This document shows positions 1 to 64,000 of a DNA stretch of 64,000 nt, in pieces (within the stretch, counting starts at the first letter, position 1; the number at the start of each line of letters is the position of its first letter). The translations under genes were made by a program, and so were the position numbers. The DNA comes from an uncultured Parachlamydiaceae bacterium (lineage in GTDB: Bacteria > Chlamydiota > Chlamydiia > Chlamydiales > Parachlamydiaceae): positions 32,001 to 96,000 of the forward strand of contig CAVVXH010000001.1 in assembly GCA_963752155.1 (NCBI GenBank), read 5' to 3'. The notes beneath the pieces are model-generated. The model was not told the origin of the DNA, searched no databases, and saw only the letters and a list, made by a program, of their open reading frames with translations.

Positions 1-1676
1 CATTCCGGAGAAGAATAAAGTCGATTGACTCTTTGCATACATTCTAGAACTGAACGACAGGCTTGCAGAGGATGATTATCCATAGGATTAGGAGCATTCC
101 AAAATGCCATTACAGCATCCCCAATGAATTTATCTACCGTGCCTCCAGTGGATTGTACCCCCGCAGTCATCTCTCTTAGATAGTAACCAAGAGCCTCGGC
201 AACTCTTTCAGGATGAAGTTTTTCTGCAATAGATGTAAAGCCCTGTATATCTGTAAACAGGATTGACAGCTGATTAAGTTCGCCACCTAGCGAAGGTTCG
301 CGATTGCTTTTGTAGAGATTTCGAACGAGATCTAGAGGAACATATTTTCCAAGAGCACGCATAGAAGTCTTTGCACGCTCGAGTTCAACCTGAACTTCAG
401 CAATATCTCGAAAGTTCTCAGCTTCAGTGGTCGGAGTAAAGTCTAAAGCACGCATTCGCGAGGTGGCTTTCATAATGGAGCCAAGACCGTTCTTTAGTTG
501 TCGTAAAACAAGTCCTCCGGTGATAAAGCCAAAAAGAGAAGTAAGTAAGAAGAACCAAAGGAATCGATTGCGCAAAGAACGAAGATCTTGAGTATAAAAA
601 TCCTCTGGGACGGCAATCCCTATGATCCAATTTTGAGTGTTCTGTAGTAGGCGAAAACTGACCAACCATTTTTGCCCACTTACATATATTGACTCTGTGC
701 TACTGGGATGATCGATGCTGAGATCGTTTAGACTGGGACTCAAAAGGGCTGAGGCGATGACAGGGTCGAGATTTTTGGGAACAATTCGGAGGTCATCCTC
801 CAAAACTGCAATGTTATCGGTTGGATTGGGCCTTGTCAGCAATCTCCCTTTGGGATCTGTCAAGAAGACTCGATATGCCTGAGAACTATTTCCCTCAAGT
901 GCAAGAGCTTTTTGTGTTGAGGTCGGCAGTTCGTCGATGGTATGTGTGTTGAGACCAATGCGAAGCACCCCTATAAACTTGTCACTGGAATCTCTTATTG
1001 CTTTTTGTACTGTGACAACGACATGTCGTTTCTCTTCCGGTAGCATTTCATCGAGTTCGGACCAATGAAAATCGCTCCAGATAGGATGTCCATAATTTTT
1101 TTGCGCTGTGATTGTTTTGAAAGTTGGATGCATTGTTGGATCAGAAGTAATACCTTCCTGATGAAATGGAGAACCATTAAATAGGGGATTTAAATTTTCT
1201 GATCTCTCACGAATGCTAGCTTCAAAATTCTCATTCTGTTGTGAGACAATTCTTGTATTAAGATGAGAGGCGTCGGTACGGAAAACAGAAATTTGCCAAC
1301 GTTGCTGAGGTGAAATTATCATTTCGCCCAATTCGGAAAAACCTTCTTGTTGGGCGTGTGTGAAGGTGATATCTGAAATTGTTGGATGATTGAGCAGCTC
1401 GATGAAAAGTTCTTTTTCCGGTGCAGTGACGCTATCAAAAGACATCACTCCGGAAAGTATTGCCTTTTCAAGATGATTTAAAGTGCTATTGGCTACATTC
1501 AGTTCGCGATTTACGTTAATTTCGATACGTTTTGCTTCAGCGTCTTGTTGTTTGGCAGCGTTTGCAAGAATTGTTTTTTTTGTGGAATTGATAAGAAATG
1601 TAAAACCTAGTCCTACAATTATTGTAACAGCGAGAATTGTAAGCAAAAAGAGCTGAAAGAGAGTTAATTTTTTCAT
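1..1676 (-). CDS. Membrane-anchored class III adenylate/guanylate cyclase (frameshifted, runs off window edge)
   Basis: Manual translation: N-terminus MKKLTLFQLFLLTILAVTIIVGLGF (TM) from ATG 1676; C-terminal part reads ...SILFTDIQGFTSIAEKL...GGTVDKFIGDAVMAFWNAP, the class III cyclase catalytic motifs. The frame is broken by indels so the ORF track misses it. Confidence 0.85.
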   Translation of the reverse strand, partial: MKKLTLFQLFLLTILAVTIIVGLGFTFLINSTKKTILANAAKQQDAEAKRIEINVNRELNVANSTLNHLEKAILSGVMSFDSVTAPEKELFIELLNHPTISDITFTHAQQEGFSELGEMIISPQQRWQISVFRTDASHLNTRIVSQQNENFEASIRERSENLNPLFNGSPFHQEGITSDPTMHPTFKTITAQKNYGHPIWSDFHWSELDEMLPEEKRHVVVTVQKAIRDSSDKFIGVLRIGLNTHTIDELPTSTQKALALEGNSSQAYRVFLTDPKGRLLTRPNPTDNIAVLEDDLRIVPKNLDPVIASALLSPSLNDLSIDHPSSTESIYVSGQKWLVSFRLLQNTQNWIIGIAVPEDFYTQDLRSLRNRFLWFFLLTSLFGFITGGLVLRQLKNGLGSIMKATSRMRALDFTPTTEAENFRDIAEVQVELERAKTSMRALGKYVPLDLVRNLYKSNREPSLGGELNQLSILFTDIQGFTSIAEKLHPERVAEALGYYLREMTAGVQSTGGTVDKFIGDAVMAFWNAPNPMDNHPLQACRSVLECMQRVNRLYSSPE

Positions 1677-1802
1677 AAGTACCTTGTCATAAAAAAGATA
1701 GCTTGCGTTCATTTTAAAAATCAAGATATTATCAGCAATTCCCACTGCCCGCGTTGCAGCATGAATCAGGGTGTATGAAATCAGAAAAATTTATATCTGG
1801 CG

Positions 1803-2013
1803 CTATTTCAAGATGACTTGTTAAAAATTTTTTGGAGTGCGTGTGGCTCTGCCACCGCGCGAGAAGTCGCTTTAAAGATTACTGGTAGCAATACAGTTTC
1901 AATTTATGCTGATGTAGAGACCCATTTATTTAAATGGATTTTTTGCAATAGACCTCTCGCGCGGTGGCAGAGCCACACGCACTCCAAAAAAATTTTACAA
2001 GTCAACTCGAATA
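1803..2013. repeat. REP-doublet/REPIN-like palindromic element, family A copy 1
   Basis: ~60 bp inverted arms TTGGAGTGCGTGTGGCTCTGCCACCGCGCGAGA / TCTCGCGCGGTGGCAGAGCCACACGCACTCCAA. Confidence 0.9.
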
Positions 2014-2151
2014 GGTAAAAAGATATGACCGAGCCTGGTATAACCGCTATTTTCAAAAAAATACGTAGAAAATACTGATTATTTATTTTAGACGATTTAT
2101 TATAATATTCTTAAAGCTGACAAGAGTCGGTATTAAAACTAGGAGAAGTAT

Positions 2152-2922
2152 ATGTTAAATAATGAATTGTATTTTCGGAATAAATCTGATTGCTTTGAAA
2201 TTGATGCAGGAAGAGGGCTACGTATTTCTGAATTACTTGGAAAACAGAATGGAAATTCCGATCTGTTGAGTATTGCAATCGAAGAGTTTGCTCCGGAAGG
2301 ATCTTCTTCTGCCCATTACCATGTCGAAGCAGAAGAGTACCAGGCAATCTTGGAAGGTTCTGGAAAATTGGTTGTCGGTAATCAGACAAAAATTGTAACA
2401 AAAGGAGACTTTGTCAAAATCCCTAAAGGAATGAGGCATCAAACCTTTAACGATGATCGAGATCAAACACTAAAGCTCTGCTGCTTTCTAACTCCTTCAT
2501 GGGCGGCTGAGGATACAACCTTTATGGATGACATTCCTTCAACTCTTGAAGAGAAGTGTGATCTTTATCTGCGTACAAAAGAAAGCATCGTTGGAATCAA
2601 TCCCGGTAAAGGAGAATACATTTATGAATTCCTTGGAAAAGAGAATGGCTCTTCAGATAAGATGAGTATAGCTCTTGTAGAAATTCACGAGGGATGTTCT
2701 TCAGAGGCACACCTCCATCCCGATGCGGAAGAATTTTATATTGGTATCGAGGGGAAGGGCAGGTTAGTTGTTGACGGGCAAACTCGGATCGTGTCTCGTG
2801 ATGTTCTTGCCAAGATTCCCAAAGGAAAAGTGCATCAGATTTTTAACGATAATAAAGAAACTTTGAAATTTTTATGCGTGTGTGCACCGGCCTGGACTCC
2901 TGAATGTTACGTTAAAGTTTAA
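2152..2922 (+). CDS. Bicupin (two cupin_2 domains) protein
   Basis: Two copies of HxH..EE.Y....G.G.L.V......V...D...IP.G..H cupin motif. Confidence 0.85.
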   Translation: MLNNELYFRNKSDCFEIDAGRGLRISELLGKQNGNSDLLSIAIEEFAPEGSSSAHYHVEAEEYQAILEGSGKLVVGNQTKIVTKGDFVKIPKGMRHQTFNDDRDQTLKLCCFLTPSWAAEDTTFMDDIPSTLEEKCDLYLRTKESIVGINPGKGEYIYEFLGKENGSSDKMSIALVEIHEGCSSEAHLHPDAEEFYIGIEGKGRLVVDGQTRIVSRDVLAKIPKGKVHQIFNDNKETLKFLCVCAPAWTPECYVKV

Positions 2923-2984
2923 TGTATACCTGGTATATCTGAGCTTTCAGCTTTTGCTGAAAGCTCTTATTGTAAGGAAGAAAG

Positions 2985-3821
2985 ATGCAGAACATTTATA
3001 ACTTGATCGGATATCCCTCTAGAAAATACCACCATAAACTTAAAAAGTTAATAGAGCCTCTAACTCTTTTCTGTGGGATCGATCGCTTTTGGAGGAATGC
3101 TCACAAAATTGATGGTTCCTATTCTCTAATTGGTAATTATCCCCCAACTGCAGAGTCCTTTTTTGAACAAGGCCTTTATAAAGGCCATCCTTATTTTCGT
3201 CATCCTAAATTTTTTCGGAGCGGATTTGTAATCCCTGGACTTTATAAAACGATAGAATATGAAACCACTCAGGGCAAAATCCAAGAAGGTGGGGATTGTT
3301 ACCATGTGCTTTTATTTATTGAGAAGGGCGAAGATGGATTTATCGAATATGGGTTTGCAACGAGTCGATTGATTCCGGGTTTTGAAATGACATATTTGAA
3401 CCACCTACAGGCATTTAGAAAATTTATTGACTATTTCGAGATGGAGGGGAAGCAGATCATTAACGAATCTTCGGGATATCAAACAGACATCTCTAGGTTA
3501 GTTGGCAAGCAATATCTTGTTCCTCCGGAAGAAGCCGGAGACACGATTGTTCCTAAAAGTGAGCTTGAATTTCTCGCTGCAATCGAAACTGATCTTGAGA
3601 GAGGAAAATCAATTCTCACGTTGACGAAAAGTGAAAAAGTGTCTTTGGGTTACTATTTGACAGGAAGTACGGTCAAACAAATAGCAGAACAACTTCATAT
3701 CTCCCCAAGGACATTGGAAAAGCATTTGGAAAATGCAAAAGGAAAACTCGGTGTCAAAACTCGAAGTGAGTTATTTGATGTTCTCAATCCCTATCAAGAT
3801 TTGTTTAAAAACGGATTTTAA
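2985..3821 (+). CDS. LuxR-family HTH transcriptional regulator
   Basis: C-terminal LTKSEK...GSTVKQIAEQLHISPRTLEKHLENAKGKLG LuxR HTH. Confidence 0.85.
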   Translation: MQNIYNLIGYPSRKYHHKLKKLIEPLTLFCGIDRFWRNAHKIDGSYSLIGNYPPTAESFFEQGLYKGHPYFRHPKFFRSGFVIPGLYKTIEYETTQGKIQEGGDCYHVLLFIEKGEDGFIEYGFATSRLIPGFEMTYLNHLQAFRKFIDYFEMEGKQIINESSGYQTDISRLVGKQYLVPPEEAGDTIVPKSELEFLAAIETDLERGKSILTLTKSEKVSLGYYLTGSTVKQIAEQLHISPRTLEKHLENAKGKLGVKTRSELFDVLNPYQDLFKNGF

Positions 3822-3860
3822 TGTGATTGAATCAGGGCATATGAAATCAGAATAGTTTAT

Positions 3861-4035
3861 ATCTGGCGCTATTTCAAGGTGACTTGATAAAAATTTTTTG
3901 GAGTGCGTGTGGCTCTGCCACCGCGCGAACCTATTACCTATCCAAATGGATTTTTGCAATAGACCTCTCGCGCGGTGGCAGAGCCACACGCGCTCCAAAA
4001 AATTTTTAACAAGTCAACTTGAAATAGCGCCAGAT
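3861..4035. repeat. REP-doublet/REPIN-like palindromic element, family A copy 2
   Basis: Arms ATCTGGCGCTATTTCAAG..GGAGTGCGTGTGGCTCTGCCACCGCGCGA and reverse complement; near-identical to copy at 1803. Confidence 0.9.
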
Positions 4036-4129
4036 TATACCTTGGAGCATGAATTGCTGGGTCTTGACAGGTAAAAAGAAATACGCTAAAATGTATACAA
4101 ATGGCTATATGAATACACAATGAGGTAAA

Positions 4130-4438
4130 ATGGATACTTTGCATATAAAAGTCACTCATAACATTCATCAAGAATTAAAACATCTCAGTAAAGTTCGTGG
4201 GATGACTGTTTCAGAACTGATTAGACAAGCCTTGTTTACTTGTTATCAGTTTGAATTGTTAGGATTGTCAGATCGACAGAAACAGTCCCTTGAAGCTTAT
4301 AGAGGGGGATTCATAAGTTTAGGAAAATTGAGCGAGCTAATGGGACAAACACCAATTGAAATGCGACAGTGGCTCAAGGAACATCAAATAGTTCAAAATA
4401 ATATATTTTCCGAAGATGATATAACAAATGCACGATAA
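4130..4438 (+). CDS. Putative antitoxin (RHH/CopG-like N-terminus + UPF0175-like C-terminus)
   Basis: ELKHLSKVRGMTVSELIRQAL RHH-like; YRGGFISLGKLSELMG UPF0175-like; overlaps downstream PIN gene. Confidence 0.7.
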   Translation: MDTLHIKVTHNIHQELKHLSKVRGMTVSELIRQALFTCYQFELLGLSDRQKQSLEAYRGGFISLGKLSELMGQTPIEMRQWLKEHQIVQNNIFSEDDITNAR

Positions 4439-4943
4439 ACCTCCGTTGCTCTTTTTTGATACTGTTGTTCTTTCCAATTTCGCTTTTACAAGCGGTGGAA
4501 TTGGTTTCCTTAAAAATAGATATAGAAATAGAGGGATTATTACGCTTCAAGTTTTTCAAGAAATCATAAAAGCAACTTATATTGGCTATACGGATTTAGA
4601 AAAAATTGAACAGGATCTCTTGGCCGATGAAAGTTTCCAAAAAACTGTTCTTACAGAAGCTGAACAACATCATTATATAATGCTACTGAGAAATTTAGGA
4701 GAAGGAGAGGCTTCTTGTATCGCTGCAGCTTATGAACGGAATGGAGTTGTTGTTACTGATGATCGTGCTGCCCGAAATTGTTGTCAGGAAAAATCAATTC
4801 CAATTTCAGGAACAATAGGAATTCTTAAAGCTGCTTGTTTAGATAAAAAATTAGAGCAAAATCAAGCCGACAAAATGCTTAGCCAAATGATTGACAATGG
4901 TTTTTATTCCCCAATCCAGAAAATTTCTAGTATCCTATCGTGA
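4428..4943 (+). CDS. PIN-domain toxin (DUF3368-like)
   Basis: FFDTVVLSNF, LGEGEASCIA, VTDDRAAR, GTIGIL motifs. Confidence 0.85.
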   Translation: MHDKPPLLFFDTVVLSNFAFTSGGIGFLKNRYRNRGIITLQVFQEIIKATYIGYTDLEKIEQDLLADESFQKTVLTEAEQHHYIMLLRNLGEGEASCIAAAYERNGVVVTDDRAARNCCQEKSIPISGTIGILKAACLDKKLEQNQADKMLSQMIDNGFYSPIQKISSILS

Positions 4944-4968
4944 TCTGTTTAAAAACGGATTTTAATGT

Positions 4969-5065
4969 GATTTTACTGCTATCGCAGTAAAATCAATTGA
5001 TTTATACCTAAAATATTTAAAAATCTTCTTTTTCATTATAAAATTACTGCTATCGAGGTAAAATC
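4969..5065. promoter_or_regulatory. Tandem operators of the HTH-HipA operon
   Basis: Perfect palindrome GATTTTACTGC-TATC-GCAGTAAAATC (4969-4994) and a degenerate second copy TTACTGCTATCGAGGTAAAATC (5044-5065) upstream of an XRE gene. Confidence 0.65.
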
Positions 5066-5101
5066 CAATGTGCTATAGTTAAGTTTAATGGTTAGGTACA
5101 A

Positions 5102-5344
5102 ATGATGGATAGCAAACAAATCGGTCGGATCGTGCATTACCATAGGAAAAAAGCTGGATTGTCACAACAGCAGTTGGCTGATTTAGCTGGACTTGGTAAA
5201 ACTGTGGTATTTGACGTTGAAAAAGGGAAAATAACCATTCGGTATGAAACATTGTTAAAATTACTCGATGTCTTGAATATTAAAATAGAATTTCATAGTC
5301 CCTTTATGAAGTCGTATGAGGAACAGCTAGATGAAAAAAGCTAA
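5102..5344 (+). CDS. HipB-like XRE HTH regulator (y4mF-like)
   Basis: RKKAGLSQQQLADLAGLGKTVVFDVEKGK HTH_3 motif. Confidence 0.85.
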   Translation: MMDSKQIGRIVHYHRKKAGLSQQQLADLAGLGKTVVFDVEKGKITIRYETLLKLLDVLNIKIEFHSPFMKSYEEQLDEKS

Positions 5345-5639
5345 AGTTTTCGTTGATGGTCTGCTTGCAGGCGAGCTCCTTGAGCTCGAAAGAGGGCGAT
5401 CCTATAGATTTACTTACATAGAAGGATATGAAGGTCTTCCTGTTTCCCTGACAATGCCGATAACAACCAAGGTTTATGAATACACTCAATTTCCTCCTTT
5501 CTTCGAGGGTGTCCTTCCGGAAGGACTCATGTTGGAAGGATTACTTAGGTATGCAAAAATTGACCGTAATGATTTGATGACTCAATTAATTACAGTCGGA
5601 AGAGATCTCGTAGGTAATGTTACGGTAGAGGCTGCCTAA
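5331..5639 (+). CDS. HipA N-terminal (couple_hipA / HipS-like) protein
   Basis: YRFTY..PVSLTMP..FPPFFEGVLPEG..DLVGNVTV signature. Confidence 0.85.
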   Translation: MKKAKVFVDGLLAGELLELERGRSYRFTYIEGYEGLPVSLTMPITTKVYEYTQFPPFFEGVLPEGLMLEGLLRYAKIDRNDLMTQLITVGRDLVGNVTVEAA

Positions 5640-6565
5640 TGAATCGATGCCCAATAACCTACGAGATATGTGGTGACCAAAAATATTCAACGCGAGGTTT
5701 AAGTCTTCTTTCTAGAGGTTTAAAAAATCTAGAAGACTTTCCGTTAACTTCTAAAGAACAAATCCAACGAGCTATGGAAATTGCATCTAAATTATCCATT
5801 CAAGGAGTACAACCAAAGCTTAGTGTTAGGTTTCTGCCGTTAATGAAATCTTTTGAGATCGTTGAGAAGGGGGGGACGTTTATTCTTAAGCCCCCACATC
5901 ATGTCTATGATGAGTTACCTCAAAATGAAGATCTTACGATGAAAATGGCTGCAGCAGTGGGATTAGAAATTCCTTTACATGGAATGATATATAATATCGA
6001 TGGTTCTCTTTCTTATTTTATTAAACGTTTTGATCGTCTTCCAAGAGGAGGTAAGTTATCTGTCGAGGACTTTTCACAATTATTAGGCAATCCTAGAGAG
6101 ACTAAATATGAATCTAGCATGGAAAAGGTTATATTAGTGATTGAAAAATTTTGTAGTTTTCCGATTGTTGACAAATTAAAATTATTTCGCCTAGTTATCT
6201 TCAATTTTTTGGTCGGCAATGAGGACATGCATCTGAAAAATTTTTCACTTATTACTCGTAAGAGTAAGGTTGAAATGAGTCCATGCTATGACTTAATCAA
6301 TTCTTCTATTGTACTCAATGCTAAAGAAGAGATAGCTCTTCCAATACGAGGTAAGAAAAGTAATTTAAATTATGTTGATTTGGTGGATTACTATGGTTTG
6401 GAGAGGCTTGGTTTACAATTGGAAGTTTTAAACAAAGAACTACTTATGTTTAAGAACGCGATTCCTCGATGGTATGAATTAATTGAACAGAGTTTTCTTT
6501 CTTCTAAAATGAGAGAAAAATATCGCAACATCATTGAAAAGCGTCAACAGCGTCTTTATTCTTGA
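5639..6565 (+). CDS. HipA/HipT-family kinase toxin
   Basis: LSIQGVQPK, ILKP, NEDLTM, IKRFDR, GNEDMHLKNFS, PCYDL motifs. Confidence 0.9.
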   Translation: MNRCPITYEICGDQKYSTRGLSLLSRGLKNLEDFPLTSKEQIQRAMEIASKLSIQGVQPKLSVRFLPLMKSFEIVEKGGTFILKPPHHVYDELPQNEDLTMKMAAAVGLEIPLHGMIYNIDGSLSYFIKRFDRLPRGGKLSVEDFSQLLGNPRETKYESSMEKVILVIEKFCSFPIVDKLKLFRLVIFNFLVGNEDMHLKNFSLITRKSKVEMSPCYDLINSSIVLNAKEEIALPIRGKKSNLNYVDLVDYYGLERLGLQLEVLNKELLMFKNAIPRWYELIEQSFLSSKMREKYRNIIEKRQQRLYS

Positions 6566-6618
6566 CTTCTCTCAAAAAAATTGATAAGTTGTTTGCTTCT
6601 GAACTCTAGGTCATAAGC

Positions 6619-7724
6619 ATGCGTTTTTTATTGATGATTTGTGTTGCATTCATTTTTGCTGCTGGCGTTTTGATGATATTCAGCACAACATCTGCTGAGG
6701 CCATTGAGTTAGATCTTTATCAAAATACTCATCTTGCCATCATCAAACAAATCTATTACGCCATGGCAGGAGTCACTTTAGCAACTTTCGCCTATCATCT
6801 AGGATACCATCGAGTCCTTCAAATGAGCCCCTATTTATTTATTGCGTTTAGCCTATTTCTAGCTTTAGTGCTTATTCCAGGTGTAGGTCGCGAAGTCAAC
6901 GGCTCTCGGAGGTGGCTAAGCATCGGTGGTTTCTCCTTTCAACCCTCTGAATTCATCAAGTACATAGTGCCGGCATTTTTCATTTATCGCTTCCAAGCCT
7001 ACTTTTCAAAGGCAATGTCTTTTCAGCAGTTTTTAAAGCTCATTGCCCTTCCCGCTATCCCTGTCGTTCTCATTTTAGTCGAACCTAATAACGGCACTGC
7101 AGCTGTCGTAGCTATGACAATAGTCGTTTTATGTCTATTGACAGGCATTCCGTTGAAATATTGGTTGTTACCTTTGCTTGTTCTTGGGCTTGTTGGAGGT
7201 ATCTTTGCATCGCAACTTCCGTACGTAACCGGACGTCTTAATGTCTATTTGCATCCTGAACTTGATTTAAAGGGTCGGGGCCATCAGCCTTATCAAGCTA
7301 AAATAGCCGTAGGTTCCGGGGGGCTGTTTGAAGAGGGCCAGGGAATAGCCTACAAAAGCTCAGTTATCTACCTGAAGCTCAAAATGATTATATTGCTGCT
7401 ATTTTCGCTGAAGAATTTGGCTTTATAGGAATGGCTGTACTGATTTTTTTGTATGCTTCTATTGCATGTTTAGGATTTTATATCGCTGTACATGCTAGGG
7501 ATCTTGCAGGATTTTATTTGGCCGGATGTGTGGCTTTTTTGATCTGTTTTCAAACATTTTTGAACCTGGGAGTGGTCTCCGGTATTTTACCAAGCACAGG
7601 GTTAAATCTCCCTTTTTTTAGCCAAGGAGGGAGCTCTCTGATGGCTAATTTTATAGGGATTGGACTTCTCCTTAGCATTGCAAAACCTAAGGGACTGTGC
7701 AATAATAACCTGCACAGTCCCTAA
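6619..7724 (+). CDS. ftsW: Peptidoglycan polymerase FtsW (1-bp frameshift near 7330)
   Basis: GSRRWL..FQPSEF..EPN.GT, GHQPYQAKIAVGSGG; continues in other frame LPEAQNDYIAAIFAEEFG..LPSTGLNLPFFSQGGSS. Confidence 0.9.
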
Positions 7725-7736
7725 AGAACAACCTAT

Positions 7737-8864
7737 ATGACACACAACACTTCAAAGATCTTAATTGCTGCAGGAGGATCTGGTGGACACATTTATCCAG
7801 CGATGGGTGTCGCCTCGGATTTGCTTAAGCAGGATCCTACCATGCAACTCATGTTTGCCGCTGGAGGCCTTTCAGAGAGCCCATTTTTTGATCGCAATAC
7901 TTTTGCATGGAAGTCGATTTCATCAGCTCCGTTTATTAAAAAAGATCCACTAAACCTTCTAAAAAGTTGTGGTGCGATTGCAAAGGGAGTATGGCAAAGT
8001 CATCGAATACTTTCAGACTTCAAGCCCGATCTTGTGATAGGTTTTGGCAGTTATCATATTTTCCCCATGTTGCTTGCAGCTAAACTAAAAGGGTATCCGA
8101 TTGCCTTGCACGAACAAAACAGCAAACCAGGTAAGGTCATCTCTTTGTTTTCAAAATATGCTTTAGTGACCGGAGCATACTTTCCAACGGCTACGCAGGT
8201 ACTCCAAGGGAAAAGTACCCTTTTAAAAATGCCTCTAAGAGAAGGATTTTCTCGCAATGGATGCACAAAAGAAGATGCTTACAGGTATTTCCAACTAGAT
8301 CCTAAAAAGGCAACTTTACTCGTTTTCGGAGGGTCTCAAGGGGCTCAGTTTATCAACAAAACGATTGCTCAACTTTTGGCCAAACATTCCCAGCAAGATG
8401 AGCAATTGAGCCAAAACTTTCAGGTGCTTCATTTTGCAGGAAATGTTGAAGATTCCGACCATGTTGCGTCACTTTATGTAGCTCATGGACTTAAAGCCTT
8501 TGTGAAACCTTTGGAAGCCCGAATGGATTTGGCTTGGCGTGCAGCAGATTTAGCTATTGTACGCGCTGGAGCTGGAACGATCGCCGAACAAATTGAATTT
8601 GAAGTGCCGGCTTTTTTTATTCCCTATCCCCACGGGGATCGGCATCAAGAAAGCAATGCAGATTTTGTTGTTGACGTCGTCAAAGGAGGATGGAAGTTTC
8701 AAGAATCTAACTGGCAGCAAAATCAATTTTTAAGTACTCTACAACTAGTATTAGAAAATAAAGATTCTTCGCTTGCTGAAAAGCAGCAAAATATAACTCT
8801 TCATAAAAATAAATCAACTTGCAGGGAGTTTACATGGGTGATACGCAATTTATTGAACAAGTGA
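7737..8864 (+). CDS. murG: MurG GlcNAc transferase
   Basis: GGSGGHIYPA, HEQNS.PG, GGSQGA, RAGAGTIAE motifs. Confidence 0.95.
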   Translation: MTHNTSKILIAAGGSGGHIYPAMGVASDLLKQDPTMQLMFAAGGLSESPFFDRNTFAWKSISSAPFIKKDPLNLLKSCGAIAKGVWQSHRILSDFKPDLVIGFGSYHIFPMLLAAKLKGYPIALHEQNSKPGKVISLFSKYALVTGAYFPTATQVLQGKSTLLKMPLREGFSRNGCTKEDAYRYFQLDPKKATLLVFGGSQGAQFINKTIAQLLAKHSQQDEQLSQNFQVLHFAGNVEDSDHVASLYVAHGLKAFVKPLEARMDLAWRAADLAIVRAGAGTIAEQIEFEVPAFFIPYPHGDRHQESNADFVVDVVKGGWKFQESNWQQNQFLSTLQLVLENKDSSLAEKQQNITLHKNKSTCREFTWVIRNLLNK

Positions 8865-10222
8865 TGAAGAATAATGTTCATTTTATTGGTATTGGGGGAA
8901 TCGGGATGAGTGCGCTTGCTCAGTTACTGCTGGAACGCCATGTTGCTGTTTCAGGAAGTGATCTAGGAACGACTTATATTACAAAGATGCTTGAAAAGGG
9001 AGGTGCCAAAGTTTACATTGGTCATTCGGCAGGTCATGTGCTTCCAGGTTCAACTGTTGTTTATACTACCGGAATTGCTGAAAGTAATCCTGAATACCTT
9101 GCTGCAAAAGATTTGGGATGTTTACTTTTGCATCGATCGGACCTTCTTAAACTGATTTCTAAATCCTATCAATTGCTAGCTGTAACTGGAACGCATGGCA
9201 AAACGACGACATCCGCTTTGTTGACTCACGTTTTAAAAGACGCAGGGATTGACCCTGCATTTGCCGTAGGAGGAGTTCTTCCTCAATATCACAGTAATGG
9301 AGGTGATGGCAAAGGTCCCTATTTTGTGGTGGAAGCGTGTGAGAGCGATGGCACTTTTTTAAAGTATATGCCTTTTGGAGCTATCATCACGAATATTGAT
9401 TCAGATCATCTTGATTATTATGGTTCGGAAAAGGCCCTGCATGTTGCTTTTTTTGACTTTATCGATTTAGTCGCTTCCACTGAACATCTTTTTTGGTGTG
9501 GGGATGATCCCCATTTAAAGCAATATCATCCGGTAGGAGTAAGTTATGGCTTTGGTGATCATTGCATGTTAAGGATTTCCAATTATGTTCAAAACGGATG
9601 GCAGATTGAATTTGATTTGGATTTCAAAGGACAACATTGGAGTAGAATAAAACTCCCACTGATAGGCTGGCATCAAGCATTAAATGCTGCTGCTGTGTTT
9701 GGATTAGCCTATGCACTTGGGGTGAGTGAGGAATCTGTGCGTCATGCTTTTATGACTTTTAAGAATGTTAAACGTCGTTGTGAGTTAAAAGGAGAATATA
9801 ATAGCATTAAACTCTATGATGATTATGCGCACCATCCAGCAGAAATTAAAACGACTTTGGAAGCTATTAAATCGGCTATAGGTGATAAACGTTTAATAGT
9901 TGTTTATCAACCACATCGTTACACACGTGCTCGAGATTGCATGGGAATGTTTTCATCTGTTTTTAACGCTGCAGATGAAGTGATTTTGACAAACATTTAT
10001 CCAGCAGGGGAATCTCCCATTGATGGAATAAGCGATAAGGTGATTTTTGAGGATATTGCTTTAGCGCATTCGGGTTCGGTACAATTTGTTCGAAATGAAC
10101 AGTTAATCGAATTTCTTGCATCTATATTACGTCCGGATGACGTACTCGTCACTTTAGGAGCTGGCGATGTCACTTATGTAGGTGAAAAATTGCTTACTTA
10201 TTTGAGGGAAAAAAAGGAATAA
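8864..10222 (+). CDS. murC: UDP-N-acetylmuramate-L-alanine ligase
   Basis: HFIGIGGIGMSALA, GTHGKTTT, EACESDG, DDYAHHPAEI, YQPHRYTR; likely start ATG overlapping murG stop. Confidence 0.95.
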   Translation: MKNNVHFIGIGGIGMSALAQLLLERHVAVSGSDLGTTYITKMLEKGGAKVYIGHSAGHVLPGSTVVYTTGIAESNPEYLAAKDLGCLLLHRSDLLKLISKSYQLLAVTGTHGKTTTSALLTHVLKDAGIDPAFAVGGVLPQYHSNGGDGKGPYFVVEACESDGTFLKYMPFGAIITNIDSDHLDYYGSEKALHVAFFDFIDLVASTEHLFWCGDDPHLKQYHPVGVSYGFGDHCMLRISNYVQNGWQIEFDLDFKGQHWSRIKLPLIGWHQALNAAAVFGLAYALGVSEESVRHAFMTFKNVKRRCELKGEYNSIKLYDDYAHHPAEIKTTLEAIKSAIGDKRLIVVYQPHRYTRARDCMGMFSSVFNAADEVILTNIYPAGESPIDGISDKVIFEDIALAHSGSVQFVRNEQLIEFLASILRPDDVLVTLGAGDVTYVGEKLLTYLREKKE

Positions 10223-10231
10223 TAAAGTAGG

Positions 10232-11071
10232 ATGCGAGAAAATTTACCTTGGAAAAAGGTATTTAAATGGATTTTTTTTTCTACTTTAGCGACTTGGAGC
10301 TTAGCTTCAGTAAGCTGGATCTATTGGCGTCATCGTCAACAGGAACTTGCTTCGAATGATCGTTATAATATTGTCGCTATTTGGCAAGTGTGTCGGCACA
10401 AAGAGCCTTTACAAACTGATTTTTTAGCAGAGCTATTAGAACTGAGTTGCGATCAACCTACTAATTTATATCGTTTTGACATTAAAGCTGCTAAGCAAAA
10501 GCTTTTAGCATATCCTGTCATCAAATCTGCTGAAATCAAGAAGGTAATGCCAGGAATGCTTTTTGTTGAATATTCGCTACGTCAACCCATAGCTTATCTT
10601 GCGGAATATTCGAACACCGCAATTGATGCTGAGGGTGTTTTAATTCCTTCTAAACCATTTTATACTCCAAAAAATCTTCATGAATGGGTACTTGGGCTAC
10701 CTAAAGGGCTTGAGTGGGGGACAAAAATTTCGGGTAAGGGTATGTTGCTCATTCATGAATTAATTGAGGTGTTTAATTTAAATGAAAATGTACGGTTAAC
10801 TCGGATAGATGTTTCCAAAGCTTTTTCTAAAATTTATGGTGAAAGGGAAATTGTTTTATTTGTTGAAGAGCTTATAGAAGGTAAAGAGGGTATTGAGTGG
10901 GATAGCAAACGCATGGAATTGGTTTTGAGGCTTTCACCGGATAATTGGCGAGAACAAATTGCTAATTATGTGATGTTGCGCCCTGTTTTGAAGGCTGAGG
11001 GGAAAGGGGGGTATGTTGTAGATTTGCGTATTTCTGAATTGGCTTATTATAGTTTGTTAGGGATGATGTAG
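10232..11071 (+). CDS. ftsQ: FtsQ/DivIB-like protein
   Basis: Single N-terminal TM, POTRA-like segment (KLLAYPVIKSAEIKKVMPG), C-terminal VDLR; position after murC. Confidence 0.7.
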   Translation: MRENLPWKKVFKWIFFSTLATWSLASVSWIYWRHRQQELASNDRYNIVAIWQVCRHKEPLQTDFLAELLELSCDQPTNLYRFDIKAAKQKLLAYPVIKSAEIKKVMPGMLFVEYSLRQPIAYLAEYSNTAIDAEGVLIPSKPFYTPKNLHEWVLGLPKGLEWGTKISGKGMLLIHELIEVFNLNENVRLTRIDVSKAFSKIYGEREIVLFVEELIEGKEGIEWDSKRMELVLRLSPDNWREQIANYVMLRPVLKAEGKGGYVVDLRISELAYYSLLGMM

Positions 11072-11077
11072 GGTTCT

Positions 11078-11107
11078 GCAAGGACAGCAAGGACGATAGG
11101 AATAAAG
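11078..11107 (+). repeat. Short 9-bp tandem repeats upstream of four-helix-bundle gene
   Basis: GCAAGGACAGCAAGGACGATAGGAATAAAG. Confidence 0.65.
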
Positions 11108-11173
11108 ATTTTATTGATAAAATTTTTACCTTTAAATAGAATGTGGCTATGAACATAGAGGAGAAGTAAATCG

Positions 11174-11743
11174 ATGACACATTTTATCCCAAAACATGGT
11201 GGATATGGGAGTTTACTTTCTTATCAAAAATCTCAAATTGTCTATGATGGTACAGTTTATTTCACAAAAAGATTTTTTTCTAAATTCGATCGAACTGTCG
11301 ATCAAATGGTGCAAGCTGCGCGTTCAGGCAAACAAAATATCGTTGAAGCGAGCGCAGCTTCAGCAACATCTAAAGAGACGGAAATTAAATTAACTAATGT
11401 GGCTCGTGCAAGCCTTGAAGAATTATTAATTGATTATCGAGATTTTTTACGCATCAATAAATTTACTGAATGGGATAAAGATCATCCCTAAGCGGAACGT
11501 TTACGATTTTTAAACAGAAATGAGCCAAATGTTTATGAAACTTTTAGGAAAGGAATAGAACACCAAAATCCAGAAATTTGTGCTAATGTCTTAATTGGTT
11601 TAATTAAAGTAACGATTTATTTGTTGATTAAACAAATAAAATCTCTTGAAAGAGAATTTGTTAAAGAGGGAGGTCTTCGTGAAAGAATGACAAAAGCGCG
11701 ACTTGCAGCAAAGGAGAAAGAGCGACATAACCAAGGACCTTAG
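11174..11743 (+). pseudogene. Four-helix-bundle protein with 'suffix' domain (TIGR02436/TIGR04258-like), internal TAA at 11489-11491
   Basis: GGY..LLSYQKS..RTVDQMVQAARSGKQNIVE..NVARASLEELL.DYRDFLR; same frame continues past TAA to ICANVLIGLI..EGGLRERMTKAR..TAG at 11743. Confidence 0.85.
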
Positions 11744-11758
11744 GGTACTAGGGAGTTG

Positions 11759-11818
11759 CTTGTCCTTGCCTGTCGTCCTTGTTGTCCTTGCTGTCCTTGC
11801 CGTCCTTGCCGTCCTTGC
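11759..11818 (-). repeat. 9-bp tandem repeats (GTCCTTGCC-type) inverted relative to upstream set
   Basis: TGTCCTTGCC..GTCCTTGTT GTCCTTGCT GTCCTTGCC GTCCTTGCC GTCCTTGC. Confidence 0.85.
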
Positions 11819-11821
11819 TCG

Positions 11822-12691
11822 CTAATAAACGTTCTTTAAAAGCCTGCCATCGCTAAGTCCTTCTGCCGGAGGATGCTCTTTAAGGTAAGCCTTAATTTGC
11901 TGCATCCTTAAATCAGGATTTGGGTGAGTTTGAAAAAAATCCACTCCTCTTTCCTTACCCCCAGATGCCGCTTTCAAAATTTCCATCACTTCAATCATTG
12001 CCTGCGGTTTAAATCCAGCTTTCGACATAAGGATAATTCCCCATTTGTCAGCCTCTGACTCATCAGAACGGCTGTAATGAAGCTGAGTCATTTGATTTAC
12101 CATCGCAGCAATCATTGCCGCCGAATTATTAGGGTTGCCAGAATCACTGGTTGCTGCTCCAACCGCCATAACAAGAGATTGGCCTAGTTGAGTTTTGGCC
12201 ATTTGTTGGGAAGAATGCCTTTGAATAACATGACCCATTTCATGACTCAAAACTCCTGCCAACTCAGCCTCGGTTTCCAGTCTATTCAAGAGGCCCAAAG
12301 TAATAAAAATTTGTCCTCCTGGAAGAGCAAAAGCGTTGACAGTCTCATCGTCAGCTAATAAATGAAATTGAAAATTCCAAGGGCTTTTTTCTACACCGGC
12401 TTTCGAAACAACATAGTTTCCGACTTTTTGGACTTCTTTAGTTCTAGGGTCTGAGGCCGAAAGCTCTCCCCCCATTTGCCTAGCCATTTCAGGAGCCGAT
12501 CTTAATCCTAATTGTACTTCTTGATCAGGTGAATAGGAGACATGTTGCTTTTCTCCAGTGACAGGATTGACTTCGGTATGTGTTGCGTACATGAACCAAG
12601 CTACAAGGGCGATGATGATAGCTATAACCAGACGACTACCAAATCCTCCACCACTCCTGCCTTGACTTGAGTTATTATTAGGATCAAACAT
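11822..12691 (-). CDS. M48 family metallopeptidase
   Basis: NAFALPGG, HEMGH zinc motif, YSRSDESEAD, THP; likely start ATG 12691 with AGGAG RBS. Confidence 0.9.
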   Translation of the reverse strand: MFDPNNNSSQGRSGGGFGSRLVIAIIIALVAWFMYATHTEVNPVTGEKQHVSYSPDQEVQLGLRSAPEMARQMGGELSASDPRTKEVQKVGNYVVSKAGVEKSPWNFQFHLLADDETVNAFALPGGQIFITLGLLNRLETEAELAGVLSHEMGHVIQRHSSQQMAKTQLGQSLVMAVGAATSDSGNPNNSAAMIAAMVNQMTQLHYSRSDESEADKWGIILMSKAGFKPQAMIEVMEILKAASGGKERGVDFFQTHPNPDLRMQQIKAYLKEHPPAEGLSDGRLLKNVY

Positions 12692-12787
12692 AGAAATACT
12701 CCTGGTAAACACCCTTAAATTTCTGTTTAACAAATTAAAGATAATTTTATCAATAGCCAAAAGATTTATCTCTTGCAATTTCTAGAC

Positions 12788-14564
12788 TCAACTCTTCGTT
12801 CTATTCAAACTACGGTTTTTGTAATAGTGTTCTAGTTCGTCTGCGATAAGAACTGCATTCCAATGAATATGGCTGAGATCTGTTGTTCTAAATAAGGTAA
12901 TATCATCTTCTAAAAGACGACTTAATCGACAAAAAAAGATCTGTATCTTTAGGGTCAAGGCTAAGTTCGTGATTAAATTCCCAAAGTTGTAAATAAAGCG
13001 CTGTTTGGATCTTTTTAGCAAAAAGACTAAGAACTGGAGGAGCATTTTCCATAATTTCGGAATTTTGCTGCATGATCAATTGCTGTGCCGGCAAGGAAAG
13101 CACGTGTCCCATGGCGTGGCAGTAATACAAACTCGCTTTTTCCACTTCATTATTCACTTGATCAATTTGATTCAACCAGTTTATTTGACTGTTCATCATT
13201 TCATTATTCAATAGTTTTTGGGCAGCTTCTAAATCATTTATTTCACCTCTTAACCATGCCTTCTCTAGTTGATTGTAAGAAAGAGTAATCATTTGCATCA
13301 TTTGATGATGTGTCGTGGAAAGAACATCGTAAGGCGCTGTGTGATCAACTAATGCATCGAAAAAAAAGATGATGTGCTGTCTTTTTACGTCATCCAAGTA
13401 AGTGGAATTTTCAGCAATTGCCAAAGCAAGATTCTTGTGATAGGAAAGAAATTCCTTTCGATGCTCTTCGAAAACTTCCCGTTTTTTACGTAAAAAACTT
13501 CTCGCTTTTTCCACTAAAGATCCATGTGGTAATAAAGCTTGAGCGATTTGCTTTTTGCAAAGATAGAGAGAAGGGAAATGTTGAAGACGTCCTGGCCGAT
13601 GAAGATGTTTGGGAATTAAGATTTCAGGTAAGGCCCACCCATGATGTTGTAGAGGATGAGGAAACCCAGTTTGAATGGATTGAGTGGATATGTTATCCGA
13701 TTGAAAAATGCTAAAATTCAGAGTCCTTTTATCTTTTTGAAACGTGGCAGAAACTTCTACTAGCTGACCAGGTAGAGGTGTAAGTTGCTGAGAGATCGTC
13801 AGTTGTTGAGCTTCATTGTCTAGGGTAATGTGTGTAGGAGTTTTTAATACTAAAGATCGTGCTTCTAATTTAGAAAACAATTTATTTGTTTCTAATAAAT
13901 TGATGATCTTCATAAAATAGAGCTCAAGAGTTTGACGTTGAACTTGAACAGTCGGAATGACCAACTCACGCAGATGGGAGACTTTTTCTACAGCACCTGC
14001 GATGGTGTCATTTGCATGAGTAGAATAATTTTTTTTGGTTCTGGAATTTTCCGGGGAAGGATGGGGAAAATCGATATGCAAACAAGTTTTTTGAGGAAGA
14101 TCGATTCTGACAAGGCGATCCCCTATAAGGAGTCCGCTTTTTTCGTAAAGGAAGCAAACGATTCTTTGTTGCCAAGAGGGGGGGAAGTTGGCAGCTTCAT
14201 CTAGAATGTGATTAAATCGTTCGATAGCTTGTCTTGGCATAGGCAGCAAATTTTTTTTGTTCCGATGTGCCGTCCTCCATCACTTGAATAAGGGGAAAGT
14301 AACTTTTGATCACATCGCTGCTATGTAAAATTTCATCAAAACAGATGATCTTTTATTATTATCTGTTGAAAAGATATTTTGATAAGCAAGTCCTATGCTT
14401 TTTTTAAGGGAAGTTGTTGGAATGAGCAACGAGTTTGCCCCTTGAACCTCGAGATGCGAAAGATTAGGGACAAGTTCTTTTTCAACTTGTCGCACAAAGG
14501 TTTCTAGATTCTCTAGAGCTTGTTTTAAATTTGAATTGGGTTCATCTGGATTAGTAATTTTCAT
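12788..14564 (-). CDS. Hypothetical protein (frameshifted into 3 ORF pieces)
   Basis: Contiguous ORFs 14310-14597, 12903-14249, 12788-13045 on the same strand; ATG 14564 overlaps upstream stop. Confidence 0.55.
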
Positions 14565-15837
14565 CGTATAACTCAAAGTTTGGAACAGGTTTGCCACAAG
14601 CCGCTTGGACTTGGACCTTGGTTCCTTGTACGATTTCTAAAGCTTGTCCTTGAGCAAGGCGTCATCAATCTCAATCAATTCACCTCGTCGAAGATGTTCA
14701 AAGGCTCGCGATTCGGGTGGATGCTCCTTGAGATGAGTACTTAGATTCTTTTTACCACCAGTACCACAAAGATAAAAGCGTTTTCCTTGATAACTTTCGA
14801 TTGGCGGACTTATTACTCGATAGAGCCCATTATAATTTGGCGACGCACAATTGCATTAGGATAGCTTCGGGAGTGCCAGTGTTCTATCCTCGTGGTTGCT
14901 GTAAAGTGATCAAAGAAGTTGGAAGTAGTTTTCTCGGTTCTATTTGGTAGTACGATTTTTGAAGCTTTAGGGCTGCGAATGAGAAGATAGGTCATTTTTA
15001 GTGAACTGAGCTTTATATCTAAAGCTCTTTGAATTTCTTTAATAATAAGGTTTAGCCATTTCTCGTTGGGCATAGCATGGACTATTTGGTGTTTTTAATG
15101 CGGGGCAACTCCCATGCCAAATACAAGGAGCTTGGATGGTAATTCCAGATGAAACAAGCTCTATTTCGTAAGTGTAAGAGGCGACGATTATCTTCAGATA
15201 AAGAAGACTCGACAATAAAAGATGACCTGTCGGTTTAAGGCGGGAAAGCAAATAATCGATAAAATGAGATTGCTTTTCTTCCCAATTTTTCATGTGAGTA
15301 GGAAATAACTCGAAAGGGCATACCCTAGAGTAATTAAATCAAAATCTCCTTCCACAGGTAAATGATCCTTAATGCAGTCCCAACGTCTAATGGTCAAAGG
15401 CATTCCATAGCGGCCACAAATTTCTGCTCCAAGTTCCAACGCCTCAATATTCGGTCGACAGCGATGACCTCGCGTGCCCCATGGCGCAAAGCAGCAAAAG
15501 CAAATGGAGAAGGACCACTACAGACATCTAGGACACGTTTGGGAGGAGATGGGAGTTCACCAAGTAATGAAAGGGCTTCTTGATAGTGCACGACCCAAGG
15601 ATAAAGGATGTAAGCCGAAAGTTGATTACGATCCGTAAAAAAATCTAGAGGAGCAGGATCACCATTCTTTTTTGTTGGTTCATGATACAGAGGTTTAAGA
15701 CATTCGATCACACCGCGAAATTCACGTGTTTGCAAGCGGTCTCCTGGACCGGATTCTTTATGAAAGCGACGCCACACACCAATCAAAAGCGGTAAAATAA
15801 CATCTAGATCTGCTGAAGGAGTGCGGTTTAATTTCAT
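14551..15837 (-). CDS. Rsm22-family SAM methyltransferase (multiple frameshifts)
   Basis: YILYPW..RVLDVCSGP SAM motif; IQAPCIWHGSCP; MTYLLIR; fragments in several frames. Confidence 0.75.
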
Positions 15838-15845
15838 GGCTTTTT

Positions 15846-16543
15846 TACTCAAAAATAATTTTTCGTTCTTGTTCAGTTAGGGGACGATAAGAACCTTCGG
15901 GTAATTCGCCCAGATGCAGACCCCCAATCCGAATCCTTAAAAGTTCGCGTACTTCGAGTCCAGCATTTTGTAGCAGGAGACGTACTTCTCGTTTTTTGCC
16001 CTCTTGAACAGAAATTTTTACGGTTCCTTTTCGTACTTTGATGACAGTTCTTAGGTTTTATAAAAATACCTTCAACAAGAGTACCTGAGGAGATAGCTTT
16101 AAGATGTTCTGCGGTGATTTCAGAGTCGGTTTTAGCGAGATATTCTTTGGTGATATTAGAGGACGGGTGAATGGCTTTATGGGCAAAATGTCCATCATTT
16201 GTGACAATAAGCAGTCCTTTTGTGTCTTTATCAAGTCGTCCGACAGTGAAAAGGCGTTCTTCGATCCCTTCAAATAAGTCTAAAACGATTTTGGTTTTGG
16301 AGTTTTTTCGTGCTGTGCAGATATAGCCTTCCGGTTTATTGAGCATAAAATATAGTTTATTTTGTGGTTGCGTGACAAGGACATCGTCTACGGCAACTGA
16401 TCATTCCAATCGACCATTGTTTGGGGCAAGAGAGTGATGTTGCCATTGACTTTGACTCGTCCGGCAAAAATAAGGGCTTCACAGGCTCTTCTTGAGGCTA
16501 CACCTGCGGCAACCAACGTTTTACTCAATCTATTTTTTGTCAT
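15846..16543 (-). CDS. rluB: Pseudouridine synthase RluB/RsuA family (frameshifted)
   Basis: MTKNRLSKTLVAAGVASRRACE (S4), LNKPEGY, VGRLDKDTKGLLIVTNDG. Confidence 0.85.
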
Positions 16544-16567
16544 TAACCTATCCATTTAATTTTCTTC

Positions 16568-16728
16568 TATAGATTTTTTCACATGACTTAACAAAATTCT
16601 TGCAGATTTTGACATAGATTGCAGATGAAGAAAACGTGACATACATGGATGTAGGCGCGTTTTCTTCATCTGCAAGATATGCCAAAAGATGCAGAATTTT
16701 GTTATGAAGTCATGGGAAAAGATCTATA
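16568..16728. repeat. ~160 bp palindromic element, family B copy 1 (RPE-like)
   Basis: TATAGAT..CATGACTT..GCAGATGAAGAAAACG-loop-CGTTTTCTTCATCTGC..AAGTCATG..ATCTATA. Confidence 0.9.
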
Positions 16729-16779
16729 CACCTAGTCTACAGTAAATTCTGTTTAATTACAAGTTTTACTGATCGAACT

Positions 16780-16842
16780 CAGGAATTCCCACTAATTTTC
16801 GTGCCTGCGCACGCGGGCACGAAAGTTTAGCGGGAATTGCTG
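16780..16842. mobile_element. MITE family C with 9-bp target-site duplication
   Basis: CAGGAATTCCCACTAATTTTCGTGC..GCACGAAAGTTTAGCGGGAATTGCTG flanked by GATCGAACT/GCTCGAACT. Confidence 0.75.
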
Positions 16843-16899
16843 GCTCGAACTTTCTTTGCTTCCTCTATTACTTGCCTTCAGGTACAATGTCTATTTTGC

Positions 16900-17064
16900 T
16901 ATAGATCTTTTCACATGAATTCGTAAACAAAATTCTAGCAGATTTTGACATAGATTGCAGATGAAGAAAACGTGACATACATGGATGTAGGTGCGTTTTC
17001 TTCATCTGCAAGATATGTCAAAAGATGCAGAATCTTGTTAGGAAGTCATGTGAAAAGATCTATA
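16900..17064. repeat. ~165 bp palindromic element, family B copy 2
   Basis: Direct near-identical copy of 16568-16728. Confidence 0.9.
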
Positions 17065-17132
17065 AACCTTCACATTCACGTGAAAGGATTGGCAAAATAT
17101 ATTAACATCTTCTTTAAAAGTAGGTATTGAAT

Positions 17133-18275
17133 ATGGAAATAGGAATTCCTAAAGAGATTAAAAATCGAGAGTATCGTGTTGGGGCCACACCTGGGATGGT
17201 GCGTACTCTTGTAGAGGCTGGTCATTCTGTTAAAGTGCAAGCGCTTGCCGGTCATGAAATAGGTTTTTTTGATGATATGTATCGTGCAGCAGGGGCAACT
17301 ATAGTTCCGACAGCTGCTGAAGTGTATGCTTGTGAAATGGTCATCAAAGTTAAAGAGCCTTTAGAAATTGAATATCCTTTATTAAGAGAAGGGCTGATTT
17401 TATTTTGTTACTTACATCTCGCTCCGGATCCAGTTCAAACTCAGCAACTCATTAACAGTAAAGTCATAGCTATTGCCTACGAAACAGTCACCGATAAAGA
17501 TGGGCGATTGCCTCTTCTTGTGCCAATGAGTGAAATTGCCGGCCGTATTGCTATCCAAGTTGGCGCAACCTGTTTACAATTGAATAATGGGGGCAATGGA
17601 ATTTTGCTTGGGGGTGTTCCGGGAGTAGCTCCAGGAAAAGTTCTGGTTATCGGCGGAGGCGTAGTTGGGACTGAAGCTGCACGTATGGCTTTAGGCATTG
17701 GAGCTGATGTGACGATTGTCGATAAGGATTTGGCGCGTTTGAGAGCTCTAGATGCACTCTTTCCTGGTTTGAAGACGTTGTACTCGACTTCTCAATCCAT
17801 CGAAGAAGCGATTGTAGATACAGATCTTGTTATCGGAGCTGTACTCATTCCAGGCAAAACTGCTCCGAAGCTTGTGACAGAAAGAATGATTAAGAGAATG
17901 GCGCCAGGATCTGTGGTCGTAGATGTTGCGATCGATCAAGGCGGATGTTTTGAAACTTCTCGACCTACATCTCACGACAACCCCACTTATGTTGTTGACG
18001 GCGTCATTCACTATTGTGTAACAAATATGCCGGGGGCTTGTGCAAGGACTTCAACTCAGGCTTTGACAAACGCAACCATAGGCTACGCCTTGGCTATTGC
18101 GAATAAAGGATGGAAAAAAGCTATTGAAAGTGAAGGTTTGCGTAATGGATTGAATGTTTGTCTTGGACATGTTACAAATTTGCATGTGGCCACAGATTTA
18201 GGCCATCCATTTGTACTCCCGGAATCTTTTATTAACGGAAACATCGAATGCGATACATTATTGGAATTGACTTAG
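17133..18275 (+). CDS. ald: Alanine dehydrogenase
   Basis: IGIPKEIKNREYRVG, KVKEP, LVPMSEIAGR, GGGVVG, DVAIDQGGCFETS, NMPGA. Confidence 0.95.
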   Translation: MEIGIPKEIKNREYRVGATPGMVRTLVEAGHSVKVQALAGHEIGFFDDMYRAAGATIVPTAAEVYACEMVIKVKEPLEIEYPLLREGLILFCYLHLAPDPVQTQQLINSKVIAIAYETVTDKDGRLPLLVPMSEIAGRIAIQVGATCLQLNNGGNGILLGGVPGVAPGKVLVIGGGVVGTEAARMALGIGADVTIVDKDLARLRALDALFPGLKTLYSTSQSIEEAIVDTDLVIGAVLIPGKTAPKLVTERMIKRMAPGSVVVDVAIDQGGCFETSRPTSHDNPTYVVDGVIHYCVTNMPGACARTSTQALTNATIGYALAIANKGWKKAIESEGLRNGLNVCLGHVTNLHVATDLGHPFVLPESFINGNIECDTLLELT

Positions 18276-21215
18276 GGACGACGAATAGTTCTGTCGCTTA
18301 TGTCGATACTCAAAGTCAACAGGCTCAAATTCAGCAATTTTATATCCCGCAGCTTATTGCTTCGGGATATGTCGATGCTCTTTCAACTCTACCATCTTTT
18401 TGTTATTTATGTGCCAATGAAGAATGGTCTAAAGGCAGTATTGCGCTTCCATGGAATAATCAACAGGACTTTTTTGTTGGGCGATTTGCTCAGCTGCATG
18501 GAGGAAAGGTGCCTACACGCCTCGTCCAGTCAGCTAAGAGCTGGTTATGTCACGCAGCTGCGAATCGAAGAGAAAAAATCCTTCCGTTTGATTCTGTTGA
18601 CGGTTCTTATCGCATTAGTCCGGTTGAAGCATCAGTACGTTATTTAGCTCATATAAAAACTGCTTGGAATGAGACCATCGCTAAAGGAGATTCTGCTTTA
18701 ATATTTGAGGAGCAAGAGGTCATTCTGACTGTTCCGGCTTCTTTTGATGAAATTGCTCGGCGGCTAACCGCCGAAGCGGCTGTTCAAGCTGGCATCGTGC
18801 ATTTGACTCTTTTGGAGGAACCCCAAGCTGCTTTTTATTCCTGGCTTGCGCAGAATGAATCTACATGGCAAAAGCAGTTGCCTTTAGGTTCTTGTGTCCT
18901 TGTTTGCGATGTTGGAGGGGGAACAACAGATTTTAGTTTGATAGAAGTCGTTGGAGATCCAGGACATCCACAATTGCGTCGTATGGCTGTTGGAGATCAC
19001 CTTTTGCTTGGTGGCGACAATATGGATGCGGCTCTTGCTCATTTGATTGAAAATCAATTATTTCGGGAGGAGCCCACACCATTTCAATGGATGCAGCTAA
19101 ATAGTGAAATGCGCTCAGCAAAAGAGGCATTGTTAGCTCCGAAAGATCCTCAGGAACATTATACGATCGTATTGCAGGGGAGTGGAGCCAGTGTCATCAA
19201 GGAAAGTTTGATGGCTGAGATTTCGCGTGAAACTACAATAAAAACTTTACTTGAAGGGTTTTTTGGTCAATATGATTGGAAAGACGCTCAGAATGTACGT
19301 AAGACGACGGGTATGCGAGCAATGGGGCTTCCTTATGAAAATGAGCCATCTATCACAAAGCATTTAGCACGATTTTTATCCCAGGGATTGGCCGACCTTG
19401 ATCCCACGAACCCAATGAAAGGACCCGACTTTGTTCTTTTCAACGGTGGAACGATGAAACCACAACTTTTCCAAGAGGGAATTCTAGAATCACTTAGAAG
19501 ATGGTTTCCGAATACAGAACCTATTCAGCTTTCATCTTACCATTTAGATTTAGCTGTCTCTCGTGGAGCTGCCTATTATGGGAAAGTACGACGTGGAATT
19601 GGAGTGAAAATTGTTGGAGGGGCAGCCCGTGGATATTATCTAGGACTAGATACAAAGAGTGACAACGGAGAAATAGTCCATAAAGCACTTACACTATTGC
19701 CACGAGGATCAGATGAAGGTTCTACCTATGAACCTGAGCAGTCGTTTTTATTGCGTCCAAATACTCCGGTGTCTTTTCAATTGTATACTTCACATGTACG
19801 TTTACACGATCACTCTGGGGACTTGATCGATATCGATGCTGAGCAACTTCAACTTTTGCCGTCGATTCATACAGTTTTACGTTTTGGAAAAAACAAGTCG
19901 GGTTCTTCCGAACAAGGGAACACAATCCCTGTACATTTGACAGCGCATCTAAATGCCATCGGAACTTTGGAAATTAGTTTAAAGTCAAAGAATACAGATC
20001 ATGTTTGGTTATTAGAGTTCCAGTTAAGAACTGCTTCAGGACAAGATAATAGCGTGGTAGGCTTTGCCCATGGCTCTCAAGATGAGCTTTTTGATCAAGA
20101 GTATCTTGTAGAATCCAAAAAATATATCGAAGAGGCCTTTTCTCCAAATTCGACGATTAAGCCTGAAAATTTGATGGATGGTCTGGAAAAAAAATTGCAA
20201 AGACCTAGGAACGAGTGGTTTTTGAGTGTACGACGCAGTTTATGTGAGTCAGTTTTTAAAGTAGCTGACAGACGCAAGCTCACAGCAAGTCATGAAGCGC
20301 GTTGGTGGAATTTGGTTGGGTTTCTTATGTTGCCTGGGGTTGGCTATTCGATGGATGATTTTCGTATTAAAGAATTATGGAAAATTATTCTCAGTGAAGC
20401 CAAGACAACTATTTCCGAAGAATGTCAAGTGCAGAAATGGATTTGTTATCGAAGAGTCGCAGCGGGCTTTTTTAAAGGTCAACAGCTCCAGTTGGCACAT
20501 GAATTAATGCCTATGATTCTTAATAAAAGAAATGGCAAGATCGAGGTAAAAGGAAAATCAGAATTTTCTCAGTATAGCGAAAAAATTCGGACATTAGCAG
20601 CCTTTGAGCTGATTGATTTGCCCATGAAGATTAAAGTTGGGGATGCCCTCGTAGAGCGCATAGTAACTGGGCATCCAATTTCGGCTGATTTTTGGGCCTT
20701 GGGCCGTATAGGAGCTCGCCATTTGCTTTATGGCTCCAAGGTTAACGTGGTTCCAAAGGATGTATGTTCTCGTTGGATTGAAGCATTGCTTTCATGTTCG
20801 CAGGCAAATTTAAACCTAGAAACGGCAGTTCAAGATTGATAAATTGACGCAATCTTTTGAGTTAGAATCGCTTCTGATGGGGGGCGATCATTCCCAAAAG
20901 GTGAAGGCGCCCCCCATCAAAAGCAATTCTGGCTCAAAAGATTGCGTCAATTTATCGTCTTCAACTGCCGTTTCTAGGTTAAAGGAACTTCCTTTTTTGG
21001 TGAAGCAATTGGCTAGGAAAACTGACAGTCGTGAAATTAATTTGCCGCAGACGATGATTGAAAGGATCTTAAGTCATTTTGCTTCTTTGCCCGAGTCAGA
21101 ACTAGAGTCGCTTAAGAAGTCTTTGTTGGAGGTTTCAGAAATTAGTGAAAATGAACAAGATCGGATTTTTGGCGAGCATTTGCCTTCAGGATTGGGCTTA
21201 GGGACTGGGCAATAA
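18248..21215 (+). CDS. Hsp70-family protein with C-terminal DUF3731-like region, split at a palindromic insert
   Basis: GIDLGTTNS, TVPASFD, EEPQAA, DVGGGTTD, LGGDNMD; C-terminal WALGRIGAR continues in ORF 20844-21215 (ARKTD..IFGEHLPSGL). Confidence 0.85.
20813..20980. repeat. 168 bp palindromic element (family D) inserted within coding sequence
   Basis: AACCTAGAAACGGCAGTT..GATGGGGGGCG / CGCCCCCCATC..AACTGCCGTTTCTAGGTT, ~73 bp arms. Confidence 0.9.
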
Positions 21216-21255
21216 TAACTTGTGCGATTGGGCAACGCGGAAGCTCCCGTGATTT

Positions 21256-22038
21256 TTATATGAGCACATCTCCCAATAATTGTAATGCAGATTTCGTTCC
21301 TATTTGAAGTTTGCTTTGGCGACCTTTCATGGTGCTTAAAAATAATTTATTTATTTCTTTAGAAATTTCTGATGGAAGAATTGAAAAATAGGAATCTTTA
21401 TTCTGTTTAGCCAAGGATAATAAATGTGTGACATCCCAGATTTTTTTGGCTTTATAGATATTTTCTTGAATGAAGGATTCGCCACAAATTTTAGTTTCAC
21501 GGTAACGTTGTCTTCCAAAAGCTCTAGCGTTATATTGCATCAGCAAATTTATTAGAAGCACATTCTCTTCATTTGTAGCAGCTCGGTGCAGAGGATTTAA
21601 ATATTTTTGACTGGGAATATCAAAAAGGTAAATGTTTGGATTCGCTCCTAGTTCAAGCAATTTTTTTGCTCCTTTATAGAGTTGTTCCATATCAAGCACA
21701 AGATCTTTTTTGGTTGTTTCGTTACATAAAATATGTAAGGGTGTTAAATGATATAAATCAGAAGTATTTAGAATTTTAGTTCCAATTTTTTTTACTAATT
21801 TTTCAAGCAGTGGGGTATTGCCCATTTTTGCAGCGATTGTTACAGCAGCAACTGAGTCGATACATTCGAGATCAAATGCATGGATACTATTATCAGAACA
21901 ATATTTTTCAAATTTTTCAAAATTGGTCGTGGATGTAATTATTTGGTTGTTTTTGAATAACTTACTCGAAGAATAATAATCTTGAATTATATTAAGTTCG
22001 AAGTTTGAAGAGTCATACATCATTTTAGAATTTTGCAT
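21256..22038 (-). CDS. Ankyrin-repeat protein, candidate effector
   Basis: AAKMGN, LTPLHILC, LLELGANPN, NPLHRAA. Confidence 0.75.
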   Translation of the reverse strand: MQNSKMMYDSSNFELNIIQDYYSSSKLFKNNQIITSTTNFEKFEKYCSDNSIHAFDLECIDSVAAVTIAAKMGNTPLLEKLVKKIGTKILNTSDLYHLTPLHILCNETTKKDLVLDMEQLYKGAKKLLELGANPNIYLFDIPSQKYLNPLHRAATNEENVLLINLLMQYNARAFGRQRYRETKICGESFIQENIYKAKKIWDVTHLLSLAKQNKDSYFSILPSEISKEINKLFLSTMKGRQSKLQIGTKSALQLLGDVLI

Positions 22039-22195
22039 ATTTTTTCCTTTGGGTAATGCTAATATATGTTAGATTAGCATCTTATCGATTGTTAGTCAAT
22101 AAGTAAATGTTGTAAATGTTGGAAATGTTATGCTTGTTTATGTGAAAGATGGGGAGCTGAGTTAAAGGATAACGAGGATAACGAGGACAACAACA

Positions 22196-23139
22196 AGGCA
22201 AGGCAATTATTGTCATGTGATACTCTTTATTTTAACCTATCACTTATTACCTTGCCTTGTCGTCCTCACGATAAGAACGATAAGAACGATAAGAACGATA
22301 GGAACGATAGGAACGATAAGAACGATAGGAACGATAGGAACGATAAGAACGATAGGAACGATAAGAACGATAGGAACGATAGGAACGATAAGAACGATAA
22401 GAACGATAAGAACGATAGGAACGATAGGAACGATAAGAACGATAAGAACGATAAGAACGATAAGAACGATAGGAACGATAAGAACGATAAGAACGATAAG
22501 AACGATAGGAACGATAGGAACGATAAGAACGATAGGAACGATAATTGAATGAAGGTGGAGACATCATTGAACACTATAATGATGAACTCTCATCCAATCC
22601 GAAGAAGCGTTTCCTGAAGAGAGACTCTCCCGAAGGGAGGGCTACTTTGGAGAAAGCGATAACTTGAGGCACCCCTCAAGATATCCTTTCCCCTTTGGGG
22701 GGCCCTTCGGGAGAGAGAGTCTCTCTCCTTCGGGAAACGCTTCTTCGGGATTGGATGCAAACAATTTATTATAAATGATAGTTTACACAGTTTAATTTAA
22801 ACTTCCCTTCCTATCGTTTTTATCGTTTTTATCGTTTTTATCGTTCATATCCTTTTTATCGTTTTTATCGTTTTTATCGTTTTTATTGTTTTTATCATTC
22901 TTATCATTCTTATCGTTCTTATCGTTCTTATCGTTTTTATCGTTTTTATCATTCTTACCATTTTTATCATTCTTACCATTCTTACCATTCTTACCATTCT
23001 TACCATTCTTACCATTCTTATCATTCTTATCGTTGTATCGTGAGGACGGCAAGGACAACAAGGGCGAGAGGCAAGGCAATCATTGATATGTATTAGTCTT
23101 TATTTTAACCTATCACTTATTGCCTTGCATTTTCGTCCT
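22196..23139. repeat. Giant fold-back element 1: DR - (AACGATAAG/AGG)x~31 - structured core - inverted array x~26 - DR
   Basis: Forward array 22268-22544, core 22545-22808 with hairpin 22590-22758, reverse array ~22809-23040, 71-bp direct repeats 22196-22266 and 23069-23139. Confidence 0.95.
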
Positions 23140-23154
23140 TGCCGTCCTTTCTTT

Positions 23155-24945
23155 TTAATCAGTCTTCTTTCTATTGTCCTTCAACTCCCCGAGTAATAAT
23201 TTTGCCACATTAACCGATGGAAAGGTAAAATCAGAAGCATCATAGTGTATTAGCCTATTCAAGATCTCTCTTCTTTCTGCATCGGTCGTATTGGGCTCGA
23301 TCGAAATATCATCTGAAATGTTTATCTCTCCTTTCCAGAATCTAACATCGTTATCCATACTCCAGGGAAAAGTAATTGTCGCTAATTTATTTTCACCTAT
23401 TGTTCTTCCATTTACCAATCCATTTACGATCGGATAAATGCCATATGTATTTTTTATAGTCACTCTAAAGAACTCTAAAGATTTAATATAAATATTGCAT
23501 TCCATTAGGGAACCATTATTTGCTTTTCGCTTTAGAGGCAATCCTATAAGTTGATCCACCGCATTTTCACTAAATAAATGTGTGTAAAGAGTTTGGATGA
23601 AAAAATTGGCAACCCTCCATGAAGCATTTGAAGCAAATTTCAATACTTTGAAGCAGGAAACTTCTTTTTCATGTTCTATGACTAGACTTTCTTCTCCATT
23701 ATATAGGGTTTCAAGATGCTTGTTTTCAGATGCAATCTCTTTTTCAATATCTATGGCATGAACTTTAGACTTTTTGCTATAAGGATGATTGGCATCTGTT
23801 TTTTTAATATCAATTTCTAAGTTTATCTTTTTTATTTGAGTGCTAATTAATTGGCATAATCTTTTAAAAAAAGATAAATTACTTTCGTCATTGCCTTCCT
23901 CTTCAGCTAGATCGAAAATTTTTATCCTATTTACAAAAATTTTACTGAATAAAGTACGCATTTCATTTACCAACTCCTGAGTTGTTAGCTTTTCAAATGG
24001 ATGGGTACTTGTTTTTTCTTGCTTCCATTTGTGGATGATGTTTGAAATAGTTAAGACTTCCATGTTATTCCAACTTAATTCATGTACATTTTTTTTAAGA
24101 ACTTCAAATAAAGTTGTATCAGGATTGTTCCATAGAGTAAGTATAGTGTACACCTCTTTGGAAATTTTGGGATTGTCACCAAATCCTAGAGAAATAATTT
24201 TTTTGATGCTTGAATTTTTTTTTACTTTTTCTATTACTGTTAGGAAATTGGATAAATTTTTTCCATAATAGATACCTTTAGTTTCTAAGTCGAACTGATC
24301 AGCGGTCGTCAAGTCTCTAAGAAAATCATAAAGTGTTTCAGTAAATGTTGTTTTTAAATTATTACTTCTTAAAACGTTTGCTAAGTTATTATATATAACA
24401 TTTAATCTTTTGATTATTCTAGAAACAAGAAGCCCGCTATTTTGAATGATGCTTAGAAGTTGTTTGGTTCGAGTTAATTCAGTAATGCACAATTCAGCTG
24501 CAGATAATTTCATGTCTAACTCTCGATTAAATAATGTTTCAATTTCAATTTGACAAGCCTCATGTATATCTTGTTTTATTATCTCAGGGGAGATGTTTGG
24601 TTTTTCAGCTTGCTTCCAAATGAGTTTAAAATTTTTTTTAATTTTTTTGTCAAATTTTTTTGCATTTTTTGGAGAGGAGATCATTAATGAAGAAATATTT
24701 TGTTTCTGTTCAGATTCTTTACTTAATATAAACTCTTTCGCTATATAATCTCTTTTAGAATTAAGCCTCGGACTAAGGTGTGTAAGTTGTGTGGGTGTTT
24801 CGGGATGTATTTTTAAAGAGGGGGATATTTTCACTGATTTTTCTTGCCAAGCAATTAATCGTTTAGTCTGAAGAGTATCAGGAATTAATTCTATATCATA
24901 AAGATTCATTTTTTGACTTTGATCTAGCTCAATATAATTGATCAT
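23155..24945 (-). CDS. Hypothetical protein (AT-rich, effector-like)
   Basis: 596 aa ORF with GGAGG RBS; no recognisable motif. Confidence 0.7.
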   Translation of the reverse strand: MINYIELDQSQKMNLYDIELIPDTLQTKRLIAWQEKSVKISPSLKIHPETPTQLTHLSPRLNSKRDYIAKEFILSKESEQKQNISSLMISSPKNAKKFDKKIKKNFKLIWKQAEKPNISPEIIKQDIHEACQIEIETLFNRELDMKLSAAELCITELTRTKQLLSIIQNSGLLVSRIIKRLNVIYNNLANVLRSNNLKTTFTETLYDFLRDLTTADQFDLETKGIYYGKNLSNFLTVIEKVKKNSSIKKIISLGFGDNPKISKEVYTILTLWNNPDTTLFEVLKKNVHELSWNNMEVLTISNIIHKWKQEKTSTHPFEKLTTQELVNEMRTLFSKIFVNRIKIFDLAEEEGNDESNLSFFKRLCQLISTQIKKINLEIDIKKTDANHPYSKKSKVHAIDIEKEIASENKHLETLYNGEESLVIEHEKEVSCFKVLKFASNASWRVANFFIQTLYTHLFSENAVDQLIGLPLKRKANNGSLMECNIYIKSLEFFRVTIKNTYGIYPIVNGLVNGRTIGENKLATITFPWSMDNDVRFWKGEINISDDISIEPNTTDAERREILNRLIHYDASDFTFPSVNVAKLLLGELKDNRKKTD

Positions 24946-25048
24946 TACATCCTCCTACAAAAGATTTTATTTATTGGATCATGACATCATAGTAATTGTT
25001 TTTTTCATTAAGCGAAAAAGTCGATAGAAATGAATAGGTGAATTCCTA

Positions 25049-26503
25049 TTATTTAAAACAACTAAAGTCTATGAAGCCTTGCTTTACATCGACATTGGTT
25101 AATTTAACGGTGATTTTATCCCCTACATCCAATCCTGAAGGGCCCTTAATGAGCTTTCCTTCAACGGGAGGATTTTGCAGGCGTACCCAAGTGCCTTTGG
25201 GCGAAACACCGGTAATAATTGCTTTGAAATTTTTGCCAATTTGATGAGTGAGTAGCATTGCGGCTGCAGATTTCTTTGTTCGACGTTCGATTTTTGCAAT
25301 CACGTCTTCACATTCTGTACATTTTTGTGCAAGAGTCTCCAGCTCTTCTAAGGTATAGGGTAAGGGGCTTCCTATTAAAGTTGCTTTGATAAGGCGTTGA
25401 GTTATTAAATCAGGATAACGCCGATTGGGGGCTGTGGAATGGGTATAATCGCGCAGGGCCAAACCAAAGTGACCGATTGGAGTTTCTCCCGGTTTTTCCA
25501 CAACGTATTCTCCTGAACCAAGAAGCTTAATGATCGATAAAGATAGATCTGGAAATGTTTCAGGATCTATTCGCTTTCTGTTTTCTAAAAAAATGTCTAG
25601 GGCAGTTGAATCCGGTGAGTTTGGCAAAGTTTCTCCTAAAGATCGAGCAAGCTCAACAATTCGTTCCCAACGTTCAGGAACCCTAACGACACGTCTTAGG
25701 CCAGGAATTTTATGTTTTATAGCAAATTTGGCTGAAGTTGTATTGGCCGTAATCATAAAATATTCGATGATTTCATGTGCTCGATTTTTTTTCACAGGAA
25801 TAATAGAATCGATATGGTCATTTTTAAATATAGCTTTTGTTTCAAGGGTATCAAAAGAAAGTGCTCCCAGAGCTTGGCGTTGTTTTTTTAAGGCCTGAGC
25901 TAACACATCTTGCAGCTGTAAAGCTTCAGGTAATCCAGGAATTTGATTAATTATAGATGGTATTGGTCGGTCTCCTTCTAACCAGGCTCCCACAGAGCTG
26001 TATGCTAGTTTAGCATAGTTATAAACATAGGCCCTATAGATATCTGATCCGATAATTTCACTAGCATTATTAAGATTAATTTCAAAAACTACAGAGAGGC
26101 GCCCTTGGTCTTGATTTAGTGAGGTTAAGTTGGTAGAAAGTTTTTCAGGTAACATTGGAAAAACTCTGCAGGGAGTGTAGACCGAAGTAGTATTAATTTG
26201 AGCATGGAGGTCTATGGGAGACCCTTTTTGAACTAAAGCATCTACATCAGCTATTGCAACATAAAGAGTATACCCATTTGGATTTTTCTGAACAGCTGTT
26301 AGTTGGTCTAAATCTTCAGAATCATCATTGTCAATGGAACACCAAAGTAGCTTTCGCAAATCGCGCATAGTTTCCGGTTCAAATTCAGCTGGGTTGTGAA
26401 TGGTATCTAATTGCTGTAAGACTCGTGGTGGAAAATCAGAGGAGAGACCTTTTTCAAGCATAGCGCTTTGTGCAATTTCGTACAGGAGCTGGCAGTCATT
26501 CAT
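25049..26503 (-). CDS. RNB-domain exoribonuclease (RNase II/R family)
   Basis: SIDNDDSEDLDQ, AIADV, HFGLA..YTHSTAPNRRYPDL, C-terminal S1-like. Confidence 0.9.
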   Translation of the reverse strand: MNDCQLLYEIAQSAMLEKGLSSDFPPRVLQQLDTIHNPAEFEPETMRDLRKLLWCSIDNDDSEDLDQLTAVQKNPNGYTLYVAIADVDALVQKGSPIDLHAQINTTSVYTPCRVFPMLPEKLSTNLTSLNQDQGRLSVVFEINLNNASEIIGSDIYRAYVYNYAKLAYSSVGAWLEGDRPIPSIINQIPGLPEALQLQDVLAQALKKQRQALGALSFDTLETKAIFKNDHIDSIIPVKKNRAHEIIEYFMITANTTSAKFAIKHKIPGLRRVVRVPERWERIVELARSLGETLPNSPDSTALDIFLENRKRIDPETFPDLSLSIIKLLGSGEYVVEKPGETPIGHFGLALRDYTHSTAPNRRYPDLITQRLIKATLIGSPLPYTLEELETLAQKCTECEDVIAKIERRTKKSAAAMLLTHQIGKNFKAIITGVSPKGTWVRLQNPPVEGKLIKGPSGLDVGDKITVKLTNVDVKQGFIDFSCFK

Positions 26504-26766
26504 AGGAGTTTTCCTTTTTACAACTGGTCTATTACCATCAATAATTTAAGTCTTTATATTTGAGAAATAAGGTATATTGAAATAAATTTCAATACAATTA
26601 AAATTATTGCCTATTTTGCAGAGCAGGCTTCATAAGCTCTTAGGATAAGAACTCCCGTAAAATTTTTCTCTTCAACTTGCATCCAATGTAATTTTCCGTT
26701 AAATTGTAATATTGTTATAGCGAGTAAAACCTAAAAATTATATAAAGCGTAATAGTAGGTCAACAT

Positions 26767-28650
26767 ATGGAAACAATCAATTTTTTCGCTCCTATCTACT
26801 TTGTAGAAGATGGAGAATTGGAATCATATGAGTGCGCGGCCTTAGAGCCTAAGTCACTCACGATACCTCAGAGGCTTATTAATCTTGCAGAATATTTTTT
26901 TGCATATGATAAGGCTTATGCGGTAAAGTCAACTCAATCATTGAGTAATCCGTGGATCGTATCGAGATTCAAAAAAGCCGATGAATCGATTTCAAGCGGG
27001 CTTTTGCGTATTATAATTACGATAGGATTAGTTACGACTTGTTATTTCTTTCATTCTGTGCTTATCTTGCCTGCAGTATTGGGATGTATCAAATTATATA
27101 ATTATTTGAGCCATCCTCCCCATGAGGAAAAAAGCGCATCGGAATCAGATTCGGTTATTGGCACTTCTTCCGATGAATCAGATCGTTCTGATGAAGAGAT
27201 AGCGGAACTAAATTTTATAAATGAACTTAAGCTCCTACGAAAAAATGGGGTAAAATATAGGGAATTTAGCACCGAGATTCATAAAATCAATAAAAGCAAC
27301 AATAGAAAAAAAGCAGAAGCTCTTTATCAAACATTTTCTTTCTTTCAAAGCTATTGCAGGGATATCCTTAAAACTCCTCGATGCGCTGACTTTAAAGTGA
27401 TCATAAGAAATGCAATTATTTCCTTAACAGAGTTGAAATCAGCTATAAGTATAAGAATCAAAGGGATTCCGAATATTGGAATGAGCTGCTACATGAATGC
27501 AGCATTGCAAGCCCTCATGGGTATTCCCGGTTTGGTTGACAGGATTATGGCTCTAGATTTCAATAAAGTCCCAGCAGAAAAGAAGATGATCCTGGAGGCT
27601 TTAAGGGCCTTCCTGGAGGCTTATAATAATCCTAAGATAGAACCTGAGAATTTGACTTCTTGCGCCGAAACGTTGCGAGAAGCGTTTTATGATGCTGGAG
27701 ATCTTGATCATTCAAGTACAAAAAATGAAATAGAAAAAATTATTGGGGAAGTGAAGGCCACGAACCAAGGATTGGATTGTTTAGAAGAGCTTCTTTTGAA
27801 TTTAAAGAGTGTAAAAACAGAAGAAATAGGACAACAAAATGATGCTATTCGCATTATTCACAGCATTCTTGAGCTTTTGGGGGATGGTATTCCCACGGTT
27901 GAACTGAAAATTCCAATAGAAAATGATCTGGAAAGTAAAAGAAATGTTACGAATACTCCCCAAAGTCCTCGCCCAACGTATCTTTTACTCCCGATGGAGA
28001 GAATGATTGCCCAAAATAAACTTTCATTGAGAGAGTTAATAGCAGATTATTTTAGAGTTCATGAGGAGGGAAGCGAGGAAAATCAGTTGTTGACCAAGAA
28101 TCTTATGGGAGAGCCAGAATACTCATCTGCTTGGAAAGAACAAATATTGATTGCAGGATCTCCTCCTGAAAACATAACGTTTCAGCTAACTCGATTGGCC
28201 TCTGTTCGAAAGAATGACGAATGGGTTGAAGAACATACAGCTGTGGCTGTAGAGTTGGAACCAAATGAAGTTTTTGACTTAACAGATTATTTTGAGGAAA
28301 AAATGATTGAGCCTGTTCTTTACCGAGTCAGCTCTGTGGTTAGGCATGATGCTTACGTGGTTAAAGACAAAATGGGTGGTCATTATACTTCCATTAAAAG
28401 AGATCCTCAACGACCCAATCATTGGAATTATTGCAATGATAGCAAAACTGAGCAGATTCATGAGACAGCCTTAAGAGAAGAATTAAGTCATGGATATATT
28501 TATTTTCTTGAAAGATTTAAACCTATAAAAGAAGTGGAAGACGTTTTAATAGAAGAAGCAACATCGTTAGAAGAACCCCATGAAATAGAGGTGAAAGAAA
28601 TTAATGAAAATGTAACCGCAGATTCAATAAAATCTGAAAAAATTATTTAA
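26767..28650 (+). CDS. USP/peptidase C19-type deubiquitinase with N-terminal hydrophobic segment
   Basis: Cys box GIPNIGMSCYMNAALQAL; QQNDA; His box VVRH..GGHYTS..WNYCNDS. Confidence 0.85.
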   Translation: METINFFAPIYFVEDGELESYECAALEPKSLTIPQRLINLAEYFFAYDKAYAVKSTQSLSNPWIVSRFKKADESISSGLLRIIITIGLVTTCYFFHSVLILPAVLGCIKLYNYLSHPPHEEKSASESDSVIGTSSDESDRSDEEIAELNFINELKLLRKNGVKYREFSTEIHKINKSNNRKKAEALYQTFSFFQSYCRDILKTPRCADFKVIIRNAIISLTELKSAISIRIKGIPNIGMSCYMNAALQALMGIPGLVDRIMALDFNKVPAEKKMILEALRAFLEAYNNPKIEPENLTSCAETLREAFYDAGDLDHSSTKNEIEKIIGEVKATNQGLDCLEELLLNLKSVKTEEIGQQNDAIRIIHSILELLGDGIPTVELKIPIENDLESKRNVTNTPQSPRPTYLLLPMERMIAQNKLSLRELIADYFRVHEEGSEENQLLTKNLMGEPEYSSAWKEQILIAGSPPENITFQLTRLASVRKNDEWVEEHTAVAVELEPNEVFDLTDYFEEKMIEPVLYRVSSVVRHDAYVVKDKMGGHYTSIKRDPQRPNHWNYCNDSKTEQIHETALREELSHGYIYFLERFKPIKEVEDVLIEEATSLEEPHEIEVKEINENVTADSIKSEKII

Positions 28651-28745
28651 CTAAATATAAAATAATTAGTTGTTTGATATAACAATTTACAAATAAAATA
28701 CGATTACTATATAATACGAGTAGATAAATCAACAAGGGAAAGATT

Positions 28746-29099
28746 ATGGATGATATCTTTACAACTAGCATACGAGCAAAAATAAAAGACTGTCCAAATG
28801 GAATGGTTCTTATTGATTGTAAAACAGGTAGATTTCAAGTAATAAAAAAAACTGAGCTATTAGCCTACCTTCCTGAGATTTTAAGAGGTAAGTGGTTGGG
28901 TATGAATATTAATAACAAAGAACTTCCTCAATTAATCGCTAATCATAAGGTTAATTCACAGATAGAACGAGATATTTTAGATGATAATATCGATATGTTA
29001 AAGGAAAGAGGAGTCCTGACTAGGGAGACCTCAAATGAAAAGTTGCGCGAAATAGCCATAAAAGCAATGGATTGGTTTGATCATAATCATAATGCTTGA
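28746..29099 (+). CDS. Hypothetical protein
   Basis: 117 aa ORF with AGGGAA RBS. Confidence 0.55.
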
Positions 29100-31168
29100 A
29101 TGGCCACTTGCATTTCTTTCAGATTTGTAAGCGGCTTTTGGCAGTGCCCTTGATGGCAAACATACAAAGTTGTTTGTCCATTTAAAGGGCATTGCTTTTT
29201 TAATTCCGGAATTAATTCAAAAAGAGACATGTCATCCTCTTCGCGCCAGAGGATCGTTCGATGTGGAATAAAGTGAGTATGTAAGAGTTCTGCAATTTGT
29301 TCCTTAAAAGAAGAACTTCGGTTGAGTGCAATCACAAGTGTGGCGCGATTAAGAAATTGGTAGCGATTGAGGTTCATTAATTGATAGAGATGTCCGATTG
29401 GATAATTTCGGATGTCATGACCTGAGATCTTTAAAATTTCCTCAGCTTGATGTAAGTATTGTTTTTCTCCAGTTAGATCATAAATTCTCAAAAGATTTTC
29501 ACAATGCAAACTATTGCTTGAGGGCTCTGCTCCATCAGAAAATTGACATTTTCTTAATATAATGTTTTTTTCATCAATGCTCGTTTGAAAATATCCTCCC
29601 TGAGGAGCTTTGAACAGTGCATCGACAGTTTTACAAAGCTCTAGAGCCCATACCAACCAGTCAGTTCCCGCATGAGCTTCAAACAGCGAGATGAGTCCCT
29701 TGATGAGAGCCGCATAATCTTCAAGAACTCCATCTAAAGAAACTTGTCCATCGCACCAACTCCGTTTGAGACGTTGATTGACAAACAAGTTTTGTCTTAT
29801 AAATCTTGCGCTTTTTTTAGCGACTTCTAAATAGTTATACGAATCGTTTGCATTTGCAGCTTTGGCAAGAGCGTCAATGAGTAACCCGTTCCAAGCGGTT
29901 ATAATTTTGGTATCTTTTTGAGGGGGCACACGCAATTTTCTAACCTCCCATAGCTTCTCTCGTTGACTTTGTAGTAAATGAGAGAGTTCGTTGGGATCGA
30001 GTTTGAAATTTTTAGCAAAATCCTCGAGAGAGAGTTTTTGATGTAGGATATTCCGTCCTTCAAAATTGCCTTCTTTTTCGATTTGGTAGTATTGGCAAAA
30101 AAGAGATCCTGATTCACCGAGAATTTGCATCACTTCTTGATAAGGCCAAGTATAAAAAAATCCTTCATGTCCCTCTGAATCGGCGTCTTCGGCAGCATAA
30201 AAGCCTCCTTTCGGATACATCATCTCGCGTATTAAATAATGGAAAATTTCGTGGTAGGTTTTCTTAAAAAGAGGTTTTTTTGTAGCTTGCCATCCTTCAA
30301 AGTAAGATTTTGCAAGAATGGCATTATCGTAGAGCATTTTTTCGAAGTGAGGTAAAAACCAACGTTCATCGGTGCTATAGCGTGAAAAGCCTCCTCCTAA
30401 ATGATCATAAATTCCTCCGTTATGCATCATTTCTAGTGTGCGATCGACAATAAAAAGAGCTCGGCTATCTTTTTTAGTCGCTGAATAATTCAAGAGGAAG
30501 TTGATGTGATAGCCCATAGGAAATTTCGGCTCTCCTCTAATTCCTCCGTAGACAGGGTCTGTCATTCTGAATAAAATCTCAGCTGCTTCAGCTGTTTCTT
30601 CCTTGTAGAGAATGGATTTATTTGCTTCCTTGGCTTCTTGTAGGGTTTTTGCGTAAAGTTGCAAGATATAGTTCGATTGGCTTTCAAGATGCTCTCGTTC
30701 TTCTACGCTGTTCCAAGTTTCTTTGATTTGTTCAATTAATTCTGAAAGGCCTATTAGACCATGAGATCGACGGGGAGGAAGATATGTCGTCGCAAAAAAA
30801 GGGTGTAGATTAGGGGTCAGGATCATATTTAAAGGCCAACCTGAAGCTCCGGCAATCATCCCTTGTGCAAATTCCATATAGAGAGAATCTACTCCGGGAA
30901 GTTCTTCTCGATCTACTTTTACATTAATGAAAGCTTCATTCATGGCGGTTGCAATGTTGAGATCTTCGAAAGATTCTTTTTCCATGACATGGCACCAGTG
31001 ACATGTCGAATAACCGATTGATAAAAAAATGGGCTTTTGCTCTCTGATTGAAGCTTCAAAAGCTTCTTCACCCCAAGGATACCAGTCTACAGGATTATGA
31101 GCATGCTGTAGCAGATAGGGGGATTTTTCGTAGATCAATCTATTTGTGTACTTCGCTTTTTCTTCCAT
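29087..31168 (-). CDS. Thioredoxin-domain protein YyaL/SSP411 family
   Basis: [43 protein letters not shown]. Confidence 0.95.
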
Positions 31169-31185
31169 AATGAGCTTTCTCCATC

Positions 31186-31251
31186 TAGCAATTCCCGCTA
31201 ATTTTCGTGCCCGCGTGCGTGCCCGTGTCCGAAAATTAGCGGGAATTGCTG
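31186..31251. mobile_element. MITE family C with perfect 9-bp target-site duplication
   Basis: TAGCAATTCCCGCTAATTTTCG..CGAAAATTAGCGGGAATTGCTG flanked by TTCTCCATC at 31177-31185 and 31252-31260. Confidence 0.85.
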
Positions 31252-31434
31252 TTCTCCATCTACAATTTTATATTAATGTTTTGAACATTTTTTTCACTTG
31301 AAATTTTAATGAAAAGAGATTATGAGTCTTTAGGTAACGTTTCTCAATATTTGAAATTGACCGTTTAACAATAGGGCTCGTTCACCTTTTCTACCCGAAA
31401 GGTGAATGAGGTCTAACAATAAAGGATCGCCCAG

Positions 31435-34400
31435 ATGAGCCAGCCAATGAATGCATATGAGAAAGAAAAATCAGAATTAAGTAAGCAAACGAAAGCAGTT
31501 TTGACGATTGGAGCCTTAGGGTGTTTTATCATTTGTGGGACCTGTTTTGGAGCTTCTAGCTTTTCTAATGATTCAGACACTTTCGCAACAAAAAACAATG
31601 GGTTTCTATCCAGTACATCCGAGAACTTTCTTGATGATGATGAAGACGATTACAGAATAAAGCAACTGAAAGAACACAATGCGAAGCAAGCAGCCAAAAT
31701 CCGGTTGTTAAAGCAAGAACTTATCGAAAAAACCCAAAACATTTATGAAGTGAAAAGCCAACTTTTTAAGCAATTGGGTGATCCTCGTGATAAAGAGAAA
31801 ATTGGTGAGCTCAATGAGGCATTAAGTCAAAAAGAAAAACATATTGAGTTATTGCGAAATGAAATTCAACAACGTGAAAGTCTCGTTGGTAAGATGCAAA
31901 AAGAAATTATTGAGGTGGAGAAATCTAAAGACCAGGAGCTTATAGCCTTACGCAATGAAATTGATCATTTAAAAGATTCTTCAAAAAATTTTTATCACGA
32001 TTACGAAAAGAAAAGTCGAGTCCTCGAGGCAACTCAGCTTCATTTAACAGAAGCCCTTGAAAATAAATCTCGAATCATCGAATCCTTAGAGCATGAACTC
32101 TCTGCCCACCAATCAACATTGGCCTCCAAAAATGAAGAGTTACAGCAAGCATTGCAAAATTTTGCTGAAAAAGAAGAGGAAAGCAAACGTTTGGTATTAG
32201 AGCTTATGACGGCCATCGAAGATGCAGATCATCTTGAAGAGACGTTAAAGGGTCTGGCACTAGATATTGGCTTGCTAGAAGATGCCTTAGTGGCCTCTCG
32301 AGAGCTTTTAGAAAGTAAAACTAAAGAATTGGCTTCGATTGAAGAAAGCAAATCTCAAGAGATAGCTCGGATTGAAGAAAGTTCATTCCAGGAGAAGCTC
32401 AGGTTTGAAGAAGTGGTCGCTCAAAAAGCTAAATTGGCTGAAGAGCTCATCCTGGAGAAACAAAATAATCTGGTGTTAAATAACGAATTCAATCAGTCCC
32501 AAATTGTATCAGAGCGTCGTTTAGAAGAAGAAAAGGATACACATAAGGCCCTCACAGCAGCCCTTCTAGAACAGCAAAGGCTGGCTATAGAGCTAGATGA
32601 AGCTCTTGAAGAAAAAGTTGCCAATGTAGAGCAGTTGAAAAATGACATCGTCGAAATGCAAGAGACGATTGATAAACATTTACTTGCCCTGGAACAATCT
32701 CAAGAAATTAAAAAAGAGCTAGAAGAGGCTTATAAAATTATTTTGGATAAAAACTCGGTCTTAGATGGCTACGAAAAGGAGATTTTGGCATTTCAAGATA
32801 AGATAGAAGAAGAGGCCAATCGAAGAAGAACCATTGAGCAAGCTCTTAAAGATAAGGAAGCACAGGGGATTGAACTTGCAGAGGCTATGTTAACTTTAAT
32901 TCATGATGCTGAGAATGATCAAAATAATGTTAAAGAAATGAAGGCGGTTTTAGCTGAAAATGCTTTAGCTATCGATGAATTCAAAAATCGAGTCGCATTA
33001 TTGGAAAAAGAATTAAAAGATGAAATGGAAAAAAATAAAATTTCTGCTTCAATTCTCGATGAAAAACAAGTCCATATTTTAGCTCTAGATGAAACGATCA
33101 AGGCCCAGACTATCGGTGCTGAAATTCATGTTAAATTATTAGAAGATGACATTGCTAAATTGCAAAACACGATTGATCAACATGTCATAGCATTGAACGA
33201 ATCTCAAAAGATTAAAAAAGACCTTGAAGAGGCTCATAAGATTATTTTAGAGAATTATTCAGCCTTGAATGCTTATGAAGAGGAAATTTTGACACTTCAT
33301 GATAAGATTGAGGGAGAAGCTAGTCTAAGAAGGGCCACAGAACAAGCTCTAAAGGAAAAGGCAGCAGAGGGTATTGAACTCGCAGAAGCGATGTTAGTTT
33401 TAATTCATGATGCAGAAAGTTATCAAAATAATGCTGAAGAAATGAAAAAAGTTTTGGCTGAAAATACTTCAACAATAGATGAATTTAAAAATCGAGTGAC
33501 TTTATTGGAAAGGGAGTTAAAAGTTGAGGGAGAAAAAAATAGAGTTTCTGTTTTAGTTCTCGAAGAGAAACAAATCCATATTCTAGCTTTAGATGAAACG
33601 ATCAAAGCTCAGGCTGCCGATGGTGAAGCTCATGTTAAACGATTGGAAAATGATATTGAAAAAATGCAAAAGACTATTGATGAGCATGTGGTAGCTCTAA
33701 ATGAATCCCAAAAATTCAAAAAAGAGCTTGAAGATGCCTATAAAACAATTTTGGATAAGAACTTGGCTTTAAATGCTTATGAGGAGGAAATTTTGGTCCT
33801 CCAAGACAAGATAGAAGCAGAGGCCTCTCAAAGAAGGGTTACCGAACAAGCTCTGAAGGATAAGGAAGCGAAAGGTATTGAACTTGCAGAAACGATGCTA
33901 GTCTTAATTCATGATGTAGATAGTTATCAAAATAATGCTGAAGAAATGAAAAAAGTTTTAGCTTCAAATACCTTAACAATAGACGAATTTAAAAATCGGG
34001 TAGAGTTATTAGAAAAAGAGTTAAAAGATGAAGGAGAAAAAAATAGAGTTTCTGCTTCTCTTCTCGAAGAGAGGCAAATCCATATTTTGGCTCTAGATGA
34101 GACGATAAAGTCCCAAGCTTTGGATGCTGATGTCCATGTTAAGCGATTGGAAAATGATGTTGCTAAAATGCAAAAGACGATTGATAAACACGTGATAGCT
34201 TTAAATGAATCGCAGAAATTTAAAAAAGAGCTTGAAGAAGCGCATAAGATCATTTTGGATAGCTATACCGTTATAAACTCTTACGAAGAGGAGGTTTTGG
34301 CATTTCAGAACAAAGTGGAAGAAGAGGTCGCTCGAAGAAGAACAGTAGAACAAGCGTTGAGCGACAAGGAAGCTCAGGGAGTGGAACTTGCAGAAGCCAT

Positions 34401-34818
34401 GTTAGTATTAATTCACGATGTTGAAGGTTATAAAACGGATGCATTTGAAGCGAAAAAAATGATGACTACGAATGCATTAGCCATGGATGAAATGAATCAG
34501 CGGATGGCGTTGTTAGAGAAGGAGCTCAAAGAAGAGCGAGAAAAGAATAGCATTATTGCGTTAGCTCTTACAGAGAAACAAAGACATGTTTTAGCTTTAG
34601 ATGAAGTGATCAATGCCCAAGCGGTGGACGCTGAGCGACTTGAAAGTGCTTTAGTTGAATCCAAGGAACTGATCGACCAACATTACAAAGTCTTGCAAGA
34701 ATCTAAGAATATTGAAAGAGAGTTAGAAAAGGCTCAGCTTGCTCTTTCTAGACATCAAGATTTTCTAATGGAGCAACAGCAGGTCATAGATAGCTATGAA
34801 TTGCGAAGGCGTAGGTAA
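31435..34818 (+). CDS. Large coiled-coil protein with N-terminal hydrophobic segment and ~168-aa internal repeats
   Basis: E/K/L-rich heptads; 504-bp periodic repeats from ~32640 to ~34650. Confidence 0.85.
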   Translation: MSQPMNAYEKEKSELSKQTKAVLTIGALGCFIICGTCFGASSFSNDSDTFATKNNGFLSSTSENFLDDDEDDYRIKQLKEHNAKQAAKIRLLKQELIEKTQNIYEVKSQLFKQLGDPRDKEKIGELNEALSQKEKHIELLRNEIQQRESLVGKMQKEIIEVEKSKDQELIALRNEIDHLKDSSKNFYHDYEKKSRVLEATQLHLTEALENKSRIIESLEHELSAHQSTLASKNEELQQALQNFAEKEEESKRLVLELMTAIEDADHLEETLKGLALDIGLLEDALVASRELLESKTKELASIEESKSQEIARIEESSFQEKLRFEEVVAQKAKLAEELILEKQNNLVLNNEFNQSQIVSERRLEEEKDTHKALTAALLEQQRLAIELDEALEEKVANVEQLKNDIVEMQETIDKHLLALEQSQEIKKELEEAYKIILDKNSVLDGYEKEILAFQDKIEEEANRRRTIEQALKDKEAQGIELAEAMLTLIHDAENDQNNVKEMKAVLAENALAIDEFKNRVALLEKELKDEMEKNKISASILDEKQVHILALDETIKAQTIGAEIHVKLLEDDIAKLQNTIDQHVIALNESQKIKKDLEEAHKIILENYSALNAYEEEILTLHDKIEGEASLRRATEQALKEKAAEGIELAEAMLVLIHDAESYQNNAEEMKKVLAENTSTIDEFKNRVTLLERELKVEGEKNRVSVLVLEEKQIHILALDETIKAQAADGEAHVKRLENDIEKMQKTIDEHVVALNESQKFKKELEDAYKTILDKNLALNAYEEEILVLQDKIEAEASQRRVTEQALKDKEAKGIELAETMLVLIHDVDSYQNNAEEMKKVLASNTLTIDEFKNRVELLEKELKDEGEKNRVSASLLEERQIHILALDETIKSQALDADVHVKRLENDVAKMQKTIDKHVIALNESQKFKKELEEAHKIILDSYTVINSYEEEVLAFQNKVEEEVARRRTVEQALSDKEAQGVELAEAMLVLIHDVEGYKTDAFEAKKMMTTNALAMDEMNQRMALLEKELKEEREKNSIIALALTEKQRHVLALDEVINAQAVDAERLESALVESKELIDQHYKVLQESKNIERELEKAQLALSRHQDFLMEQQQVIDSYELRRRR

Positions 34819-34832
34819 TAGGAGAATAGTAC

Positions 34833-35345
34833 ATGAAAGAACTTAATGGGCAAGTTTATCTTGAACCCCCTGTCGATTTTAAAGAAAGTTTCGAAGTTGC
34901 AACATGTTATGTGCGTTCAGGTAATGAATTATTATTTCTTCGACGTCGTCAAAACAAGCCTCAAGGTAATATGTGGGGGATTCCTGGAGGAAAATGTGAT
35001 GGGAATGATATCGAATTAGAAATGATTCGTGAGGTCTATGAAGAAACAGGAATTGATTTAAATAATCATCAAATCCATGCTCTAGGTACCGTTTATATTC
35101 GTTATCCGGAAATAGACTTTGTTTATCATATGTTTGGAGTTTTTTTAGAGAGAGAGCGACCTCAGATAATCATCAATCAAAGCGAACATGTTGAGTATGC
35201 ATGGTGGTCATTAAAAGAGGGTCTTGCTCATCCACTCATTCTTTTTGAGGATGCTTGCACTTTTCTTGTGTGGAGTGATCCTTTTTTTGATGGTTGTAAA
35301 AAACCATCATTGAATGCTCCCATTCCGAAAGCTTCTTTGGCGTAG
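34833..35345 (+). CDS. NUDIX hydrolase
   Basis: WGIPGGK..REVYEETG Nudix box. Confidence 0.9.
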   Translation: MKELNGQVYLEPPVDFKESFEVATCYVRSGNELLFLRRRQNKPQGNMWGIPGGKCDGNDIELEMIREVYEETGIDLNNHQIHALGTVYIRYPEIDFVYHMFGVFLERERPQIIINQSEHVEYAWWSLKEGLAHPLILFEDACTFLVWSDPFFDGCKKPSLNAPIPKASLA

Positions 35346-35434
35346 CCTAATCAGTTATTTTTTGAGTACGCTACGATTTTAAGACCTTTTGTCTATTTCT
35401 ACAGTTCATATATGAGCTACAAATATATGTGACT

Positions 35435-35738
35435 TCTAATTAAGTACGCATCTTTGATCATAACATCCAAAAAATTTTTGGAGTGCGCGTGGCTTTGCTA
35501 CCGCAGAACGCAGCCTCTATACGAGTCATGCCGGTAGACGTTGCCTCCATTAACTCATACTATCGTTGTTACAATTTGAATTCTCCATTGTTGTGGCGGT
35601 TTAGAAAACTTTCTTGAGTTCTATCGAGGCTACGTCTGCCGGCATGACTCGTATAGAGGCTGCGTTCTGCAGTGGCAAAGCCACGCGCACTCCAAAAATT
35701 TTTTGGATGTTATGATCAAAGGTGCATACTTAATTAGA
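35435..35738. repeat. Long palindrome containing family A REP motif (113-bp arms)
   Basis: Arms 35435-35547 and 35626-35738 differ at ~6 positions; contain TTGGAGTGCGCGTGGCTTTGC(T/C)AC(C/T)GC. Confidence 0.9.
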
Positions 35739-35862
35739 TTTTTCAAAATTACAACTAAATGTCATAAGATTAAAACTTTATTTACTAGTTATTAGTTTAG
35801 TAAATAAATTAACGCGTGTTATAATTAAGTAAGGATTGATTATTAATATTTAATAAAAGGAG

Positions 35863-36585
35863 GTGAAAATGTCTAATTTAGGTGTAAATGAAAATATGTT
35901 CCCTCGAAATCATCCAACTGATCAGGCTATAAAGAAACTTGATACTAAAAAAGGTGGCAAGTTGAAGGAAGTAGCCATTAATGCAATGCCCCCATATCCT
36001 CCACCTAATTCTTTGACTGAAATGAAATCATCAAGATTTTCTGTACCTGTTTCAAAATTAAAAACAGAAATTTCTCATGCAATTTCAACCATTGATTTTA
36101 ATAAAGGAATATCTGCATCTGAAATAAAATCTTTAGTAGGTAATGTTAATTATGCAACTTATGAAGAATTGACCGCACTGAATGATATTTTGCAAGCTGG
36201 CCCTGGCTATGCTACAGAAATGTTTAAAGGGGCTCATTTTTATATCGATGATGATGGCGCCTTATATGAAAAATGGAAAAACTTAGGGGCTATAGAGAGA
36301 ATTTCATCTCATCATAAAGATTCAAATGACTTGCAATATGAAATTGTTGGACCCTTGTCTCATGCGATCCTATTTGGCAAAACTAAAGATGGGCAGACTT
36401 GGGTTCAATTGGAAAACACACCACTTTCAGCGGAAACCGTTAACGGAAAAATTTCAAATATAGTAGGACATACATTTGATTTTATTGAACATCGGTTGTC
36501 AAATGTAAATGTGGGCCCTTATGGAACTTCCATGCATAAGGACACAAATCCAGTTAAATTGAAACCAAAAGGGGACGAAGAATAA
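35863..36585 (+). CDS. Hypothetical protein
   Basis: 240 aa ORF with strong AGGAGG RBS. Confidence 0.7.
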   Translation: MKMSNLGVNENMFPRNHPTDQAIKKLDTKKGGKLKEVAINAMPPYPPPNSLTEMKSSRFSVPVSKLKTEISHAISTIDFNKGISASEIKSLVGNVNYATYEELTALNDILQAGPGYATEMFKGAHFYIDDDGALYEKWKNLGAIERISSHHKDSNDLQYEIVGPLSHAILFGKTKDGQTWVQLENTPLSAETVNGKISNIVGHTFDFIEHRLSNVNVGPYGTSMHKDTNPVKLKPKGDEE

Positions 36586-36645
36586 CTACTACTTTTCTTG
36601 TGTGGAATGATCTTACATTTCGGTTCAGGATCGCCTGTTACTTTC

Positions 36646-36708
36646 CAGCAATTCCCGCTAAACTTTCGTGCGTGCGTGCCCCGTGCCCGAAAATTAGCGG
36701 GAGTTTCT
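36646..36708. mobile_element. MITE family C copy (right end degenerate)
   Basis: CAGCAATTCCCGCTAAACTTTCGTGC..CCGAAAATTAGCGGGAG. Confidence 0.75.
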
Positions 36709-36789
36709 TTTACGCTGGATATAATAGCATATTCAGCGTAAACTCATAAAAAAGAGGCATTCACGCTATATATAAGGTCTAAGTTAAAA

Positions 36790-38253
36790 ATGATCAATAA
36801 AATCATCGGTAGGCAAAGAGAGAAAATTCGGCTAAACTCTATCTTGGAAGGCTCTGAAGCTGCATTTTTAGCTGTCTATGGACGTCGTCGCATAGGTAAG
36901 ACCTACTTGATAGAAAATTTTTTTAAGGATAAAGGAGTCTTTTTCCATTTAACTGGTATTCAGGAAGGATCGTTAGATGTACAGCTACACAATTTTGCAA
37001 TGGAATTTTCTGACTGTTTCCTTAAAGGCAAGGAAATTGTAACACCTGTCGATTGGTTTTCAGCGCTAAAACTTTTGCGAACAGAAATTTCAAAAATTCC
37101 AACTTCCACAAAGATTATCTTGTTTTTTGACGAACTTCCGTGGCTTTCATCTCCCCGTTCGATGTTCTTACAGGCTTTAGAACACTTGTGGAATCGATAT
37201 CTTTCCAGTATGCCGAATATTATTTTGATTGTTTGTGGATCTGCTGCGGCGTGGATGATCGATCACATTATTGATAATAAAGGAGGGCTATATGGTCGAG
37301 TTACTGCTGAAATGAGATTATTGCCGTTTAGCCTGCGTGAAACTGAAGAATTTTTATTAAATAAAAAAATAGAGTTCGATCGAAAACAAATTCTTGAGCT
37401 TTATATGTGTGTAGGAGGTGTTGCAAAGTACCTTTCTTATGTTGAAAGAGGGAAATCTGTAGTACAAATGATCGGCGAGCTTTGTTTTTCCTATAACGCC
37501 CCTTTAATCGCAGAATTCCACCGTCTTTATCGTTCTTTATTTCATAATCACGAAGAATACATAAAAATTATTACGTTACTAGCCAAATCTCAGACTGGAC
37601 TTTCTTATCAAGAGATTACTGAAAAAGGAAAATTTTCTGCCGGAGGGACCTTAAGTAAGCGAATTCAAGAATTAAAACTTTCGGGATTTATTGCCGAAAT
37701 TCCAGCCTTTGGAGAAGGTGAAAAAGGTTATTGCTATGTACTCATTGATGAATATTCTCTTTTTTATTTACGATGGCATGCTGGTGTCTCGGCCTTAGAT
37801 TTGCAAAACCGAGGAGTTAATTATTGGGTGAAACAACGGAATACGCAAGCATGGAAATCATGGATGGGATATGCTTTCGAGTCGCTTTGTTTGAAACATA
37901 TTCATGAAATAAAAGTGGATTTAGGAATTGCTGGTGTGTTGACTGAAGCTTCAACGTGGCGATATTTTCCGGCAAAAGGATCGGGAGAATCGGGAGCTGA
38001 AATTGACATTGTTATCGATCGAGCGGATTCTTGTATCAATTTATGTGAATTGAAATTTTATGATGACAAATTTGTAATCACTAAAGAATATGCAACAAAA
38101 CTAAAGCAAAAGAGAAGTTGTTTTGAAAGGATCACTGAAACAAGAAAAGCAACATTCACTACTTTGATTACACCTTACGGAGCCGTCCATAATACTCATT
38201 TTTTACAAGTTATTGACAAGGAACTTACAATGGATAGTTTATTTAGTCTGTAA
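36790..38253 (+). CDS. AAA/archaeal-type ATPase with wHTH and C-terminal PD-(D/E)XK-like domain
   Basis: IIGR..YGRRRIGKT Walker A, FFDELPW Walker B, C-terminal EIDIVIDRAD..NLCELKF. Confidence 0.85.
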   Translation: MINKIIGRQREKIRLNSILEGSEAAFLAVYGRRRIGKTYLIENFFKDKGVFFHLTGIQEGSLDVQLHNFAMEFSDCFLKGKEIVTPVDWFSALKLLRTEISKIPTSTKIILFFDELPWLSSPRSMFLQALEHLWNRYLSSMPNIILIVCGSAAAWMIDHIIDNKGGLYGRVTAEMRLLPFSLRETEEFLLNKKIEFDRKQILELYMCVGGVAKYLSYVERGKSVVQMIGELCFSYNAPLIAEFHRLYRSLFHNHEEYIKIITLLAKSQTGLSYQEITEKGKFSAGGTLSKRIQELKLSGFIAEIPAFGEGEKGYCYVLIDEYSLFYLRWHAGVSALDLQNRGVNYWVKQRNTQAWKSWMGYAFESLCLKHIHEIKVDLGIAGVLTEASTWRYFPAKGSGESGAEIDIVIDRADSCINLCELKFYDDKFVITKEYATKLKQKRSCFERITETRKATFTTLITPYGAVHNTHFLQVIDKELTMDSLFSL

Positions 38254-38286
38254 TTCAGATTTCAACAAATCCTGCGTTGGCCCCCA

Positions 38287-41200
38287 TCAAGATTCAATCA
38301 ATAACCCAGCCAGATAAAAGGCAAAAGCAGTTCTATGTTGTTGCTCTGCGAGGAGTGTGGCGATGCTTGCTTTCAGCAACGCTTCTTGTTTGTCGAGCGG
38401 TAGATTCTTGGTCTCGGGTCCAAGGAGGCGATTGAGAGTCTTTTGTTCTTTCTTGGTGAAAAAGCCCCCTTCACGAAATTTGAGAAGCAAATCGACCCTT
38501 TGGTGCATTTGCACAAGGGTTTGTGTGAATGGAGTCTTATTGGGATAGGGGTATCGGGGATCTCCAACAAAGAGAGGTAGGTAGGGCTCTATCAATTCAA
38601 AAGCTATTTTATTGCCCAGCTTTTCTTTGAGGATAGGAAGGATTTTATCTACGCGATGTGTATGGAGCAGTGGCCTACTTGTGTTTTCCCCCTTTGTGTC
38701 TAAGAAGAGAGGGTGAGGATTTGCATGGAATTTAGCTAGGGCTGCTTGCATGCTTAAGGAGAGGATGCTAACTTGAATTTCTGCAAAGCGTGTGGATGCA
38801 CAGAGGGGGATTGATTGAAGGCTTGCATCGTTTATCAAAAGTTCATAGAGGGTACATACCCGATCAAGTGCTTCCTTTTGATTCCTAATAAAAAGAATAC
38901 ATTCGGGATCAAAATTTCCTGATTGGATGAATGCATGAAGATTGGCCTTAAAAGTGTTTAAATCGTTTTCAAAAAGAGGAAGGAGTGGTAAGGTTTGTTT
39001 TCTTTTATATTTGTGTAGTTGATGAAGTGTAAGAACGTAGTCCGCAGTGTTTAATGTGAAAGGGACTTCCGTTGTGGGTAATTTAGATAAATTGAGCCAT
39101 ATTTCTTGGCACACATTTTTCACATTTTCAATTCCTGGCACGCAAGTGGGTCCTTCCTGAAACCAAAAAGCTTTTGTCAGTTGGGTTTTCTGATGAGGAA
39201 TCGATGCTTGAATCGGTTCAAACCCATTGAAGTGAGCTGCCGAGAGATAACTTAGAAATGTCTCACCATTGTGCTGATAGAGAAGAGGGCGATTGTTTGT
39301 ATAAAGGGAAGCGATGTGATGATTTGGGACTTCTTTAGCTCCGATAGGTAAGGTGCAGAGGACAATTTTTTGCGTTGCTTCTAAAAGAAGAAGGGCATCA
39401 GCTTCAGCGCGCACTGCCAGCAGTTTAGCAAGTGGAATCTTCTGTTTTTCTTCTAAGGCTGTTAGGCGGTAGGAAAGATTGCGTAGAGCCTCTTCTCGTT
39501 TAATCGCACGAAAACAATAAGAGTCTTCCGGTTTCTCTTCGGGGGAAAGGAGGAGGGGCTGCTGCAATTTCAGCTGATCGATTAGATAAGTATAGAAGGG
39601 GTAGGACGCATCGAGAACCGGGGGCATTTCAAGAGTGGGTGGTGTGGTTTCGAGAAGTTCCATTTCTACAACTTCAGGATTTGGAGCCTCATTTGGCTCT
39701 TGTTCGATCATTGTCTTTAGAGGTCTAATTGGAGCATCGAAATCTAATTTACCAAGTTCAAAAAATGTCCTACTAAAAAATTCATAACAAGATCTCAATT
39801 GTATAATATTGTTAATTGCTTTTTTTGTTTTCTTTAAATTCATTTTTTTAACAACTAAGTAAAGAATATTAATTGTATTGTTATATTTTGTCCCCATTTC
39901 ATGCTTCATAAGTGCCATCGATTCTTTATTCCAACAGTGCAATTGATAACTTAATTCAGCTGGTGTTGCTGATCTCTGAATCCCGTTGGCATATTTTTCA
40001 AGTAACTGCAAAGTTGCTTTCATCTCATATTGAAATACTTTAACACATTTGCGGCTCAATTTGATAAAAAAACGATTATTTTGATTAGAATTGCTAATCA
40101 TTTTTGATAATTCATCATCAATAATAGAGAATTCGTTATCAAAATTTCCAAATAGGGATAATGCCATAGCATTCTTGTGAAATGCCTGAATTAAGGGCAA
40201 GTGAAGTGGTTCGATCTTATGTTGATGATTAATAGGGGTGAGTAGGAACAAGAAATGATAAGGACGTAGAAGGTTTGTTGGGTGATTTAAAAATTCCAAT
40301 AAAGTATGAATAGTTTCGACGGAGTGTGCTTCACGGATAAAAGGTTGTAGGGTTTTACAGAACAACTCTAAAATTCTAAGGAAGTTTGCTGTAGTTAAGA
40401 CCTCACCATAGTTTTGTTGGAACACCACGCTAGGATCTTCTAAGGCAAATTGAATTTGCATTAACTGAGAAAGTGGATAGAGGCATCCCCAGAAGTTTTC
40501 TTTATTTCCTATAGATAAAGGAATTAAAAATTTGAAAATCTGGTGGAACAAAAGGTCAAATGCATTGAAGGCAGAGCATGGATAAGGATCGTTCGCTAAA
40601 AGTTTTTGTACTAAAACGTCATATTTTTGTTGCAGAGAACTTAAAAGGTCTAAAAATTTTGCAATTTGAACTGCAGTAAATTTTGGCATGCGGCCAGGAT
40701 CACAAAGAAATGCATTAGCATAGCTCAAATAATCATCACAGTTAATACAAGTGAGGATTGTATTTAAAGTCGAATGGAGACTCTTTTTCGTCGATTTTTT
40801 AAGTTCTCTTATGAGTCCCTCTGTAGAGAAACGGGCTTTATCGACCTGTTTCTGAAACTGATGAAATAAAGGATCTAAATTAATGTTCCAGGGTGTAATG
40901 ATTTTCATAATGAGTGGGTGCATTTCTTGATAAACAGCGGTAGGAAATTGGTCCGTTGTTTCTAGACTTTCAAAAAGAGCTTTTAAATGGTCATTATCTT
41001 TCTTGTTTGTTTTCGCAGTAAGAATGATTTTTTCTAGTTGAACCGCAATTTCGCAGGATTTTATAAGGGTGATAAATTGATTCAATTGCTCAATCAGAGA
41101 ATTAGAATGAGGAATGTTTTTTAGTTTCCCTATAGCTTCTTTTAAGGGGATTTCATAGGTTTGTTGAGTGGCTGTTCGATAAATCGTGAGCGCATTTAGT

Positions 41201-41895
41201 GCGGCATCTAAGCTTGTCAAGTAAAACTCAAAGTAAGGAGCCTTTGGGGAGGGCAATTCATTCGGCAAACCGGCAGCAAGGGATTGCAAATTCTGTTCTA
41301 GAAATTCGGGATTATTGCAGAGAAGCTTAAGGATATCTAAATGCTGCTTGAGTTGTGTACATTTTGCACCGTCCCCATATTCTACCACACAAATGGAATG
41401 AATCATCTCATATAGACCGAACACAATTTCCAAGCGCTCTTTAACGCTAGCTAAACGTTCTGGAAATGTTTCCTTATCTCTGATTCCATTTGAAAACATT
41501 CTGTAGCGCCTAAGATCCGAAAAAATGAGATGTAATTGAAAAGAGAGCTCATTTATAACTTCTTTCCCTTGACACGCTGTCGATTTTTTTTTCTTCTCTA
41601 AATTTAGCAAGCCTGCTTTACAGGTAGTGATACGCCGATCGTTTGCCAGTTCTTTAAGAGTCCTGCTTAAGTCAACAAATTGTATATTTAATAAAGAAAG
41701 GTAAGGAACAATGATTTCCTTTTGCATCTTTTTTAATTCTTGAGTCGCTTTGAGAAGTGCGGGATTGTTGGTTGTTTTTGGTTGATCCGTGACAGTCGGT
41801 GTGGCTTCAGCTGGAGCAGGTTCTGTAGGTGTGAGCTCCCTTTGCTCTGGGATATAAGGTGTATAGAGATTAGAATATGAAGAAATTGGTTCCAT
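38287..41895 (-). CDS. Large hypothetical protein (candidate secreted effector)
   Basis: 1202 aa ORF, S/T/P-rich N-terminus, no recognised domain. Confidence 0.75.
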   Translation of the reverse strand: MEPISSYSNLYTPYIPEQRELTPTEPAPAEATPTVTDQPKTTNNPALLKATQELKKMQKEIIVPYLSLLNIQFVDLSRTLKELANDRRITTCKAGLLNLEKKKKSTACQGKEVINELSFQLHLIFSDLRRYRMFSNGIRDKETFPERLASVKERLEIVFGLYEMIHSICVVEYGDGAKCTQLKQHLDILKLLCNNPEFLEQNLQSLAAGLPNELPSPKAPYFEFYLTSLDAALNALTIYRTATQQTYEIPLKEAIGKLKNIPHSNSLIEQLNQFITLIKSCEIAVQLEKIILTAKTNKKDNDHLKALFESLETTDQFPTAVYQEMHPLIMKIITPWNINLDPLFHQFQKQVDKARFSTEGLIRELKKSTKKSLHSTLNTILTCINCDDYLSYANAFLCDPGRMPKFTAVQIAKFLDLLSSLQQKYDVLVQKLLANDPYPCSAFNAFDLLFHQIFKFLIPLSIGNKENFWGCLYPLSQLMQIQFALEDPSVVFQQNYGEVLTTANFLRILELFCKTLQPFIREAHSVETIHTLLEFLNHPTNLLRPYHFLFLLTPINHQHKIEPLHLPLIQAFHKNAMALSLFGNFDNEFSIIDDELSKMISNSNQNNRFFIKLSRKCVKVFQYEMKATLQLLEKYANGIQRSATPAELSYQLHCWNKESMALMKHEMGTKYNNTINILYLVVKKMNLKKTKKAINNIIQLRSCYEFFSRTFFELGKLDFDAPIRPLKTMIEQEPNEAPNPEVVEMELLETTPPTLEMPPVLDASYPFYTYLIDQLKLQQPLLLSPEEKPEDSYCFRAIKREEALRNLSYRLTALEEKQKIPLAKLLAVRAEADALLLLEATQKIVLCTLPIGAKEVPNHHIASLYTNNRPLLYQHNGETFLSYLSAAHFNGFEPIQASIPHQKTQLTKAFWFQEGPTCVPGIENVKNVCQEIWLNLSKLPTTEVPFTLNTADYVLTLHQLHKYKRKQTLPLLPLFENDLNTFKANLHAFIQSGNFDPECILFIRNQKEALDRVCTLYELLINDASLQSIPLCASTRFAEIQVSILSLSMQAALAKFHANPHPLFLDTKGENTSRPLLHTHRVDKILPILKEKLGNKIAFELIEPYLPLFVGDPRYPYPNKTPFTQTLVQMHQRVDLLLKFREGGFFTKKEQKTLNRLLGPETKNLPLDKQEALLKASIATLLAEQQHRTAFAFYLAGLLIES

Positions 41896-42079
41896 TTATT
41901 ACTCTTATGTTAAATGTAAATCTACATACTAATTTAAACTAAATAAAAATGCAATAAAAATGTAATTAGGAAATTTCAACGCAAAGCAAGACAGTTGCCT
42001 GTGGCGCCCCCTATTGGGAAATAACCAGTTGTTTGGGAGGTGAGAAAGATGCTGCGATATTAAGATATGAAGTATAGGA

Positions 42080-42228
42080 AAAAATTAAACGCAAAGGCAC
42101 GAAGGCGCAAAGAGCACAAAGAGATCTTACGCGAAGAATTTTCATTTTTAAAAAAATAGGTGAATTTTATTTTACATGTAAGATCTCTTTGTGCTCTTTG
42201 CGCCTTCGTGCCTTTGCGTTTAATTTTT
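42080..42228. repeat. Perfect 51-bp inverted repeat built from 9-bp units (AAGGCACGA/AAGGCGCAA/AGAGCACAA)
   Basis: Arms 42080-42130 and 42178-42228 are exact reverse complements. Confidence 0.9.
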
Positions 42229-43182
42229 CTTAGTATTCCGCATCAGTCAATTTTGTTATTTAGGAGCGAGTCAGTTCTTGTGGCAAAAAGAACAGGAGAC
42301 GCAGAAATATAGATTACTTTTATGCGAGGATTTAGTTTTTCAAAGGCTTCTTGAGTGATCAGTTTGAGCAGTAGGAAAGCTCTACTGCTAGCAATTTTTC
42401 CATAGTATTTAAGTAATAAAGTCCTTGGTCTGTAATCTTTATACAACCTGTTAATTCAACGTATTCCAGGTTGTGTAAAGAAGCTAAATATTTAAGAGCT
42501 TCGTCCGTAATTTCGCAACGTTCCAGTAAAAGTTCTTTGAGCTCATGTAAAGAGGAAATAATTAAAATTCCACTATCACTTATGTGCGTAGCTCCTAAAT
42601 CTAAGCGCACCAAATTTTTCATTGTGGCAATATATGGCATTCCTTCGTCTGTAATAAAACATGAAGCACCGAGATTGAGTGAATGAAGGTTTTCTAATTT
42701 AGCTAACTGTTCTAGATTGTGATTAAATACATAATCACATCCATTTAAATCTAAATCCACAAGCTTGCGAAGACGACACAAATTTTCAATGAATACATCA
42801 TTAACTTTACAATATGAAATAAGAGCCAAATAAGTGAGTTGTGAAAGATGCCAAACATGCTCCAATGCCTGCTCCGTAATATCAAAGCAGCAATCAATAT
42901 GTAATTTTAAAAGTTTCGGAAATAAATCAAGAAAAGCAAAAACTTCGTCACTCGGCATTTTAAATTTGATAGATTCCAAATTCGGACAATAAGTGGCTAA
43001 AAGATGAAAATCTTCTGCAGATCTTTTTACCATCTCTTCATATTCTTGAGTTTCAAAACAAACTTCATAGGTCTGATATTCTTTGACAAACCGCTACTAA
43101 AAATCTGTACAAATCTCATCATTACAGAGAAGAGCATCAGAACGCTAGCCAAGCAGTTTTGCTAACGATTCACGTATTGGAA

Positions 43183-44706
43183 TCACACCAATATCAATCG
43201 GGATTTCTTTGTCTCAAGAGTCGAGTTTATTGGACTCAAGGATCGATTTCTATCTATCGCCCGAATGTGTGCTGCAAGCACCGTTAATTTCTTTTTCACC
43301 TGCCCCCAGAAGTGCCATACATGTTTAGTTCGATTCCTCTCGGGTAGAACAAAAGTGACATGGCCTCCCTTACCGTCGGAAATTTTCCCTTCGGGAGAAC
43401 AGGGTGCTTCAGAAAATTGTTGATAACGCCTTGCAATGCAAAGTGCAGCTGCAAGATGGACACTTAGACCATAACGCGTGGCATAGTTAATGCGGCCCAT
43501 AATAGATGTAAATGCCGGATTGACTTGATGGACTGTAATTCCATGTTTGTATGCTCGTGCCATGAGAAAAACAAAAAATAACCCATAGGCAAAACTAGAT
43601 AAAAGGCGTGCCCACTTAGAATTTCCTTTTTCCGTCAAAACTGCCTTCTTTTTTTGGAAATCTAATTTCTCAATGACGATTGGTTTTTTTGTTTCTTTTG
43701 CTCTCTCAATAAGGCTCTTGCAAAGATCACCTGTAAGAGCTTTCAGCTGATTTTTGCTTCTCCCGTAGGAAACCCAAGAAAACGTTTTTCTTTTTACAGG
43801 ATTGCCAAAGCGGTCTGTCTCCATATAGGCAATGTGATCTGTATTAAGGTCAATCCCAATAACTCCACGTTGCTCTTGTGAAACGGAAGCCACTTTTTTT
43901 AAGGCTGTTGAAACAAATACTCTCCAACCTTTTCTATCTTTTTTGAATCGGTAAGACAATGCTTGGCCCTCCGGATGATTGAGGCTTGCAAGGATGGCCT
44001 CATGTCCATAAGCGAAGGCAACATTTTCAATCTCTAGATATTTTCCCCATTTTTCTTGCAAAGCTGTAGGTAAACGTAACCGCAAGCATAGGCTCCCATT
44101 TCTAATACTGGCAGTACATGTTTGATTGCCTGCCGTTTCGTCCTTTGATCCTAAAACAAAAAATTCACTGTTGCGTTTGGCTTCCCATTGCTCTTTCCAT
44201 TCTTGATGTGAGGCAAAACCATTTTTTTCGAGATAAAATTGAGCGAGAAATAGTTTTTTACTTCCAAAACAAAGACGAACACGACCTTGCTTCCGATCTT
44301 CTTCTAAACAAGAAAGACGATGAGACAAGTTCTCTTTGCGTCGTTTTTTTTGATGGAGAACAAATTGTTTTGAAGTTTTTTTTTCTAAGCATTTAATGTT
44401 TTTCTCAAGAGTAGCGATTTGTTGTTTTAGACTTGCAATTGCTTGTTCTTGCCCGCTTTTGCAGGCAGATATTTTTCCCTCAAGGCTGACTCGACAAGCA
44501 TTAAATTGCCTCGCTGTAATGCCATAAATTTTTAGAAAACTATTTTTACATGATGCTGAGGAGCTCTCTCCATTAGCTACTTTTGCATATAAAGAACGCT
44601 CCACTTTACTCAGCAAATAAGCGCAACTTTGAAGAACTTCTTCTTGGTTTTCATTCAGCTGTAGACGAGTTTGATAGGTTAAAGTCATTTCATTTGTCAT
44701 CGCCAA
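43183..44706 (-). CDS. tnpB: IS607-associated TnpB (RuvC), zinc-finger-less clade
   Basis: GIDLN (RuvC-I), IVIEKLDF (RuvC-II), VNPAFTS..VHLAAALCIARR (RuvC-III). Confidence 0.85.
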   Translation of the reverse strand: MAMTNEMTLTYQTRLQLNENQEEVLQSCAYLLSKVERSLYAKVANGESSSASCKNSFLKIYGITARQFNACRVSLEGKISACKSGQEQAIASLKQQIATLEKNIKCLEKKTSKQFVLHQKKRRKENLSHRLSCLEEDRKQGRVRLCFGSKKLFLAQFYLEKNGFASHQEWKEQWEAKRNSEFFVLGSKDETAGNQTCTASIRNGSLCLRLRLPTALQEKWGKYLEIENVAFAYGHEAILASLNHPEGQALSYRFKKDRKGWRVFVSTALKKVASVSQEQRGVIGIDLNTDHIAYMETDRFGNPVKRKTFSWVSYGRSKNQLKALTGDLCKSLIERAKETKKPIVIEKLDFQKKKAVLTEKGNSKWARLLSSFAYGLFFVFLMARAYKHGITVHQVNPAFTSIMGRINYATRYGLSVHLAAALCIARRYQQFSEAPCSPEGKISDGKGGHVTFVLPERNRTKHVWHFWGQVKKKLTVLAAHIRAIDRNRSLSPINSTLETKKSRLILV

Positions 44707-45304
44707 TCAACACCTTTGCAGCATCTACAAGTTTTTTATTTTTTCTACTGCGACTACCGTACAAACGAGCAGAAAAAACAGTAATGATTTCTAGCACATC
44801 TTGTGCAAGCTCTTCTTCAAAAGAAGCTTCGTCGCCTTTGTTAATAATAACAACTTCAATTTGCTTTACCTCGCAAAGTGCAAAAATCAATTCTGCACCA
44901 AAACGTAATAAACGATCCTTATGCGTTAATACTAGACGGGAGATTTTTTGCTCAAGAATCAAGTTGATGAGGGCCTTAAGACCCTTTTTTTGGTAATTCA
45001 TTCCTGAACCTAAATCTTGAATAACTTGGAAATCCCATCCTTGTTTTACACAATAAGAAGTCAGAACATCCGCTTGTCTCTCGAGGTCTTTTTTTTGATC
45101 ATGACTTGAAACCCTTGCGTAAGCAACTGTTAAACCGTTATCAAAAACTTTCTTGCCTAATAATTTATCTAGATCATAATATCGTGTTTTTCCCTCCGAT
45201 TTACGATCGGGCATTAGATAGCCTGTCTTTTCCCAACGTCGAAGAGTTTGAATGCTGACCCCTAAAACTTTTGCGGCTTCGCCGACCTTGATAAATCTAG
45301 TCAT
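44690..45304 (-). CDS. tnpA: IS607 serine recombinase transposase TnpA
   Basis: N-terminal MerR-like HTH (AAKVLGVSIQTLRRWE), YARVSS, DLGSG, KDRLLRFG, SARLYG. Confidence 0.95.
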   Translation of the reverse strand: MTRFIKVGEAAKVLGVSIQTLRRWEKTGYLMPDRKSEGKTRYYDLDKLLGKKVFDNGLTVAYARVSSHDQKKDLERQADVLTSYCVKQGWDFQVIQDLGSGMNYQKKGLKALINLILEQKISRLVLTHKDRLLRFGAELIFALCEVKQIEVVIINKGDEASFEEELAQDVLEIITVFSARLYGSRSRKNKKLVDAAKVLIGDDK

Positions 45305-45964
45305 TTGATTAGATAGTATCAGATATGTATAGATTTATGCAAGCAGTTTCAAACCCTAAAAGATGTATCCATTTAGGGAGATCTTTATCGTGAGAGATTG
45401 TCAGCTCTTTGACTTTTTGAAGAACATATTTGACTTCTTCAGGGGTTAATTCCCGTAATTTCACCTCTTGAGAGAGTTCATCAACACTTTTCATTTATTC
45501 CTATTGTTTAAGGGATGAGTTACAGGCCCCCTCGCTTTCTTCTATCGTCTTATATCTGCATCTTAAGAACTTAGAAAAGCAGTCGTATATTTTTGATCGA
45601 TGAACGGTTCTTTTGCTATACCCATATCATTTCCGGCATAACCCGGCAATTAAAAAATAAAAATATCATTAATTCCCGGCTTCGGTGGGAATTGGGTCAA
45701 AAAGCTTTGACAGTCCCTAAAAACCTTTATTAGACAATTTCTTTTTTTGTCCTTAAAGAATAATTTCTATATAGATTTTTTTTGAATTTTAAGGTATCAA
45801 TCAAAATAGACAGCAATCCTTCTCATTTGCCGTGTTCGTGCCCGAAAAATAGTAATATTTACGAAAGTAATAAATAATATTTCTTTCTTAATATTTTTTT
45901 AGAGGGTATTGCGGGATAACTTGGGCACGTACACGCTATAAAAAAATAACGAGTGGAGGTCGCT

Positions 45965-47368
45965 ATGGAGTACACTATCGGCATGATCGGCCTAGGAGTC
46001 ATGGGACGCAACTTACTTCTAAACATGGCAGATAACGGATTTCATGTAGCTGGGTTCGATAAAGATCTTACCAAAGTTGAAGCTTTACTCCATGAATCGG
46101 AAGGAAATAAAGTTCATGGCGCCAAAACACTTCAAGAATTTTTGGACGTACTCCAGAAACCCAGAGCCATCATGCTCCTGATTCCGGCAGGCCCTCCCGT
46201 AGATTCAGTCATCGACGAATTGATTCCATTATTGCAACCGGGGGATTTGATCATTGATGCAGGCAATTCTTACTATAAGGATACTATTATCCGCGCAAAG
46301 AAGTTAGCGGCTATTCAGATTGAATATTTTGGCATGGGAATTTCCGGAGGAGAAGAGGGTGCCAGAAAAGGGCCAAGTCTTATGCCAGGTGGCAACAAAA
46401 AAGATTATGATCGTATCCAAAAAATCCTCGAAGCCGTCGCGGCTAAAGTCGATAACGAACCCTGTGTTGCCTATTTAGGACCCGGATCTGTAGGTCATTT
46501 TGTTAAAATGGTCCACAATGGGATCGAATATGGTATCATGCAATTAATTGCAGAAACATATGACTTGATGAAACGAGGTCTCCAGCTTGATGATGGTGCG
46601 CTTCATGAGATCTATAGATCCTGGAATAATAGTGAACTCAATAGTTATCTGCTCGAAATTACAGCAGGTATTTTTTGCAACACAGATAACAAAACAGGCA
46701 AAAATTTGATCGATGAAATTCTCGATGTGGCTAAACAAAATGGCACAGGGAAGTGGACATCGCAAAATGGAATGGATATGCAAGTTCCTATGCCGACAAT
46801 CGATCTTGCAGTAGATATAAGAAATTTATCGATGCTGGAACAACAGCGTAAAGGGATACATGAACTCATTCATAGACCCATCCAGCCTTTTCGTGGAGAT
46901 CCTCAACTCTTTTTGAAGCAATTGCAGAAAGCTTTTTATGTAAGTACGATCGTTACCTATGCACAAGGAATGGCACTCTTAAGTGCGGCCTCCCAAAAAT
47001 TAAACGCCAACTTAAATCTAGAGACGGTCGCACGCATCTGGCGCGGAGGATGTATCATTCGAGCTTCTTTGTTAGAAGATATTCGAAAGGCTTATAAAAA
47101 AGATCCTCAACTCTCCAATCTTTTGTTAGATAAAGAACTTGCGAAAAGAGTGAATGACTCTCAAGAAGATTTAAGGCAAATAATTTCTTATGCAGCAAGC
47201 ATGGGGATTCCAGTCTCTTGCTTAATGGCTTCCCTAAGCTACATCGATGCTTTTAGTAGCAGTTGGCTACCTGCAAACTTGATTCAGGCCCAACGAGATT
47301 TCTTTGGAGCGCATACCTATGAAAGAATAGACGCTAAAGGAACATTTCATACTAAGTGGGTAGAATGA
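45965..47368 (+). CDS. gnd: 6-phosphogluconate dehydrogenase (copy 1)
   Basis: [54 protein letters not shown]. Confidence 0.95.
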   Translation: MEYTIGMIGLGVMGRNLLLNMADNGFHVAGFDKDLTKVEALLHESEGNKVHGAKTLQEFLDVLQKPRAIMLLIPAGPPVDSVIDELIPLLQPGDLIIDAGNSYYKDTIIRAKKLAAIQIEYFGMGISGGEEGARKGPSLMPGGNKKDYDRIQKILEAVAAKVDNEPCVAYLGPGSVGHFVKMVHNGIEYGIMQLIAETYDLMKRGLQLDDGALHEIYRSWNNSELNSYLLEITAGIFCNTDNKTGKNLIDEILDVAKQNGTGKWTSQNGMDMQVPMPTIDLAVDIRNLSMLEQQRKGIHELIHRPIQPFRGDPQLFLKQLQKAFYVSTIVTYAQGMALLSAASQKLNANLNLETVARIWRGGCIIRASLLEDIRKAYKKDPQLSNLLLDKELAKRVNDSQEDLRQIISYAASMGIPVSCLMASLSYIDAFSSSWLPANLIQAQRDFFGAHTYERIDAKGTFHTKWVE

Positions 47369-50300
47369 AAAAGCAACTCAATACTGCGCTTGCATTTTAT
47401 CAACATGCTCATACGGCTCATTCCGTTTTTCAAAAATTGAAGAAACACGGTTTCAGAAGTGTTTTAACAATCCAAAATACTTCCGAAGGCTATGTTTGCA
47501 CGAAAGGATATGATTATTCAAAAACATTCATTGCATCAATTTTCGCCATCGCGATTGCCTTTATTGGAGGAATTTTCTTTGCACCGAAATTTGATTATTT
47601 ATGGGTTCCGCTTCTCATTATTTTAGGAATTTTGAGTATTTGCTTTGTCTATCTACATCGCAAAAATATCATTAAAAATAATCTTATAAATCGTTATAAA
47701 AGCTGTGTTCTGAGAGACGAAACACTTCTCCTCGTACAAATACGCGATAAAGATGTTCGGCAAGTGCTTAATATTTTACGTTTAGTTGAATCGAATCATC
47801 CGACTTCATTTCTATTGCGTTATGAGCCTAAAATTAGGTTTGAACGAGACCAAGAGTTTATAAAAGAACCTTTGACTTTGGATAATTTGCAAGAGCAGGC
47901 TAAACAACTTGCGAAGTCATTTAAGAAGGTCAATTACAAAAAAACTCCGGGTCATCCCCTAAAAACACGTCTTTTGGACAGTTCTCGCATATTACATGAT
48001 ATCCGTCATAATGTTGCAGAGGCAAAACATATCGAACAATCTGTGACATTGTCAGCCGAATGGTTGTTGGACAATACCTATATCATTCAAGGAAATATTG
48101 AAGAAGTCAATAGGGGACTTCCGATAAATTATTATCGCCAACTTCCTAAACTGGAAGAGAGTGAATTCGCTAAACTCCCACGGGTTTATGCTATTGCTTC
48201 CAAACTGATAGAATATACAGCCAATGCGCTCACCAAAGACAATATCATTGCATTTTTAAACTCCTACATGGTGATCGATCATTTAACCATAGGAGAACTG
48301 TGGGCTCTTCCTTTAATGCTAAGGCTATGCCTTATCGAAAGGATGAAATCCTTAGCGATTCACTTAGATCGACGTCTGCGTGAAGGAGAATTGGCGAGTT
48401 ATTGGGGAAATAGACTCCTGAATGCTGCTCAAAGAGAGCCTGAATATCTAGATTCCTTTATTAAGCATTTGAATGCATGTGAACCTCATCCGTCACCCTA
48501 CTTTGCTGAAGAGTTGATCGAGCATCTGTATGATGAAGATAATGTTTTGTCATTAGTGAAAAAGTGGATCGAAGAAAAGCTTTCAGCCAATGTTCATGAA
48601 ATCATGCAAAAAGAACAGATGCAACAAACCAAAGATGAGGTTGCATTTTCAAGTGCTGTCATTAGCATTATCGTTCTCTCGCAACTTTCTTGGAAAGAAA
48701 TCTTTGAGACGGTCAGTCCTGTAGATCAAATTCTCAAGAAAGATCCCACCGGTATTTACTCTAAAATGGATTTTGTTACTAGAGATAGCTACCGCCATTC
48801 CCTTGAAACCGTAGCACGCCGCTCTAAACACAGTGAAAGTGAAATTGCTGATGATTTGTTAAAAATGGCAGAAAACGGAACCGATGAAGTCACACGTCAT
48901 GTTGGGTATTATCTTGTTGATGATGGAAGGCCTAAGTTGGAAGCTTCATTAAGTTGCTGCCCAACATACAGTCAACGATTTCGCAGGTGGTTAAACGCAC
49001 ATCCTACACTTGTATACCTTGGAAGCATTGGATTGTTGACCGTATTGATTGAATGTTATTTATTTCGCCTTTCGGCTGAAACCTCGATTCAAAGATTCAT
49101 TTTTTTATTTTTGGCATTCATTCCCATTAGTGAAATCAGTATACAATTGATCAATATGCTTCTTCCTTCTGTTCTCCCGCCTTTTATACTTCCTAAAATG
49201 TCTTTTGATAAAGGAATTCCGGAAGATCATAAAACTTTAGTGATCATTCCCACACTCTTGTCTTCACCAGAAAGCATACAAGAAATTCTGCACCTTTTGG
49301 AGGTCCATTATTTAGGTAATCAGGATCCAGCCTTAAAATTTGGATTATTTTTTGATTATACTGATGCCCCAAAAGAAACTATGGATGAAGATGCTTCATT
49401 ATTTGACATTGCTGTAAAGGGGATGAAAAATTTAGAAGATAAGTATGGTCCTAAAATTTTTTTTCTCTTTTTAAGGCGTCGCACATGGAATCCCCATGAA
49501 TCTGCCTGGATAGGTTGGGAACGGAAACGGGGAAAATTGGAATCCTTGAATCGTTTTTTGACAGAGAATTCTTACTCAGAGCCCATCTTAGTTCATGGAC
49601 AACGTGAAGATTTAAAGAATGTGCGTTATGTCATCACTTTAGATTCCGATACACAGCTTCCTAAAGATAAAGCCAAACAACTGATCGAAACAATTGCCCA
49701 TCCTCTGAATTCTCCCCATGTGTCAACTGAAAATACCATTCGAAGGGGATATACCATTATTCAGCCAAAAGTTTGCACAGATTTCTTGCAAGCGCAACAC
49801 ACTTGGTTTTCTCGCATTTTTGCAGATGTCATTGGATTAGATCCTTATGCACAGACTTCCTCAAATGTCTATCAAGATCTTACTCGTGAGGGGATATATC
49901 ATGGGAAGTGTATTTACGACGTACGCACTTTTAACCAAATCCTTTCGAAACGATTTCCGGAAGAACATCTTTTGAGTCATGATTTACTTGAAGGTAACTA
50001 CGTCCGTGTTGGGTATGCAAGCGATATTTCACTTTATGATCAGTTTCCAGAAACTTATTTATCGTGGTCTAAGCGTCAGCATCGCTGGATGAGAGGAGAT
50101 TGGCAGATTATTGATTGGCTGTTTTCCAAGGTTCCTGATTCCACTTCTCAAAAAAAGACCAATCCACTTTCACTCATTAATCGTTGGAAAATTTTCGACA
50201 ATCTGAGAAGAGCTCTCTTTGCTCCTGCAATATTTATTCTCATAGTAGTTTCGTTGCTTTTTTCAGTGCTACCGTCCCCATGGATCCTTCTTTCCTATTT

Positions 50301-53300
50301 AGCGATATTTATTCCTGCATTGAATGGATTTGTCATGAATGTTGTGAACTATTTCAAGAGCAGAACTATTTCTTGGAAGGAGATCTTTAACGGATTTGCA
50401 CGCTCAATCACTCAAATATCACTACTCCCATACGAAGCGAAAAACTCCTTAGATGCATTCATTCGGGTCATCTATAGGCGCAATTTTTCCCATGCTAAGC
50501 TCTTAGAGTGGTCAATGGGAAATAATGGAGGTTCACACGTTGAGCACAGACGTTTCATCAAGAGGCTAGGTATCATCTCTCTATTAGCTCTGGCATTGGC
50601 TTTTGGAACCTATTATTTACATCCTGCTTCGCTCATTTGGGCTTTGCCTATTTGCGTATTATGGTTTCTATCTCCTCTGATCGTCTCTTTCTTAGATGAT
50701 ACAGCATTGTGCATGGATCAATACCAAAAAAAGATTTCGAATACTGATCGATTATGGTTGCGCAAGGTCGGTCGAAAGACATGGCGTTTTTTTGATGATT
50801 TTGTTGGGCCTCAGACAAATTGGCTTCCTCCGGACAATTATCAAAGCGATCTATTAGTCGAAGTCGCACAAAGAACGTCTACAACAAATATCGGTTTGTG
50901 GTTACTGTCGGTTATTAGTGCCCATGATTTAAATTATATTACTTATGATGATGCTATTGATCGCTTGCAAGGAACGTTTGAAACAATAAAAAAACTGGAA
51001 GTGCATGAAGGGCATCTCTTGAATTGGTATGATACACATTCACTTGCTCCTTTGCGGCCCCGTTATGTTTCTTCGGTGGACAATGGTAATTTGTTAGCAT
51101 GCTTGTGGACTCTCGAACAGTCTCTTCATCAGCTTCTTGAATCACCGGTCATCCCTCGTTCGTTTTTTTATGGTTTCCAAGATACTTATGAGCTCCTTTG
51201 CGAGAAAAAGAACTCTCGATTACCAAATGACAAATTACTCAGATTAAAGACACTTTTTTATTCAAAGCCTTCCAAGTTATCTCATGCGATTAAAACGATT
51301 AAAGAATCTTCAATGTTAGTTTCAGAGTTGCTTAATACAAGTCAAATCAGTGAAGAGCAAACGTACTGGCTAAATCAATTAGAAAAACAACTGCAAAGTT
51401 GGTTGCAGTGTTATCAGAGGTATTTGGAATGGGTGGAAATTTTAGAAGATGCCCCACAAGATAAGATGGACACTATCGATCAATTTTCTAATTTAGTACA
51501 AAAGGCTATGCAATTCATCCCTTCTTTAAGCCAGATCGCTTCAGGAAGTTTATTTGTTGAAATTCATCAGTATCTCGATTCCTTACAGAATGTACAGCCG
51601 GAAGTAAAAGGTTGGATGAATAAACTTAAAGAAGCCATGCACAAAGCTCAATGGCTTGCAGGAGAAAAGCTAGATCAGTCCCAACAGATTATTCAGGAGA
51701 CGATTAGAATTTCTCAAACGACAAATATGGAGTTTCTGTATAACAAAGATCGCAAATTGCTTTCGATAGGCTATCATGTAGAAGATTGCAAACTCGATGC
51801 CTCCTACTACGATCTCTTAGCCAGTGAAGCTCGAGTTGCCAGCCTTATTTCTATTGCTAAAGGGGATTTGCCTTTAGAACATTGGTGGTCGCTTGGAAGG
51901 CCTTATCGCAGTGTCGACGGGATGAAAGTGCTCGTATCGTGGGGAGGAACCATGTTCGAGTACTTAATGCCCGCCTTGTTTATGAAACAATATCCAGATT
52001 CTCTTCTTGGCAATGCCTGTACAAATGCTGTGAAATGTCAAATTAACTATGGAAATAAAAGAGGAATCCCTTGGGGAATATCTGAGTCTGCTTTTAGCGA
52101 GATCGATGCCAGAAAGACCTATCAATATCGCAGTTTTGGGGTTCCAGATTTAGGTTTCAAAAGGGGGCTTGAAAACGATTTGGTGGTCAGTCCCTACTCC
52201 TCAGCATTAGCCCTCATTGTCAATCCCACAGCAGCTATCAGAAATTTACAGAAATTAAGTACAGGAAGCCTGGATCTATATGACGCTTATGGATATTACG
52301 AATCTATTGATTTTGCAAGAGAACATGGACCCCATGGAGAAAGAGGGATCATTGCTTATGCTTACATGGCTCACCATCAAGGGATGTCCTTAATTGCAAT
52401 CAATAATGTATTGAACGATCATCCGATGGTCAATCGTTTTCACGAAGATCCACGTATTAGTGGAGTCCAATCACTTCTTTATGAACGGATCCCTTTCAAT
52501 CCACCTATCACCAGAGGCTATCGCAAAGAGCCACCTCCAGCTAGAGTAATCCCATTCTCAGCCCTTCCTATTATGGGTGTGGTCGATACTCCCCATACTA
52601 TCGTGCCAAAGATCAATCTTTTGGCAAACGGAGAATATTCGATCATGCTGACGAATACCGGTGGGGGTTATAGTAAATGGCGGAATATTGACATCACTCG
52701 ATGGTATGCGGATACCACCTGCGATAAATGGGGAAGTTTTTGCTACATCAAAGATCTTGAAACAGGAAAATATTGGTCTTCGACCTATCAACCCACCTAC
52801 GCCAGTAGTAAAAAATTTTCTGTTCGATTTAAATCAGATAAAGTGGAATTTCATCGTCGAGACAATTTAATTGAAACGACGACAGAAATCGCTGTTTCCC
52901 CACAAGATAATGCTGAAGTGCGTTTGATGACACTTGCAAATCTTTCAAAAAAGACGATTTATCTAGAATTGACCAGCTATAGTGAATTGGCGTTGGCTCC
53001 GCATAATACTGATCGTTCACACCCATGCTTCAATAAATTCTTTATTCAAACAGAAGCTATACCTTTGCTTTCTGGGATCCTCGCCTTTCGTCGTTTGCGT
53101 TCAGCTGATGATCAACCGATTTATGCTGCACATATTGTGACGTCGGACCAGAGTACCCAGAATTCACTTCAATACGAAACAGATCGCACACTCTTCATAG
53201 GCCGTGGAAATACTTTATCTAATCCTGATGCGTTAAACAAAAATCTAAATAATTCCGAGGGTTACGTTTTAGATCCTATATTTAGTTTACGACGACACAT

Positions 53301-56300
53301 TGTCCTGAAACCTGGCGAAAGGGCGCAGGTTTCATTTATTACGGCTGTTGCAGATGATCGCGATCAGATTATTGAATTAATGAAAAAATATGGCGATATA
53401 AAATCTACGCATCGTGCTTTAGAAATGGCATGGACACATGCTCAATTGCAAATGCGCCATCTGCGTATCCATCAGGATGAAACACAGCTCTTTCAGAAAC
53501 TTGCAAGCTATATTCTCTATCCACATAGACAGCTAAGACTCTCATCAGATCGATTATGCAAAAATCGGCTGAGCCAATCTCGCTTATGGGCCTATGGCAT
53601 CTCGGGCGATTTGCCTATTATTGCCGTGACCGTTGCCGATATTCACGAGCTGGAACTTGTCAAACAAGTCTTATTAGCTCATTCTTTTTGGCGTTTGCGT
53701 GGCCTTAAGGTCGATTTAGTCCTCTTAAATGAAGAGGCTGAAAGTTATGAGCATCCGTTGTTTGCCCATCTTCAGAATATCATCTATTCCAATGCTTATG
53801 GATCAGACATCGGACAACCTGGCGGGATTTTTTTATTGAATTGCGACCAAATGCCTGAAGAAGATGTTGTACTTATTTTAGCTACTGCGAGGGCAAACTT
53901 AATTGCTGCAAGAGGATTCCTTAGACAACATCTGATTTCACCAGTCGAGACAATCACCTATCCCTCTCGTCTTGTGATCAAAAATAAAATTCAAGATGAG
54001 CCATCGAGATCGCTTCCATTTTTAGAATTGCCGTATTTCAATGGACTCGGAGGCTTTACCCCTGATGGAAGAGAGTACGTGATTCATCTCGATTCCAATA
54101 AGCATACCCCTGCGCCTTGGATAAACGTTATCTCTAATCCTCAATTTGGCACTCTTGTTTCAGAGAGTGGTTTAGGGAGTACTTGGTATGGTAATAGCCA
54201 GACAAATCGTTTGACCGCATGGTCTAATGATCCTTTATTGAATCCTATTACAGATACAATTTATATTCGGGATGATGAACTTGGAACATATTGGACTTCA
54301 ACCCCATCGCCTATACGAGAGCTAGATCCTTATCGCATTCGGCATGGACAAGGATATTCCCGCATCGAACACAATAGCCATGGCATAGAACAAGATTTAC
54401 TTGTTTTTGTACCCGTGGATGAGTCCGGTGGGTTGCCATTAAGAATTCAACGCCTTCACCTATTTAATAATACACCTCGGAGTCGGATCTTAAGCATTTT
54501 TCCGTATGTTGAGCCAGTTCTTGGAACGAATAAAGAAGAAACGCAGATGCATCTTATTACAGAATGGGATTTGGAAAGCCAAGCTCTGTTTGTTTACAAT
54601 CATTTTAATCCCGATTTTTGTGACCATGCCGCTTTCGTTTGTTCAAATCTTCCGATTACTTCATACACCGGCAGTCGATCAGAGTTTATCGGCCGCAACC
54701 ATCATGCTGCTAATCCTGCTGCTTTGAAGCGAAAATCATTGTCTAAAACGTGTGGAGGAGGGTTGGACCCTTGCGCTGCTTTGCATGTCGGACTAGAACT
54801 AAAGCCTGGTGAACACACAGAGATTATTTTTGTGTTGGGTTATACCTCTGAGATGGATAAAGCAAGGAAGTTAATAAGTTTATGTAAAGATTCCAACTGG
54901 ATTGAATCGACATTTCAACAAACTTTAGCTTATTGGGATGGGATCTTAGGAACATTGAAAATTGAATCTCCAGATCTCTTTATTAATTTTGCGCTGAATC
55001 GATGGCTCGTTTACCAAGATCTAAGTTGTCGTATTTGGGGACGTACGGCCTTTTACCAATCGAGTGGAGCTTATGGATATCGCGATCAACTTCAGGATGT
55101 CATGGCCTTACTCTATACCAAACCGCAAATTGCTCGCGAACAAATTGTGAGAGCAGCTTCTAGGCAGTTTGTCGAAGGAGATGTGCAACATTGGTGGTTG
55201 CCACCTACAAATGGAGGAGTGCGCACACATATCTCCGATGATTTCTTATGGCTACCCTATGTTGTTGCCCAATATGTGCGCATTACTGACGATCAATCGA
55301 TTCTAGAGGAGAATATAGCCTTTATTAAGGGAGAACTTTTAAAAAAGGATCAACATGACGCCTTCTTTATCCCAGAATTATCCTCTGAAACTGGAACTGT
55401 GTTGGAACATTGCCGAAGAGCTATCCAAAGAAGCTTAGCTTCAACAGGTCCCCGAGGGCTGCCTCTCATTGGAAGCGGAGATTGGAATGATGGAATGAAC
55501 AACGTTGGTATAGGAGGAAAAGGGGAAAGTGTCTGGCTGGGATGGTTTTTAATCCATGTTCTCAATGATTTTGCTTATCTCTTAGACAAAACCGGACAAC
55601 CTGATGCCGGAAAAGGATACCTAGAACAAGCTAAAAAGTTAGCTGAGATTATCGAAGAAACCTCTTGGGATGGCCAATGGTACATTAGAGCTTACTTTGA
55701 TGACGGCACGCCCATAGGTTCAAAATCAAATGAAGAAGATTTTATCGATTCCATCGCCCAATCGTGGTCTATCATGAGTGGAGCCGCGAATCTTGAAAGA
55801 GCCTCTATTGCATTAAAGTCTGTGGAAGAACATTTAATTCGCTATAAAGAACGATTAGTATTGTTGATGACACCGGCATTCGATAAAACTCCATTGGATC
55901 CTGGCTACATCAAGGGGTATCCCCCTGGGGTTAGAGAGAATGGAGGACAATATACTCATGGATCAATATGGACAGCATTGGCATTTGCTCGGATGGGTGA
56001 GGGGGATAAAGCTGTAGAAATTCTTCGCATGATGCATCCCGTGATGCATACTCAAACGATGGAAGATGTGGAACGATACAAAGCCGAGCCTTATGTGAGT
56101 ATCGGAGATGTTTATGCCCTGGAAGGCAAGATGGGACGTGGTGGCTGGAGCTGGTACACAGGATCAACGGCGTGGATGTATAGAATCTGGTTAGAAGAAA
56201 TTATTGGATTTCAACTGAGAGGGAAGGTGTTGAGGTTACAACCGACTCTTCCAAAAGATTGGGAAAGCCTTAAATTGACTTACAGGTACTTGAGTTCGAA

Positions 56301-56442
56301 TTATCAAATTACACTTATGAATCCACGCCATGTTTGTAGAGGGAATTGTCAAACAGAGTTAGATGGAGTGGTTCTAAAAGGCGATGAAATTCATTTGGTC
56401 GATGATGGAAGGACACATAGTATAGTTGTAACAATACTCTAA
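47365..56442 (+). CDS. ndvB: Cyclic beta-1,2-glucan synthase (Cgs/NdvB/ChvB: GT84 + glucoamylase-like + GH94)
   Basis: AEWLLDN, GWERKRGK, TLDSDT, SHDLLEG, RWMRGDWQ, LPPDNYQ, YYDLLASEAR, YQSSGAYGYRDQLQD, GDWNDGMN, RENGGQYTH. Confidence 0.93.
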   Translation: MKKQLNTALAFYQHAHTAHSVFQKLKKHGFRSVLTIQNTSEGYVCTKGYDYSKTFIASIFAIAIAFIGGIFFAPKFDYLWVPLLIILGILSICFVYLHRKNIIKNNLINRYKSCVLRDETLLLVQIRDKDVRQVLNILRLVESNHPTSFLLRYEPKIRFERDQEFIKEPLTLDNLQEQAKQLAKSFKKVNYKKTPGHPLKTRLLDSSRILHDIRHNVAEAKHIEQSVTLSAEWLLDNTYIIQGNIEEVNRGLPINYYRQLPKLEESEFAKLPRVYAIASKLIEYTANALTKDNIIAFLNSYMVIDHLTIGELWALPLMLRLCLIERMKSLAIHLDRRLREGELASYWGNRLLNAAQREPEYLDSFIKHLNACEPHPSPYFAEELIEHLYDEDNVLSLVKKWIEEKLSANVHEIMQKEQMQQTKDEVAFSSAVISIIVLSQLSWKEIFETVSPVDQILKKDPTGIYSKMDFVTRDSYRHSLETVARRSKHSESEIADDLLKMAENGTDEVTRHVGYYLVDDGRPKLEASLSCCPTYSQRFRRWLNAHPTLVYLGSIGLLTVLIECYLFRLSAETSIQRFIFLFLAFIPISEISIQLINMLLPSVLPPFILPKMSFDKGIPEDHKTLVIIPTLLSSPESIQEILHLLEVHYLGNQDPALKFGLFFDYTDAPKETMDEDASLFDIAVKGMKNLEDKYGPKIFFLFLRRRTWNPHESAWIGWERKRGKLESLNRFLTENSYSEPILVHGQREDLKNVRYVITLDSDTQLPKDKAKQLIETIAHPLNSPHVSTENTIRRGYTIIQPKVCTDFLQAQHTWFSRIFADVIGLDPYAQTSSNVYQDLTREGIYHGKCIYDVRTFNQILSKRFPEEHLLSHDLLEGNYVRVGYASDISLYDQFPETYLSWSKRQHRWMRGDWQIIDWLFSKVPDSTSQKKTNPLSLINRWKIFDNLRRALFAPAIFILIVVSLLFSVLPSPWILLSYLAIFIPALNGFVMNVVNYFKSRTISWKEIFNGFARSITQISLLPYEAKNSLDAFIRVIYRRNFSHAKLLEWSMGNNGGSHVEHRRFIKRLGIISLLALALAFGTYYLHPASLIWALPICVLWFLSPLIVSFLDDTALCMDQYQKKISNTDRLWLRKVGRKTWRFFDDFVGPQTNWLPPDNYQSDLLVEVAQRTSTTNIGLWLLSVISAHDLNYITYDDAIDRLQGTFETIKKLEVHEGHLLNWYDTHSLAPLRPRYVSSVDNGNLLACLWTLEQSLHQLLESPVIPRSFFYGFQDTYELLCEKKNSRLPNDKLLRLKTLFYSKPSKLSHAIKTIKESSMLVSELLNTSQISEEQTYWLNQLEKQLQSWLQCYQRYLEWVEILEDAPQDKMDTIDQFSNLVQKAMQFIPSLSQIASGSLFVEIHQYLDSLQNVQPEVKGWMNKLKEAMHKAQWLAGEKLDQSQQIIQETIRISQTTNMEFLYNKDRKLLSIGYHVEDCKLDASYYDLLASEARVASLISIAKGDLPLEHWWSLGRPYRSVDGMKVLVSWGGTMFEYLMPALFMKQYPDSLLGNACTNAVKCQINYGNKRGIPWGISESAFSEIDARKTYQYRSFGVPDLGFKRGLENDLVVSPYSSALALIVNPTAAIRNLQKLSTGSLDLYDAYGYYESIDFAREHGPHGERGIIAYAYMAHHQGMSLIAINNVLNDHPMVNRFHEDPRISGVQSLLYERIPFNPPITRGYRKEPPPARVIPFSALPIMGVVDTPHTIVPKINLLANGEYSIMLTNTGGGYSKWRNIDITRWYADTTCDKWGSFCYIKDLETGKYWSSTYQPTYASSKKFSVRFKSDKVEFHRRDNLIETTTEIAVSPQDNAEVRLMTLANLSKKTIYLELTSYSELALAPHNTDRSHPCFNKFFIQTEAIPLLSGILAFRRLRSADDQPIYAAHIVTSDQSTQNSLQYETDRTLFIGRGNTLSNPDALNKNLNNSEGYVLDPIFSLRRHIVLKPGERAQVSFITAVADDRDQIIELMKKYGDIKSTHRALEMAWTHAQLQMRHLRIHQDETQLFQKLASYILYPHRQLRLSSDRLCKNRLSQSRLWAYGISGDLPIIAVTVADIHELELVKQVLLAHSFWRLRGLKVDLVLLNEEAESYEHPLFAHLQNIIYSNAYGSDIGQPGGIFLLNCDQMPEEDVVLILATARANLIAARGFLRQHLISPVETITYPSRLVIKNKIQDEPSRSLPFLELPYFNGLGGFTPDGREYVIHLDSNKHTPAPWINVISNPQFGTLVSESGLGSTWYGNSQTNRLTAWSNDPLLNPITDTIYIRDDELGTYWTSTPSPIRELDPYRIRHGQGYSRIEHNSHGIEQDLLVFVPVDESGGLPLRIQRLHLFNNTPRSRILSIFPYVEPVLGTNKEETQMHLITEWDLESQALFVYNHFNPDFCDHAAFVCSNLPITSYTGSRSEFIGRNHHAANPAALKRKSLSKTCGGGLDPCAALHVGLELKPGEHTEIIFVLGYTSEMDKARKLISLCKDSNWIESTFQQTLAYWDGILGTLKIESPDLFINFALNRWLVYQDLSCRIWGRTAFYQSSGAYGYRDQLQDVMALLYTKPQIAREQIVRAASRQFVEGDVQHWWLPPTNGGVRTHISDDFLWLPYVVAQYVRITDDQSILEENIAFIKGELLKKDQHDAFFIPELSSETGTVLEHCRRAIQRSLASTGPRGLPLIGSGDWNDGMNNVGIGGKGESVWLGWFLIHVLNDFAYLLDKTGQPDAGKGYLEQAKKLAEIIEETSWDGQWYIRAYFDDGTPIGSKSNEEDFIDSIAQSWSIMSGAANLERASIALKSVEEHLIRYKERLVLLMTPAFDKTPLDPGYIKGYPPGVRENGGQYTHGSIWTALAFARMGEGDKAVEILRMMHPVMHTQTMEDVERYKAEPYVSIGDVYALEGKMGRGGWSWYTGSTAWMYRIWLEEIIGFQLRGKVLRLQPTLPKDWESLKLTYRYLSSNYQITLMNPRHVCRGNCQTELDGVVLKGDEIHLVDDGRTHSIVVTIL

Positions 56443-58130
56443 AATTTGTAGACATAACAAGCTTCTTGATCATTTTCCAAACAATAGTACTCTAAATATT
56501 TAATTGAAGGAAAATTCTTTATAATGTTTACCTCTTCTTCTTTAGTCCCATCGTTTCCAGAGCTAAATATTGTAAGAAACCTAAGATTGTACAATTTACT
56601 TAAAGATGAAATTTCCACTGTCGAATTAATATCGCAGGTCAATTTTACTAGTTTTGGAAAACGTAAACTAAGTTGCTGATATCCATCGATAGTTAGAACT
56701 GTATTCGTAAAGTCAAGTTCTCGAAGATTTGGATAAGATTGAACTGTATTATTCCATTCTAAAAATTTCACATTGGTTTCAATTATTTTTAATTTTTTCA
56801 ATTCAATACAACGGTCTAATAGGGTACTCATTTCAAAGTCGGTTACATCCTGTCGGTCACAGAATTGGAGAAATTTAATGTTGGTAAATTCTAATTTTTG
56901 CAAAGGAAGTGAAATAGGGAGGACTATTTCTTCAAGTGTAAGTGGACAGAATACAGTTGGTCTGATGGAAAGTGAAGTTAAAGAATTTAATTTCTTTAAA
57001 AGATGAATGAGATGGCTGACTCGTATAAATGGTTGTTTATCGCACGATAATTTTTGAAGATGATGAAAACAAGTGGTTATTTTTTTGAAATTCTCTAAGT
57101 TAATGCTGTTGTGAATATGGGTAATGTCAAGGCTAGTTATATTTGGGTAAATTTTTCTATCTGTTAAATTAAAAAATAGGCAAGTATTGGAAAGTTTTAC
57201 AGTTTGTAACTTCTGACAATGATCCAAAATTATTTCTAATTTTTCGTCATTGAGAGATATATTATTGCTCAGATTAAGTTCTTCAATATTGTTGTATTTA
57301 TCCATTTTATTCTTTTTTAAAAAAAACAATGGAATAGGAGCTTGAGATAAATCTAAAATTTTCAATTCAACAAGAGAATGACTCATAGCTTCGAATATTT
57401 TATTTGGATTAAAGCTATAATGATTAAAGGTCATGTTAGGAGGGGTCATAGACATTTTAATTGAATTAACCTTTGGAAAACAGGTGCCTATGGCGCTCAT
57501 AGCATCGTCTGTGAAAACTCCTATGGAATCAACAATCAAGTGTTTTACTGAATTGCAAACTAATCCGGTTTCTTTTAGATCTGTCAATGAATATTCTGAA
57601 GAAAGCTTAGGTGGCAATCGCAATAAATTGAGATTATTACATTTTAAAATAAGATCATATATTTTATTATCTTTATCGAGAAAACGAAGATCCATCTGAT
57701 TTTCGGTTGAAATATTTTTATCTATAAAATTTAAAGATGTAATTTGTTTTTGATTGTTTTTAATGCAGTTTATTAATTTTTCTTCATTAAATAGAACATC
57801 TAATGGAATGCAATTCATATTTATATATGTCATTAAAAATTTATCTGTGTTAATTATTTGAAACCATTCGTTGCATACTAGCTGACAATTTAAAATTTTT
57901 ATATGTGTTTTAAATCCTCGATGAATGAGTTTAGGATGTTTTTCATTACCGTTTGATTGATGTTCTATGAGTTTAAAGAAAATATTATAAATTAAATCCT
58001 GAGGAAGGGCTGCTAGAGGAGAAAGAGATTCATTTGCAATCGAAGTTTGTGTATGGTAAGAATCAATTTTTTGTTTTTTTTCTAGTGGTTCTAATTCCGG
58101 TGAAAATAGGATTCCTCCAGTTCTTTTCAT
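56439..58130 (-). CDS. F-box + LRR protein, candidate effector
   Basis: LAALPQDLIYNIF..CQLVCNEW F-box; multiple LxxLxLS repeats. Confidence 0.8.
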   Translation of the reverse strand: MKRTGGILFSPELEPLEKKQKIDSYHTQTSIANESLSPLAALPQDLIYNIFFKLIEHQSNGNEKHPKLIHRGFKTHIKILNCQLVCNEWFQIINTDKFLMTYINMNCIPLDVLFNEEKLINCIKNNQKQITSLNFIDKNISTENQMDLRFLDKDNKIYDLILKCNNLNLLRLPPKLSSEYSLTDLKETGLVCNSVKHLIVDSIGVFTDDAMSAIGTCFPKVNSIKMSMTPPNMTFNHYSFNPNKIFEAMSHSLVELKILDLSQAPIPLFFLKKNKMDKYNNIEELNLSNNISLNDEKLEIILDHCQKLQTVKLSNTCLFFNLTDRKIYPNITSLDITHIHNSINLENFKKITTCFHHLQKLSCDKQPFIRVSHLIHLLKKLNSLTSLSIRPTVFCPLTLEEIVLPISLPLQKLEFTNIKFLQFCDRQDVTDFEMSTLLDRCIELKKLKIIETNVKFLEWNNTVQSYPNLRELDFTNTVLTIDGYQQLSLRFPKLVKLTCDINSTVEISSLSKLYNLRFLTIFSSGNDGTKEEEVNIIKNFPSIKYLEYYCLENDQEACYVYKF

Positions 58131-58342
58131 AATTAAACTCCTGTATTATATGAATGAGTCTATTCTCTCGAATTTGTTTATTTAAAGCAATAATAATTAA
58201 ATGAAAAAAAAGATAAGAACTAAAAATAATCGACCAAGAAAGATTTAGATATTTTGCGATTTTTTTGGAAAAAATGCTATCGCAAATGGCATTTTTCATG
58301 TTAAAATGCAATTTAAGATAGCAGATTGAAGGATGAGTTTTG

Positions 58343-59494
58343 ATGAAGTATATTGCACGGGCTATAATCCCGCCAAAAGGGAGTTATTTTTTACTTGGTC
58401 CTCGAGGGACGGGCAAATCCACTTAGCTTTTACACCATTATCCAAATGCAGCTCGCATAGACTTATTGCTTGGAGAAGAAGAACGGCGCTACAGTAGCTA
58501 TCCCGAAAAAATTCGAAATATTGTGCAGGCAATGTCGCCAGGATCTGTGCTCGTCATCGACGAAATCCAACACGTGCCTCGTTTACTTCCAGAAATCCAT
58601 GCGTTAATTGAACAAAATACTCAGATTCAGTTTATTTTAACGGGTAGCAGTGCAAGAAAATTACGTCGCTCGGTCAGTGATCTTCTTGGTGGTAGAGCTT
58701 TGCTGCGCCAAATGGACCCTTTTCTTGCTTCGGAACTTGGTCATGAATTTTCTCTTGAAAGAGCTTTGCGCATTGGACTAATTCCTTTAATTTGGGAATC
58801 AACAGATCCCGAAGAAAGACTGCGCCATTATCTTCACTTATATTTGCGCGAAGAGGTCCAAGCTGAGGGATTGGTGCGTCAAATGGGTGATTTTTCTCGC
58901 TTTTTAGAAATTGCAAGTTTTTCTTATGGATCATTGTGGACCTCTACTGAAATTAGCCGAGATTGTCAAGTCAAACGTGCAACCGTCGATAATTATTTTA
59001 ATATACTTGAAGATCTTTTTTTGGCTTTTTCTCTTCCTGTGTTCACTCGTAGAGCTAAGCGTCGACTGATTGCACATCAAAAGTTTTATTTTTTCGATGT
59101 CGGTGTATATCGCGTTTTAAGGCCTCGTGGTGTTTTGGATAGCATGCAAGAAATTGAAGGTATGGCTTTAGAAGGCCTCGTAGCGCAACATTTGCGCACT
59201 TGGACTTCTATGCAACAAGAAACTCACTCCCTTTCTTTTTGGCGCACACAATCTAAGCTTGAAGTAGATTTTGTAATTTATGGCCCAAGGGGTTTTTGGG
59301 CAATTGAAGTTAAGCGTTCTACAAATATTTCTCTAAGCGATATTAAAGGGCTCTTAGCTTTTAAAGAAGAGTATCCTGAAGCTACCTGTTTCATTGTTGC
59401 TCCTGTAAAATTGCGGGAAGTATATCGAGATATTTTAGTTTTGCCGCTTGAAGAGTTTTTGCTTTCCCTTAGGCCTGAAAATACGCTTATTTAA
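58343..59494 (+). pseudogene. AAA_14 + DUF4143 ATPase with in-frame TAG at 58424-58426
   Basis: MKYIAR..FLLGPRGTGKST*LLHHYP..IDEIQ..LTGSSAR..KFYFFDVG..EVDFV..AIEVK. Confidence 0.85.
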
Positions 59495-59511
59495 TACCAA
59501 GCACAATCATC

Positions 59512-60791
59512 CAGAAAATTGCAGTAGAACAAGCTCAAAGTGCCCTGTGAGTTCGATATGTAGACGTAATCAACTATACAACGATAAGAACGATAAAGAC
59601 GATAGGAACGATAAGAACGATAAGAACGATTGGAACGATAAGAACGATTGGAACGATAAGAACGATTGGAACGATAAGAACGATTGGAACGATAAGAACG
59701 ATTGGAACGATAAGAACGATTGGAACGATAAGAACGATTGGAACGATAAGAACGATTGGAACGATAAGAACGATTGGAACGATAAGAACGATTGGAACGA
59801 TAAGAACGATAAGAACGATAGGAACGATAAGAACGATAAGAACGATAAGAACGATAGGAACGATAGGAACGATAGGAACGATAAGAACGATAGGAACGAT
59901 AAGAACGATAAGAACGATAAAAACGATAAGAACGTTAAGAACGATAGGAACGATAAGAACGATAAGAACGATAAGAACGATAGGAACGATAGGAACGATA
60001 AGAATGATAAGAACGATAAAAACGATAAAAACGATAGGAACGATAGGAACGATAAAAATTATAATTGAAGAAGGTGGTGACATCATTGAACATTTAGTCA
60101 TCGAAGATATCGAGACTGTCTATTTTTTTGGGAGTGTCTAGAATTTTGTGTAAATAAATCTTGAAGAGAGATGTAAAGCATCTCTCTTTTCAGATTATTT
60201 ACACAGGCCCTCCCAAGGCAAAGCGATATCTTGAGGGATGCCCCATGGGAGCAGGGTCCTTCGGAGAGGCATCCCTCAAGATATCGCTTTCTCAAAGTAG
60301 CACTCCCTTCGGGAGGCTGGCCCCCCTTCCAGAGACTCTCCCGAAGGGAAGGAGGGCTCTTCAACTTTCTTCAATTATCGTTCCTATCGTTCCTATCGTT
60401 TTTATCGTTCTTATCGTTTTTTATCGTTTTTATCGTTCTTATCGTTCTTATCGTTCTTATCGTTCTTATCGTTCTTATCGTTCTTATCGTTCTTATCGTT
60501 TTTATCGTTCCTATCGTTCCTATCGTTTTTATCGTTCTTATCGTTTTTATCGTTCCTATCGTTCCTATCGTTTTTATCGTTCCAATCGTTCTTATCGTTC
60601 CTATCGTTCTTATCGTTCCTATATCGTTCTTATCGTTTTTATCGTCTATACCGTTGATCTACAGTAGCAACAGAACGTGTCAAGCTGTGAACATCAATGA
60701 AATTGCAGTAAAACAAGCTCAAAGTATCCTGTGAGTTGGATATGTAGACGTGATCAACGATAAAAACGATAAAAATTAGCGGGAATTGCTG
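59512..60791. repeat. Giant fold-back element 2: DR - (AACGAT AAG/AGG/TGG)x~53 - structured core - inverted array x~30 - DR
   Basis: Forward array 59580-60062, core ~60063-60374, reverse array ~60375-60645, 59-bp direct repeats 59516-59574 and 60700-60758; ends in a family C MITE terminus. Confidence 0.95.
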
Positions 60792-60838
60792 ACAATCTTC
60801 TTGCGATTTTTTTTGTCAATACGGTATTCTCAAGCTTC

Positions 60839-60912
60839 GTTCTCGTAGCTCAGTAGGATAGAGCGGTTGCCTCCTAAGCAGCAGGTCGCGCGTTCGAATC
60901 GCGCCGAGGACA
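60839..60912 (+). tRNA. tRNA-Arg (CCT)
   Basis: Acceptor GTTCTCG/CGAGGAC, D arm AGCTCAGTAGGATAGAGC, anticodon loop CT-CCT-AA, T arm GTTCGAATC. Confidence 0.95.
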
Positions 60913-60969
60913 ATTTTATGACCGAGCCTGCTATAAAATTTGAAAAAACAAAACCTTTAGAGATTTTAT

Positions 60970-61137
60970 ATGTTTAAAAAGTTTTCCCCCTTCTTATTAT
61001 TCATCATTGTTGCTTGTTCCTGTTGCGGATGCTACCGCATGCCAACAGAAGACGACTACTCATTAGTCCCTACAACAAATAATCCCGATATCACCAAACA
61101 ACGCCCAGATTCAAATATGCCTAAATTAGCTTATTGA
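60970..61137 (+). CDS. Small (55 aa) predicted lipoprotein
   Basis: MFKKFSPFLLFIIVACSCCGCYRMPTEDDYSLVPTTNNPDITKQRPDSNMPKLAY; signal peptide + Cys; below ORF-track cutoff. Confidence 0.65.
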   Translation: MFKKFSPFLLFIIVACSCCGCYRMPTEDDYSLVPTTNNPDITKQRPDSNMPKLAY

Positions 61138-61197
61138 CTTTTAAAGTTCCTAGATGCAATGAGTTGTATAAGGGAAGTTAATTTATAAGGAGAAATT

Positions 61198-62659
61198 ATG
61201 AGCTTGCAACCGGAAGCAGATATCGGTTTAATTGGCCTCGCAGTGATGGGACAGAATCTTGCTCTCAATATGAACGATCATGGCTTTAAAGTCGCTGTAT
61301 TTAATCGTACGGTTTCGAAGGTAGATGACTTTATTCAAGGTCCTGCCAAAGGTTCTAAAATTATCGGAACTAAATCGATTGAAGAATTCATAAAGTCTCT
61401 GAAGTCACCTCGTCGAATTATGTTGATGGTCAAGGCTGGAGCTGCCGTAGATGAATTCATAGACCATTGTTTGCCTTACCTTTCTCCAGGAGATATCTTA
61501 ATCGATGGCGGCAATAGCCTTTTTACAGACACCACACGACGTTGTAACGATCTTAAAGCCAAAGGACTTATTTTCATTGGTACCGGTATATCTGGAGGTG
61601 AAGAGGGGGCCAGACATGGTCCTTCGATTATGCCAGGAGGCAATCCCGACGGTTGGCCACACGTCAAAGAGATCTTTCAGGGAATCGCGGCAAAAGTCGA
61701 TAACAATGAACCGTGTTGTGACTGGGTTGGAGATGAGGGCGCGGGACACTATGTTAAAATGGTGCATAATGGGATTGAATATGGAGATATGCAATTGATT
61801 TGTGAAGCCTATGATCTCCTTAAAACTGGTCTAGGATTGTCAGCTCCTGAGTTACACGATATATTTACCGAATGGAATAAGAAAGAACTGGATAGCTATT
61901 TAATTGAAATCACATCCCATATCTTTGCGTTTAAAGATGAAGATGGAACTCCTCTTCTGGATAAGATATTGGACGTTGCGGGCCAAAAAGGGGACTGGAA
62001 AGTGGACTGTGATCAACGGATTGGATCTTGGAATTCCTTTAACGCTTATCAGTGAAGCAGTATTTGCGCGCAGTTTATCTGCGCTTAAAGATGAACGGGT
62101 GGCTGCCAGCAAAATTTTAAAGGGACCTAAACCTTCTTATCAAGGTAATCGACAAGAAATGATCGAAAACATCAAACAAGCCCTCTATGCCTCAAAAATC
62201 ATCAGCTATGCTCAAGGGTTTATGCTGATGCAAAATGCAGCTAAAGACTACAAGTGGAGGCTGAATTATGGAGGTATAGCTCTGATGTGGCGAGGAGGAT
62301 GTATCATTCGTAGTAAGTTTCTAGGGAAAATTAAGGAAGCTTTTGAACGAAACGGCAATCTTCAGAATCTTCTCCTTGATGATTATTTTACTCAGCAAAT
62401 TAATAACGCACAATCAGGCTGGCGTAAAGCTGTGGCTGCAGCTGCGGAAATGGGAATCCCTACCCCATGCTTTAGTACAGCTCTAGCGTTTTACGATGGC
62501 TATCGTACGGGTAGATTGCCGGCTAATTTATTGCAAGCGCAACGCGATTATTTTGGCGCACATACCTATGAACGGATCGATCGACCACGAGGGGAATTCC
62601 ACCATACGAATTGGACCGGCACCGGCGGAAAAGTCAGCTCGACAGCTTATTCTGTCTAA
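61198..62659 (+). CDS. gnd: 6-phosphogluconate dehydrogenase (copy 2; 1-bp frameshift at ~61990)
   Basis: [34 protein letters not shown] split at A/G homopolymer; [12 protein letters not shown]. Confidence 0.93.
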
Positions 62660-62662
62660 AGA

Positions 62663-63469
62663 ATGGAATATTTTTGTTTTGTTCTGAAGCCCAGTGTTTC
62701 AATTGAAAATGTTTGGGAGGTTCTCTATCAAGCAGGATTTCAGCTGCTTTATAGCAGTGAAGAATCTAGTGGAGAAAAATGTATTTATGGCTATCCTCCT
62801 GAACGACTTTTAAAATCCAGCTTATTGCAAACATTTCATCAGATAGATTCATTTCACAAAATACAGTTTGATGAGGTTGATTGGGGTGAACAATGGGGGA
62901 GCAAGGGCTCTTCCATCTATTTTGACTTAGAAGAATATTCTGGGAAGAAAGTTGGTTTTTTGATGGATCCGGGGCCAGGTTTTGGCGATTTGTCTCATCC
63001 GACAACAAGATTGACTCTACGCATGATGGCACCGTTAGTCGCTGATAAGTTTGTCATAGATTTAGGGTGCGGTAGTGGAGTTTTGAGTTTAGCGGCTATT
63101 CAGTTAGGTGCGGCAGGAGTTTGTGGTATCGACATTGATTTAGAGGCTTTGGAACACGCAAAAAAAAATGCCGTTTTGAATAACTTTTCAAGAGAAATTA
63201 GCTTTCAATTACCGACAGATCCTTTAGAAATTCCATCAAGCATACCTGTTTTATTAGTGATGAACATGATCTATAAAGAGCAAGAACAGGCGTGGAATTC
63301 TCTTCCTCAGCTTCATTCATTAAAAATGGATTGTATAACTTCAGGTGTGTTAAAACAACAGAAGAAGTTATATTTAGAACTAACCCAAAGATGGGGATGG
63401 TTATTTAAAGATTCTTATTTTGAAGATAAATGGTGTGGTTTTCATTTTATAACTTTGCTTAACACGTAA
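62663..63469 (+). CDS. prmA: Ribosomal protein L11 methyltransferase-like
   Basis: DPGPGFGD..HPTT, IDLGCGSGVL, GIDID. Confidence 0.85.
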   Translation: MEYFCFVLKPSVSIENVWEVLYQAGFQLLYSSEESSGEKCIYGYPPERLLKSSLLQTFHQIDSFHKIQFDEVDWGEQWGSKGSSIYFDLEEYSGKKVGFLMDPGPGFGDLSHPTTRLTLRMMAPLVADKFVIDLGCGSGVLSLAAIQLGAAGVCGIDIDLEALEHAKKNAVLNNFSREISFQLPTDPLEIPSSIPVLLVMNMIYKEQEQAWNSLPQLHSLKMDCITSGVLKQQKKLYLELTQRWGWLFKDSYFEDKWCGFHFITLLNT

Positions 63470-63495
63470 TCTTTCATCGGAGGAAATAAATTGTT

Positions 63496-64000
63496 TTAAA
63501 TGATACTATTGTAATTTGTCCAATATTCAGGTAAAATCCCGGCATTTGTATTTAAAATTGCTTTTCTAGCAATGATATTGGACCAAATTTCAGGATCACC
63601 TTTTGAATAATAAACAATTTTATCTTTTAAATTACATGTATGAAGGTTAGTTATATGGAGAGCCACAAATATTCGAGGCAATAACTTCATATTTTTTGTC
63701 GCCAACTTCAAAGCCCCCAATTTTAGCAAAAGTATTTCTGAACATATCAGATAAATTTACTTTTGTTACTTGTGTTGATGTATTAAGTAATTTAGTCAAA
63801 ACAAAACTTGCGCAATTAAAGAAGATTCTACTAATTAACATTAACCCATTTAAATTTTTATCAATTTTTTCTTTTTTAAATTTTGCATAATCATTCAGTT
63901 GACAATTCGCATGCCAAATAGCTTGTTGCAAATTTTTGAGTTGAAGAATTGTGACTGGCTGAGTATTTTCAAGTAAAGCTATCCTATTTCGATAAATATC
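63496..64000 (-). CDS. 3' end of a hypothetical gene (fragmented, entering from beyond window)
   Basis: Overlapping minus-strand ORFs 63647-63931 and 63496-63729. Confidence 0.35.

Follow-up and report, generated by a model that had tools for sequence, protein, structure and literature searches.

Two gene-less foldback elements of a Parachlamydiaceae genome as probable array-expanded members of a selfish repeat family with a GxxExxY nuclease cassette

Several described systems share parts of the architecture reported here. In REP/REPIN-BIME families with their RAYT gene (the 'REPtron'), short, gene-less intergenic hairpin repeats occur beside one or a few copies that enclose, in inverted orientation, a small gene of nuclease type, and the repeats, fixed at ~20–35 bp, form nested or clustered palindromes. 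Bacterial MITEs such as Correia, RUP and Nezha are small, non-coding and multi-copy, have inverted ends and come from an internally deleted coding parent. The Foldback (FB) transposons of Drosophila consist of long inverted arms of short tandem repeats in variable number around a variable middle, and most are gene-less. Small selfish ORFs lie inside complementary arms in the IVS of 23S rRNA, the short tandem units of cyanobacterial STRR heptamer repeats form intergenic hairpins, and CRISPR loci hold short repeats at regular spacing. The locus described below, E1, resembles each of these in part. Its arms are tandem arrays of 9-bp units, ranging in the family from 1–2 to 57 units, whereas REP sequences are of fixed length, and the partner gene of the family encodes a PD-(D/E)XK protein of the GxxExxY type rather than a Y1 HUH transposase. 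Unlike MITEs, the family yielded no DDE transposase parent, its gene-flanking ends are expandable tandem arrays, and E1 lacks a target duplication. The resemblance to FB transposons is architectural, as these are eukaryotic and share no sequence or protein kinship with E1. E1 lies outside rRNA, and both its unit and its gene family differ from the classical IVS with a four-helix-bundle ORF.

GxxExxY/PDDEXK_3 proteins are widespread. A passage of one paper classes PDDEXK_3 proteins as 'Unknown' with 'multiple transfers' (PMC3424549), and two others give GxxExxY as an incidental annotation (PMC8934634) or name it once (PMC12085832). A description of a GxxExxY foldback cassette was not found in the searchable literature, subscription journals being outside that scope, and the same literature held nothing relevant on MITEs or inverted repeats of Parachlamydiaceae.

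The window, a stretch of 64,000 nucleotides (G000:C1:32001-96000) from an uncultured Parachlamydiaceae bacterium, contains two elements, E1 and E2, which are probably gene-less, array-expanded members of a foldback (nested palindromic) selfish repeat family whose complete form is a nuclease cassette. E1 occupies the region of window positions 22196–23139, and its parts are as follows.

22166–22262, no strand: flank hairpin H1, with stems of 9-bp AAGGACRRC-type units (GAGGATAAC/GAGGACAAC...) and a loop of ~40 bp
22247–22267, plus strand: module O3 (ccttgtcgtcctcacgat), the junction 5' of the left arm
22268–22544, plus strand: left arm, ~31 AACGATARG units in AAG and AGG variants, order aperiodic
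22545–22590, plus strand: module T (aattgaa(t)gaaggtggagacatcattgaaca...), the portion of the core next to the array, common to E2 and 16 other sites
22591–22757, no strand: G+C-rich imperfect palindrome in the core, small hairpins with GAAG/TTCG-type loops
22758–22807, plus strand: A+T-rich core tail, partly common to the core at G000:C10:258659-258708
22808–23034, minus strand: right arm, ~25 inverted and more degenerate units, among them runs of AACGATAAA, AATGATAAG and AATGGTAAG
23040–23150, no strand: flank hairpin H2 of the AAGGACRRC family, its loop being the H1 loop in the same orientation

For the left arm, Tandem Repeats Finder reported 30.8 copies of period 9 with 94% matches (consensus AACGATAAG), and for the right arm 25.2 copies of the same period in the opposite sense with 89% matches, which leaves a core of 263 bp between the convergent arms; a further period-9 array was reported at 22166–22191, within H1. 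These values confirm a sequence-only reading of the same DNA, which had described ~31 units pointing toward a core and ~26 degenerate inverted units beyond it. Direct reading of the sequence showed that the arms converge and that the AAG and AGG variants of the left arm alternate aperiodically, again as proposed. Folded as single-stranded DNA, positions 22160–23155 form a single giant hairpin with one additional hairpin in each flank, and the minimum free energy is −247 kcal/mol against −92.4 ± 5.5 kcal/mol in 20 shuffles (z −28.3); the giant hairpin envisaged earlier is thus well founded, and two flank hairpins are added to it. H1, which folds as a separate hairpin, is repeated directly in H2 (87% identity over 71 bp with 23069–23139), and a third copy of the H1/H2 sequence lies at G000:C11:214665-214731. 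Within the core, 22591–22757 matches its own inverse at 74% over 167 bp. O3 modules are located upstream of both arms, the left arm running from O3 to T, and the arms with these flanking modules make up inverted repeats of the kind by which MITEs are recognised. The flanks of E1, read directly, contain no direct repeat and no recognisable target-site duplication, and E1 has no GCAATTCC-type terminal tip. The units follow one another contiguously, with no spacers between them, and the two arrays face each other, unlike the regularly spaced repeats of CRISPR; no cas context was seen among the ORFs around E1, and the earlier statement that E1 is not a CRISPR stands because spacers are lacking. 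A coding interpretation of the arrays, in (TIR/TIG)n or (NDK)n frames, was considered and rejected, since the arrays vary in length and are found in either orientation, and since the T-type frames are closed by a stop after at most 39 codons.

The spacer that E1 fills runs from the stop codon of ORF 23155–24945 (minus strand), 5 bp from the end of H2, to the start of ORF 21256–22038 (minus strand). E1 is most likely an inert passenger between these two co-oriented genes. This position, together with the extreme stability of the fold, could also suit an element that serves the host, with a transcript hairpin acting as a terminator, an insulator or an RNase III processing site, perhaps as a co-opted selfish repeat. 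A host function of this kind is quite unlikely, however, because core and arm lengths vary between loci, the sites found in a promoter and terminator scan are no commoner than in shuffles, Rfam gives no match for the element, and no array-scale E1-like element is present in the same-genus genomes examined. In a gathering-threshold Rfam search of the whole window, the only match was the tRNA gene at 60839–60912, which lies 3' of E2, while an E-value search of 22100–23200 returned only sub-threshold matches resembling miRNA precursors, on H2. An empty site for E1 was sought by searching the flanking 596-aa protein in two same-genus genomes (G001 and G002) and three other family members. Its matches are only ~31% identical in G001 and G002, with none in the other three, and this low conservation of the flanking genes makes synteny unusable, so that no empty site was recovered.

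The second element, E2, lies 37 kb from E1 and has the following parts (module M is described below).

59508–59579, plus strand: left flank, a partial M module (positions ~46–129, O1 included)
59580–60056, plus strand: left arm of 53 units, in which an 18-bp AAG+TGG higher-order unit occurs 11 times
60057–60373 (317 bp), plus strand: core, consisting of module T, a 40-bp cassette-tail piece and then G+C-rich hairpins
60374–60646, minus strand: right arm, ~30 inverted units
60647–60792, plus strand: right flank, a full M module (O2'-mid-O1), two more units and, at the end, the tip ..AAAATTAGCGGGAATTGC that belongs to the GCAATTCC-type layer

Tandem Repeats Finder places the left arm at 59580–60055, with an 18-bp higher-order period in 26.4 copies, and the right arm at 60375–60645, with 29.8 copies; the tip that closes E2 sits at ~60775–60792. 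E2 had been read as a recurrence of E1 with a homologous core. The architecture does recur, but homology between the cores extends to the first ~35–40 bp (module T) and to one stretch of 51 bp at 88%, which belongs to the G+C-rich palindrome of E1 (22591–22757), and the remainder differs. Positions 73–112 of the E2 core match G000:C10:276664-276628, the 3' tail of an intact GxxExxY cassette, over 40 bp with 87.5% identity.

Both elements are part of a family dispersed over the whole genome (G000; 3.13 Mb, 22 contigs, 80% complete). A scan for in-phase 9-mers with up to two mismatches found 109 arrays of at least three units, and neighbouring arrays less than 700 bp apart were paired, which gave 38 paired loci on 14 contigs, 28 of them convergent and 10 divergent. 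The proposal of a dispersed element family instead of a local microsatellite was correct and understated the scale. Convergent pairs enclose cores of 9–488 bp of several module types, one element having a core of 9 bp, and divergent pairs surround a constant middle module, M, of ~117 bp. Since M has the composition O2'-middle-O1, the divergent loci are the same arms joined via their O ends. Among 77 arrays of at least four units (1215 units), O1, O2 or O3 is found upstream of 54 and downstream of none, while T, K1, K2 or K3 is found downstream of 41 and upstream of none. This strict sidedness identifies the array as a polar arm and not as a free microsatellite. T-like sites number 18 in the genome and contain no ORF longer than 39 codons, except for one that reads through into an array.

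The same survey bears on the possibility that the arrays are mis-assembled low-complexity sequence. Short-read MAGs of relatives do break at such arrays, the contigs of two of them (G143 and G279) ending inside arrays. Nevertheless, an assembly artefact is extremely improbable, given that the architecture recurs at 38 loci on 14 contigs with unit orders that are non-periodic and differ between loci, that unique sequence flanks the arrays on both sides, and that related elements are present in independent assemblies. The array lengths are those of a single assembly. A search of public sequencing runs did not find the E1 locus (best share of words 0.07, no RNA run among the matches), and contigs of runs X1, X2, X4 and X11 match the arrays alone, neither flanks nor core.

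One intact cassette is present in G000, at G000:C10:276400-277480, and it shares with E1 the arm unit and its consensus AACGATARG. Its order is O2, 28 units, an ORF of 140 codons, a short tail (..gggagtgtctagacttttgtaaataatcttgaaaagcg), eight inverted units and O1'; the upstream array runs directly into the start codon, and the inverted units follow the stop codon. Three of the family's modules are pieces of this gene. K1 is its 5' end and reads AACG-ATG-GAA-GAA-GAC..., which means that the last array unit contains the start codon; K3 is the C-terminus with the tail, and K2 is a form with an internal deletion. The cassette protein, P0001, encoded on the minus strand at G000:C10:276677-277099, matches TIGR04256 ('GxxExxY protein'; 1.1e-40, 138.7 bits, cut-off 35) and PF13366 (PDDEXK_3; 2.7e-39, 135.4 bits, cut-off 22), and it keeps the GxxExxY and D..ExK motifs, whose conservation among 63 homologues is 90% or more. 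With dN/dS of 0.07–0.12 against four relatives (4 of 10 pairs had a computable dS, and five further pairs were saturated), the GxxExxY nuclease gene of the intact cassette is under purifying selection.

Remnants of the gene are common inside the foldbacks. PF13366 has 20 matches in G000 at E ≤ 0.01, at least nine of them fragments inside convergent cores, and a local profile built from the 63 homologues matches 13 of the 28 convergent cores at the same threshold. With this profile, no GxxExxY remnant was detected in the E1 or E2 core even at E ≤ 10, so both are gene-less derivatives and not cassettes. The E1 core keeps only module T, followed by the G+C-rich imperfect palindrome and the A+T-rich tail, and E1 is tied to the cassette through its arms and their polarity and not through its core. 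It belongs very probably to the GxxExxY foldback family. The earlier description of an element without a transposase therefore holds for E1 itself, but the complete form of the family does carry a gene, for a GxxExxY PD-(D/E)XK nuclease, which E1 has lost. A parent with the arms of E1 thus exists in the form of the intact cassette, and its protein is not a known transposase. As in MITEs, internal deletion of the coding parent can be seen, here in K2-type copies and in a copy in G001. G000 holds a graded series: the intact cassette stands at one end, gene-less foldbacks such as E1 at the other, and copies with internal deletions in between. This decay series, within one genome that also displays strict arm polarity and an outer layer with target duplications, makes the function of the GxxExxY protein directly testable with defined DNA substrates. 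E1 is a spectacular structure, yet most likely an inert, overgrown relic.

How the arms became long can be read from their units. Over 1204 units, parsed with up to three mismatches, positions 1, 2, 4, 5, 6 and 7 are at least 97% constant and position 3 is C in 91%, a constancy that is partly by construction at this tolerance; position 8 is A (.74) or G (.22), and position 9 is G (.65) or A (.33). A unit this uniform at six of nine positions, in arrays that point at a strongly structured core, could be taken to favour the programmed repeat addition proposed in the sequence-only reading, in which the core is a template or a recognition RNA/ssDNA for iterative templated synthesis. The cores, however, vary between loci: their length ranges from 9 to 488 bp, their module types are unrelated, and in complete copies they are a protein-coding gene. 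Moreover, the two arms of an element are unequal (31/25, 53/30, 25/57 and so on) and do not mirror each other: of the units that share a rank, counted from the core, 20.1% are identical, compared with 22.0 ± 2.1% when unit order is shuffled, and similarity in arm composition is 0.680 within an element and 0.676 across elements (p~0.46, from 15 elements whose arms each have at least 10 units). Variants also form local runs, such as five AATGGTAAG in the right arm of E1 and eleven AAG+TGG pairs in the left arm of E2. Unmirrored and unequal arms with local variant runs point to independent local duplication, by slippage or unequal exchange, and the arm pattern is unlike fold-back copying or addition from a template. 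RVT_1 has no match in the 80% complete genome, and no reverse transcriptase is present among the ORFs around E1, so the suggested reverse-transcriptase partner was not borne out. Programmed addition is accordingly a most implausible account of these arrays; of the two modes of growth put forward earlier, slippage agrees with the independent local variant runs, and templated synthesis does not.

Of 41 genomes, two (G000 and G037) contain the exact three-unit 27-mer. The exact two-unit 18-mer is present in 20 of the order's 401 genomes, with 444 matches in G000 and 22 in the next genome; the reversed 18-mer, used as a control, has none outside G000. In the same-genus genome G001, an element consists of O1, three units, K3, the internally deleted gene, K1', two to three inverted units and O2', and with so few units per arm it indicates that the element predates array expansion. 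The arrangement is the same in G037 and G305, where short arms enclose either a remnant or an intact gene. In G143 and G279, the arrays reach the ends of contigs, which suggests that long arms may be hidden in short-read assemblies, so expansion need not be unique to G000; the family thereby explains why short-read chlamydial MAGs break at such arrays. Module T with its extensions and the Z modules were not found in two same-genus genomes and three other relatives. The genome-wide search that had been recommended for the core thus recovers module T at its 18 sites in G000 but not in these five relatives, and it is consequently the shared arms and their polarity that link T-type foldbacks to the gene.

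The association of inverted repeats with the gene extends further. A scan of species-representative genomes with P0001 gave 144 relatives, of which the best 80 were used, and 73 of these 80 loci were testable, seven being dropped for short flanks or N. A gene was taken as bracketed when an inverted repeat between the 135 bp upstream of its start and the 340 bp downstream of its stop exceeded the highest score of 20 shuffles by 3 or more; on this definition, inverted repeats bracket the GxxExxY gene in 52 of the 73 loci, compared with 9 of 73 for a direct-orientation control. The units upstream of the gene are of the following types.

AACGAT: 13 loci, 72–81% identity to P0001
AATGAT: 18 loci, 63–76% identity to P0001
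xAGGAT-like: 11 loci, 47–75% identity to P0001
ACxGAT-like: 6 loci, 48–51% identity to P0001
no upstream unit with at least two copies: 29 loci, 45–74% identity to P0001
N-masked upstream: 1 locus, 71% identity to P0001

The type of upstream unit tracks the tallied tiers of protein identity, a pattern that kinship alone could produce. In one Parachlamydiales MAG, the GxxExxY gene lies in a sharply bounded multi-copy unit of 716–719 bp with 15-bp terminal inverted repeats; AATGATNNN units precede the start codon, and inverted units follow the stop codon. Ten of the 13 loci have the unit's two ends, and one copy is 1232 bp long. The unit encodes nothing besides the GxxExxY gene, and no clear target duplication was found at it.

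The complete cassette reads, from its 5' side, as an O module, an AACGATARG array that runs into the start of a gene for a GxxExxY PD-(D/E)XK protein of ~140 aa, a short 3' tail and the AACGATARG array again, inverted. The arms probably grew to 25–57 units, each independently, by replication slippage or unequal exchange, and the mosaic of modules may have arisen through recombination within the shared arrays. Gene-less copies may be moved in trans, or may have been so formerly, by an enzyme that recognises the arms, for which the GxxExxY nuclease is the most plausible candidate. That this nuclease moves the arms is suggested by the way they accompany its gene, and the idea is advanced tentatively, with somewhat more doubt than confidence. 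A bolder version would treat the 9-bp units as putative iterated recognition sites of the nuclease, which would mobilise both its own cassette and the gene-less foldbacks, the arms being lengthened by nuclease-provoked break and repair, an element-driven process in place of passive slippage. This version is speculative and on balance improbable; if true, it would describe a class of prokaryotic foldback transposons that is neither DDE, HUH nor serine/tyrosine recombinase.

The foldbacks are themselves nested in further palindromic layers. The O3 module is a single unit of another 9-bp family, AAGGACRRC, with 76 arrays of at least three units in G000, mainly in facing pairs, and beyond O3 at E1 lie the two AAGGACRRC hairpins, H1 and H2, that are direct repeats of each other. 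A third palindromic layer encloses some other AACGATARG foldbacks and has tips of the form CA-GCAATTCCCGCTAATTTTCG(TGCCCG)n (GCAATTCCCGCTAATTTTC tips), of which G000 contains 70 at up to two mismatches and 109 at up to three. A direct repeat that agrees in at least 8 of 9 positions flanks 15 of the 26 facing GCAATTCC-tip pairs (control fraction 0.0056); they include C7:60670-61652 and C15:118588-119499, which measure ~0.9–1 kb and have AACGATARG arms around M. These 9-bp target-site duplications, a feature shared with MITEs, imply that the layer transposed with a 9-bp staggered cut. No such duplication is clear at the MAG cassette, a difference from the GCAATTCC layer which suggests that mobilisation may involve more than one activity.

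Terminal inverted repeats and 9-bp target duplications are typical of cut-and-paste elements. The GCAATTCC-tipped layer has both, with AACGATARG arms inside two of the duplicated copies, and might therefore represent an ordinary MITE family whose DDE-type transposase is missing from an assembly that is 80% complete and in 22 contigs, the GxxExxY gene being cargo and the arrays VNTRs within the element. Between the third-layer tips, however, there is no transposase gene, and the one DDE_Tnp_1 match over the cut-off is a lone ORF of 562 aa at a contig start with no such tips nearby. The multi-copy ORFs of G000 are either IS607-like TnpA/TnpB or without a known family, and in relatives the gene and its inverted arms travel as a unit that encodes nothing else. 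A MITE family of this description is unlikely, if less so than mobilisation by a RAYT (Y1 HUH) transposase. For a REPIN/BIME-like repeat moved in that way, one could cite the two Y1_Tnp matches over the cut-off in G000 and the nested palindromes, which resemble BIMEs. But both Y1_Tnp genes go with another repeat; the RAYT-like gene, of 341 aa, is flanked by a different palindrome (gccattggtgcctgacctg...) and not by AACGATARG or GCAATTCC sequences. The outer layer, moreover, has 9-bp duplications, whereas Y1 transposition, as in IS200/IS605, is not known to leave any. A RAYT is thus a very unlikely mobiliser, the RAYT partner suggested earlier has a repeat of its own, and the earlier judgement that E1 is no standard REP or BIME is upheld. 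The preferred reading remains a foldback family with a GxxExxY nuclease cassette as its complete form. Elsewhere in the window, an IS607-like TnpA/TnpB pair is located at 43183–45304.

In the source genome (G000), the most extreme member of the AACGATARG family lies at G000:C6:187185-187962, a 780-bp palindrome made up almost purely of 9-mers, in which 25 units and the 57 inverted units that face them are separated by a core of only 9 bp. Facing arrays with a shorter, 8-bp unit occur within the window:

window 42090-42218, facing arrays of the CAAAGGCA / GCACAAAG type

Units of this 8-bp type also bracket an intact GxxExxY (nuclease-type) gene of a different subfamily (G000:C6:157328-157669), and the same type lies upstream of a further such gene at G000:C4:110655-110981.

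A second large foldback family of G000 has the 9-bp unit AAGGACRRC, with 76 arrays genome-wide. Its arrays are for the most part facing pairs with 50-100 bp between partners, and both hairpins flanking E1, the gene-less AACGATARG foldback, are members. No partner gene was found for the 76 arrays in G000.

window 11772-11816, AAGGACRRC family member
G000:C10:368429-368778, AAGGACRRC family example

Minimal palindromes of 59-62 bp, with the form GCAATTCCCGCTAATTTTCG(TGCCCG)n..GGAATTGC, occur at these window positions:

window 31188-31249, perfect flanking direct repeat
window 16782-16840, direct-repeat score 8/9
window 36648-36707, direct-repeat score 6/9

At the first of these, the direct repeat read by eye is TTCTCCATCT, and the 9-base test window scored TCTCCATCT (9/9). 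A search for a transposase with ends of this type found none. E2, the second AACGATARG foldback in the window, ends in a palindromic tip, and a tRNA gene (window 60839-60912) lies ~50 bp past it.

Transposase-type genes include the following:

window 43183-45304, minus strand, IS607-like pair
G000:C10:595900-598000, RAYT-like (Y1_Tnp) gene, 341 aa
G000:C5:688-2376, solitary DDE_Tnp_1-type ORF, 562 aa, at the start of its contig

In the IS607-like pair, the first ORF (204 aa), which carries a MerR-type HTH and a serine-recombinase (Resolvase) domain, overlaps the second (505 aa), which is TnpB-like (NF040570, 6.5e-14, below cut-off); each has ~6 copies in G000. The RAYT-like gene has on either flank several copies of a separate nested palindrome (gccattggtgcctgacctgatattctgacatttgcc...). 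The DDE_Tnp_1-type ORF is rich in Ala/Arg/Gly, and its composition looks foreign to G000 (38% G+C). The ORF may represent a recent transfer or contamination (G000 is rated 4% contaminated).

Follow-up and report, generated by a model that had tools for sequence, protein, structure and literature searches.

In REP/REPIN systems, one or a few RAYT genes (TnpA-REP, HUH/Y1) are flanked by their own repeat in inverted orientation (the "REPtron"), dozens of gene-less palindromic copies of the repeat lie between genes, and the RAYT subfamilies have different repeats. The eukaryotic Foldback (FB) transposons of Drosophila and other organisms have long inverted arms made of short tandem units with higher-order periods; their arm length varies from copy to copy and their loop is sometimes coding, often not. 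Finally, cyanobacterial STRR sequences are intergenic tandem repeats of heptamers, often arranged as inverted pairs that form hairpins, with several families per genome.

Here, we describe a 1.3-kb element devoid of any gene, which adjoins a tRNA-Arg gene at positions 59512–60791 of the window (i.e., the whole stretch of 64,000 nucleotides that was analysed) and which we call element 2. Like REPIN-RAYT, its family associates a nuclease-type gene flanked by its own inverted repeat with scattered gene-less copies and subfamily-specific repeats, but the fold is PD-(D/E)XK instead of HUH/Y1, the activity is putative, and the arms are composed of 3 to 57 tandem units of 8–9 bp instead of a single palindrome of 20–40 bp. 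Like bacterial MITEs, the carrier of element 2 features terminal inverted repeats (TIRs), 9-bp duplications and size classes, and lacks a transposase; unlike them, element 2 keeps one TIR terminus and consists mostly of inverted satellite arrays belonging to another repeat system. The likeness to Foldback transposons (inverted arms, short tandem units, variable length) is one of architecture, for which we claim no homology, as the host is bacterial, the proteins are different and the sequences show no relation. With STRR, the family shares short intergenic tandem units in inverted pairs and several unit families, whereas its units are of 8–9 nt instead of 7 nt and are linked to a specific gene family. 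Homing endonuclease genes also come to mind, because of the small nuclease gene within repeated target-like copies and of the many decayed copies, but there is no intron or intein here, the target is a tandem array and cleavage is putative. None of REPIN/RAYT, MITEs, Foldback and STRR is known to combine such an enzyme with arms made of tandem units. Moreover, our literature searches on GxxExxY and PDDEXK_3/PF13366 returned nothing on flanking arrays or on function, and those on bacterial foldback, inverted STRR, Parachlamydiaceae repeats and chlamydial MITEs nothing on this layout.

Architecture of the element upstream of tRNA-Arg

The initial annotation had described element 2 as about 53 forward units including a block of ten dimers, followed by an AAG/AGG/AAA mix, a core and about 30 inverted units, and all of these parts are indeed in place (Table 1). 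The sequence also confirms that both inner junctions read ATAATTGAAGAA(G/A)GT and that the left one continues with GGTGACATCATTGAACA as in element 1, a related family member of the same window, whose forward array is followed by ATAATTGAATGAAGGTGGAGACATCATTGAACA. The announced 18-bp periodicity is retrieved by TRF on the forward arm (period 18, 26.4 copies, 92% matches). Beyond the dimers, units 25–53 of this arm are an aperiodic mix of AAG, AGG and AAA variants. Mirror symmetry between the two arms is limited to the innermost units (AAA AGG AGG), the units being different elsewhere.

Table 1. Features of element 2, of its surroundings and of related repeats, in coordinates of the window.
Feature	Position	Strand	Description
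Small MITE copies in the window	16780-16842, 31186-31251, 36646-36709
Element 1, related family member	22268-23034	.	forward arm 22268-22544, core, inverted arm 22808-23034
Candidate target-site duplication, left	59503-59511	.	ACAATCATC; 8/9 bases match the right copy
Left outer module	59512-59581	+	beta-type array border, corresponding to the right part of module A; begins with CAG
Forward arm	59580-60055	+	53 full 9-bp units of AACGATNNN plus one partial unit
Dimer block	59616-59795	+	units 5-24; ten AACGATAAG-AACGATTGG dimers (AAG/TGG)
Core	60056-60374		319 bp, hairpin-rich, between the arms
Left inner junction	60061-60075	+	ATAATTGAAGAAGGT, then GGTGACATCATTGAACA
Junction module B (ATAATTGAAGAAGGTGGTGACATCATTGAACA...) with R-type continuation	60061-60112	+	20 genomic sites after AACGAT units; BLAST copies
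Remnant of the 3' tail of the GxxExxY cassette	60129-60168	+	87.5% over 40 nt to C10:276628-276664
AT-rich hairpin	60147-60205	.	inverted duplication of the tail; sequence and DNA fold
GC-rich block with two strong hairpins	60210-60355	.	DNA fold
Right inner junction	60364-60378	-	ATAATTGAAGAAAGT as reverse complement; short remnant of module B
Inverted arm	60375-60645	-	about 30 units of TTATCGTTC; TRF period 9, 29.8 copies
Module A, full length	60646-60755	+	alpha border, middle, beta border
Two forward units	60756-60775	+	AACGATAAA; TRF
Terminus of the TIR-MITE family	60772-60791	-	AAAATTAGCGGGAATTGCTG, 20 nt; match to C1:92770-92791
Candidate target-site duplication, right	60792-60800	.	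ACAATCTTC
tRNA-Arg(CCT)	60839-60912	+	neighbour 47 nt past element 2, outside the element

As a whole, the core folds at z = -10.7. Its tail remnant (E 3.7e-5) is a short match of 40 nt to a stretch of contig C10 located directly downstream of an intact GxxExxY gene, and a part of its GC-rich block (60266–60315) recurs inverted in element 1; this block has no other copy in this genome and none in 40 relatives (0/40). Outside both arms lies a direct repeat of 74 nt (59508–59581 vs 60692–60765, 86% identical) that belongs to module A, and the same border as in the left outer module also precedes forward arrays at C6:4968 and C22:7519.

The only ORFs within element 2 are those forced by the composition of the repeats, and neither tblastn (for which the whole contig of element 2 gave no hit) nor HMM searches found a coding remnant of GxxExxY in the element. 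When Rfam covariance models were run over the region, the tRNA alone reached its gathering score, the other matches being sub-threshold hairpin look-alikes. As for CRISPR, no spacers were found, the units following each other head-to-tail.

The GxxExxY gene and its repeat unit

The genome was scanned as an assembly of 3.13 Mb (22 contigs, on which the C-labels are based; 38% G+C) that is 80% complete. Based on CGAT spacing, it contains 80 AACGAT arrays forming 35 pairs, of which 28 are convergent and seven divergent. A four-unit pattern matches 633 times and its reversed version never, so the AACGAT repeats are not due to chance. More broadly, 299 tandem repeats of period 9 fall into several unit families, including AACGATAAG (79 arrays; 26 convergent and eight divergent pairs), AAGGACNNC (84 arrays; 29 inverted pairs) and ACAGAGATC (46 arrays; 18 inverted pairs), with the caveat that these figures come from a TRF-based pairing and are slightly off the CGAT-spacing counts (28 convergent, seven divergent). 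No gene-bearing copy was found for AAGGACNNC, the largest nonamer family of the genome by number of arrays.

The convergent AACGAT elements are variable in their cores, one of them being coreless, with arrays of 26 and 57 units (the latter being the longest run in this genome) that abut each other. On their outer side, they are bordered by two conserved sequences, alpha (TATACCGTTGATCTACAG...) and beta (...ATGTAGACGTAATCAACGATGCA). Module A (113 bp), in which an alpha border, a middle part and a beta border follow each other, has 11 near-full copies in the genome (89–95% identical), always between a minus and a plus array, and all seven divergent pairs enclose it.

Many cores of convergent elements are decayed copies of one gene. 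Its intact version (C10:276677-277099) reaches 138.7 bits with the TIGR04256 model (GxxExxY) and 135.7 bits with PF13366, and it is flanked on both sides by the AACGATNNN unit within a cassette spanning C10:276529-277353: the last unit (aacgATGGAAGAAGAC) forms the ATG of the gene, and the inverted array comes after the 3' tail. By tblastn, the subfamily amounts to 18 loci (one intact and 17 decayed), of which 16, i.e., the intact gene and 15 of the 17 decayed copies, have a detected AACGAT array at most 400 bp away; at one further locus (C8:169333), one or two units were seen on each side when reading the sequence. A second GxxExxY subfamily (C4:110646 and C6:157307), which shares 29–32% identity with the first gene, is associated with GCACAAAGA units, and this other unit forms 41 gene-less convergent mini-foldbacks, including one in the window (at about 42080–42228). 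The strongest argument that protein and repeat are specifically related is that each of the two subfamilies has its own unit and its own gene-less copies.

Relatives of the protein are encoded at 80 loci from other genomes, mostly Chlamydiota MAGs but also Planctomycetota, Bacteroidota and others. Among these foreign loci, TRF reveals cases of three to four units ending at the ATG, with reverse-complement units 20–65 nt past the stop codon. An array at the start combined with its reverse complement after the stop was detected in 30 of 76 testable loci, compared to two of 285 shifted control placements, knowing that the positive loci are not independent, since one MAG contributes at least 13 of the 30. 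Regarding the 46 loci in which the automated test detected no matching inverted arrays, many have arrays lying outside the windows or under the TRF threshold, and some may have none. Furthermore, the unit varies with the lineage of the protein: it is ACGAT at 71–84% identity to the query protein, ATGAT at 66–76%, CAGGATAAG at 50–62%, ACACGGATT or ACACAGATT at 44–51% and AAGACATA at 46–47%. Unit lengths among relatives are 8, 9 and 17 bp; the units of 8 and 17 bp, along with the location of the inverted arms in intergenic DNA, exclude a coding reason for the arrays. The unit is linked exclusively to this gene subfamily, both here and in other genomes, a protein–unit link that we draw from position and co-variation.

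Within the order, the four-unit pattern is present in five of 201 genomes and in none of the 30 nearest relatives. In two other genomes, it also matches true coding K-N-D repeats of TPR proteins, so that pattern counts taken alone overstate the spread of the family. A library search for the protein retrieved 1363 sequences at E <= 1e-5, and 104 of the best 120 are encoded on contigs of less than 5 kb; in two other genomes, arrays are located at contig ends. Such small contigs and terminal arrays fit with flanking repeats that break short-read assemblies, and long arrays may thus be under-reported in other genomes.

Regarding the protein itself, the residues G30, E33 and Y36 of the GxxExxY motif and the triad D72...E82-x-K84 are invariant in 25 of 25 sequences. 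The AlphaFold2 model has a mean pLDDT of 87.9, and, among solved structures, it comes closest to Cas4 SSO0001 (E 4e-6), lambda exonuclease and archaeal Hjc resolvases (TM-scores of 0.4–0.55). A sequence search of the PDB returned no relative at E <= 0.1. The model supports a minimal PD-(D/E)XK nuclease with an intact catalytic motif, and indicates no particular substrate. A survey of PD-(D/E)XK enzymes gives the function of PDDEXK_3 as 'Unknown' (PMC3424549).

Origin of element 2 and of its arrays

Our preferred reading, to which we give a probability of about 0.6, is that element 2 is a gene-less and rearranged member of a selfish foldback family based on GxxExxY cassettes, some of which are carried by MITEs. 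The basic unit of this family would be a GxxExxY gene (PD-(D/E)XK fold) bracketed by inverted tandem runs of a unit of 8–9 bp. In this genome, the runs would have grown and most copies would have dropped the gene, while certain copies, among them the ancestor of element 2, would have sat inside a non-autonomous TIR element making 9-bp target duplications; this MITE would have brought element 2 to its site upstream of tRNA-Arg. The nuclease may recognise its own unit or the hairpin (or cruciform) formed by the arms, and cutting at the arms may help cassettes to be copied into other arrays and the arrays to change in length. As to the 18-bp higher-order block, it would have been amplified locally and recently through slippage or unequal exchange. 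Element 2 would be devoid of any function for the host.

The MITE side of this reading comes from the aligned copies of module A and their flanks, which revealed a carrier of 911–987 bp with the layout TIR-L-B'-(minus array)-A-(plus array)-B-R-TIR and ends in CAGCAATTCCCGCTAATTTTCGTGCCCGTGCC. Four complete copies of the carrier have both TIRs (30 nt or more, with no transposase inside) and perfect 9-bp target duplications. With its 169 ends in this genome, most pairs of which are 54–160 bp apart in size classes ranging from 54 to 987 bp, the corresponding TIR family is a MITE family. Copies that are 92–95% identical in module A differ widely in their unit numbers, and it follows from the differences among complete carrier copies that the arrays change after insertion. 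Two copies (C2:339626 and C10:13503) hold a cassette remnant, with its own inverted array, inserted at the end of the plus array, whereas six others are "empty" of it. Element 2 shares with MITEs the lack of an internal transposase and the membership in a many-copied family. Its end points form a CAG...CTG pair flanked by ACAATCATC and ACAATCTTC, its right end keeps the TIR terminus, and its left end is reduced to CAG, after which module A sequence begins. Based on the terminus, the CAG and the flanking nine-base repeats, these end points are the probable borders of a MITE insertion, so element 2 probably inserted as a MITE that has since been stripped of most of its left TIR; the case stays short of proof due to the missing left TIR and to the flanking repeat matching at eight of nine bases.

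At face value, these data could also be explained by a plain MITE, in which a DDE-type transposase acts on the CAGCAATTCCCGCTAA... ends, the arrays are an unstable internal satellite and GxxExxY is a passenger. Besides the abundance of the TIR ends, their size classes and their perfect target duplications, this explanation can invoke that element 2 itself terminates in this TIR and that one MAG has the cassette embedded in a larger repeat (whose similarity extends beyond it by more than 120 bp on the upstream side and 190 bp on the downstream side), where it may therefore move as a passenger. Yet most convergent AACGAT elements border on the alpha and beta modules and not on this TIR, while elsewhere the gene and its three to four flanking units are found in unrelated contexts without it. 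That there are two gene subfamilies, each with its own unit, does not agree with a mere passenger either, and no transposase, recurrent or otherwise, was found among 132 ORFs adjacent to TIR ends in this assembly, which is 80% complete. We thus regard a plain MITE as unlikely. At the ends of the simple cassettes of other genomes, we saw no target duplications, which, like the embedded cassette of that MAG, speaks against a simple transposon model.

Another possibility is that the element is useful to the host, either as a platform for protein binding or as a cruciform insulator (or terminator), here between the AAA-ATPase gene upstream and the promoter of tRNA-Arg. Element 2 is indeed intergenic, since it begins 18 nt past the stop of the upstream ORF and ends shortly before the tRNA, and its core folds very strongly. 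However, the tRNA-Arg loci of three relatives are without arrays or any such element, unit numbers vary freely between copies, sites resembling promoters or terminators are no more common than in shuffled sequence, and the rarity of the four-unit pattern in the order, including its absence from the 30 nearest relatives, speaks in the same direction. A host function thus appears improbable. The nearest relatives, which belong to the same genus, are only 74–79% identical in the neighbouring gene gnd, and their tRNA-Arg loci cannot be aligned base for base, a distance too large to demonstrate an empty site in them.

The initial annotation had considered the junction motif as fixed and as suggestive of a defined site of initiation or termination. 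The motif is real and recurrent: in its 29-nt form (ATTGARGAAGGTGGTGACATCATTGAACA), it occurs at 20 genomic sites (with at most six mismatches), in each case directly after AACGAT units, and has two alternative continuations. It is not invariant: the 56 inner junctions found in the 28 convergent elements are of at least three types, the start of GxxExxY (..cgATGGAAGAAGAC..) and the tail of the cassette (..AAAATTTGTGGAATAC..) being recurrent too, and the pattern does not point to a defined site of initiation or termination. Fixed modules also delimit the arrays at their outer ends. Nor is unit degeneracy polarised with respect to the core: averaged over 42 arrays, a unit differs from AACGATARR by 1.93 mismatches at the outer edge and by 1.79 at the inner edge, against 0.13 in the middle, although the edge values are perhaps somewhat inflated by the rule used for trimming the arrays. 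Variant units cluster in local blocks, such as the block of ten 18-bp repeats. Degenerate edges, a uniform middle, several junction types and varying unit numbers all point to borders that are fixed and inherited, between which the arrays gain and lose units internally through slippage or unequal exchange. For a templated synthesis of the arrays starting or stopping at the motif, which is how the initial annotation read it, one can cite its position directly after the units at 20 of 20 sites, but the diversity of the junctions (one element having none at all), the degeneracy of both edges around a uniform interior and the fact that relatives hold just three to four units between borders of the same kinds make it very unlikely.

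Module B with its L continuation was also considered as a decayed 5' end of GxxExxY and rejected, the profile comparison showing no similarity (probability 0.1) and the reading frame not being kept between copies. In JGI metagenome contigs, the junction motif had no exact match, and the eight matches to its 20-nt core were all in unrelated coding DNA without arrays.

No public sequencing run covers the stretch (the best share of sampled words is 0.13). In four public runs, array words and the tRNA were matched, along with a piece of the upstream gene in two of them, and neither the TGG block nor the core of element 2 was covered. One contig from a soil-metagenome run has an AACGAT array connected to the 5' start of a GxxExxY gene (loose end at 60386). 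An artefact of assembly or base calling in a low-complexity region is barely credible given the 35 paired elements with the same module order on 13 contigs, the recurrence of the architecture in independently assembled genomes and the array words present on environmental contigs.

Significance for the GxxExxY family

Element 2 itself is decayed and gene-less, and its interest lies in what the family shows. At a broader level, we tentatively propose, though with less confidence than for the origin of element 2, that GxxExxY proteins, a large prokaryotic family, could be nucleases that maintain or mobilise a so far undescribed class of foldback elements in bacteria. The inverted ends of such elements would consist of tandem runs of the protein's own recognition unit, making the system a PD-(D/E)XK counterpart of RAYT-REPIN. 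If true, the runs that have expanded to minisatellite size in this genome would be a bacterial look-alike of eukaryotic Foldback transposons, and element 2 one of their non-autonomous members. This would provide a widespread family of nuclease fold and unassigned function with a concrete and testable role, and would account for hypervariable intergenic repeats that break the short-read assemblies of environmental chlamydiae. The family also shows that bacteria can carry foldback-type repeats made of tandem units. Inversions, deletions and changes in length are likely to be concentrated in such arrays, which could also serve as strain markers.

Small repeat families in and around the window

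Besides the paired inverted AACGAT arrays that surround a core in elements 1 and 2, several families of small repeats are found in this genome (Table). A third nonamer family, AAGGACNNC, comprises 84 arrays and 29 inverted pairs with short and varied loops, and none of these 84 arrays and 29 pairs was found to bear a gene; the small AAGGACNNC foldbacks on either side of element 1 form a 71-nt direct repeat. A MITE family, with 169 CAGCAATTCCCGCTAATTTTCGTGCCCGTGCC ends across the genome, falls into size classes ranging from 54 to 987 bp and is bordered by perfect target duplications of 9 bp. The assembly, which is 80% complete, yielded no matching transposase gene. Small foldbacks flank a divergent GxxExxY gene (TIGR04256/PF13366, PD-(D/E)XK nuclease fold) at C6:157307-157687 on either side, and the gene-less mini-foldback of the window is almost identical to them; convergent pairs of this type number 41 genome-wide. 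A 65-nt hairpin of fixed form (CTCTGTGTTCTCTGTGATCTCTGTG, loop, inverse) occurs as 18 pairs, its A/T loop lying in either orientation depending on the copy.

Coordinates of the repeat features and associated genes
Feature	Window	Elsewhere in the genome (contig:positions)
AAGGACNNC arrays	11774-11818; 22190-22267 and 23035-23150 (element 1 flanks)	
MITE copies	16780-16842; 31186-31251; 36646-36709	
Mini-foldback without gene, arms of GCACAAAGA-type units	42080-42228	
GC-rich hairpin block	22620-22710 (element 1); 60210-60355 (element 2)	
65-nt CTCTGTGTTCTCTGTGATCTCTGTG hairpin (examples)		C2:10313-10377; C4:23249-23312
AAA_14 + DUF4143 ATPase loci	58466-59494	C11:319857-321077
AACGAT cassettes between small AGGATAAGG foldbacks (examples)		C15:132380-132500; C10:224390-224500

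Cores and surroundings of the AACGAT elements

Elements 1 and 2 alone share a GC-rich hairpin block, estimated by eye at about 58% G+C against 38% for the genome. It lies in opposite orientations relative to the arms in the two elements and was not found in any of 40 relatives searched. AACGAT-array elements directly adjoin AAA_14 + DUF4143 ATPase genes at two loci, and similar ATPase genes are repeatedly adjacent to MITE ends. At several loci, AACGAT cassettes (GxxExxY genes between inverted arrays) are in turn nested between small foldbacks of AGGATAAGG units, which resemble the CAGGATAAG units flanking a 62%-identical GxxExxY gene of another genome (locus L062).

Other chlamydial genomes

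In two other chlamydial genomes, the AACGATAAG DNA pattern also lies in coding sequence, where it encodes a K-N-D repeat close to the end of TPR-type proteins (L013 in G176 and L017 in G037). Finally, tRNA-Arg(CCT), which adjoins element 2, and the neighbouring gene gnd are co-oriented in the window's genome and in G003, whereas the gnd-adjacent tRNA-Arg(CCT) is inverted relative to gnd in G001 (L023) and G006 (L024).
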